A DNA stretch of 63,576 bases, counting the filler, from Collodictyon triciliatum (Eukaryota), in assembly GCA_043381765.1 (NCBI GenBank). It is 7 parts of 6 records of this genome, joined end to end, with 100 filler letters (N's around TTAATTAATTAA, not from the genome) between each part and the next. Parts side by side here need not be neighbours in the genome. Positions count along the whole stretch, not along the records: positions 59,905 to 63,576 come from JBHJMP010002166.1; 6 more parts are not named here. One strand, given 5' to 3'. The position numbers and the translations under genes were made by a program. Position 1 is the stretch's first letter. Every line of letters starts with the position of its first letter. Below the pieces are notes generated by a model. The model saw only the letters and a program-made list of their open reading frames with translations. It had not been told where the DNA came from and made no database searches. Positions 1 to 63,576 of the stretch are shown piece after piece.

Positions 1-786
1 CGCCGCAGACACCCTACAAAAAGTCAAAACATCAACGGTGGGGAGAAACACTGGGCATCACCCACACCCCGCTCACCGCGAGCTGGAGACAAGCACGAAC
101 CCCGCAAGTCCTTCCAAATAACCGCTCTCAAATGCTTAATATCACCAATAGGGAGCTATGGATTGGCATACGTGCGGCAAAAGCTGACAAAGTCTCCCAA
201 CAATGCACACTTTGCAGCAACGGTGATGAATCCGTTGAGCACACATTTGTACAATGTCCCTTCGCTCAAAACCTGCGCAAAACAGCCGGTGAGATTCTTC
301 GACTGACACTCAAGACGGCTGCGGCTGTTAGCCTAATCCAGGCGATATTTGGGCCTCTGAAATAGCTGCGTCGAGATGCAAAAACATTCTGGGCGGTGAC
401 GCGAGGCCTTTTGCTATGGACTATGTGGATAGCGCGCATATACTCACGCAAAGCAAGACTCAACAACCATCCACCCATTCCTGATAACAGGCTGGATGAC
501 ATCATACAAATCTCTTTTCTCAAAAGCTTCTTCGCCACCTGCACGTTCTCTACTACTCCGACCCCGTGAGAAGAGACATGTGGAAAGAAGCCGAGAAAGA
601 TATTAAACCTCGCCTTGTCTCTCTCATGCAAGCACAAGACCCAGGCTACAGGCCAAAGCGCAGGATGCAATTCCTGATTACCGTTCATTTCTCCGCCACT
701 CGGCCACCAAGTAGCGTCTATGCAAACGATGGCTATGTTATCAAAGCCAAACCCTACCATCTCGCACGAATAGAAAGGAAAAATAA
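1..786 (+). mobile_element. 3' end of a non-LTR retrotransposon (L1/Tx1-like ORF2 C-terminus with zf-RVT), decayed copy 1
   Basis: Frame 3 reads ...CTLCSNGDESVEHTFVQCPFAQ (CxxC..HxxxxC zf-RVT motif) and then LLWTMWIAR. It has an in-frame TAG at 363-365 and a 1-nt deletion near 528. Positions 316-786 are homologous to 51902-52375. The 5' part lies outside the window. Confidence 0.8.
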
Positions 787-939
787 GAATGTTGATTTAC
801 AGGAATTTTATAATTTGAAGTTTTAATGTTAGATTCCTTTGCACTAGTAGTACAGTTTCTGAAAAAAAAAGGTGCGCAAGTATAGAAATGATCTCTTTTA
901 TTATAGGGATGGACGGATATCGGATGCCATTCATCTTTC

Positions 940-3900
940 TCACATAGATAAAAGCTCATCCTCAATTTTTGAAAAGGAGGGCCTTTTCGCTGGATTTTCA
1001 TTCCAGCAGTCTTTGATCAATTTCGATAGCAAGGGATGAATGTCTGGTGGAATTGCTGGCCTGATTCCACTTATCACCTCCAGAGCTAGTTTATATGGGT
1101 CAATACTATCATATGGCTTCTTTCTAGAACAAACTTCCCAAGACAATATAGAGAAGCTGTAAACATCAGCAGATTCGTCATATCTTAGCCCTTTAAGAAC
1201 CTAATCATTTTTCTAATTAATTGCTGCGGTAAAAATCTTCTATTCTCATTACAGGCAAAGCATCTAAGAACTTCAACCTCTGGAGCAATCCAGGCTTTTG
1301 TTCCACACTTTGTCATCGTTTGGTTATTGACTTTTACTCTTGCTAAACCAAAATCCGCTATTTTTGTGACTATAGGATCATCGCTGAAGACCTGTAAAAT
1401 GATTAAGATCGGATTTAGATTTTTCATCTGTAATTTTTATGTTATAATGATTTTTCGTTTGCGGAGATAGTGTATAAAACTACCAGGACGTTGTCACTTT
1501 TCAAGTCTCTGTGGTAAACCGGCACCTCACGTGAATGCAAATAATGCATGGCGCTCGACACATTAAGAAGAATTTTTTTTTGCTTTTCGAAGTTCATTAT
1601 GTTCTAATGCCAAATATCAGTAGAAATTTTTAGAAACACGCGTCTAGGAAAACAGAGTTGAAATTTTATATTTTACAAATAAAAAACGTAAAATGTTTTA
1701 TCGCTTTGTTCTCTAGATACTTTGATAGGCTTCCAAATGGCGCATACTCAAGGACAATACAAAGGTTTGGCTGCTCCAGACATACGCCATAGAAATGGAT
1801 TATATTTTCATGCCGAAGGTCCCTAGAGACATGAACAGTTTAATGGTAAAGAAATCATACTCAACTTATGTATATTAAATTTAAGTGTCCTGGGTAAAAA
1901 TGTGGCACTGTTACTCTATATTTCTTACTTAATGGTCATGACTTCAGCCATCAAAGAGAAAAATTGCTTTTCTGGCATTTTTTGTCTTATGAATCTCTTC
2001 ACAGCAACTTGTTTATCCGCCACGCTTCCTAGATAAACAGTACCATAGGACCCAGTGCCTAGCTCTTTGGTAGTAATTTTGATATCTTCGAATTTTAATT
2101 GGAACGATTCCTACAGATAAATTAAGTGAGATTAATTTTTGTGCCTATCAAATTTCTTTGAAACTCAAAAAAGCCTGTCAATGCTATTGGTTCATTTGTG
2201 TCATTCTGTGAATTTGGGTTATCATATCTTGATGGATTTTAATTTTAAAAAGGCTTATGGTTCAATACATGTTCAGAGGTACTAGCATCCGATTCTTTAT
2301 AGTCGTTAGTAATTGAGGGTAATTGTTTTACATCCTCAGCAAAGTATTGAACCCTCTCACGTAAAAGCTCAGATGTGATCTATTTAAGGGTTATTTTCAA
2401 ACAGTCAGCGAAGTGTGTGATTTATCAATATAGTGTCTCAATTATTTTTAAAGATTTTAAATAGATGCTGGGTGTTCAACAGCGACGGACGGCAGATTTT
2501 TTTTTGTTTATTTTTATCGGTCTATTGATACCATTTAATAATAGGGAACAATTAAACCTCATATAAATGTTCCGGATGCTCCAGCCCTTTCATTTCATGA
2601 AATCCAAGGTCTCTTACGGTCACGTTGCCCAAAGTTTTCAATTCATTGAAGATTTCCTTTGATGGGTATGGATTTACGTATGGAGATGCAACGAATTATA
2701 GTATGCGGTGGACTTTTCCACCTGATGGGCGATTTTCACCTTTCCTTCAATTATAATTGACGTACATTATAAACATCCTCGCCAATAACAACTTGTCCAC
2801 CCTTTGGGAATGATCCTATTCTTGCGGCAGTGTTCACGACTGGTCCGTAGTAGTCCATTCTTCCAGTCACAGGGTCTTCTCTGCACAAAGGTGAGCCCGT
2901 ATGTATTCCCTATTGTTACACGTTTCCAATCAATAAGACACTATTTAAAGACCTAAAGCACTCAATACCAGTACACTGGAAAAATCATCTAAATGAATAA
3001 AAACTAATATTTCTCATTCCTTTTTTCAATTTTGTGCTATAAGATGGGAAAATGGATAAAAACATACCATTCTTACTCTTATTCCTCTAAATAGCAATCC
3101 TTTTGCATTTTTCACAACAGTTGTTGAGGCATGATTCAGGATATTTAACGGCCATTCTACCAATAGAAGCATTTCTTGAGCCTGTAGCGAAAATCTAACA
3201 GCATCCATAACTGATTTGAAGGCTATCATGAATGCATCTCCTTCGGTTTTTACCTCATAACCCTGGTTTTGTTAAAAAAAATTTTAATTGCTGGAGTTAT
3301 AGGAATAAGCCGATAATTAAACATTTTGCATGATTTTCTTACCTTGTTTATTCTAATAGCATCTCTCATCGTATCGTTATGCATATTTAAGACTTCAATC
3401 ATGTCATCGGGGAATTTTCCCCATAGGGAAGTTGAACTTTGTATATCTGTAAATATTAGAGCAATCTTTCCTGTTGGGGCCAATTCTTTAGGCTTCCCAC
3501 TCATTCTTGTATTAAATAATGAACCAGAGCTGAAAGAAGCAGACCCGGATTCCCTTTTCTTTAATGCTGAATGAGCTGTAATCTCACTAAATGTAGGTCT
3601 AGACTGTGGGTTTTGGTCCCAACAAATTTCCGCAAGAGATTTCAATTCAGGAAAGTTTCCGTACTCTGGTAGGAATGATGGTCTCAATATCCCTTCTTGA
3701 ACTCTGAATATCACTGATTCAGCCAGTTCACCCTAATTTTCGATAAGGTGTTTTTTTTTATAAAAAAAACATAAAAATATTTGAAAATTGAATCAAATCA
3801 TTATAATTAAAAAACCGGATATGGTTCCTGTCTGCTTATAGTTTCCCATATAATGACGCCAAAACTATAGACGTCAGATTTAATGGTATATTCTTCTCCT

Positions 3901-5195
3901 CTGATGACTTCTGGTGCCATCCAAAGAAGTGTTCCAGGAGGGACTGAGTCTTTCTTAAGATTTGTTTGCACTCCACTTAATCCAAAGTCACTGATAATAG
4001 AAATATGATTACTTGTACCACGAAGTATAACCTATTGTCTTAGTATCGAGTAAATACTTTGATAAATTTTTTGTTGTATATACATTTTCAGAAATACTAA
4101 TTAAACAATTATATTGTGCCTTGACTTAGGTCAGTTTTTTTTATTTTTTCTTAATATACCTTATTTTGCAATTAAATTTTTCATCCAGCTATAATGTATT
4201 ATCAATTGGTTAATATTTAGCTAATAGTCATAAACTATATCATAATTATGGTAGTNNNNNNNNNNNNNNNNNNNNNNNNNNNNNNNNNNNNNNNNNNNNN
4301 NNNNNNNNNNNNNNNNNNNNNNNNNNNNNNNNNNNNNNNNNNNNNNNNNNNNNNNNNNNNNNNNNNNNNNNNNNNNNNNNNNNNNNNNNNNNNNNNNNNN
4401 NNNNNNNNNNNNNNNNNNNNNNNNNNNNNNNNNNNNNNNNNNNNNNNNNNNNNNNNNNNNNNNNNNNNNNNNNNNNNNNNNNNNNNNNNNNNNNNNNNNN
4501 NNNNNNNNNNNNNNNNNNNNNNNNNNNNNNNNNNNNNNNNNNNNNNNNNNNNNNNNNNNNNNNNNNNNNNNNNNNNNNNNNNNNNNNNNNNNNNNNNNNN
4601 NNNNNNNNNNNNNNNNNNNNNNNNNNNNNNNNNNNNNNNNNNNNNNNNNNNNNNNNNNNNNNNNNNNNNNNNNNNNNNNNNNNNNNNNNNNNNNNNNNNN
4701 NNNNNNNNNNNNNNNNNNNNNNNNNNNNNNNNNNNNNNNNNNNNNNNNNNNNNNNNNNNNNNNNNNNNNNNNNNNNNNNNNNNNNNNNNNNNNNNNNNNN
4801 NNNNNNNNNNNNNNNNNNNNNNNNNNNNNNNNNNNNNNNNNNNNNNNNNNNNNNNNNNNNNNNNNNNNNNNNNNNNNNNNNNNNNNNNNNNNNNNNNNNN
4901 NNNNNNNNNNNNNNNNNNNNNNNNNNNNNNNNNNNNNNNNNNNNNNNNNNNNNNNNNNNNNNNNNNNNNNNNNNNNNNNNNNNNNNNNNNNNNNNNNNNN
5001 NNNNNNNNNNNNNNNNNNNNNNNNNNNNNNNNNNNNNNNNNNNNNNNNNNNNNNNNNNNNNNNNNNNNNNNNNNNNNNNNNNNNNNNNNNNNNNNNNNNN
5101 NNNNNNNNNNNNNNNNNNNNNNNNNNNNNNNNNNNNNNNNNNNNNNNNNNNNNNNNNNNNNNNNNNNNNNNNNNNNNNNNNNNNNNNNNNNNNNN

Positions 5196-5244
<49 letters not shown>

Positions 5245-6890
5245 TAACAATAACAATAACAATAAAATACTAAAAAAAATATAATATTATTATTAATCAT
5301 TGTAAATTAAAACTCGATGAAATAAAGTGAATCTGATGGTCTCGTACACCATAACGCTGACTTCGGTTTCAAATTCTTTGATTATTTCTTTGGTAATATT
5401 CTTGGCCAGCAGCTTTTTTATAGCAACGTCGGTTCCTCTCCAAGTACCTCTGTATACCTTTAGTTTTGATCGATAAATTTCGTCAAAAACATGAAAAATC
5501 AATGAGTTTAATAGTTTACCACACAAAACAAATGAAATATGTTCTACTATTATTGAATGTATTGTATAGACTGAATAGAGTACTTCACCAAAACCGCCTG
5601 ATCCAAGCAATTTTCCATAAATCAATTCATCATGACCAATGATACCGTACAATTTTTTTCTGTTTCTTTGATTTTTTTCATTACATTCCTTCGGTAAATA
5701 TAAAAAAATGTTGCCATTATCAATATAATGCCCCCAGTAGATCCACCAATGACAGGAAAGTAAGAAAATTCACTTTTTTTCTTATCTATTTTGGAACATT
5801 AGTCGAAATGAATAATCTTTCTGTCCCAATTAAATGCTCAAATAATTTATACAATACTTGGATACCAATGAATTATCGTACCTTCTAGACACATTTCCTT
5901 TTTTCATTAATTTTAATTAATATGTAAATCTTATTCTCCTTGAAAATATTTTACACAGGTATTTGAATAAGTTTACCTTTTTTATTACATAGTCCTTTCT
6001 GCATGCGCATTCTTGTAATATGGCATCCATATACCCATTTTCTGGACATTCTGATATTTTTATATGCAAAAATATGTCGTTCGTTATGTTTATGATTCAA
6101 GTATATAAATGAAGACAAAAAATTCGCGCTATTACACATATACAAAAAGTTTTACAACCTTTAATTTAAAGCTCACTTGCATGAATGGCGGTAAACTCAT
6201 TACAATGAAGCATGGCTGGTCGGTTGTATTATTTTCATATTTAAAGCTCATAAATTCAATCTTAAATCCAGATTTTGATTGGTAGATTGTGGATCCATTT
6301 ACTGAATTTTCCGAAAAAAAATCGACAGCTTCTAGAGTTTGAATCGATCCGAAGAGAGGAGATACTTTAATCCTGCATCATAAATTGTGGCATTAACTAT
6401 TGTTGCTTTATATTGCATCATTTTAATACATCTAAACAATTAGTTTACTGTTATTCCTATAGAAAGAAAATTATTTGAATTTCACTTGTCTTTAGATCGT
6501 ATGCTCATCCTTAAAACTAGGTGAGTGGCATTTTGTAAAACCCAAGAGCAGTTTGAATTTTCAAAATAAAAAGCTTCTTTACTTCCATCATCCAGAAATG
6601 ATGTTGCAAATGAACTGCTCACAAATTGTGCATCAGGAGAGCAGAAACCTTATGAAAGTTTCGGTAAGTTTAAAGTTCTTCCTTCAGGCGGTGCCACATA
6701 GTTAACACATTAATTTATTTTCATTTGTACCTGGTCTGTAACCAACTATTTGATTAGTTGTCGAATATCCATTTGTGCCCCCAAAATTCACAAAAATACC
6801 ATTCATGAATGCACCTTCCTGGCCTATAATTGATTCGTATCCCTTGACTTCATTCTGTTTGTGAAGTTTCCCTTGTTTTCCGAATTCTAT
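940..6890 (-). CDS. Single-pass receptor: ectodomain (CUB-like/Cys-rich) - TM - TKL kinase - class III nucleotide cyclase - TKL kinase; spliced; 5' end beyond the N gap (further exon-like segments near 8450-8910)
   Basis: [24 protein letters not shown] (about 5695-5765). Kinase 1: [33 protein letters not shown]. Cyclase: [37 protein letters not shown]. Kinase 2: [46 protein letters not shown]. Stop at 940. Confidence 0.9.
5196..5243. repeat. (TAG)n microsatellite flanking an assembly gap
   Basis: Seen directly; lies in an intron of the kinase gene. Confidence 0.95.
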
Positions 6891-9800
6891 AGGAAACAGA
6901 TTTGGTCGATAACTTGATGTTCAAAATCTTTGGATCTAATAGAAGAAAAAACTATAATTTTGAANNNNNNNNNNNNNNNNNNNNNNNNNNNNNNNNNNNN
7001 NNNNNNNNNNNNNNNNNNNNNNNNNNNNNNNNNNNNNNNNNNNNNNNNNNNNNNNNNNNNNNNNNNNNNNNNNNNNNNNNNNNNNNNNNNNNNNNNNNNN
7101 NNNNNNNNNNNNNNNNNNNNNNNNNNNNNNNNNNNNNNNNNNNNNNNNNNNNNNNNNNNNNNNNNNNNNNNNNNNNNNNNNNNNNNNNNNNNNNNNNNNN
7201 NNNNNNNNNNNNNNNNNNNNNNNNNNNNNNNNNNNNNNNNNNNNNNNNNNNNNNNNNNNNNNNNNNNNNNNNNNNNNNNNNNNNNNNNNNNNNNNNNNNN
7301 NNNNNNNNNNNNNNNNNNNNNNNNNNNNNNNNNNNNNNNNNNNNNNNNNNNNNNNNNNNNNNNNNNNNNNNNNNNNNNNNNNNNNNNNNNNNNNNNNNNN
7401 NNNNNNNNNNNNNNNNNNNNNNNNNNNNNNNNNNNNNNNNNNNNNNNNNNNNNNNNNNNNNNNNNNNNNNNNNNNNNNNNNNNNNNNNNNNNNNNNNNNN
7501 NNNNNNNNNNNNNNNNNNNNNNNNNNNNNNNNNNNNNNNNNNNNNNNNNNNNNNNNNNNNNNNNNNNNNNNNNNNNNNNNNNNNNNNNNNNNNNNNNNNN
7601 NNNNNNNNNNNNNNNNNNNNNNNNNNNNNNNNNNNNNNNNNNNNNNNNNNNNNNNNNNNNNNNNNNNNNNNNNNNNNNNNNNNNNNNNNNNNNNNNNNNN
7701 NNNNNNNNNNNNNNNNNNNNNNNNNNNNNNNNNNNNNNNNNNNNNNNNNNNNNNNNNNNNNAAGGCCGGTAAGTCCGGGTGATTCTATTTTTTTATTTTT
7801 TGAGGAGAGGAAGAGACGGGGAAAAGAGGTGTTGTGTGCATGGGCGGCTGAGGTGTTATTATAGGGAATAGCCAGTAAATGGGTGTGGTGTTACTTTTTA
7901 TTGAAAACAGAGGGTCTGTGAAGATTGGCATGGGTTTGATTGTCCAGACGGGGTTTGATGAGATGGCAGCGAAGAAGCGCAGCATATCGAAGAAGGTGAT
8001 GAAGCGAAAGTAAGGAAGCAAAGGTAAAGAAGCAAAGGTGATGAAGCAAGAGACACGGGTGCATGGTATGGAAGGCAGATGGGAACAATGCGATAAAGTG
8101 CAAATATATGGCAATTGGCGTGCTGATTGATGTAGATTAATGAGAATATGTGCAGATTGATGTGGATAGAATAGAAATGATGAGAAACTCTTAGAATTAT
8201 GCAAATAAATGTGAATTGATTTGATTTGGTGGGAAATGGCTCGTATTGATATGAGTAACGCTGTGCAAGAAAATATACAGTATATGCATAAAAAATTAAA
8301 ATCGCAGATAATAAATTAATAGTATGACATATCATCTATGATTGATACTGAATTTTTTAATTTTCATGTTACTTTTTGTTGCATCAAGAATGTTTATTTA
8401 TGTTCATAGCGTATACGGTTGATTATATTATTCGGAATCCTAGGAAGTAAATTACAACGACGCTGATATATTTTTATTGAATAAGTTGGCCTCAAGACCT
8501 TTAATGCTAATGGATTTGTAGAATCTCATATGTTAAAAGAAATACTAGACCCGTGTGATTTATTTTTATATTATTTTAAAGCAAGTCTTACGCGCAACTG
8601 TTATTGTTCAATGAAATCTGGCCATGAATGATGTTGAAGTCTAGAATCTAGGTTATTGTAACAATATATGTGATGAGATTATTACTGATACTTACTAGGC
8701 GCAAAGGAGGGAATCTTAAATTCAGTTCTTGCTCCGACCTGACATGTAGCCCAATCCAACTTGTGTCAATACTTTGTAGCGAAGGCACAACTGTATTATT
8801 GAACTGTAGAAGAAAAGGTAATGCATCAAATACAAAACCTCCGTCATTTTGGACAAATTGAGAGGAAGAAGAAAAAGAAAAAAGGTAATAGAAAGGAAAC
8901 TTTGCTAAATCGAAATAAAGTACAAAATGGCTATGCAGATGTTATTTATTAAAATATATCGAACTTTAGGATAGTGTGGGTGGGTTAAATATAGGGATGC
9001 GCTAACGATAAATTGACAACAACAAAAAAATAATTAATTATCGATGAGTTTTATGTTCAACTTTATGTAACCAGTTCATTTTTTGTATGGCATAACCTCG
9101 CTGCACTTTGAATCGAATAAAGGAAAAAAATTTAAGCAGTTCATCTATTATCATCATTATCATTATTGCTATGATTTGTGTGTATCAGCAACACCATCAT
9201 TAATGCGGAAATATTGTGATTTTTTTATAAAAATCGTCCTTGGGCTTCATTATGATTGTTGGCTCTTGAAGACCGCGATTACGGTCGCAGTTTGCAGTGG
9301 CTTACTGATATCTCAAAATCTTATTTTGCATCATTTGTGAATGACTTACTAAGGAGAGTCGAATAGTTGAGTAAATCAAGTGTCCCATTATTATTTGAGA
9401 CGAAATGAATATAATATAAAAAGAATGTATTCATGGTTCGTGAAATATATTATTTGTAAAATTCATGTCTAGCATACGATTATGTTAAAAAAATCCAGTA
9501 TGATGAAAGCGAATAACTATTTTTTGTGCCGGGAATATGGTTTATACTGCGCTATCTATTACATATTGGTCTTTGTGATTGATGGCTTACAGAAAAATGA
9601 TTAGGCAAATTTTACTAGAAAGAAACTATTTATGAATTTATTTTTAATTGAAACTTAGTTATCTTTGATATATTTGTTTACTTTTTAAAGGGTTGAGTTT
9701 GATTATTTGGTACATAGTTTATTTATTTCAAAGCATGAGAGTGATACAGTTTTATCACCAATGGTGACAATAACACAATTTAAAATAGTTTTACAAATAT

Positions 9801-11612
9801 CCTTTGGACACACGTTAAACTTATGAGCAGGTTTTTTTGGCATGCTTAAAATACTTTCGAGAGTTTTTTCTTCCTTCATATAGCATTAAGTTGATAGATT
9901 AGGGTTTATACGTATTTGCAGTGTGGATATATTTTGGTGAATTTTTTAATTGTAGTATTTGGCCCAAATATATGTGTATGCTTGAGTGAGTATGGCTTGA
10001 TAGTATTATGATGGCAAGGTAATATCTTATTGCTATTAAGAATGGGCATTTTATGTTAAGTTATCGAAAATATACTATAATTTTTTATGTCTATGTTAAA
10101 ATGTTCCATGTTTTTTATGTTTTTTTACTTGAAAACATAATTTGGTATTTTTGTCTTGTTTATCTGTCGATTAATTTGTGTTTCATCATAGTATTTATTT
10201 GTTTAATTATTGATGTATGATTAAAAGGTTAAAAATAACTTGGTTTGCTAGACATATTTTTGGTCTTGAGTCAATTTATTTTCCATTGGCCATATTCTAA
10301 TTACATACCCGTAACATAACGAATACGTATTGATACTTGAATGATGATGCACATGATTAAACTTTAAGAAAGATTTGTTATTGCCTAAGGCATAAAAGGT
10401 AGTCTTACACTTAAGTCGACTATACTGAATGTGAAAATAGAAGTCGTGTACAGTGCTGCTTGAAAATACCGAACTATTTGGCGAAAATATACTTACCCCA
10501 GGTTACCAACCTCAATTTATTTGAACTTGATTATGAGAAGTCGTGCTTAAATAATTCCATATTTTAAAAAAGTGTCGTAGAATAACATTTTTAGCAGATT
10601 ACAATCTTAAAATAAATAAAAATGTCTTTTTTTCACAAAATTTTATTATTAGGATATGTCAATAATTGCTCACGGACAGATGACTTGAGGTATGCTTCAC
10701 AGATAACTGTGCAGATCTGCTACATAATATGTAAGATTAGCAGTGGGTGGCAGTTTGTAACATTGCTAGTTACCGTGTATAATGCCTTCTCTGATGTTAG
10801 TTATTGATGAATGCTACAATAGTATAATTATCATTTTTGAATATAGGATGGTGATATGGTTTATAAAAGGATTTTATCGAGTTATTATGTTATGACTGAA
10901 CAACTATAAAGCCCAAATCATTACTTCAATAAAAGAATAACAAAAAGTGTAGATGAGCGAAGAAAAGTGAGAAAAATGAGAAAAAAATATATATAAATAA
11001 GGAAATAAAAGAAAACAATAAAAGCAATAAAAAACCAATAAAAACAACAAAACACTTCGCCAAATAATCAAACAACAAACAACAGCAGATCCAACAGACA
11101 ACAGCGCAGTTGGTCAAGGATACCAACAGTCTTCAAGTAAGTCGATGAATAAAATATAAGACAGAATAAAGGCACACAAAGCGAGTGCATGTAGCGTTGC
11201 ATTCCACCATCACCATGGGCGCAAGAAGAAAAAGAAAAGATTGTGTCCATGAAGCTGACATTTCGACACTTAACCAAGCGAAAAAAAATAGGAATGTGAA
11301 TGAATCAAATAAAAGCATACACCTCAGTAGCACAATGATAACCAACACATAATCATTCTTTTAGCCTGAGACACATACTCAAGGTCGATTATCAAACAAA
11401 AAGCAGATGTGTCACGTTTATCGGCAACTGCTGGAAAGTTTAGGTTTTTTTATTCTTTTCATCCAGTCTCTGCAAACAAGCTAGCAATCATCTGTATTCA
11501 TTCGGTTTGGCGTTCATCGAGATAGTACTCATGAATTCTTGTTTTTGTGGAAAAGATGGTGTGAGGATGGATGAATGGGTTGTTTAGATGGAGTGGGTAA
11601 CAGACGAGCCAC

Positions 11613-13045
11613 TTATTGGGTCAGCATCTTCTGTGCATCCACCATTTCCTTTTCTGAAAGCTTCGTATGAGGATGGTCTGCGCCATAGACACGCTCATAC
11701 ACCTTCTTGGCTTTTTGGTACATGTCCACAGCCTCTTGATATTTCTTCTGGTTCATGAGTAGGCTACCAATATTGTAGTATGAAGCGGCAACATTAGGGT
11801 GTGTCTCTCCAAACACCTTCAGCTTAATCTCCAATGATTTGTGATAGTATTCCAGAGCTTTCTCATGTCTGTCAAATAATAATTTAATGAAAGGATGAAC
11901 ATAAATACATGATCAAATAAAATATACTTTCCAAGTTTCCTATAGACGACCCCAATATTATTATATGAATTGGCAACATCAGGGTGGACTTCTCCATACA
12001 CTTTCAGTCGAATTCCCACTGATTTATGGTAGTATTCCAGAGCTTCGTCATACCTATTTAAATAGTACGTTAACGAAAGAATAAACATATATAAACAAAT
12101 AAAACATACTTTCCGAGGTCATCGTAAACGTTTCCGATTCCCATATATGACCCAGCAACATCAGGATGCACCTCTCCATATACTTTCAGTCGAATTTCCA
12201 ATGATTTGTGATAGTATTCCAGAGCTTCTTCATGTCTATTAAATAATAAGTTAATGAAATGATAAACATAAATATACAATAATAAAAGATACTTTCCAAG
12301 TTGACGATAAACAATTCCCATATTTCCATATGAGCCAGCAACATCAGGGTGTACTTCTCCAAACACTCTCAGTTTAATTTCCAATGATTTGTGATAGTAA
12401 TCCAGAGCTTTTTCATACCTGTTAAATAATAAGTTAATTAAGAATAAATATATACACATAGTCAAATAAATCATACTCTCCAAGTTGAAGATAAACATTT
12501 CCCAGAAAATTCAGATTTCTGCTATTCGAATCTATTAAAAATTAAAGAATTAGCAACACACCCTCATAAAATACAAATCAAATGACCAAACCCTCATCAA
12601 TCTCAACAGAAATGCGGTGCTCAAGAATCGGAATCAAAAAGGCATTCTCTTGAATTTGTTGAAAGTAATCAACCAACGCAGAGCCAGCAGAATTCAGTTG
12701 CTGTTGTACATATCCATTAAAATAAATTCAATATTGATACATATAATTGAGTTTTATCACCTTGGCCAACTCACGATAGACGACTTTGTGGTCATAACCG
12801 TTCTTATTCAGCACTCTCCAGCATTCATAAAACTCGAAGCGATAGTTGTCATCCAGCATACTCACAACAACCTAAAAACCACATTACAACATAGGTCACA
12901 GTAATAAAAATAAAATCCACAATTTAACCTTTTCACTCTTCATAAAGTCCACCAGTTTATCATATTCGCTCGAAATCCTCAGATTGTGGCATATTTCGGC
13001 AACAACACTCTTGTCTTCAGTGTTAGAGCTGTATTCACCCAGCAG
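11613..13045 (-). CDS. TPR-repeat protein (42-aa kinesin-light-chain/TPR_12-type repeats), spliced, 5'-truncated at the spacer
   Basis: Repeats of the type EEALEYYHKSLEIRLKVYGEVHPDVAGSYxxxGxVYxxLGK lie on 126-nt exons 12293-12418, 12110-12235 and 11928-12053. Terminal exon 11613-11868. Confidence 0.9.
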
Positions 13046-13145
13046 NNNNNNNNNNNNNNNNNNNNNNNNNNNNNNNNNNNNNNNNNNNNTTAATTAATTA
13101 ANNNNNNNNNNNNNNNNNNNNNNNNNNNNNNNNNNNNNNNNNNNN
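13046..13145. other. Artificial assembly spacer N44-TTAATTAATTAA-N44 (also at 26173-26272, 39274-39373, 52376-52475, 56556-56655, 59805-59904)
   Basis: Six identical 100-nt blocks whose 12-mer core has stops in all six frames. Genes are truncated at most of them. Confidence 0.97.
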
Positions 13146-16100
13146 AAAATACACACACCACCTTCCCCATCGCATGGAATACAGTCACTGAGCTTTAAAT
13201 TTACAGATTTTGACCCTGTTGGAAAGTGTGATTTAAAAGATCATTATTTCTGATTAATAACTATTCATGTTTTCATAAATCAAAATCTACAGTTAAATAT
13301 TTTACATGGTATTTACCGTAATATTCTAAGTCCTTAATCATTTTATTATTAGTGCTTCCTCCAAAAGACACTAGTTGTTTATTAAAGAAGAAAGCTCCTC
13401 CAAACGAACGAGAGTGATAACTCTCACTGACAGGAAAATGCATCCACTCATCTCTATCTATGTAATTAACAATAGCATCTCCTTTATATCATATTGTAGT
13501 TTGCATACATCGTAAAAATATAATAAATTTTTTTCAATTAAATGACATACCTGGTTTGTATATAAAAGAGTGCTTCAGAAGCACACCATTTTCCTAAAAA
13601 AAAAAATGATGGTCAATGTATATAATTTATGAAATAGGAGTTTGACTATTGGCTTCATTGATAATTTTACATTTTCACCCCCAATGATTATAATTTCTGT
13701 TCCATTCCTAATACACTGAGCTCCAATGATAATCATGGGAAATCTTCCTTTTTTTGTCCACGTTTTATCTTTTGGGTTGAAAAAGTAGATGTGATTATCA
13801 AAATGGCTTGTCCTTCCCCCAATCAGAACTCCGTATGAACCCATAGAGACTGCACAACTATGAACTCTTTTGGAAGGCACTTCCCCAAAAACCTTAGTCT
13901 TGTTCCACACAGATAACACTATGAAGGATTGCGTACCATTAAATGAGGTTTTCTGGAGAAAAATTAAAAAAATGTGGTTATATTAATGTACTCCTCTAGT
14001 CAAATAAGAGAATATATATTTTACCTGGGGAGTCTGTTTGAAACATATAATGCATGTCGTGATAGAAATCAGTTTCCTGAGGATTGGTTGATGTGCTTCC
14101 GGCCGTGAGGTAAATTTCAGCCCCGAAAACAAAAGAGCTCCCAAATACAAAAGGAGGAAGACCTGTACTGAGCTCCACAGATTCAGATTGATGTATATCT
14201 GCATCCACTATTGATAAATTAATTTTAGATAAAAATCAAAAGAAAAAAGAATCCACTAACATATATGTTTCTAACCTATGGCTTTCAAAACTCTCTTCTC
14301 TTGAGATTGAACGCATTTCATCTAAATTTATAGTTAATAATAATATTTGCACTTTATTTTACCGAACTCTTACAAAAAAAAAATTATTTTGATGAGGATA
14401 ATGCGTACTTGATTATCCTTTTCTTGCATATGATTTCCCAGGCACGGGACACATTCATTACGAAAGTTGATGTATTTCCCTGATGAACATACACACCCAC
14501 CAAGGTTGGCAGAAAAACCGAATGGACACTCTTTATTTGGAATTTTAAATTAACAGATGTATTTTCCCTACATTATATGATATCAATAAAATCTGTTTTG
14601 GGTGTCATCAAGATTGAAAATCACTGAAAAGTTTAATCGAGAATCCGTCGCTGGTGTCTGCATCTGCATCAACTTGGAAATTAAGGTAGAATAAATCCGA
14701 GTGAACCTCAATAGATTCTCCTGATTTCATTGATTGCAATGATACCTGAAATAATTCGTTAGGTCATACAAACTGACTTTTTATCATGATTCGTACACAC
14801 TTGACTTATAGTCCCGTTTCCCCTTCGAAAGCCACTGCCACACTTATCAACTGCATACAAGGTTAGAGAGGCACCTCCTACTATAGCCATATTCTCGACC
14901 TAAAATAAAGATTTATTATTTAATGGATATAATTCAAAATGACCATGAATTATATACTCACAACGATGAAGTTTGTGTTTGAAATAATCCAAGTGCAATT
15001 CGTCCCAGGAAAATAAAAGAATTCTCCGCTACCGTCAGTCAATGTTTTATTTGAGTTTGTAGCGTATGCGAGCCCATTACACCAGAGCTTGCCTATAAAA
15101 AAAATTCACAAGTTTTTCGTTATTTCTTAAAAAATGTGAATTTTTTAAACTTTCGAAATGTGTTTAATAGCGATATAATCAACAAAAATTCTTATGAAAC
15201 CTAAATCAAGGGCATATATTCCGTTAGTTTGTCCTTTGCTAAAGGTACTCCACTGAGTTAATCCTCCAAAAACCAAAGCCTTATCCAGATTTGTGGTCAT
15301 TGATGTATAAAATCTCCCGACGGCCGATTGATTTAGAGTCTTAATCTCTTTCCAAGTAGACTTTTCCACTGATTTAAATAATAAAAATTGTTGGTTAAAA
15401 TATGTTCTTAGCTCATTACACAAGGTTTGTTGATTATTCGATATGTACTATTTAGATTTTATTACCTGTTCCCATCCAGAGACTGTTGGACATAGTCGTC
15501 AGGATTCCACTAAAAGAAATGAAATTCGAACGGAACCCAATCAAACTTGAATCTACGATTGCATTGTCTATTGTGGAAACTTTTTTCCAACTATTTTGAC
15601 CTGATAAAGTTGAACATAAAAAATAATAGTATCAGTTAAATATTGGCTATTTTTTTAATGCATTCTAAATAAATTCTGTAAATAATGGTGCACTTGCTTA
15701 CTATACCTTCATCAAAGCACCATATCTCTCTCGTTCCACTTTGTGTATTCAGGTAAGAAATATGGAAAAAGCAAAACTTCCCATTTATTACGATGCCTTG
15801 CTGATTGCTCCGAGTAGATGGTGTATTTTTTGAGTTTGAGAATTCTCTTCCCACCGTGTTTTCCATATCCAAAACATAAACATGGGTCGTTCCATAGGTA
15901 GAATTTGTGAAAGTTCCTGACCATAGATACAGCTTGCTTCCTATGAAAGCGTTTGCCGTACCATTTAAACTTCCCGCTATCTGGTAAAATAGAGAACTGG
16001 CTTCAATGCGGTACCATTTATTTGTTTCTAGATAAAAATGGAATTAATAACCTTTAGACACAATTTCAGCATAATTCATATTTCCTTCGTTATAGATAAT

Positions 16101-18682
16101 TTGAATAAAATATAAAATTTATCATTCGTATCGTCCAATAAGTTAGTACTTAGACTGAATTTCATCATTATAGGTGATCTGTACTCTTCAAAGTAGCCTC
16201 CGATCAAAAAGAGCGTACTATTCCAGTAACTAAAAGCCTTTAAGAAAATCATGAGAACTTGTTGAATAAAATAAAAAGCATAGGATATTTCGGAATTGAT
16301 TTGAGTTATTTTGCAATTAATTAGGGTTTTCTGGCTTTAAATCGAATAGAGGAAAAGAATTACAGCTTTCTGAACAGAGGGAGCGCATGATGTTGCGTTC
16401 GGATAGCATATAGACTCCTGGACCAACTTCTTCCACTCGTAATTTTCTGTAAAAAAAAGTGATATTTAATTAAAATATTGAAAATTTACAAATAAACTTT
16501 GAAAACATACCCATATTCAATACCCATAGGTCGTTGATAGGTTGATATTTGTCTTGGCAAATATCTCCACCGAAAACGGCCATTTCTTTTCTAGAGATAA
16601 TTGCAACATGTGGATCTGTTCGACCCAGTGGATATTTTGATAATGTACTCTGAGCCCAATTTCTCTTCTCTGGTTTGTTTATTCATTAGTTTTGATGAGG
16701 CATTAAAATAAGGAGCTGTTCAGAATTATTATGTAAGAAAGTTACCTATATCAAAGACCCATACGTCATTCTGCGAGCACAAAGAGGTACCACCAATAAC
16801 AAAGAATTTTTTGTCAAAAGCAACTGAGGATGTTGAGAATCTCGAAGATGGACTTTTGATGGGGTAACTTGTCAAATAATTTGGATTACTTTCATTTCTT
16901 TTCAAAGCCTCATACGTATCTGTTTCAGTTTAAGATGTGTGTTAAGAATGATATGTATGATTAATCATATTAATAAATGAAAATAAAATAAAATTAAATC
17001 AGGAAAAGTGAATCTGAATATCTATTGATTATCAATGGCGGCAAACCCAAATTAATGATTGTGAAATTGCTGGAAAACTTGCTCCAGGAGACATCAAGAA
17101 CCCCACCAAACACGTACATATGGTTTCCATGAATAGCTGCTGACCCAAAATTCTCTGAGTAGGTGCCATTCAAACTGATGGTGTTTTCCCATAAACCTTT
17201 TGCTGTTTAGATAAAATATTACTCAATTTAAATTATCATGTTGAAATTTTGAATATTTTTGTATCAATAAAATTAGAATCAAAATTACTGATGTTGAATC
17301 TCCACAACTTTGAAGATAACGCATAGGTAGTGTAACCTATTCCTACATATTTTGTGCTTCCTCCATACAAGATTAAGGTGTCTTTGTATATACCAGCATA
17401 AGGGCTGAATGTGTCTGGGGAGTGGCGCATGTTATCCTTATCCGTCACTATTTTATTCCACTTTTTGGACGCTAAAATACAAAAACGTTTAGATAAAATG
17501 TTAAGGATTAGACGAATTAATTGAGTTATTATTTAATCATTTAATTGAATACTTGTATTGTAGAACCAGAGGTCTGTAGATTCAACTCCGACGTTTCCTC
17601 CAAACATGAAAATATTGTCTTTGTACGATGTGCAACTCATCAATATTCTGATATAGAAATCAGCTGGTGCCTCATAGTTCTCTTTTTCCCAAGCATATGA
17701 GTTCAAGTCCAAGGAGTGCAATAAGTTTGTTCCTCGATTGATTTTTGCCAAGATACCGCCAAAGAGGTACAGCTTCAAGTATTATTGTATGAAACGCGAT
17801 TAAGTTAAAAATAGTGCTGTTTAAATATCATTTCTTAATAAATATCGATAGATATATAATTGATATAAAGTATATATCGATATCACTTTATACAAAAAAC
17901 AAGTAATTTTCAGAACTTTTAAATTTAATATTTTACCTTATTGTTTGCAATAGCTGTGCAAAATTGCCTGCGCCTCACAGGAAATTCCCCACTTGTTTTT
18001 CTCCACGACCATTCCAATGTTTCTGATAAGAAAAAGAAAGTATTACCCAGTTGTTAAATAACATCTTAGGTAAATACATAATAATGGAATTGATGTGAAA
18101 TAATGATAAAAATTATAAAACAATAGTATTAATATCTAAAATGAAATGCGGTTGTGATGAATCAATAAGATAAATACATCATAACCACAAGGAATTTTTT
18201 GTATTTTACGATGGAGTTGAATTCCATGAACATCCAAATAATATAGAAGCAGTATTATATACCTCCTTCCAGAATCCATATTCTGTCATAAACTGGAGGG
18301 TCTTGAAGGTATTCATGGTTGTAACTAATAAGATAAATTCATCAGAGAAAAGCTAGCATAAGTTATTAGATATTAAACATTAAATATTAAATATTATCCC
18401 CGTACTATTCCCCGACAACGTAAATCGAGCCATTGAGGGATGAGGCACTGACTCCTCTCATCTCAAGTGGGTATCTTGCGGTATATTCCCATCCTTTCAA
18501 TATTTGAGTAGTACGTTATATAGTTTGGTCCTTCATTACATACCCACATAGAGTATTTTGAAAGAAAGGTAAACTAGGAATAATATACCTTTAAACTCGC
18601 TACAGTGAGCAGTGTTTGCCATCGAGGCAATCAACACAAACCACAATTTTAAGATAAACCAAACAATAACTTCCTTTTCCAT
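13146..18682 (-). CDS. Large secreted or surface multi-Kelch (beta-propeller) protein with an internal Cys-rich module; spliced; 3'-truncated at the spacer
   Basis: Starts MEKEVIVWFILKLWFVLIASMANTAHC (signal-peptide-like). Many Kelch motifs: KLYLFGG..LDLNSYAW, IFMFGG..DLWFYN, LILYGG..KLWRFNI, MYVFGG, FFVIGG..NDVWVFD, AVFGG..NDLWVLN, ALVFGG, VLIGG. Cys-rich CPFGFSANLGGCVCSSGKY..ECVPC at about 14440-14530. Confidence 0.85.
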
Positions 18683-18908
18683 CTCCACAGCCTAAAATCC
18701 TTTGGATAGAAAAGTTTAACTTTATCTCTACGAGTTGCTAAGGAGGATACTAGTCTTGTTATCCGAAAGCTGGAAAGTCCAACAAATCCTTTGGCAAAGG
18801 ACCTGTAATCCTTATTATGAAAGCTCACAAAAACCTTTATACGAACTTTAATGGATTCAATTTTTATTCTACTCCATTTTTCTTTTCCTTTTCTGCTTTT
18901 TTAAGGAA

Positions 18909-19397
18909 TTTGTTGTGTTTTGTTGTGTTTTGTTGTGTTTTGATTGTGGTTGATTGTGGTTGATTGTGTTTTGTTGTGTTTTGATTGTGTTTTATTATTG
19001 TGATTGATTTTGTGTTTTATTATTGTGTTTTATTATTGTGATTGATTTTGGTTGATTTTGGTTGATTGTGTTTTGTTGTGTTTTGTTGTGTTTTGTTGTG
19101 TTTTGTTGTGTTTTGTTGTGTTTTGTTGTGTTTTGTTGTGTTTTGATTATGGTTGATTGTGGTTGATTGTGGTTGTTGTGTTTTGATTGTGCTTGATTGT
19201 GTTTTGATTGTGTTTTGATTGTGTTTTGATTGTGTTTTGATTGTGTTTTGATTGTGTTTTGTTATTGTGATTGATTGTGTTTTGTTATTGTGATTGATTG
19301 TGTTTTGATTGTGTTTTGATTGTGTTTTGATTGTGTTTTGATTGTGTTTTGATTGTGTTTTGATTGTGTTTTGATTGTGTTTTGATTGTGTTTTGCT
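18909..19397. repeat. About 490-nt 10-mer minisatellite (TTGTGTTTTG / TTGATTGTGT variants)
   Basis: Seen directly, upstream of the Kelch gene. Confidence 0.95.
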
Positions 19398-19488
19398 ATT
19401 GTGACTGATTGTGTTTTATCGTGCATGGTATATGCAAGGCATTTTGAAGACACACGAAGATGGGGAAGTCACGAGCCATTCAGTGTCC

Positions 19489-19635
19489 GATGTCTGCTGT
19501 ATTTGACATGTCCAAGCCGGCGAACCTTATCTGCTTTGTTTGCCTCTCCCCCGCAAGGCACAACCCGGGCAGTCGCAGTCTCCAAAGTCGCCACCAAGCC
19601 AGGGCGAGGCAGGCTGGTATTCTTGTGGCTGATGC
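19489..19635 (+). pseudogene. Possible decayed PHD finger
   Basis: One frame reads DVCCI*HVQAGEPYLLCLPLPRKAQPGQ...GWYSCG*C. This has PHD-like spacing, but two stops and several lost ligands. Confidence 0.3.
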
Positions 19636-20828
19636 TTCTCGGTTCAGAAAGAACGTGAAAGGAAACTCAGTGACAGGAAGAATCTCCGGATTGACAGCTC
19701 TGACAGTTTTCATTTCTGGAATTTATCTGTCGTGTCTGTTTTTTATTGGCTTGCTGTCCATACTTCGTCGCAATTAGCTTTTGGTATGAAATATTTCGTC
19801 GACGAATTGGTTGATGCGCATATCTTAACTTGGAATATAGATGTGGATCATTTGATTAATTATATGTAATTCAGTACATTTATGTCAAATGGGTATATAA
19901 TTGGCATAAATTCTTGAAATTAATATATATTATAATATAGTCGACAAGCAAGGATTTGTCAAATATCGAGGCAGAGGTTTATTTATTCGGTACGAGGGTA
20001 TACAAGCCATGCGGGCAATATTAATCACTTCGGTTTCTGATGTAAAATGTGATGCGACACAGAGCGAACCGATTCTTCGATCACTTCTCAAAAAGATTCG
20101 GGAAAGAGCAGCAACCACCAATCATGCGCATCACAGTGCTTGGGATGCTTTCAGTCTTTTAAGAGCCAACACCGACACGTGCCAGTAAGATCGAATTTTA
20201 TCACTTGGCGTATATGCGAATATGGCTTCAGTCTTTGAGGAAATGTCCCAATCTTCGTNNNNNNNNNNNNNNNNNNNNNNNNNNNNNNNNNNNNNNNNNN
20301 NNNNNNNNNNNNNNNNNNNNNNNNNNNNNNNNNNNNNNNNNNNNNNNNNNNNNNNNNNNNNNNNNNNNNNNNNNNNNNNNNNNNNNNNNNNNNNNNNNNN
20401 NNNNNNNNNNNNNNNNNNNNNNNNNNNNNNNNNNNNNNNNNNNNNNNNNNNNNNNNNNNNNNNNNNNNNNNNNNNNNNNNNNNNNNNNNNNNNNNNNNNN
20501 NNNNNNNNNNNNNNNNNNNNNNNNNNNNNNNNNNNNNNNNNNNNNNNNNNNNNNNNNNNNNNNNNNNNNNNNNNNNNNNNNNNNNNNNNNNNNNNNNNNN
20601 NNNNNNNNNNNNNNNNNNNNNNNNNNNNNNNNNNNNNNNNNNNNNNNNNNNNNNNNNNNNNNNNNNNNNNNNNNNNNNNNNNNNNNNNNNNNNNNNNNNN
20701 NNNNNNNNNNNNNNNNNNNNNNNNNNNNNNNNNAGCGTCAGAATCGAAGACACTATTTAAACTGCCCCACTCGCCAACTCACTTTCGACGTCTTGTCTCT
20801 GTGGCTGTTGTTTCTGTCGCTCAGGAAT

Positions 20829-21780
20829 ATGAGCCGCAAGTCAGCCAAGCGCACCCGTGAAGAAAACATTCCCGAGGCCTCACCCGCTGCCCTCCAAGTG
20901 AAGAAGACAAACTATGACTACAAGACCATCCATGGTGCTGCCTCCTTCAAATCACTTCGTTCGAGATGTGTTCTTAAGCTATTTGCGTCTTAGAACGTTC
21001 GTGGATATGTTATTGTCAGAAAGATTCATGTTCTAATAATCGCCGCGCAGAAAATACCATTGGAAAGCTCTTTCAAGCTGCCGCCAAGACGCAGGATCAG
21101 CTGCAGGAGAATCAAGCACCACGTTCGAGTCTCATCCTGAATCAGACGCTTGGTCGCAGAAACTGTAACCTCTGTGTTGCGGTCAGTCCCTTCACTTTTC
21201 ACTTTTCACTTTTCACTTTTCACTTTTCACTTTTCACTTTTCACTTTTTTCTCTTTTCTCTTTTTCTATTTTTTTTTCTTTGGTGGTTATCCTTTTCAGT
21301 GTCCGTATATCATACATATTGAAGATATCATAATTTCTCTTGGATGCACGAACCAAGCGCTTGGCTATAATCTCAATATCATGTGTATTTTTTAAGTTAT
21401 TGCAAATGGTTCCTGGTTTAACAAATAAATCGAGTTTCTTATGTATCCCTTTGTAATCAGTCAATAATTCATCATTTTCAGATTTTTCAAATGGAATGAT
21501 TATTCATTGATATTTATCGATTATTATGCACAGAATTCCTCCACCTCTATCAAGTGCGCATCATGCTTCATCACCATTTGCCGCAGATGCAACGTACCAT
21601 GCGAAATGTGCAACCAATCGTTCTGTAACACTTGCGTGGTGACAAAGTATACTATCTTCTTGCTATTGCTGTTGCCTTTGTTTATGTTTTTGTTATCAGA
21701 TAACAAAGGAATATACACACAAAACATCACCAGTAAATGCATCCAAAATACCCAAGATTGACAGTAGAAGGTCAAGTATA
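20829..21780 (+). pseudogene. Disrupted gene with an F-box-like segment and a Cys-rich segment
   Basis: MSRKSAKRTREE.., then frameshifted LPPSNHFVRDVFLSYLRLRTFVDMLL, then CNLC and CASCFITICRRCNVPCEMCNQSFCNTC. The reading frames are broken. Confidence 0.3.
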
Positions 21781-22315
21781 CTCAAGTAACGTATTCATTA
21801 ATCACCTTATCTATGATTTTTACCCCCTCGCACTAGTTACTCTCAAGAAAATGATATACAAGTATGCATCGACTGTAATCGAACCATTTGAACATAAAGA
21901 TGACCAACGCCTTGAACAAATTCATCATCTAACGCAAATAAACCCAATATCTCTGTCATTATTATCGCATTCGCTGATGGGCATATGACTTTTCCAATAA
22001 TAATAATAATAAAAATAAGAAAAAAATTACATATTATCCCATTTATAAATATTGTGGGGCGAAAAGAAGCATGAACTCGCTCGAATCTTAAAAATATTGC
22101 CGGTAATTAGACAAAGTACAGGATAAAGTTACTATTTTATCATATCTGCTCAATAAAACAAAGTGTTCAACAATCGCATTGCCAAGAAAGCTTCGTAATT
22201 AGGGCACGATTTTTTTGTTTTATTTTGTGGATCATGGTTTGTGATTTATCTGTTTGAAAAAGCAGACGATTGAATGGAAAAAAGAAAAGAAGACCTTATG
22301 AAAACGTTGAAAGTA

Positions 22316-26000
<3,685 letters not shown>

Positions 26001-26073
26001 CATAGGTCTTATTGTTTAAATATGGTCTAAATATTAAAACTATACAATCGGTTCGATTTACGACATAATTGAT

Positions 26074-26172
26074 TCATACATACATACATACATACATACA
26101 TACATACATACATACATACATACATACATACATACATACATACATACATACATACATACATACATACATACA
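26074..26172. repeat. (TACA)n microsatellite at a segment end
   Basis: Seen directly. Confidence 0.95.
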
Positions 26173-26272
26173 NNNNNNNNNNNNNNNNNNNNNNNNNNNN
26201 NNNNNNNNNNNNNNNNTTAATTAATTAANNNNNNNNNNNNNNNNNNNNNNNNNNNNNNNNNNNNNNNNNNNN

Positions 26273-26555
26273 TTCCTTTTTCCTTTTTCCTTTTTCCTTT
26301 TTCCTTTTTCCTTTTTCCTTTTTCCTTTTTCCTTTTTCCTTTTTCCTTTCTCCTTTTTTCCTTTTTTCCTTTTTTCCTTTTTTCCTTTTTTCCTTTTTTC
26401 CTTTTTCCTTTTTCCTTTTTCCATTTTCCATTTTCCTTTTTCTTCGCTTTTCTTTTTCCTTTTTCTTCGCTTTTCTTTTTCCTTTTTTCCTTTTTCCTTT
26501 TTCCATTTTCCTTTTTCCTTTTTCTTCACTTTTCTTTTTCCTTTTTTCTTTTTTC
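26273..26555. repeat. (TTTTTCC)n-type pyrimidine repeat at a segment start
   Basis: Seen directly. Confidence 0.9.
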
Positions 26556-26626
26556 TCGTCGATACTTGCGAAGTTTAGCTTAGCGTATTGAATGCTGCAG
26601 AGTAAGCCATTAAACGGAACCAATAG

Positions 26627-26925
26627 ATATCAAGACGTTCTGCAACTAGTCCTGAACAAAGGGTATAAGGAAGACCAGCTCCGAAACACGATAGAAGACT
26701 ACGAAAGACTGGACGTCTGGCAGCTCAACAAACAGGTGACTGTTTCATGAAATACATATTTCCCCTCCATGATGTTTTGCCAGAAATTCTCTCTTTTGAG
26801 CGGGGTTGACCCGAGTCGATTGCTTATGGCTTTTCTCATTCACGCTCATTTATGCATGTGTACAAATGCTTATCCTCTCTTATTTGTAAATTATGCAGAG
26901 GACACACTTGACGTTTGTTGTGTAA
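26627..26925 (+). CDS. MCM7: Last two exons of DNA replication licensing factor MCM7
   Basis: Exons 26627-26735 and 26899-26925 splice to YQDVLQLVLNKGYKEDQLRNTIEDYERLDVWQLNKQ|RTHLTFVV*. This matches the MCM7 winged-helix end (G.....F...LDEYEELNVWQVN..RTRITFV). Confidence 0.8.
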
Positions 26926-27165
26926 AGATTCTGCGATACCTCCAACCAGACAAATCTTGTGAAGAGAAGGAAGAATACCATCAGTTCGCTCATCTCTCGT
27001 TTCACTTTACTTTGTTTTTTCTGCCTTTTTTTTTCCCTCCTATTTTTCTTTTCATTCTGTCGCAAAGAAGAGTTTAAATAGTCTGCCTTTGTTTGTGCGT
27101 GTGGTTCCATGAAAAATACAATCCATGTCCACCTGGCAATAAAATCATTAAATGAAGAATTGACT

Positions 27166-29119
27166 ATGTTGGGATATCCACCCAAGTGCCAGATGTGATA
27201 ACATCTACAAATAACAGGCAACATGATTTTCATGCTGAGTTCGCGAGTGCACTGTAATTTCTTTCACCTACCATACCAAACAACTTGCGTTTTCTTTCGT
27301 ACTTACCTTCTTTATTATCTCCTTTGTAAGTACAGCTCGATGGTTAAAGATTTGCTCATATCAAAGTACTTTTCTATTCAGAAAGAAGTCTGCCCGCTTC
27401 TTTCAGATTTTCATTTCAATTCCGCTATTTTCTTTATTGGTTCCCTTGGTCATATGAGACAGAACGTGTTCCACCAGCGGATTAACATATTCTATTTAAA
27501 TTCCTCCATTCTTGTTACTTTTCTACATATTATTATTATTATTATTGTCATCATCATCATCATCATCATCATCAGAAAAAGAAGCGCAACAAGGAATCCA
27601 ATGTCAAGACAAGCAGCGTATATGCGTATTTGCACTTTATGATATAACGCATCACACAGGAAGGGAAAAGCAGGAAGGAAAAGCCGACGCACCTTCGTCG
27701 GACTGCGTGGGAACTGCGGTCATCGGGGCAGCCGCACATAGTGTGTGTTGTCCTTTTCTTTCANNNNNNNNNNNNNNNNNNNNNNNNNNNNNNNNNNNNN
27801 NNNNNNNNNNNNNNNNNNNNNNNNNNNNNNNNNNNNNNNNNNNNNNNNNNNNNNNNNNNNNNNNNNNNNNNNNNNNNNNNNNNNNNNNNNNNNNNNNNNN
27901 NNNNNNNNNNNNNNNNNNNNNNNNNNNNNNNNNNNNNNNNNNNNNNNNNNNNNNNNNNNNNNNNNNNNNNNNNNNNNNNNNNNNNNNNNNNNNNNNNNNN
28001 NNNNNNNNNNNNNNNNNNNNNNNNNNNNNNNNNNNNNNNNNNNNNNNNNNNNNNNNNNNNNNNNNNNNNNNNNNNNNNNNNNNNNNNNNNNNNNNNNNNN
28101 NNNNNNNNNNNNNNNNNNNNNNNNNNNNNNNNNNNNNNNNNNNNNNNNNNNNNNNNNNNNNNNNNNNNNNNNNNNNNNNNNNNNNNNNNNNNNNNNNNNN
28201 NNNNNNNNNNNNNNNNNNNNNNNNNNNNNNNNNNNNNNNNNNNNNNNNNNNNNNNNNNNNNNNNNNNNNNNNNNNNNNNNNNNNNNNNNNNNNNNNNNNN
28301 NNNNNNNNNNNNNNNNNNNNNNNNNNNNNNNNNNNNNNNNNNNNNNNNNNNNNNNNNNNNNNNNNNNNNNNNNNNNNNNNNNNNNNNNNNNNNNNNNNNN
28401 NNNNNNNNNNNNNNNNNNNNNNNNNGGCATGTTGAATGTGGAACGCATCGTAGCCGGCCAGGCGAAGACCAAAAGACAGCAAAGCGGGTTTCTGCGGGTC
28501 ATGATATTGGATTGACGCAGTAGCCGGGTTTTCGTCAGAGTAGACGGACGCGGTGACCATTAAAGAAGGGTCGATGGAGTGCGCCGTTATTGTGCCGGCC
28601 ACCGTGATTTCCTCGGCGGGTGTTGCCCATAGAACATTCGCCCCAGTCTCGGGGACGTGCAGGTCTCGCTGCCAAATCGTGAAAGTCTTTGAGCTCTGGA
28701 TTCTTTCGCCCGTCTCGCTGAGGCCGCGAACAGTGACCATGTGCATCTGGCCAAGTGTGATGTTGAGGTTTGCCTTGCGGAATGTCGCACTGAGTCCCGT
28801 CCGTGTGTATGGGATTACAGACTCTGGATTGCTTTCTGTCCCAACTGCAACTTCAAAGTACTGCATCCGCCCGATGTAGTCTGAGGCAAGCTGCCAGGTC
28901 ACAGCGGTGTTGAGTGCGCTGTCCATTGATATGGAGATGGAGCTGATGGATGAGGCCTCTTTTTGTTTTTTGTTTTTTTGAAAGGATTCGTGAATGAAGA
29001 GAATGAAGAGAATAATGTAGTATTTTTTGAAGTCCATATGATTATATTATTGTTGATGCTTATGCGTAGTTGGTTAGTTGCAGAAGGTCTGCATATGCTT
29101 TTATTCGAAAAAATGGGAG

Positions 29120-29163
<44 letters not shown>

Positions 29164-32100
29164 TACTTCGCAAACCTTCGTATCCTTGGCCTTCCAATAC
29201 GAAAGTTGAGGGTACACATGTCTCGAGTGTTGCAGAGAATTCATATCCAACGTCGCACTCACATGCGCCGTCGATGCAGTGTTGATGCGCGGGGCATATG
29301 ATATTCAGGCAACTGTCACATACTAAAATGAAATAAAAAAGGCCGACATGATTCTGAGTAAACGGCTAGAGTGATGAAGGAGTCTGCTTTCGAGTTTCCT
29401 TGCTTTTTTCTTCTTCTTTTTTTTTTTAAAAAAAAACCATGACTATCATAGTGGTAAATATAATCATCATAACAATTACATTTGATTGTTGCTGTTAGTT
29501 TGATTTCAGCTGTCGTGACGATATTCTGGTTCTGCACGCCCACGTAAACAAGCTTTGAAGAGCTGCTTCCACAATTATCCAGAACAACAGAGTAACTTTT
29601 CCCGGTAACAGCTTCATCGCAATTTCTGTCGCCTGGACACGAGCCTATGATAGTACACATAGATAGTCTGGCTTGCTCGTTTTCTTTTTCGAGAATCAGA
29701 TGCACTCCTCGGTTGGCCGGCAGCTCCGTCAAGTAATAGGACAAGCCTGGAGAAAGAGAGTCGTCCAAAGGAATCATACTGTACAGGACTTCAGCCGCGA
29801 CGGAGCATCCAAGAGTGCTCTATTTATTTTGGGCAACCATATCTTTAATATCTCTACGATGCATTTTTTTTGAAGAAAAAAAAAGGCATTTTTGGGAAAA
29901 CTAATAAGAAAGAAAATTGAAAGTGAAAAAAATATGAATGAATAAAAAGAAAAAGAAAAAAAGGGCTAAACACCAAACTAACCAACTTGGCATTTTAAAG
30001 TATTATTTTGCAAAAGAAAATGAATTTACAGTAGTGCAAGACACGATTCGGTGTTCCTCAGGCAAATCGTACTCGATGGACTCTAGATAAGCGGCTGTGC
30101 GATGCAAGTCTATTTGAGAGTCATCGATATAGGTCACAGGAGCTACGAGGATTGGGTGATGCAGCGCGCTATAACCCATGCTGTCATATGGAATTTGCGT
30201 CACCAAGTCTGTTCCCTTGTTCCCTGCGGTGACTACACGATGCGATGGAAGAGCGCGGGTATCCACACGGCTAGCTCTAAACCTAGATGGTGAGCTCCGG
30301 GAATTCATGCCCACCAGATTGTTGAAGAAATCGACAAAAGTTTGGTCACCAACGCGCGGGGACCCGATGCTGAGAATAGATATCTTTATCCACTTGTTTT
30401 TTATCGGGTCGGATGTAAGAAAGTCGGAGATGCAAAGAGTGGCCAAGGCACCACCGAGACTGTGGCCTACGAAGACATCGAAACCAGGAATGAAACCAGA
30501 GAAAAAGAAAGAAAAAGCAGACAATATCTAAAATTCCTCTGCAAAAACCTATTTGATGGTTGATAGAGAACGACAGTTGATACCTGTGATTACCAATTCA
30601 TACTCGTTGGATAGAGGATACGAGTCTAGATACGCTTTAATGAGTGGCTCCATAGACCGATACGCGGCGTGAAATCCTCTGTGTATTCTGCCACAGTTGA
30701 CACCATTAAAATTACAGTCGGTCTTTATGATGTCTGCATCCGTTTTCCAGTCTAGGACTGTATCTGTGCCTATATGAGTGAAAGAAAGAGAGAGAAAAGG
30801 GGATATTTAGACTAGAGGAATGTAACTATGTGTGCCCCTAAGATATGAGCGTGTGATGATTCGAGTCGTTTTTCTATATAAAGATATGCATGCTATTGGG
30901 TACATATAAAGTATCACCTTCGAATGACAGAACAACCCAGCCAATCTCGGGGTTCTGGTGAATGACAACTTTGAAATTATTGTCCTTCGGGTCTTTAATT
31001 TCCTTCATATATAACCACTCATAGCAGCCGTCAGCGAAAGGAAGAACATAGTTTTTGGCCACTTCGTTGTAGACTAGAGTAGAGAGCGTTGCCAGAACTC
31101 TTGCACGATTCATAACCTGATAACGAATTTAATTATATAATGCACGCACAGAACTGAAATTATGTACTTTTGATGTAATTTCTATTTAGTATTTTGTTGA
31201 TTCTTTAAGAAAAATCAGAAGAAAATTACACAAATATCAGAGTTCCTCAATCTATGAAAATCGAAACACAGTTATAACATTCGCAAATGAATGAATGAGC
31301 TACGCACAATATTGTTATTGCACTGCTCTACATTCGAGATGAAAGTGGCTTGCAGTTCGTATTTTGCGTCTGTGAAGTAATTTCCGTTCCAAACAGAGAA
31401 AAATAGCTTCGACCCTTGTTTTTCGTTGCAATTGTAAACCCCGAGCACATAAGGGGCAGACTTGTCCACAAGGTCATAGCTGCTAGCTGGTGGCTTGTTT
31501 TGGCGAACATAGAGCCCAACGTCGTCTTTGTCTCCTGGGTTACGCAGCTCTACCACAACGTAATCGCCCATTTTTAAATGGACCTCATAGTGTACATAAG
31601 AACGGGTCGGCGCAGTCCCAGTGGCAAATGGACTTTGAGGAGAGAGTGAGTTTGGAAGACATCCGTTTCTCGCATTGAGAGATGCAGAGTTGGAATGGAC
31701 AGCAATCTTCTCACTAGGACATTCAGAACAGTCTGGGTATATTATTTATTTATTTATTTATTATTATTATTGTTGTAATGAACACAATGCTTTATTATCA
31801 AACGAATATAAAGGCAAGGCTGCACAAAAAAGAAAAACGCAAGAATTTTTATATAGACTTGAGAATAATAATAATTATTTTTTTTAAAAAAAGGGCAACA
31901 TTCATGCTCGTAATGAAAAGTGAGAAACAGAGGAATAACAGTGTATCTTTTTGCCACAAAAAAAAAAAACATCCATAGACAAACCTGTTATTTTCACGCT
32001 CAGCTTGTAGTCAGCCTTGGAGAACCAATTATCATTCCAAATGCTTACGTAGTATATCTCTGGGATACTTGCGATACAATGAGATGCATGCAACTGAAGG

Positions 32101-32607
32101 GGCTCTGTCTTCTTCTCGTAATCCCAGTCGTTTCCGACCGCACAAGTGTCTTTGCGGATATATAAATCCAGGTCGTCATCGGCACTGGGATTCACGAGGT
32201 CCACGGCAAGAATGTTCCCGGCTGGCACGGATATTACAAAGTGGAGATATCCAGGTGAGACAAGCCCGCTCATAGTTTGACTCCCTGTGAGAATCTCGGC
32301 TGGGCAGTCGGCCTTTGCTATTGTGATATTTGAGGCGTTACAACCCCACTTGTTCTATTGAACGCAAAATATACAGAATGTGTATGGAAGATAGGAAGAA
32401 AAGCATGGGCTCATTCAACAAGGAAGTCATTTGCGAGTGCAACCAGCGAATAAAGTGAATAAAGCTGGAAAAATGAAACAAGGAGAATAGACGAATAAAT
32501 AGAAAGATAGGAAGTGAAATAAAGACGGAGGCTGTATCAGATCTTGACATACCTGACCAAAGTAGAGCGAGGAAAAGGCCGTAGAGAAACAGCTTTGCGG
32601 AATTCAT
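27166..32607 (-). CDS. Secreted class 3 lipase flanked by PPC-like beta-sandwich domains and an Fn3-like module; spliced; 3' end uncertain
   Basis: Signal peptide MNSAKLFLYGLFLALLWSG. PPC-like DDDLDLYIRK and KDDVGLYVRQ. Lipase: VVLSFE|GTDTVLDW..IHRGFHAAY..LVIT|GHSLGGALATL..IGSPRVGD..DLVTQIP..DLH. Fn3-like VTWQLASD..FEVAVGT..HMVTVRG. Confidence 0.85.
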
Positions 32608-33372
32608 CCCTGCTAGTATTTTTTTTTTATCAATCGTTTCAAGTTGTTAGTTTACTTTAACTTTGCTTATTTAACTTTTGTTTCTGGCCAGCGAGGCACA
32701 ATTGGGATTGAAAATCCCTTGGACTATTGAATGAAGAAAAAGAAGGAAAAGAAGAGAGAGAGAAAAAAGGAAGAGGAAAGGAAAAGAAGGAAAAGAAGAG
32801 ACAGAATAAAAAGGGACAACCACAGGCTTTGACCGAGTGTTTGGATCGGTTTGCACCCGACCGAGTTTCTGGCAAAATGATCGCCGCCTCTGATCTGTCT
32901 TTCGCGATCGCTGCCGAATCCGATCAACCGAATCCCACATTGTTATTTTTTGATCGGAAACGCAGCTCCGTTTTGGGTATGCGAGAGAAAATGGAAACTA
33001 ATTGATTTGAATCAGTGTCTATGTATAGCATTATCGTAATACAGAGAGAGTTGTCTAATATGTATTAGTGGAATTTACTGTACATATTTCATTTGATCCG
33101 CCTTTATGATTAGAATCCTATTGTTGATGAATGAATAGCTTACATATTGTGCAATTAATCTAGAGACACTGTTTTTGTAGATAATAAAGTCTCAATTCTG
33201 GACATACAGATAAATTGCATGCAAAACCCACTTTTCGCATTCAGTTTTTTCCCAACGGAGTCGCCTCGCTGATCCGAACCCCTTAGCGATCTGCTGTTGG
33301 CCTTTCGTTGCGTGACTGAGCCGCCAGAAGCGAGCAAAGCAAGGAATAAACGTCAGAGTGTCTACTGAGGCC

Positions 33373-33892
33373 TTCACTTTTTTCTCTCTTCTTATTTATC
33401 TTCCTCTTTTTCTTCCTCTTTCTCTTCTTTTTCTTCCTCCTTTTCTTCCTCCTTTTCTTCCTCCTTTTCTTCCTCCTTTTCTTCCTCCTTTTCTTCCTCC
33501 TTTTCTTCCTCCTTTTCTTCCTCCTTTTCTTTCTCTTTTTCTTCCTCTTTTTCTTCCTCCTTTTCTTCCTCTTTCTATTCCTCTTTTTCTCTTCATCCTT
33601 ATTTATCTTCCTCTTTTTCTTCCTCTTTTTCTTCCTCCTTTTTTAACTCTTTTTCTTCTTCTTTCTCTTCCTCTTTTTCTCTTCCTCTTTTTCTTCCTCT
33701 TTTTCTTCTTTCTCTTCCTCTCTTTCTCTTCCTTCTTATTTATCTTCCTCTTTTTCTTCCTCCTTTTCTTCCTTATTTATCTTCCTCTTTTTCTTCCTCT
33801 TTTTCTTCTTTCTCTTCCTCTTTTTCTCTTCCTTCTTTTCTTCCTCTTTTTCTTCCTCCTTTTCTTTTTCTTTTTCTCTTCCTCCTTTTCTT
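33373..33892 (+). repeat. About 520-nt nearly pure polypyrimidine tract built on (CTTCCTCCTTTT)-type units
   Basis: Seen directly. It ends just before a CAG acceptor (33902-33904) upstream of the coiled-coil gene ATG. Confidence 0.9.
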
Positions 33893-33954
33893 ACGCACTT
33901 GCAGATTCGTCGGTGCCTGTGCAGCCTTTTCGTAGCAGGAGCCCGTTGCGCCGA

Positions 33955-38213
<4,259 letters not shown>

Positions 38214-38589
38214 CACATCAACTCTAGAGAATCCCCTTTCAAATTGTGTTCTCTCCCTATTTTGTTTTTATTTTGTTCTTACTTTTTATTTTTAATTTTT
38301 TTTCTTCAGAAATATGAAAGGCATTTTACTAATCGCACGCATTTGTGGATGCATAACCAGAAAACACTTCCCTAAGCTTCCCGTCGTTGATTGAGCAGGC
38401 TCGAGAGCGGGACGATTCAGATGACTTTTACTAAAAGATAGAAAAAACACACGAAACGCCAATCACGGTTTCGGAAATAAAGTACCGTATTATATCTTCC
38501 CAATCTGGCCTTTTCCTTTTTTTTTTGTCTTTGACTTTGACTTCGACCGTTTCCTGTGACACCTTTCATTTTCCCACTCCTAGAGGACT

Positions 38590-39208
38590 ATGAAAAATAC
38601 CCGACCGAAACACAGGCATATACGCTACTATTCTGTTCTGTTCTGTTCTGTTCTGCTCTGTTTTGTTTTGCTTTGTTTTGTTTTGTTTTGTTTTGTTTTG
38701 TTTTGTTTTGTTTTGCTTTGTTTTGTTTTGTTTTGTTTTTTTTTTGATTTCATTTCATTTTTTTTTTTACTCTCTCCTTTCCTTTTGCCTTTTCGAGTTA
38801 GATGCTCGGCTCCACAAACATCCCGGTTGTGCATCGGACTGACAGATCGTTTTCACCAAGAAGATCGCAAGGAACAAGTAGATGCAACAATAATTCTAGA
38901 CTCTCTTGATTAATATGCCTTTTTATTCACTTTGCAGAGACCAATGAATTGAATAGAACTCGTTTGTTATGACTAACATTTTCTTTTCACAAACCTTTTC
39001 TTTTCAAAAGCATTCGACGAAACAGGAGGGGTTGGTTCGAGCTGGAACCCCACTGCGTCTGTCTCTGTTGCATATGCGTATCCAGTTAGCAGAGGCTCGG
39101 ATAAGTATTCTGTTGATTCTGCTGCAGAGAGATATGTGTGAGTCCTTAAGAGTACACTTAAAACAAAACAAACAAAGCGAACATCTTCACCATCCTGCAC
39201 AAAATTGA
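38590..39208 (+). CDS. Possible 5' exons of an unidentified spliced gene
   Basis: Short GC-richer blocks bounded by AG/GT (for example 38802-38877 and 39011-39077) between microsatellites. No family recognised. Confidence 0.25.
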
Positions 39209-39558
39209 AAGGAAGAATATAAAAAACAAAAAAACAAAAAAACAAAAAAACAAAAAAACAAAAAAACAAAAAANNNNNNNNNNNNNNNNNNNNNNNNNNN
39301 NNNNNNNNNNNNNNNNNTTAATTAATTAANNNNNNNNNNNNNNNNNNNNNNNNNNNNNNNNNNNNNNNNNNNNAACCTCATCATGCAATACCCGCACAAG
39401 ATAGATTGTGACTAAGGCTGGATTAGCTCATCTCTTGGTTGTTGTATGGCTATAAAGAAGTGAAGAAGGGGACAACTTCTGAAAACTATTAGAGTGATTT
39501 GTTTGCAGTCTGGATGCATGAAATGCTCTGTACCGGGTTGTATTTTGTGATGCCTCTT

Positions 39559-40388
39559 TCACTTGTCGCGGGAATAATGGGCAACTTCTTTGTCTCGAAC
39601 CCAACCCAGAATCAGCGCTGATGAGACAACACCCAAAATGGCACGGAATGCACAGTATATATAACTACAAGATAGAAGAAGAAAAAAGAAGAGTAAGACG
39701 AATACATGGAAAGGAAAAATCATCAAAAATATCTCGCGACAGAGCATACACACCCAACTAAGGGAACGTTTTCCATAATCGAGCGAGCATCCCAATAATC
39801 TGTATGAGAAACAATCTAAAACGAACCTTGTTAATCGTAATGCATCGATTCAGACAAATACACATAGCTCGGAAGCAAGTACAGCAACTGAAAATAATAA
39901 TAATAATAATCTTCAATAATATTAGCGAGCGAAAGAGACCTTATTTTGCTCATCAAGAACTAGTGAGGTGATGATTTTTAACGAAATGCAGAATGATAGC
40001 CATAGAATCTATAACCTTGGAGCGTAAGAAATAGGGATACGTGCAATACAAGGTACAATACAAAGTCGAGGTAAGAAAATTGAGATACGGAAGTTGAGGC
40101 TGATTAAGTAGAACCAAATACCCGGACATGAAACTCGACCAACATGTCCATAAGGATCACATCTTTTCTTTGGTTGAGAGAGTAGTTGAGGCGCTTCAAC
40201 ACAATGCGATGAAACAAGGGCGCCAGCGCAAGGAACTGAGCGCGGACCTGATCGACTCCCCTGACAGAAACCAGCGGATCGTCAAATGTTGCGTGCGGAT
40301 GGTAAAGTGAAAAAACACTTTCCCACTCGCGTGGACTCTGCACCGGGCACTGGTACAGCAAAGACACTTTGCGCGCTATGTCTTCCAT
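39559..40388 (-). CDS. SnoaL-like/NTF2-superfamily protein; spliced
   Basis: LYHPHATFDDPLVSVRGVDQVRAQF...LVLDEQNK|IVSHTDYWDARSIMENVPLVG|YIY..., with the FxDP and HxDYWD motifs typical of SnoaL-like proteins. Confidence 0.8.
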
Positions 40389-40915
40389 ATCCAAGCCTTT
40401 TCTATGCGTTGTGAGGGTGTCATGTAGTATTATACATATATTGTCTTTTGTACTCCCTGCCCGATATTTGAGCGGGCGGAGCAATTCTGCGGATGAAAGT
40501 CTACCATTTCATTTGACAGTGGACTTTATCGATACCGGACTGACATAGAGTTCGTGTGAAAAGAGGGCTGCGCACCAGTCCGTTCTCTTTCATGAGGATG
40601 TTCTAGTCGAGACATATAATTAATGCTACTTATGATATTTTTTAATTCTGTTGTATGATTTTTAAGGCTTAATGCACCTTATTCGACAGAATTATTTATA
40701 TAATCCACAAATAGCATGATTACGAATGTGGGCTTCCAATGATCGACAAGCAACCCGACTAAAAACTTCCTCCGCTGGCTCGCTTGGGCACAAATCTCAC
40801 GAAAAAAAAGAGGGAATGCGCCATCCAATCAAAGTGCATAGAGCTTTTGCATGAATATCAAGCTGTACGAAAATGCATTCGGATTGTGCTGGAAAATGGA
40901 AAAAAAAAGTCAACC

Positions 40916-41178
40916 CTTTTCTCTCTTTTCTCTCTTTTCTCTCTTTTCTCTCTTTTCATTGTTTTCTCTCTTTTCTCTTTTTTTCTTTTCTCTCTTTTCT
41001 CTCTTTTCTTTTCTTTCTCTTTTCTCTCTTTTCTCTCTTTTCTCTCTTTTCTCTCTTTTCTCTCTTTTCTTTTTTTTTCTTTTCTCTCTTTTCTCTCTTT
41101 TCTCTCTTTTCTCTCTTTTCTCTCTTTTCTCTCTTTTCTTTCTTTTTCTTTTTTTCTCTTTTCTTTTCTTTTCTTTTT
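40916..41178 (+). repeat. (TTTTCTCTC)n pyrimidine minisatellite upstream of Pet127
   Basis: Seen directly. Confidence 0.95.
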
Positions 41179-41335
41179 GCATATGTTATTCCGCTTTCAT
41201 TTCCTTTGGCTGCAGACTAATTTTTTTTTTGAAACTCAATCAAATAATCTTATTCTTGCACTCTTCAGCGCCTCCTATTCCCCTTTCTTAACTTTCACTC
41301 TTCAAGACAGCTACTTCGCCTTTGGTCGTACGCTC

Positions 41336-45431
<4,096 letters not shown>

Positions 45432-45666
45432 GGATTTCTTTTCATTTTTTTCATCGTTTTAATGACGCTCTGCTCTCTTTATCAACTTCATAAACGAGTC
45501 AACCAGAATTGAATATCATATCCATAGAGCATGTTTTTATTTATTTATTTTTATTATTGTGTTTATCCGCCTCCATCCTGCACGGACCGAATTGTGCGTG
45601 CTAACTCAGGATAGCATCAAGTCGAAGAAACAGAAGAAACGGCAGCGGAGAGGACACAAGAGCCGC

Positions 45667-48600
45667 TTAGTGAGAAAAAGAAACATCATTTGGGTCTCCA
45701 GGGTCGGCATCAGCGCCATCTCCTCCTCCATCAACATCGCTGCTATTGTTGGGGTTATCTCCATCGTCCAATGCCAAGACAGTCGCGACCGATGCGTGGG
45801 ATGGACGAGCGTGTGTGTAGAGCTTCAGTGCCGATATGGCCACGGTTGCAGGTCGCCCTGTGCCTGTGCTTGAACGAGGTGTCAGAGAATCCTGTGATGC
45901 AGTCGGCGCAGAAGTCTGAATCGCTTGCTCGGAGGCAGGATTGTGTGATGGGTTCGGATTCGGATTTAGATTTGGTGCGGAATCGCTTTGGTGTGGGTTT
46001 TTGTTCCAGAGACCAATCGGGGTGGCCATGGTCAGTGTCTGGCGCATCGCTTTCATGTTGACTCTGTTCCAAGCCGAGCTGTGGTGGAGGTGAATTTTGA
46101 TGATAGAATAGGGTTGATTAATTATTATTTAAAAAATGGTGGCGGGGTTAATGTAGAGAGCTCATGTTCATGTTTGGTGGATGATGCCGGTTAAAAGGAA
46201 CGAAAGTGATTTAATCGAATGTACTTTGAAACCCGTCTGTCGGTGATTATTTCGTCCGCTTGGCTTGCATCGCTGGGGGGCTGTGGTGGTGTTTGGTGTG
46301 TGGTCTCGACTTTGGCTGGAGAAAACTCGTCTGTTTTTAGAGTGGGTTGTTGCTTCGCCTCGCTTGTGTTGCTGCTGCTTGCTCGGCGCGATGAGGTTCC
46401 GTGTGCTCTGAGTCGGTCGATGAACACGTCGCTATCTTGCATACTCGCGAGGGTGGTTCTTCGAATACGGTTAATAGTCCCAGACGGCTCTAAATAGCTT
46501 TGCTGTAATATCGCATCGGACTTTTGTTCATGCGTGGCATCGTGACTGCTTGCATTATCAATGTGCTGTGAAGTTGGGGTGGGGCTATCGTTTGCAATTT
46601 TTGTATGCAACGTTTCTTCGGCAGGGTATGTGATGTCCTCGGTATCACGTTCGATGATGTCCGAAGAGTCGATCGGCTCCACATTTTCTAGAGATTGATG
46701 ATTCGGTTTGTAGATGGGGTCGCTGCTGCGTTCGTGGGCGGTGGAGTAATTTTTGCCCTCGGAATTGTTTCCTTCATGTGGAGGTTCTTTAATTCCTTGG
46801 GTTGTGATGAAAGAGTCGTAGGTTCGCTCTTTAGTGATGGCTTGCTCACAAGTGGCATCCTGTGTCGAGCATATGAGAAGAATAAACACATTTTTCATGC
46901 AATATTTTGAAAAATAGCATTATATGATGATGATATCGGAGATGACTAAAGCGATGGTAGATACTGATTATAATAAATTCAATTAGCAAATAGAATATTG
47001 GAAAAAGAGAACTTACATCAAAGACACGAGGATATTCGTCAATAAAGAATTTTGTAATGGCGTTGACTACATAATATGAAAGTTAAACACTGGTAATATT
47101 TCGTCCGCATACTATTTTTCTGCTCATTTACAATCATTGACCGAGGTTATCAAAGTAGCCTACGACACTCTATGCAGATTTGAAACTTACTCATAGCGCT
47201 AGACTCCAGTGTCAATAGCGAAGGCTACAAATAAGATTACGCATTATTTTATGAAACCTGCACTTTACCCTCTAATTGAATATGAGCTCATATAATATTA
47301 ACACTCACGTCGTCAGATCTTATCAGATTTGGTCCGAATACAGTGGATAAGTTTGCCGAGCCTATTCAGAGCATGCAACTGAATGATTATGTGGACAATA
47401 ACATACATATATATATAAATATTAAGAAATGCCAATTTACTTTTCCCGTAAATGACCCATAGCTAATGTAGCGCATATACTATCTTACCCATTTTATTCT
47501 GTGCCGAGAAGCTTTTTGTCCTATACAAGAGTCTCTACACCAAATAAATGAACGATAAATTGGTACATCGGTAAAGTAATTACCTCCGTTAAATTTAGTT
47601 TGGAAATAGCCTAAATAATAAAATAAAATAAAATAAAATAAAATAAAATAAAATAAAATAAAATAAAATAAAATAAAATAAAATAAAATAAAATAAAATA
47701 AAATAAAATAATAAAATAAAATAATAAAATAAAATAATAAAATAAAATAATGAATTTGATTTAGGAGCAACCATGAGCCGAACCAGAAGGGAGTAATTTG
47801 GAACAGGAAGCTAGTAGTTGATTTGAGAGTTTATGCAATGCCGAGACGATATTGTTGATATACTTTGCAGTCAATGGTGACAAAATTTTGATAAGATGCA
47901 GCCAAACTTACGTCTTTGAGCACATGCTTAATGTATTCAATATCTCCTTCGGAATTGTCCACTAGAATAAATACACATAATAGTTTCACATGATAAAGAA
48001 ATCAATTAGAGATACTATTAAATAAATCATCGGTAATTTTGTTTATCTATGAAAGAGTGAGAAAATCCATAAAAAGAATAGCGAGAACAATATGACATTA
48101 TGTTTTCCACGAAGGATGTATAATAAAATCGTGGTACCTTTCCAACTAAAAAGCTTTTCGTGCATGGATGGGACGAAAACTGAATCAGGGAGTTCACGAA
48201 GAAACATCTTGAGATTTTTTCGATGATTATAAATTGAAAAAAAAAGAGAGAGAAAGAAGTTAAAAGATAAATACATCTGGGAGATCATAAATCTTAAATA
48301 ATGTTTAGTTAAAATCTTGTTTAGAGCTCACTTTAAGTAGACTGGAGACAATATTTGGGTCGGAGATTGAAGCTATATCAACCTTTCTGCCTGTTGCGCA
48401 ATATGCAAAAAGTGAGCACGCGTCAATAAATATTTATGTATTTAGGTCAGAAAAAAAAGTTCAACCTTCACAGCTGTTCTGCAAAAGAAAAAAATACCTC
48501 TATCAATATCATTTTTTATTTTTTCGATTTGACTCTTTGAGCCAGAGAGTCGAAAGATTCCTTCTTCGGTGGGTGCTTATGAAAAAGAACAGTTTACATT

Positions 48601-51314
48601 GGTATATACATAAAAAGCGTCTCAATACACAGAAAAGAAGAACCGAATGGATTAGATACACGTATCCTTGTTATTTACTCTATCTAATCAGCTGGTATAA
48701 AACTACCTTTTTCCTCCAGATAATCAATTAAACTGATAATTAAAGATGGAACACAAGCTTCAGAAACTTGCTCTCTCTGGGGGATATAATCAAAACAACC
48801 CATTGAATTATCTTTCATATTTTACTTATCTATTATATAATCGTGATTTATTTTTCAGTTCGACTTACGTGCAATAACTTTTGCAAGCTGACTCCAAAAA
48901 TTCTTGTGTCCTATTTGATAATGTTATGTATGAGCAATCGATTAAAAACCTTGACATACAGGGAAAAAGATGAGAAAAATGGTGCTCAAATAATTTTTCT
49001 TGGGAAATTAGTACGTCGCTAATGGGCTCCTTGTCCTTCAAACGCTGACACCGACGAGCATCTCTTTGGGCTCTCTCTTGGAACATTTCCTTCTTTCTCT
49101 GATTGGCAAATGGTGCAAAGTATAGTTATTGTGATTTCACAATTAAGAAATATCGCACTCCTTTTTAGAAAAAATAGGATTTTATTACCATATTTTATAC
49201 ATGAAAAAAAGCATTTTACCTCTTCAGTTTTTAGCTTCATCTGTTACATTTCCCCCATAAAAAATGTAGAAACAAATAAATAGCGAAATTATGTCAGTAT
49301 GTGATATTCATAATAGATTGGGTATCATGAATTCGAGTTGGTATCACCTCTTCGCAAAACAGTCTCATTTCCTGTAGGTCAAATTAGAATGTTATCGCAG
49401 TTGTTGTTGTTGTTGTTGTTTTTTTAAAAAAAAAAGCAATAACATTATATAACTTTTCTTTGTTATTTTTTTGATTTTAAAAAATAAACAGGAATTAGTA
49501 TCTCACCCCAATCAGATCAATCCACTTCACAAAGAAAGTCTCCTGGGCATCAAAGATGCTGATACAATAAAGCATCGAATCGACTGAAGAATTCGATTAT
49601 TATTCAGAATTATGCATGCGTATCTTGCAACTTTGGGCACCTCCCATGATTACTGGGAAAAAAAGGAAATAAAATAAAAGCAATCAAACACCTTCTCTTT
49701 TGTCATTTACGTCCTGAAGCATCTCAATGGTATCGATTTCAGCATCCCTAAACTTTTCCTCCATATCTATGAACTCTGGTGTGAGAACCTATGCTGTCGT
49801 CAATTACTTATAGTTTGGCGTCATATAATTCATAGAATATACGTCCAAATATTAACAAGGTCTTTTATATACATCTATTTGTTTTTATAACTGAACTCAC
49901 ATCCTTTCCTCTTTGTCTTGTTTTCGCTGCGTCATACTCGACTCGGATGCTATCATAATTTTGGTCTTTTGAAATCTAAAAAAAATATAATAATAATAAT
50001 AATAAAAATAAAAAAATGATACAATAAACGATGACATGAAGATACAGAAGGATATGTATCGGTATGATGAATTAGTATGGAAATATACATACGCGAAATA
50101 ACAAAATAATAAGAATTAGTTCATTACAAGTGCATTTTTCACATCCATTTTGGCAAAAACGCGAACAGTTTCAACAAAGTTTTGTTGAATGGAACGAAAC
50201 TATAACACGTTTTATATTTTTAGTTGGCGGTGAGCAGAAAAACTGAACTATGTACAAGGTTTATTACATTCCTCTTTTATTGTGTGGGTGTATGTATACA
50301 TGAAGCAATCCTACAATCATATTCTTTCTAATGGCAACCTAAACTCACCATCTCACTACGAATATTTTCGATTTCTATTAGATGCTCAGACATCCGGATT
50401 AAAGCAGCAGCTTTCCGAGTCAAGTGGTTATATTAAAGGCGGCGTGTCAGAAGCTTTAATATTTGAATTATTTTTCAAAAAACAAGAATGTAAGAAGAAA
50501 AGCATTTGGGCACCCTACAATATTCTGGGCTTATTTCAGAAAACTCTTTTCCGGCTTCTTTCATCGAATAGGCAAACTGGCAATTATGCGCTGAATAATC
50601 TATAGCAGGGTGCATGTGAGCTTTCTTCAAGTTGGGTCATCATGCAAACAATATAATCGCTGATGGACAGATATATTGCTGTTACTTTGTCCGCTTTCAA
50701 TCGCAGTCGTCATTTGTTTATAGAATTGTTTCATGTGGAATCGAGTTTGTTGCGCAGCCTATTTTAAATCAATTGATTTAAAAAAAGCATTGCGAAAGTT
50801 GATTGACAAACTAAAACAAGCATATTCCAAAATTTATTATAATTATAATCATCATCATGATTAGTATTGTGCATATTTGTAGAGAACCTCATAATAATCG
50901 GATATAAGTTTGTTTTCGGATGTGGAGTCTGCATGTCCAGTCCCTTCTTTGACGATTTGCTTCGCAATACTGATTTTTTTCGCCGCTTCATTCACAATCG
51001 ATCAAGCGTTTAATACAATCGTGATAAAAAAAATGCAGTATTAAGATTGGATACACATTACGCTAAACAATACCATAAATCGAACACATGAAAATACAGA
51101 GTTTCCAGAACGCAAGAAAATCCATGGAAGAAAACAAACAAAACGCATAATTGGTATATAATCATTTCGCTTTCAACATCATGAACCTTGTCTCACAGAG
51201 ATGCGAGAGAAAAGAAGAAAGAAATGATTCTACTCTGAACGAACAACCTTTTTCAAACGACAAGTCCTTTGCTTGGTCGACGTATTGCTTGTATTTGTCC
51301 CGAATCCAACTCAT
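45667..51314 (-). CDS. BAR-domain RhoGAP protein with a long low-complexity C-terminal tail; spliced
   Basis: N-terminal helical exons (KQIVKEGTGHADST; YDSIRVEYDAAKTR). RhoGAP motifs: IDYLEEK, EGIFRLSGSK (Arg finger), NIVSSLLK|MFLRELPDSVF, NKMG|SANLSTVFGPNLI. Confidence 0.82.
47613..47750. repeat. (AAAAT)n microsatellite, intronic
   Basis: Seen directly. Confidence 0.95.
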
Positions 51315-51901
51315 ATTTCCAACGACAGTTTTCTGCAACTAAAAGAAAAGCGAGAACTGGTGAAGAAGTACCACGGCCGAGCGAAAAAAATATAGTAATA
51401 AAAAAAAAAGAGGAAAAAACAATAATAAATTAAATGCTTGGAATGAAAGAGGACGATACAGAATTAAAATGATGGTCTCAGCTAAATCCCTTAAAGAAAA
51501 CAACAACAGCAATTGGGCGAATGAATAAACAAAAGAAAAAATGCAACAGGCTTGTATGATACAAAAGACTTTTATGAACATCGATATGCGGATCTGCTTT
51601 AATACTAGATGTATATATAGAGTTCTGCTTAAGCCCTGTTTGACAGAGTCCGCGGAGATCGTAGCTCCCAAATATGCTTCTGCCACATGAGTACAGGGAA
51701 AATTTTGTCGAGCTCAACTTCTCTTTAAGCAAGAGGCCTTTGCATTCGCTCCTGAGTTCGGCGCTGCCTTCCTTCCATCCGCGCCCTCTAAACTGTCACG
51801 GTGATGTGATCTGTAAACCAAAATCGAATTGGTATCATTTCCACATATGTATTATTTGATCTGATGTCACAAAAAACATATCCAGCAACCAACTATTATA
51901 A

Positions 51902-52375
51902 TTATTTTTCCTCTCAATCCGCACAAGATAGTGGGGGTGTTGGCTTTGGTTCGCTAGCCATCATTTGCATGGACGCTACTTGTTGGCCGGGTGGCGGAGA
52001 AGTAGTCGGTAATCAGGAATTGCATCCTGTGGTTTGGCCTGAATCCTGGGTTTTGTGCTTGCATGAGAGATACAAGGTGAAGTTTAATCTCTTTCTCAGC
52101 TTCTTTCCACATGTCTCTTCTCACAGGGTCTGAGTAGTAGAGAACGTTCAGGTGGCGAAGAAAGCTGTTGAGGAAAGAGATTTGTATGATGTCATTCAGT
52201 CTATTATCAGGAATGGGTGGCTGGTTGTTGAGTCTTGCTTTGCTTCAGTATATGCGTGCTTTCCACATAGTCCATAGCAAATGGCCTCGCGTCACTGCCC
52301 AGAATGTTTTTGCATCTGGACGCAGCTGTTGCAGAGGCCCAAATATCGCCTGGATTGGGCCAACAGCTGCAGCCG
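51902..52375 (-). mobile_element. 3' end of the same L1/Tx1-like LINE family, decayed copy 2, cut by the spacer
   Basis: The reverse complement aligns collinearly with 316-786 (roughly 85-90% identity by eye). It has its own stops at 52245-52247 and 51954-51956. Confidence 0.85.
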
Positions 52376-52475
52376 NNNNNNNNNNNNNNNNNNNNNNNNN
52401 NNNNNNNNNNNNNNNNNNNTTAATTAATTAANNNNNNNNNNNNNNNNNNNNNNNNNNNNNNNNNNNNNNNNNNNN

Positions 52476-52552
<77 letters not shown>

Positions 52553-52770
52553 AAAAAAAGAAAAAAAAGAAAAAGAAAAAGAAAAAGAAAAAGAAAAAGA
52601 AAAAGAAAAAGAAAAAGAAAAAGAAAAAGAGAAAGAAAAAGAGAAAGAGAAAGAAGAAGAAGAAGAAGAAGAAGAAGAAGAAGAAGAAAAAGAAAAAGAA
52701 AAAGAAAAAGAAAAAGAAAAAGAAAAAGAAAAAGAAAAAGAAAAAGAAAAAGAAAAAAGAAAAAAAGAGA
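52476..52770. repeat. Poly(A) followed by a (AAAAAG)n/(AAG)n purine tract
   Basis: Seen directly; lies in a WDR78 intron at a segment end. Confidence 0.9.
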
Positions 52771-52796
52771 GGAAACTTGGAAGTATACATCTAATT

Positions 52797-54441
52797 ACCA
52801 GTGAATTCCAACCCCTTCTTGATTGACCATTGAGAAACCCGCCCATCCGTCGAGACCGACACAAGGGTTTCTCCCCGTTCATTGCTGCGGTCAATCCACT
52901 TGACCTCCCATATTGGATCCGCATGCTTTCCACTCGTAAGACTGCCGGCAAAGTTGGATAGATTATCAGAGGACTGGCCCACTTACACAAAAAGCCATTG
53001 ATGGATGAGAATTGATGACATATATATTTTGGTGAGGATGGGCGCAAACCCGCTCTCCAAGACAGGTCGGCTGTCGGTTCGACGCACGTCAAATATGGAT
53101 AATGCGCCGTCGTATGAACCGACTGCCAATAGATTCGGTTGGGTGAAGGAGAAGTCCACAGACGTCACTCCACTTGGTGTTCGTATTATACGCTCTGGAT
53201 ACTGCATTATCGATTGATTAATAGCGTCAATAACTATTCACGAAATGGGGAAAAGATAAAGATAAAGATAAAGATAAAGATAAAGATAAAGATAAAGATA
53301 AAGATAAAGATAAAGATAAAGATAAAGATAAAGATAAAGATAATTGTAATCAATAAAATTATTGTTGCAGATTTTTCAAAGAGGGAAGAAGTCTTTTTCA
53401 AGAAATCTTAAAATTTATATTGTACTATTTCTTTCATACTCTCTGAGAACCACATTTCCTGTATATAAAAAAATCATCTTTGGCTCACCACGGGATTCTT
53501 TAGAGACCAACACAGAATAAGGCCGCCTTCTTTTTCTTTTTGCTTGGTGAATTCATACTGGCCATATCCAACTGCAAGAACGTCCTATTCAGGTATGCAT
53601 TTCAATGGCAAGTCTCTAATAAGCAGTCCCGTTTATAGACTATTGCTGATATTCTTTAAAGAAGACCAACCTTATTTACACGATTCCAGGCCATACAGCT
53701 GACATTCCGTCCTTTCGTTAGATCGCAACTGAAGCTCCACAAGAATTCGAGGCTTGGCGACGGAGGTTGCTGATGGATGAGCTCTGATAAAAGAAAGAGC
53801 AAAAAGAAAGAAAAAAGAAAGAAAAAAGAAAGAAAAAAGAAAGAAAAAAGAAAGAAAAAAGAAAGAAAAAAGAAAGAAAAAAGAAAGAAAAAAGAAAGAA
53901 AAAAGAAAGAAAAAAGAGAATATATGGATGAGAAAATAATACAGGCCTCTTGGAGTATCCTCATCGAACAGAAGAAAACCTGACGCATCCATCCCACTGG
54001 AAGAGGAGCGAAGTAACTTCTCAACAAACAAATCTCTGTATATCAATTGTTTCGTATGATATATGTTTTGCGTGACCATCCGTTCACAAAGCCGCAAAGA
54101 ATCCGGAAGTCTTTTGAACTGAAGTATGAAGATGGGTTACTTTTCACTCATTCAGAGGATTTCAAATGCATGCAACGACCTTGTGTTTGTAGACAAATTA
54201 AAAGAGAAACTGAATGAGGTTCTGTAAAGTATACTTTGGTCAATGTAGAATCCTGCAGCGCTTTTGTATCTCCATTCTGACCCTCGCCTGTATGAGACCG
54301 GGAATTTTCGTTTGTGCCACGAGCAGTCCTTTGGGCGAGAAAGTCAGTATTCGAATTCAAATAATATCTGACATGATGTAAAATATAAAAAGCCTACAGG
54401 AAAAAAAAAAGATGAAAGGAATCATTCTTGCGTGGTGTAGA

Positions 54442-54535
<94 letters not shown>

Positions 54536-56422
54536 TGGCGTGATAAGAGAGAAATATTCGGGAAGAAACAAGAGGATTGAAGCTAAACAAACTCTGGTGC
54601 TTCTGAATCGAGCCAATCATTGCTTTCCTTCTCCATTTCTGTGAGTAGTGGGTCATCAGGATTACGCTGTTCAACTTTTGCAGCACCATCATGCGTGCCA
54701 TCTGTTTTAGTTTTCCTATTGACGAACAATAGCTCAAATATTGAGATTGAGAACTGACCAGGGTTTTTTTTTAAAATAAATAAAAAGGGTTTCATAAACC
54801 TAAATCGAGAAAAATTGGGTTGATGCGAATCATTACATTGAACTCATTTATGTTAATGACAGTGCTTTCATGGGTGCATATTTTCAAATAACAATTTATT
54901 CCTACATTTCTTCTGGGTCTTGAGTGGAGTCACAGATATCCCAGAACGTGGCGGTAACACCAGTGTCTTTTGTTTGGGGAGGAACAGCCTATTCAAACGT
55001 TATACATGGTTTGAGAAAGATACACCCTATGTTGAATGTTGGTTGGTGTTCTTTGAATATGATGGCAATGATATCGCATCAAAGGGAGGCAATTACTTGT
55101 ATTTCCTTGGACTTCTGAGGCAAATTGAAAGTTTGCATCGACCTTTCAACAAGTTTATCTGCCGATAGCTTCACTTTAGATACCTGCAATTTTTTTTTTG
55201 TTTTTATCCTGGTTAGGGATGAATGCCTTCACTTGTCTCCTTATTTTCAATATTTCACGTGGGGTGTAAATCTCCTTCATGTGAGTAATAAATTTTATGA
55301 TATGAGATGAAATATTTCTGTTCATACACACGAGAAAATATTTGCATTAAAAACAATCAATTGCGTGAAGAAAGAAGAATGAAGAATGAACGAGAGAAAA
55401 GTTAAAAGTACCTCACGAAGTTCACCACCCATAGAGCCATCTAATGCTATACAATTCCCAGGTAAATCTAGCATCACGATTGTCTCTGACTCCATGATAT
55501 TAATTGCTATCAATCTATTCAATTCATTCTCGGACAGTACAACTTTTCCTTGAGGCGAGGCATCCTAGTAGATTACATTTTGTATATGTGAGAGGAATAT
55601 CAGCCAGAATTACTGTTTCGTTCTCAGAAATATATACATATACAATAAATTCCCAGATTTTATAAAGAGAAGCATCTGCGTATCACGATTGAGAATGGAA
55701 AGTATCATATATCTAGGTGATGAAGTTGATGCACAGATGCTCTTTGTTTCAGAAAACCCCGATGGGTAGATTCATGAAAATAATATTTATATCTATTTCT
55801 TTGGGTTATTTGAAAATAAAATTGCTAACCTCTGCTGGTTTGGCTACAACTTCAGAAGTAACAGCAGACTCTCGAGTTTCATCTGATAAAGTCATGATTA
55901 AAGTGTCACTACTACAAATTATAATAACTTTCGAATAAAATAGCAATCTTGCCCATCATTTGATAATATTGAATGGAAATAATTCAAAATCAGGAACAAA
56001 AATACCATCTTCTCGATTCGGCAGATACAAGACCCGATTACAAGGAAAAAATTAGTAATTGCTTGAATCTCAAAACAATAGTTAAAAAAAAAGAGAGAGA
56101 AAAATTAGATGTATAATAAGTAACCAGATTAATCTTTCGATAAATGACAAAAACCACATCATAAAAATCTGCATAAATTCCACATAGATAAAATGAGATA
56201 GGACAATATATTCACGCAACACACAAGGATGATTGATGCAAAGCACACCCTCTGCAACCACACCACCAGCTGCATCGCCGAGCTGCTCGTCTGTGGTCAT
56301 GCGCGGCGACACTGTTCCGTCATCAGCCTCTGTCACATCTGCAGTTGAGCCGCCACTGCTGAGCGAACCCATAAAACTCATCGATGACATCTTCTCGCTA
56401 AACAAATCAGACGATTCGCTCT
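52797..56422 (-). CDS. WDR78: Axonemal dynein intermediate chain WDR78/DNAI4; spliced; truncated at both ends
   Basis: LEFLWSFSCDLTKGRNVSCMAWNRVNK|DVLAVGYG..LCWSLKNP|YPERII..GVTSVDFS..PNLLAVG..KHADPIWEVKW..LVSVSTDGRVSQWSIKKGLE, plus N-terminal INIMESETIVMLDLP. This closely matches WDR78 as remembered. Confidence 0.88.
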
Positions 56423-57309
56423 AGTATTCGAAAGGATGGGTAAGCATCAATTACATAAATAGCATCAGGGGAATATGAATGAACTTTTGCCACTTGATAT
56501 AACGAAAGAATGGGGAATACAGCTTGAATCAATACGTATAATGCCGCTAAAGAGGNNNNNNNNNNNNNNNNNNNNNNNNNNNNNNNNNNNNNNNNNNNNT
56601 TAATTAATTAANNNNNNNNNNNNNNNNNNNNNNNNNNNNNNNNNNNNNNNNNNNNTAAAAAAACCCAATAAAAAAACCCAATAAAAAAACCCAATAAAAA
56701 AACCCAATAAAAAAGAAACCGATAAAAAGAAACCAATAAGTAGACATGAAAAGCGCGCAACACGTGAGCCAACTGAAACCCTCGGTCAGCGTTTTCCTTC
56801 GCCTTTCGGCCTCTCCGTTTCGGCTGCGTCTGCGATCGTGGGTGATTTTCAGCGGTTGGGTTTGAATCAAAAACCAAATAAAAACATTGAAGATGACAAT
56901 CCAGATTAAGATGCCGTTATTCTATTTGTGGAATATACACAATAACACGAAAGTCCCGCCACCCACCCAGAACAGGCAGCTTCTTGAGATTAGATTATTT
57001 AGAGACATACAAGCATTACTGTTCTGCAGTTGGAATTAGCGGATTGATGTTAGCTTTGGTGGACATTTGAAATAGCACATCTGATGAGTGAGAAACGTCG
57101 TCGCGTGGCAAGTTGCTTTTTTTTTTTATTCGAGTATCGCTGCCACATTAATTCTGGATAGCCATTCTTTTTATCTTTTAAACGAGTGATGTTTGTGATT
57201 TGTCCATCGCTTCCCCGGGTTGGGTGTCTTTCAGGGCGACAAGGAATGATGCGAGGTTGGAAAACCGGAGGGTTTTGTTTTTTAAAAGGGCGGTTGGCAA
57301 ACATGACTC

Positions 57310-59631
57310 TCAGAGCATTTTGAAGAGGGCCACCGCGTATTTAAGCGGGATGTCGGGGAAGTTTTCCTCGTCCGGAATTTCGAGTCCCAATAGTGTCATG
57401 TATTCCTATGTGGACATTGTCATGAGCAATACAACAAAGATAGAGGGTTTACGCAAAGTATCACTCTGTATCAATCTGCAACCTTCCGATTGGGCATTAA
57501 AATCGAATCACCAATAAATACCACACAACGGATATTACATAATTTTTATTTTTATTTTTACAAATAATATATATGATAAAACTAGACTATTTTCCCAAAG
57601 CATGTAAAAACGAGGCAAACTGGTATTAGCATTGAAGTAGTTTACAGATATGCCATGCAAGTGATGTACCTTTAAGGACGCCCCTGGTGGATATCCAGGA
57701 GCGGAGAGGGAATCATTCATAAAGTCTGACCAGTCGCTGCGAAGCTTCTTCTTGTTTGGTTCGTCAATAGACTTGACATATTTTCTGAAGCTTGTGACTA
57801 GAGGGTCGTCTTCCTGTAATTCGGAAATACAAAAGACAATCAAAAGACAATCAAAAGACAATCAAAAGACAATCAAAAGACAATCAAAAGACAATCAAAA
57901 GACAATCAAAAGACAATCAAAAGACAATCAGAAGACAATCGGAAGACAATCAAAAGACAATCAGAAGACAGTCAGAAGACAATCAGAAGACAATCAGAAG
58001 ACAATCAGAAGATAATCAAAAGGCGATGAAAGTAAGAAGCTAAATCGCAAAGAAAGGAATAAAAAATACTGGAGGTTGCTCTTTGTAATCGCCGCATATG
58101 AGCGAGAGAGGGTCCATTTTACTATGAATTTCGTTCACAAATATTTCTGCCTCACTTATGTTTACTTTCCTCAAGATTAGATCACAATCAGCAATTTTGA
58201 GAAACTATAATTAGTAAAAAGAAAAAAGAAAAAAGAAAAAAGAAAAAAGAAAAAAGAAAAATAAAAAAGAATTAGTAAAATGATATCAGAATTTACTTCA
58301 TATGAAGTAAATATTGTTGACCTTAAGATTGTAATGTCTCATCAATTATTATTAGTAGAACCAAAAGAATAAATTATAGCAAAAAGATACTCACACTAGA
58401 GAGAAACTTGAAGATTGACATGTCTTCACCACCCGTGAGACTTGCATAGCTCACACACAGATATACATCCTAGAAAATGGACGTTGTTTAAACATGTTTC
58501 GATGACTTTCTATTATGAAAAATAAGCAAAGTTACCTTAACCAGTTTTCCGTATCTATGAGTGTCATTCTCATCAATACCGGCGATGATGCTCGAGAAGT
58601 CTATTTTTAAAAAGGGTCAATATTTTTTTACACACCGGTAATTCAACCATTATTTTGCATTTATGTCATCAGTAGATTTCAAGTGTGTAGGGTTTTACTT
58701 GGTGCGGTTTCTGGAGGAGGATATTTAACGCGGAACTTATCCCAACGAACGAGGGCAGATACTTCGTCAGAGAATTGGAACAAACTAAAATGATGGGATA
58801 TCCACGCCGGAGATTACCAAAAACAAATAAATAAGAATCTTGCAGGTGATGCCAAAAAATTTGATTCATAATGACTGTATTATATTGGCTTACGATATGG
58901 GTGGAACGATAATTGAATCATTAACCTGAGTGGATTAAAAATTTAGCGAACTATGCCAAATGCCCTTCCATAAACAAATATAAACCAGAATGCTTCATTA
59001 TAAGCTGATGAATATGTGTATAAGAGCTAGACATACCATGGCTTCATCTGGATTTTGTTCATCAACAGATTGCTCTCTGTTTTGTGAAACCCCGTTAATT
59101 TTGCATTTTCCTTGTATGAACTGAGTGTAAATGCTTGCTTCTAGCTGTTATTTTGAAGCAAACACCATATTTAGTACACGGTCAATGGAGAGGATGACAC
59201 CTCTACCTCAATTTTTTTTTATAAAAGATTGGGTAGCTGTGAATAAAAATTACTTTCGCCCAAGAAAAATCGATGTCATAACCACTTTTTGGTTCTTGGG
59301 TCATTATCGTTGAACGAACGACGTATTTCCATGCGTTCTATATTCAGATAAATGTGAAAATTTCCAAGAGGAGCCATAATCGTACGTAATATAGATAAAT
59401 ATACCACTGCATAGATAATTGTCATTCTTGGTACTTTACCATGTCTTCAGGTGACAAATGGAAGCATATCATGTGGCTTTCATTGACTTCACCAAGATTT
59501 ATGGACGGTATCTCTCTAGGCGACTTCACTGACGCGATAATGTGATTGTGAGCAGTTACAACAGAGTCAATAATCTGAAGAATGTCACGTCCGACTTTCG
59601 ACTTTCCGATTAAAATTTTCGACAACGGGTC
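57310..59631 (-). CDS. Probable C-terminus of an RNF213-like giant AAA+/E3 protein; spliced; 5'-truncated
   Basis: Collinear motifs IIDSVVTAHNHII..INLGEVNESHMICF, MKPW, VSYASLTGGEDMSI, DPLSLICGDYK, YPPGASLKEYM and NFPDIPLKYAVALFKML* resemble the RNF213 C-terminal domain (compared from memory). Confidence 0.55.
57831..58020. repeat. 11-mer minisatellite (AAAAGACAATC, switching to AGAAGACAATC), intronic
   Basis: Seen directly; about 17 units. Confidence 0.95.
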
Positions 59632-59969
59632 CTTTAAAATAGCATATCATCAGTCTGTAACTCTTAAATGTATCGCATATTGAATCTCAATGATCTCTTC
59701 CTCTTCCTCTTCCTCTTCTTTTTTTTTTTTTTTTTTTTCGTTTTTTAATTTTTTTTTATTTCTTTTTTTTTTTGTCGATATGTTGTATTTTAAGTTTTTT
59801 ATATNNNNNNNNNNNNNNNNNNNNNNNNNNNNNNNNNNNNNNNNNNNNTTAATTAATTAANNNNNNNNNNNNNNNNNNNNNNNNNNNNNNNNNNNNNNNN
59901 NNNNAAATTTTAATTATTTCTTCTCCTCCCGCTTTTTTTTTTTTTTTTTTTGTTAGGTTTTAAAAATTA

Positions 59970-60475
59970 CGGCCAACTCGAGCTTTGATATGTTTGAGCG
60001 CTTCCATGGCCCTGCTTCTTTTATAACAAGGCAAACAGCATCCCAAAACGACTTGACCTCTTGAAATTCAGCCAAGAGTTGTTCTTGGAAAGCTTGAGTA
60101 TCCATCTCTCTGATAGCCTTGAAATTGACGTAATTTAACATTATTTGAGATTATAATTGACCAAATCAAAATCTAGAAGGGCGCATCTCGCTACCTTGAT
60201 TTGCGATGCACTTATAACATTATGAACATGGTGTACAGACACATACTTGCTGAATGGTTTTTTCGGACGCCTCATCTTGGTTGATGCGTTTGTTATATTT
60301 TCTGTAGAAGTGCATGTAAAACCTCAAAAGTACCGGGAGATTTCTATATTGATGCACGGGTTAATAACAAGTTCCTTGGGCACAACGTGAAGAATAAATA
60401 CTGAGGTAGTTGGAAGCTTACCCAGCCAACCGAACCAAGGGTAGAAAGCCAAATACAGCCTTTAGAGTGGGGTGT
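59970..60475 (-). CDS. Internal exons of an unidentified spliced gene
   Basis: AG/GT-bounded open blocks (..LYLAFYPWFGWL, VFILHVVPKELVINPC.., AIREMDTQAFQEQLLAEFQEVKSFWDAVCLVIKEAGPW..). No family recognised. Confidence 0.4.
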
Positions 60476-61862
60476 TTTGCCGGTGCTGATTCAGAAACGT
60501 GAAAAGACCGGATCACATAGCTGATTGTAATTTTCTGCCTCGGTCTGTAAAGATAAGGCAAGTTCTCTGAAAACATATTTCCTTTTTCAGAGNNNNNNNN
60601 NNNNNNNNNNNNNNNNNNNNNNNNNNNNNNNNNNNNNNNNNNNNNNNNNNNNNNNNNNNNNNNNNNNNNNNNNNNNNNNNNNNNNNNNNNNNNNNNNNNN
60701 NNNNNNNNNNNNNNNNNNNNNNNNNNNNNNNNNNNNNNNNNNNNNNNNNNNNNNNNNNNNNNNNNNNNNNNNNNNNNNNNNNNNNNNNNNNNNNNNNNNN
60801 NNNNNNNNNNNNNNNNNNNNNNNNNNNNNNNNNNNNNNNNNNNNNNNNNNNNNNNNNNNNNNNNNNNNNNNNNNNNNNNNNNNNNNNNNNNNNNNNNNNN
60901 NNNNNNNNNNNNNNNNNNNNNNNNNNNNNNNNNNNNNNNNNNNNNNNNNNNNNNNNNNNNNNNNNNNNNNNNNNNNNNNNNNNNNNNNNNNNNNNNNNNN
61001 NNNNNNNNNNNNNNNNNNNNNNNNNNNNNNNNNNNNNNNNNNNNNNNNNNNNNNNNNNNNNNNNNNNNNNNNNNNNNNNNNNNNNNNNNNNNNNNNNNNN
61101 NNNNNNNNNNNNNNNNNNTGTTTTGTTTTGTTTTGTTTTGTTTTGTTTTGTTTTGTTTTGTTTTGTTTTCTATTCTTTTCTTTTCTTTTTATTCTTTCAT
61201 TCCTCTCGGTCTCATTCAGCTTATAAATGTATAAACTTCATTACAAAGGTTGTGACGAACTTGGTTTTATCCCATTCAAGCACAATAATTTTTATATAAC
61301 GAAAGTGTACCCATATAATCCAATCTATTGCACATACAACCATCGAATTAAATTTGGATTGACGAAAACAGGAGCTTTGATGAATCCAAGAAGCAACCTG
61401 AATAATATAATAGTATAATCAGTATATATAATAAGGTTAAAAAAACTTAATAATTGCATTTTATTCCTATAATTAATTTATATTTTATTTTCCGTCTATG
61501 TAATATTATCATTAAAATTCAAAAATGACAAACAAGCCCTTGCCTTGGCCCATACAGAACCCACCCTACAAACCTGCCACCAAACATGCATTCCAAAAAA
61601 GCATACTATCCACACTTGCGGTGGTAATCATGTTGTTTGAGGCCGATATGTTGACTTTCAGTCGCAATTGATATACGGCCGTCCTTTCCAACTCGCCGAA
61701 TCGGCTATCAGGGTTTTGTCTCAAATCACTTAAAAAAAAACCTGGCGAGTATGTTTGCCACAATGCGCACATTTTGAGGGTCTCGGTAGATGCTTAATTT
61801 TACCTGAATTGATTTTATGCTGTCTTTTTATTTTAAATTATCAAATTGACTAAAGTTTTATT

Positions 61863-61886
61863 AAAATTGAAAACTCGGTAGTTTTC
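61863..61886 (+). promoter_or_regulatory. AAAATTGA motif overlapping a 7-bp hairpin (GAAAACT-CGGT-AGTTTTC) upstream of the Fanzor ATG
   Basis: AAAATTGA at 61863-61870 equals the Mimivirus early-promoter octamer and ends 46 nt before the ATG. The octamer also occurs elsewhere in this AT-rich window. Confidence 0.3.
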
Positions 61887-61916
61887 TAAACAAAAAAGTA
61901 GAACAAAGACTTTCAC

Positions 61917-63576
61917 ATGAAGAAAAGAAAACGTCTTGAGTCTGAGAATCTAAAGTCTGTAAAAACAGACCATCGAAGTATGAAAACATATCTAAAGTCG
62001 ATTGTAAAGAATTCGGATGGCTATGACATAATCAGCGATACGGTTTTATTGTGTCATAATTTGGTCACCGACACTTATCTGTATGTAAGATGTTACATAT
62101 TGAAATCACAACAACTCCCAACAATCGATGAAATGTGTTTTTTGTACGCTTTAGAGACAGTCGGAAAAGTTTCACAAGATATACCCGCATGATTTAAAAA
62201 ACCAGATATGAGATTTGACTGATGACTTTTTATCTCTATGATTTTCGATTCCTTTTATCCCGATAAGAACGCATTCCGTTGGTTGGACTGTCCCATATAT
62301 TACCGTACTTGGCGAAGCAAATCTTCACAGCTTATCATAATAACATTAAGGAATATTTTGTAAAGAGGTTACTGCGCTTTATAAATAAAAGTTCCTAAAG
62401 ATGAGAATATTACGGAAGCTATTAAAAAGGCAGAGTTACGAAAGTTAAAAAAAAGGCCATCTTCAAGAATCTCGAAATACCGGAACAATATAAAGAGTAG
62501 GCTACAACGCACTTGGATTATATCATTCCCAGCGATATTGTAAAAAGTTATCGAATATGACGTCAAAGTCAATCCAAATAAGTACATTCCATGTCTTATT
62601 TACATGAATCACATTTTTGAGGACATTGACGCAAACAGTACTAACCAATCCCTAAAAGAACCACCAATATACCATGTCATATTACTCTAGATACTGTATG
62701 TTTGATAGATATATTAGTATTATCTAGAAAAACATCATTACTGAATAATATATCAGGTGAAAAAAAGACACTATGGCATAAGTTCTTTGAAACGAAGAAG
62801 AGGGCCTTTCATCAATGAGACTACAATTTTAAATACATGATACAAACAGATGGCTTGGTGGTGTCATTATTGTTCGAAAAGAAAGGCATTTCAAATTCAA
62901 GATTCCAATATAATCAAAAAAACCCAATAATGTTTATATATAGATGAACTTTCCGAAGAGCAGTTATCTTTATTAGCGACAAAAAAAAATATAGTTGGAG
63001 TGGACGCGGGCAAGTTTAATATGGTTTACATGGTGGATGAGAGAGGCAAGAAATTACGTTACACGGCTCACCAAACAAGACATGATAGCAAATCTCTTAA
63101 AAATCACAAAATACTCTCTCGCGAGAAAAAAAGAAAAGTACAATGCTTTAGGGATATACATGGCAACAGATTTACAAAGCGTTGTTTCTTTTGGTCTCAT
63201 GACTTTTGAAGAGAATCAGCGGTTTGAGACATCAAGAGTATCTTTAATCGATTTAGATACAGAACTGACTAAATATAATTCATGCGCGGTCGATTATGAA
63301 TAATTTCGGAAATAAGTATCTATGAAATCAAGATGCCAGATAGAATTTTCCAGATTTTATGAACACGTGACTTTTCGAAAAATGAGACGGATACAGTATA
63401 TTAATACAAAAAGAAGTGAACAATTGTTTATGGACTGAATCGAAAAGCCATTTTGGCAAGGATGTTGTACTGACGTATGGAGACTGGAGCAGAAAATCTC
63501 CGATGAAACGTCTTATAGCAACAATCGGAAGAGGATTACGAAAAATAGTACCCAAACGTTTTGAAACAGTTAGTGT
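61917..63576 (+). pseudogene. Decayed Fanzor1-type (TnpB-derived) RNA-guided nuclease gene; runs off the window end
   Basis: Reconstructed across frameshifts: KTYLKSIVK, TYLYVRCYIL..LPTID, NNIKEYFVKRLLRFIN, YDVKVNPNKY..LIYMN, IPCHITLDT, YMIQTDGLVVSLLF, RuvC-I IVGVDAGK (D at 63003), LRYT..Q, FY..FRKMR..YINTKRSE, YGDWS..MK..GRGLRK..KRF. About 8 in-frame stops and about 7 frameshifts. Confidence 0.88.

Follow-up and report, generated by a model that had tools for sequence, protein, structure and literature searches.

A broken and most probably non-functional Fanzor1 gene copy from a repeated element family of Collodictyon triciliatum

Introduction

How should a stretch of eukaryotic DNA be read that contains no single open reading frame and nevertheless resembles one protein from its start codon onwards: as a working gene that is hidden by errors or by unusual decoding, as the relic of an integrated virus, or as a dead copy of a mobile element? 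This question is raised by positions 61917-63576 of the window, i.e., the whole stretch of 63,576 nucleotides (filler included) from Collodictyon triciliatum that was analysed. Reading this region on the plus strand as a Fanzor1 protein needs three frames, and the list of open reading frames (ORFs) gives fragments alone, the longest single-frame piece of which (62931-63209) comprises 92 amino acids. Fanzor1 proteins, which are related to TnpB and are encoded in mobile elements of eukaryotes and giant viruses, cut DNA under the guidance of an RNA. Fanzor1 genes have been catalogued across eukaryotes and giant viruses, and many of them are multi-copy with up to 122 copies per genome, as described in PMC10530073 and PMC10432273. 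An initial annotation had proposed the region to be a dead Fanzor1 copy of a possibly undescribed family, with intact siblings possible elsewhere. Here we describe the extent, the identity and the decay of this copy, weigh the alternative readings and compare it with known systems.

Extent of the gene copy and assignment to Fanzor1

Among 1.84 billion representative proteins the 92-amino-acid fragment has 92 matches with E≤1e-3, six with E≤1e-10 and none with E≤1e-30, the best E-value being 1.9e-22. Taken by itself, the fragment shows weak similarity to Pfam OrfB_IS605 (E 0.034, below the cutoff) and to the Fanzor1 protein SpuFz1 (E 0.16). Pfam searches with eight fragments of the window likewise gave only sub-threshold matches, two of which were unrelated chance matches. 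With the closest fragment, P0001, as the starting point, a word-indexed search led to P0109, a protein of 648 amino acids on an environmental contig of 2,610 bases, which is an intact sibling of the copy. In a frame-aware alignment, residues 1-552 of the 648 residues of P0109 match positions 61917-63574 with 325 of 541 positions identical (60.1%), and tblastn of P0109 on the region gives five collinear segments (E 1.7e-117). P0008, which belongs to the giant-virus clade of relatives, aligns with residues 1-527 of 634 (213 of 509 identical, 41.8%), and the full-length matches in general (620-760 amino acids) fall on the window by tblastn as collinear segments that change frames from 61917 to 63574. 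No second copy was found inside the window. The gene copy and its recognisable parts, all supported by these alignments, are as follows:

61917..63576, + strand: Fanzor1 pseudogene, codons 1-552 of about 648, interrupted by the window end
61917..61934, + strand: start codon and basic cluster MKKRKR, common to the copy and P0109
62846..62854, + strand: TDG motif of the WED domain, within QTDGLVVS, T at 62846 (also in the translation)
63003..63011, + strand: RuvC-I catalytic Asp within VGVDAGK, reading D-A-G, D at 63003
63140..63300, + strand: stretch following RuvC-I up to the next conserved helix
63479..63574, + strand: block GDWS...GLRK...RFETVS just before RuvC-II, G of GDWS at 63479

The series of motifs on which the initial annotation was built is fully present in the three-frame translation, at the coordinates and in the order that had been claimed, including NNIKEYF..RL in ORF 62267-62398, YDVKVNP with its Y at 62556 and FRK..YINTKRSE in ORF 63316-63438. 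Judged by the alignments, this collinearity is far beyond chance. The cluster MKKRKR resembles a nuclear localisation signal and may have served as one; such signals, usually N-terminal, are predicted in about 60% of Fanzors (PMC10530073).

The assignment to Fanzor1, which had also been proposed, is borne out by searches against the PDB. The frame-2 read-through of the window (62222-62935, stops written as X) has only three matches with E≤1, all of which are Fanzor1 proteins, namely those of Parasitella (3e-6), Guillardia (4e-5) and Spizellomyces (6e-4). P0109 finds the same three with 2e-28, 3e-24 and 4e-23 as its sole matches with E≤0.01, and P0008 finds SpuFz1 (9e-37, residues 14-607), Parasitella Fz1 (7e-34) and Guillardia Fz1 (7e-16) as its sole matches with E≤1. 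The PDB searches with P0008, P0109 and the window read-through returned no chain of TnpB, Fanzor2 or Cas12 at the thresholds used.

Catalytic and hallmark motifs

The TDG motif in the WED domain is described as characteristic of Fanzor1 (PMC10711439), and 44 of 50 full-length relatives contain it. Further marks of Fanzors are a near-exclusive DPG at RuvC-I and a Glu six residues ahead of the zinc finger (PMC10711439). At RuvC-I the window reads DAG. The residues aligned to it are DPG in P0109 and P0008 and, via P0008, D383-P-N385 in SpuFz1, the active site of which consists of D383, N385, E541 and D606 (PMC10432273); these SpuFz1 residues map onto aligned positions of P0008. DAG also occurs in the environmental fragments P0002 and P0003 of the same subfamily, and DPG occurs in P0109, P0001 and P0005. 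The stretch 63140..63300 is common to the window, P0109, P0078, P0003 and P0005; compared with the giant-virus clade, this subfamily has it in a longer form.

Beyond the common 'RFETVS' P0109 continues with 'VNEFRTSKLCCNC...CLIC...TRDFN', i.e., Glu, zinc finger and RuvC-III: E555 is followed after six residues by CxxC, the zinc-finger pairs read CCNC and CLIC, and RDFN follows at residue 603. The Glu of P0109 aligns with E541 of SpuFz1 within the aligned 'DEYKTS'. From this continuation it follows that the RuvC-II Glu of the window copy would be located three codons beyond the end of the window. RuvC-II Glu, zinc finger and RuvC-III are thus predicted from the siblings to lie past position 63576, in agreement with the initial annotation, and so would any guide RNA at the 3' end. 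The window end would cut the gene about 96 codons ahead of its stop. With relaxed spacing, the order D[PA]G...E-x6-CxxC...CxxC...D is found in 38 of 50 full-length relatives, while the published strict-spacing pattern, which was built for TnpB-sized proteins, fits none of the 50.

Going by what has been described for the solved Fanzor1 proteins, the ancestor of the copy would have bound a guide RNA transcribed from the 3' end of the element and would have cut double-stranded DNA beside a short target-adjacent motif, its RuvC site probably consisting of the Asp of RuvC-I, the Glu six residues before the zinc finger and the Asp of RuvC-III.

Stops and frameshifts in the window copy

Compared with P0109 in the frame-aware alignment, the copy carries at least eight in-frame stops and at least six frameshifts, and a single open reading frame is absent. 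All positions refer to the plus strand and to the alignment with P0109:

62190, + strand: in-frame stop TGA
62264, + strand: in-frame stop TAA
62498, + strand: in-frame stop TAG
62642, + strand: in-frame stop TAA
62816, + strand: in-frame stop TGA
63301, + strand: in-frame stop TAA
63313, + strand: in-frame stop TAA
63436, + strand: in-frame stop TGA
near 62220, 62549, 62631, 62936, 63138 and 63454, + strand: frameshifts

The eight stops are those that had been annotated before, and all of them were recovered both in the translation and in the alignment; the frameshifts come in addition. Between 62396 and 62454 the alignment is ambiguous and allows either three further stops or two further frameshifts. 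TAA, TAG and TGA are all present inside well-aligned blocks, and the frameshifts go along without any intron-sized insertion relative to P0109.

A repeated element with many diverged siblings

To place the copy among its relatives, contigs of four public runs were aligned to 61200-63576 at a likeness of at least 80%. The number of pieces and their likeness to the window were as follows:

Run X4 (coded organism name): 434 pieces; ≥99%, 20; 95-99%, 103; 90-95%, 162; <90%, 149
Run X2 (freshwater metagenome): 155 pieces; ≥99%, 7; 95-99%, 14; 90-95%, 56; <90%, 78
Run X3 (freshwater metagenome): 67 pieces; ≥99%, 2; 95-99%, 1; 90-95%, 13; <90%, 51
Run X1 (freshwater metagenome): 1 piece; ≥99%, 1; none in the other classes

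The share of the sampled words of the stretch was 9% at most in each run. The pieces of X2 and X4 cover all 30 bins and extend over the 717 bases ahead of the ATG; in X4, deletion-type joints skip 68-882 bases. The repeated unit thus has a further part:

61200..61916, + strand: non-coding upstream part of the repeated unit, covered by sibling pieces that also bridge the start codon

Examples of pieces from the start region are 61540-61915 and 61674-62024 in X4 and 61521-61922 in X2. Among the rows listed, every sibling piece spanning 62190 departs from the window at this position, as do most of those spanning 62264 at the latter, and part of the pieces show insertions or deletions close to the frameshift places 62549, 62631, 63138 and 63454. 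Since the sibling pieces differ at these lesions, several lesions appear to be private to the window copy, and the family overall is less decayed. The earlier expectation of intact siblings was therefore justified, as there is P0109 itself and, moreover, many sibling contig pieces without some of the lesions of the window.

The ends of the element were not found, because the right end lies outside the window and the left end lies at or beyond an N run (60593-61118) upstream of the repeat unit. A (GTTTT)n run is located directly upstream of the unit (61119-61190). Within 61119-63576 only short and weak pairs of repeats were detected, with no meaningful inverted repeat, and neither terminal repeats nor a target duplication could be defined. 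Searching for a partner transposase in the window by tblastn, using the DDE_3 transposase of a viral relative and the small ORF upstream of that relative, yielded nothing, and Pfam gave no match for ten upstream ORFs. The sequence AAAATTGA at 61863, 54 bases before the ATG, was considered as a Mimivirus-type early promoter and rejected as a chance occurrence, since it occurs 13 times in the window versus 15.6 times expected and five viral relatives lack it in their upstream sequence.

Dead copy, faulty assembly or unusual decoding

Could the gene be intact in the organism, with the breaks being errors of assembly or sequencing? The source is a gapped draft, interrupted by 18 N runs, the frameshift places 62454, 62549, 62936, 63138 and 63454 lie in or beside homopolymers or TA runs, and at four of the frameshift places, or close to them, one or a few bases distinguish many sibling pieces from the window. 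As some of the frameshifts fall into homopolymers, single insertions or deletions could indeed be sequencing errors. However, the at least eight substitution-type stops, which comprise all three codons and lie inside aligned blocks, cannot, by the evidence of the alignment, be explained in this way, and the protein divergence of 40% between the window and its closest intact sibling also argues against an intact gene. Contig pieces of 210 and 233 bases that are free of differences cover the upstream part only and are uninformative on the breaks. Errors as the cause of all breaks are therefore very unlikely. Another explanation is that a functional gene is read via a variant genetic code, programmed frameshifts or unusual short introns, and introns do occur in the Fanzor genes of some eukaryotes (PMC10530073). 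Against this, TAA, TAG and TGA are all used as interruptions and no extra sequence is present at the frameshifts relative to P0109, so that neither recoding nor splicing accounts for the breaks; moreover, several of the lesions are missing from sibling pieces, and the standard code keeps the other coding regions of the window open. This reading is close to refuted. Taken together, we assign a probability of roughly 0.9 to the region being a decayed, non-functional Fanzor1 gene copy within a multi-copy mobile-element family of a eukaryotic genome, in line with the dead copy of the initial annotation. Such a copy would be capable of neither guide-RNA binding nor DNA cutting and would evolve as neutral DNA.

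Giant-virus relatives and the origin of the family

The nearest full-length relatives outside the subfamily of the window are found in giant viruses. P0109 is 44-46% identical to the giant-virus clade, and among the 120 matches listed of 227 (E≤1e-60, 356-1134 amino acids) none exceeds 46% identity apart from P0109 itself. All listed matches carry PF26935 (DUF8286), a label that was taken from precomputed annotations, and one of them is named 'Transposase, viral metagenome'. IMG/VR contigs of giant viruses, up to 254 kb in length, carry ORFs that are 80-88% identical to P0008, and on two of these contigs (L001, L005) the neighbours encode a ribonucleotide reductase small chain, a MutS domain V protein and a DEAD helicase. 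The atlas clusters nearest to P0008 are 92-100% viral, mostly Nucleocytoviricota. On L001 the viral Fanzor1 gene is preceded, at a distance of 320 bases, by a DDE_3/HTH_28 transposase gene (1638-2678, - strand), and on both contigs a small basic ORF with no Pfam match ends just before the Fanzor start (L001, about 2790-2950, + strand; L005, 2561-2941, + strand). The Fanzor proteins of L001 and L005 are only about 49% identical despite this common small upstream ORF.

The subfamily of the window itself is sparsely represented. Scans of IMG/VR with the 92-amino-acid fragment, P0001 and P0109 returned no close relative, a scan of GTDB genomes with P0109 found none, and a scan of JGI metagenomes gave 39 loci, all of which are 28-40% identical to P0078 and do not include the subfamily of the window.

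The surroundings within the window are of a different kind. The window is a eukaryotic draft with a GC content near 36%, and four of ten host ORFs tested have Pfam matches, namely to guanylate cyclase, TPR_12, Kelch and Lipase_3. The host ORFs, which include a guanylate cyclase exon, TPR_12 repeats, Kelch repeats and a class 3 lipase, are all on the minus strand and split by introns:

3250-3732, - strand: host ORF
5293-5769, - strand: host ORF
12070-12510, - strand: host ORF
13575-16043, - strand: host ORF
30003-30527, - strand: host ORF

The guanylate cyclase exon adjoins an ORF that is kinase-like by eye (no Pfam match), and an atlas search with the host exon gave generic guanylate cyclase clusters only. 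Long microsatellite or low-complexity runs are located beside several N gaps (33316-34983, 40763-41689, 52420-53164, 61119-61190). Six pairs of 44 N with 12 bases between them (13046-13145, 26173-26272, 39274-39373, 52376-52475, 56556-56655, 59805-59904), the first four of which are spaced by about 13.1 kb, look like a masking or scaffolding artefact rather than ordinary gaps.

These findings bear on the possibility that the locus is the relic of an integrated giant virus, i.e., an endogenous viral element in which the Fanzor1 gene arrived within viral DNA. The grouping of the nearest full-length relatives with ORFs of giant-virus contigs, the neighbours on these contigs, the viral share of the atlas clusters nearest to P0008, the 'viral metagenome' name of one relative and the fact that the gene is without introns would all fit such an origin. 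However, the number of diverged pieces, in the hundreds, and their internal deletions indicate a repeat that was amplified and dispersed and not a single viral insert, nothing virus-like is present among the 10 ORFs in the upstream 7 kb, the coding regions elsewhere in the window are split and of cellular type, and neither P0109 nor P0001 has a close relative in IMG/VR. A viral insert at this locus is thus improbable, and the decayed copy of a mobile-element family is preferred. A broader proposal is that the window belongs to an uncharacterised side branch of Fanzor1, in which P0109 alone, out of 5.8 billion clusters searched, is an intact relative of more than 46% identity, some members carry DAG and the stretch after RuvC-I is longer, and that this branch was maybe transferred between giant viruses and a eukaryote, was amplified there to hundreds of copies and possibly has active members with an own guide RNA. 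We consider this proposal as a whole tentative and rather doubtful. Published Fanzor survey tables may already include the copies of this organism. The suggestion that the family might be undescribed did not hold, as the relatives carry PF26935, occur in large number on contigs of giant viruses and can be aligned to Fanzor1 proteins of solved structure.

A candidate guide RNA at the 3' end of the relatives

In Fanzor2 and TnpB the guide RNA comes from the right end of the element (PMC3627910, PMC10711439). The corresponding region of the giant-virus clade was analysed with 44 fetched loci, of which 29 had an intact ORF of at least 600 amino acids and enough flank, giving 22 distinct 3' flanks. 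In 21 of the 22 a conserved block ends at A[AG]GGTGTA[AG], 45-92 nucleotides after the stop codon. The block is about 145 nucleotides long and starts approximately 60 nucleotides before the stop codon, thus overlapping the ORF end; beyond A[AG]GGTGTA[AG] the flanks of the relatives are unrelated. The alignment of the 3' sequences shows two clear hairpins with compensatory changes. RNAalifold, applied to 20 of the 21 flanks (L027 was omitted, being identical to L026 there), predicted 13 pairs, of which four covary, and the energy of -4.98 kcal/mol is weak. Across L001-L037 the block with the covarying hairpins ends at the almost invariant AAGGTGTAA. We regard the block as a candidate for the guide-RNA scaffold and for the right end of the viral Fanzor1 clade. 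Its anatomy is as expected of a right-end guide RNA, and it pertains to relatives that are 42-46% identical in protein. With up to three mismatches allowed, the viral 3' end motif does not occur in the window.

Significance and comparison with known systems

On its own, a dead and truncated copy matters little, being one more in a catalogued family. A host genome in which a Fanzor1 family with giant-virus genes as its nearest relatives has been amplified, however, is a usable case for the traffic of RNA-guided nucleases from virus to host, and the natural intact sibling together with the DAG variant could be of interest to those who screen Fanzors for genome editing.

Typical TnpB proteins are shorter than this protein by about 200 amino acids. 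In the comparison with TnpB, the Pfam signals were weak (OrfB_IS605, Cas12f1-like_TNB). Fanzor2 and the prokaryotic TnpB (OrfB of IS605/IS607) have the RuvC fold with zinc finger in common with the family of the copy (PMC3627910, PMC10711439), whereas the TDG motif, which is present in the window, is a mark of Fanzor1. The solved Fanzor1 proteins of Spizellomyces (SpuFz1, PDB 8GKH), Parasitella parasitica (9CF0) and Guillardia theta (9CER) are homologous to the siblings of the copy from end to end, with REC, WED and RuvC, and the WED/REC stretch of the window is directly homologous to them; the relationship is distant and is expressed as E-values. The window copy differs from the solved proteins in being broken and truncated and in having DAG for DPG, and its subfamily differs by the longer stretch after RuvC-I; neither inverted repeats nor a guide RNA were seen within the window. 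Closest outside the subfamily is the giant-virus Fanzor1-like 'transposase' family with PF26935 (P0008 and the ORFs of L001-L005), which has the same length (about 620-650 amino acids) and the same order of motifs. The members of this family are intact and have the conserved 3' block, whereas the window copy is broken and lies among cellular-type genes. The copy is thus a new, broken member of the known Fanzor1 kind, on a thinly sampled side branch beside the Fanzor1 genes of giant viruses.
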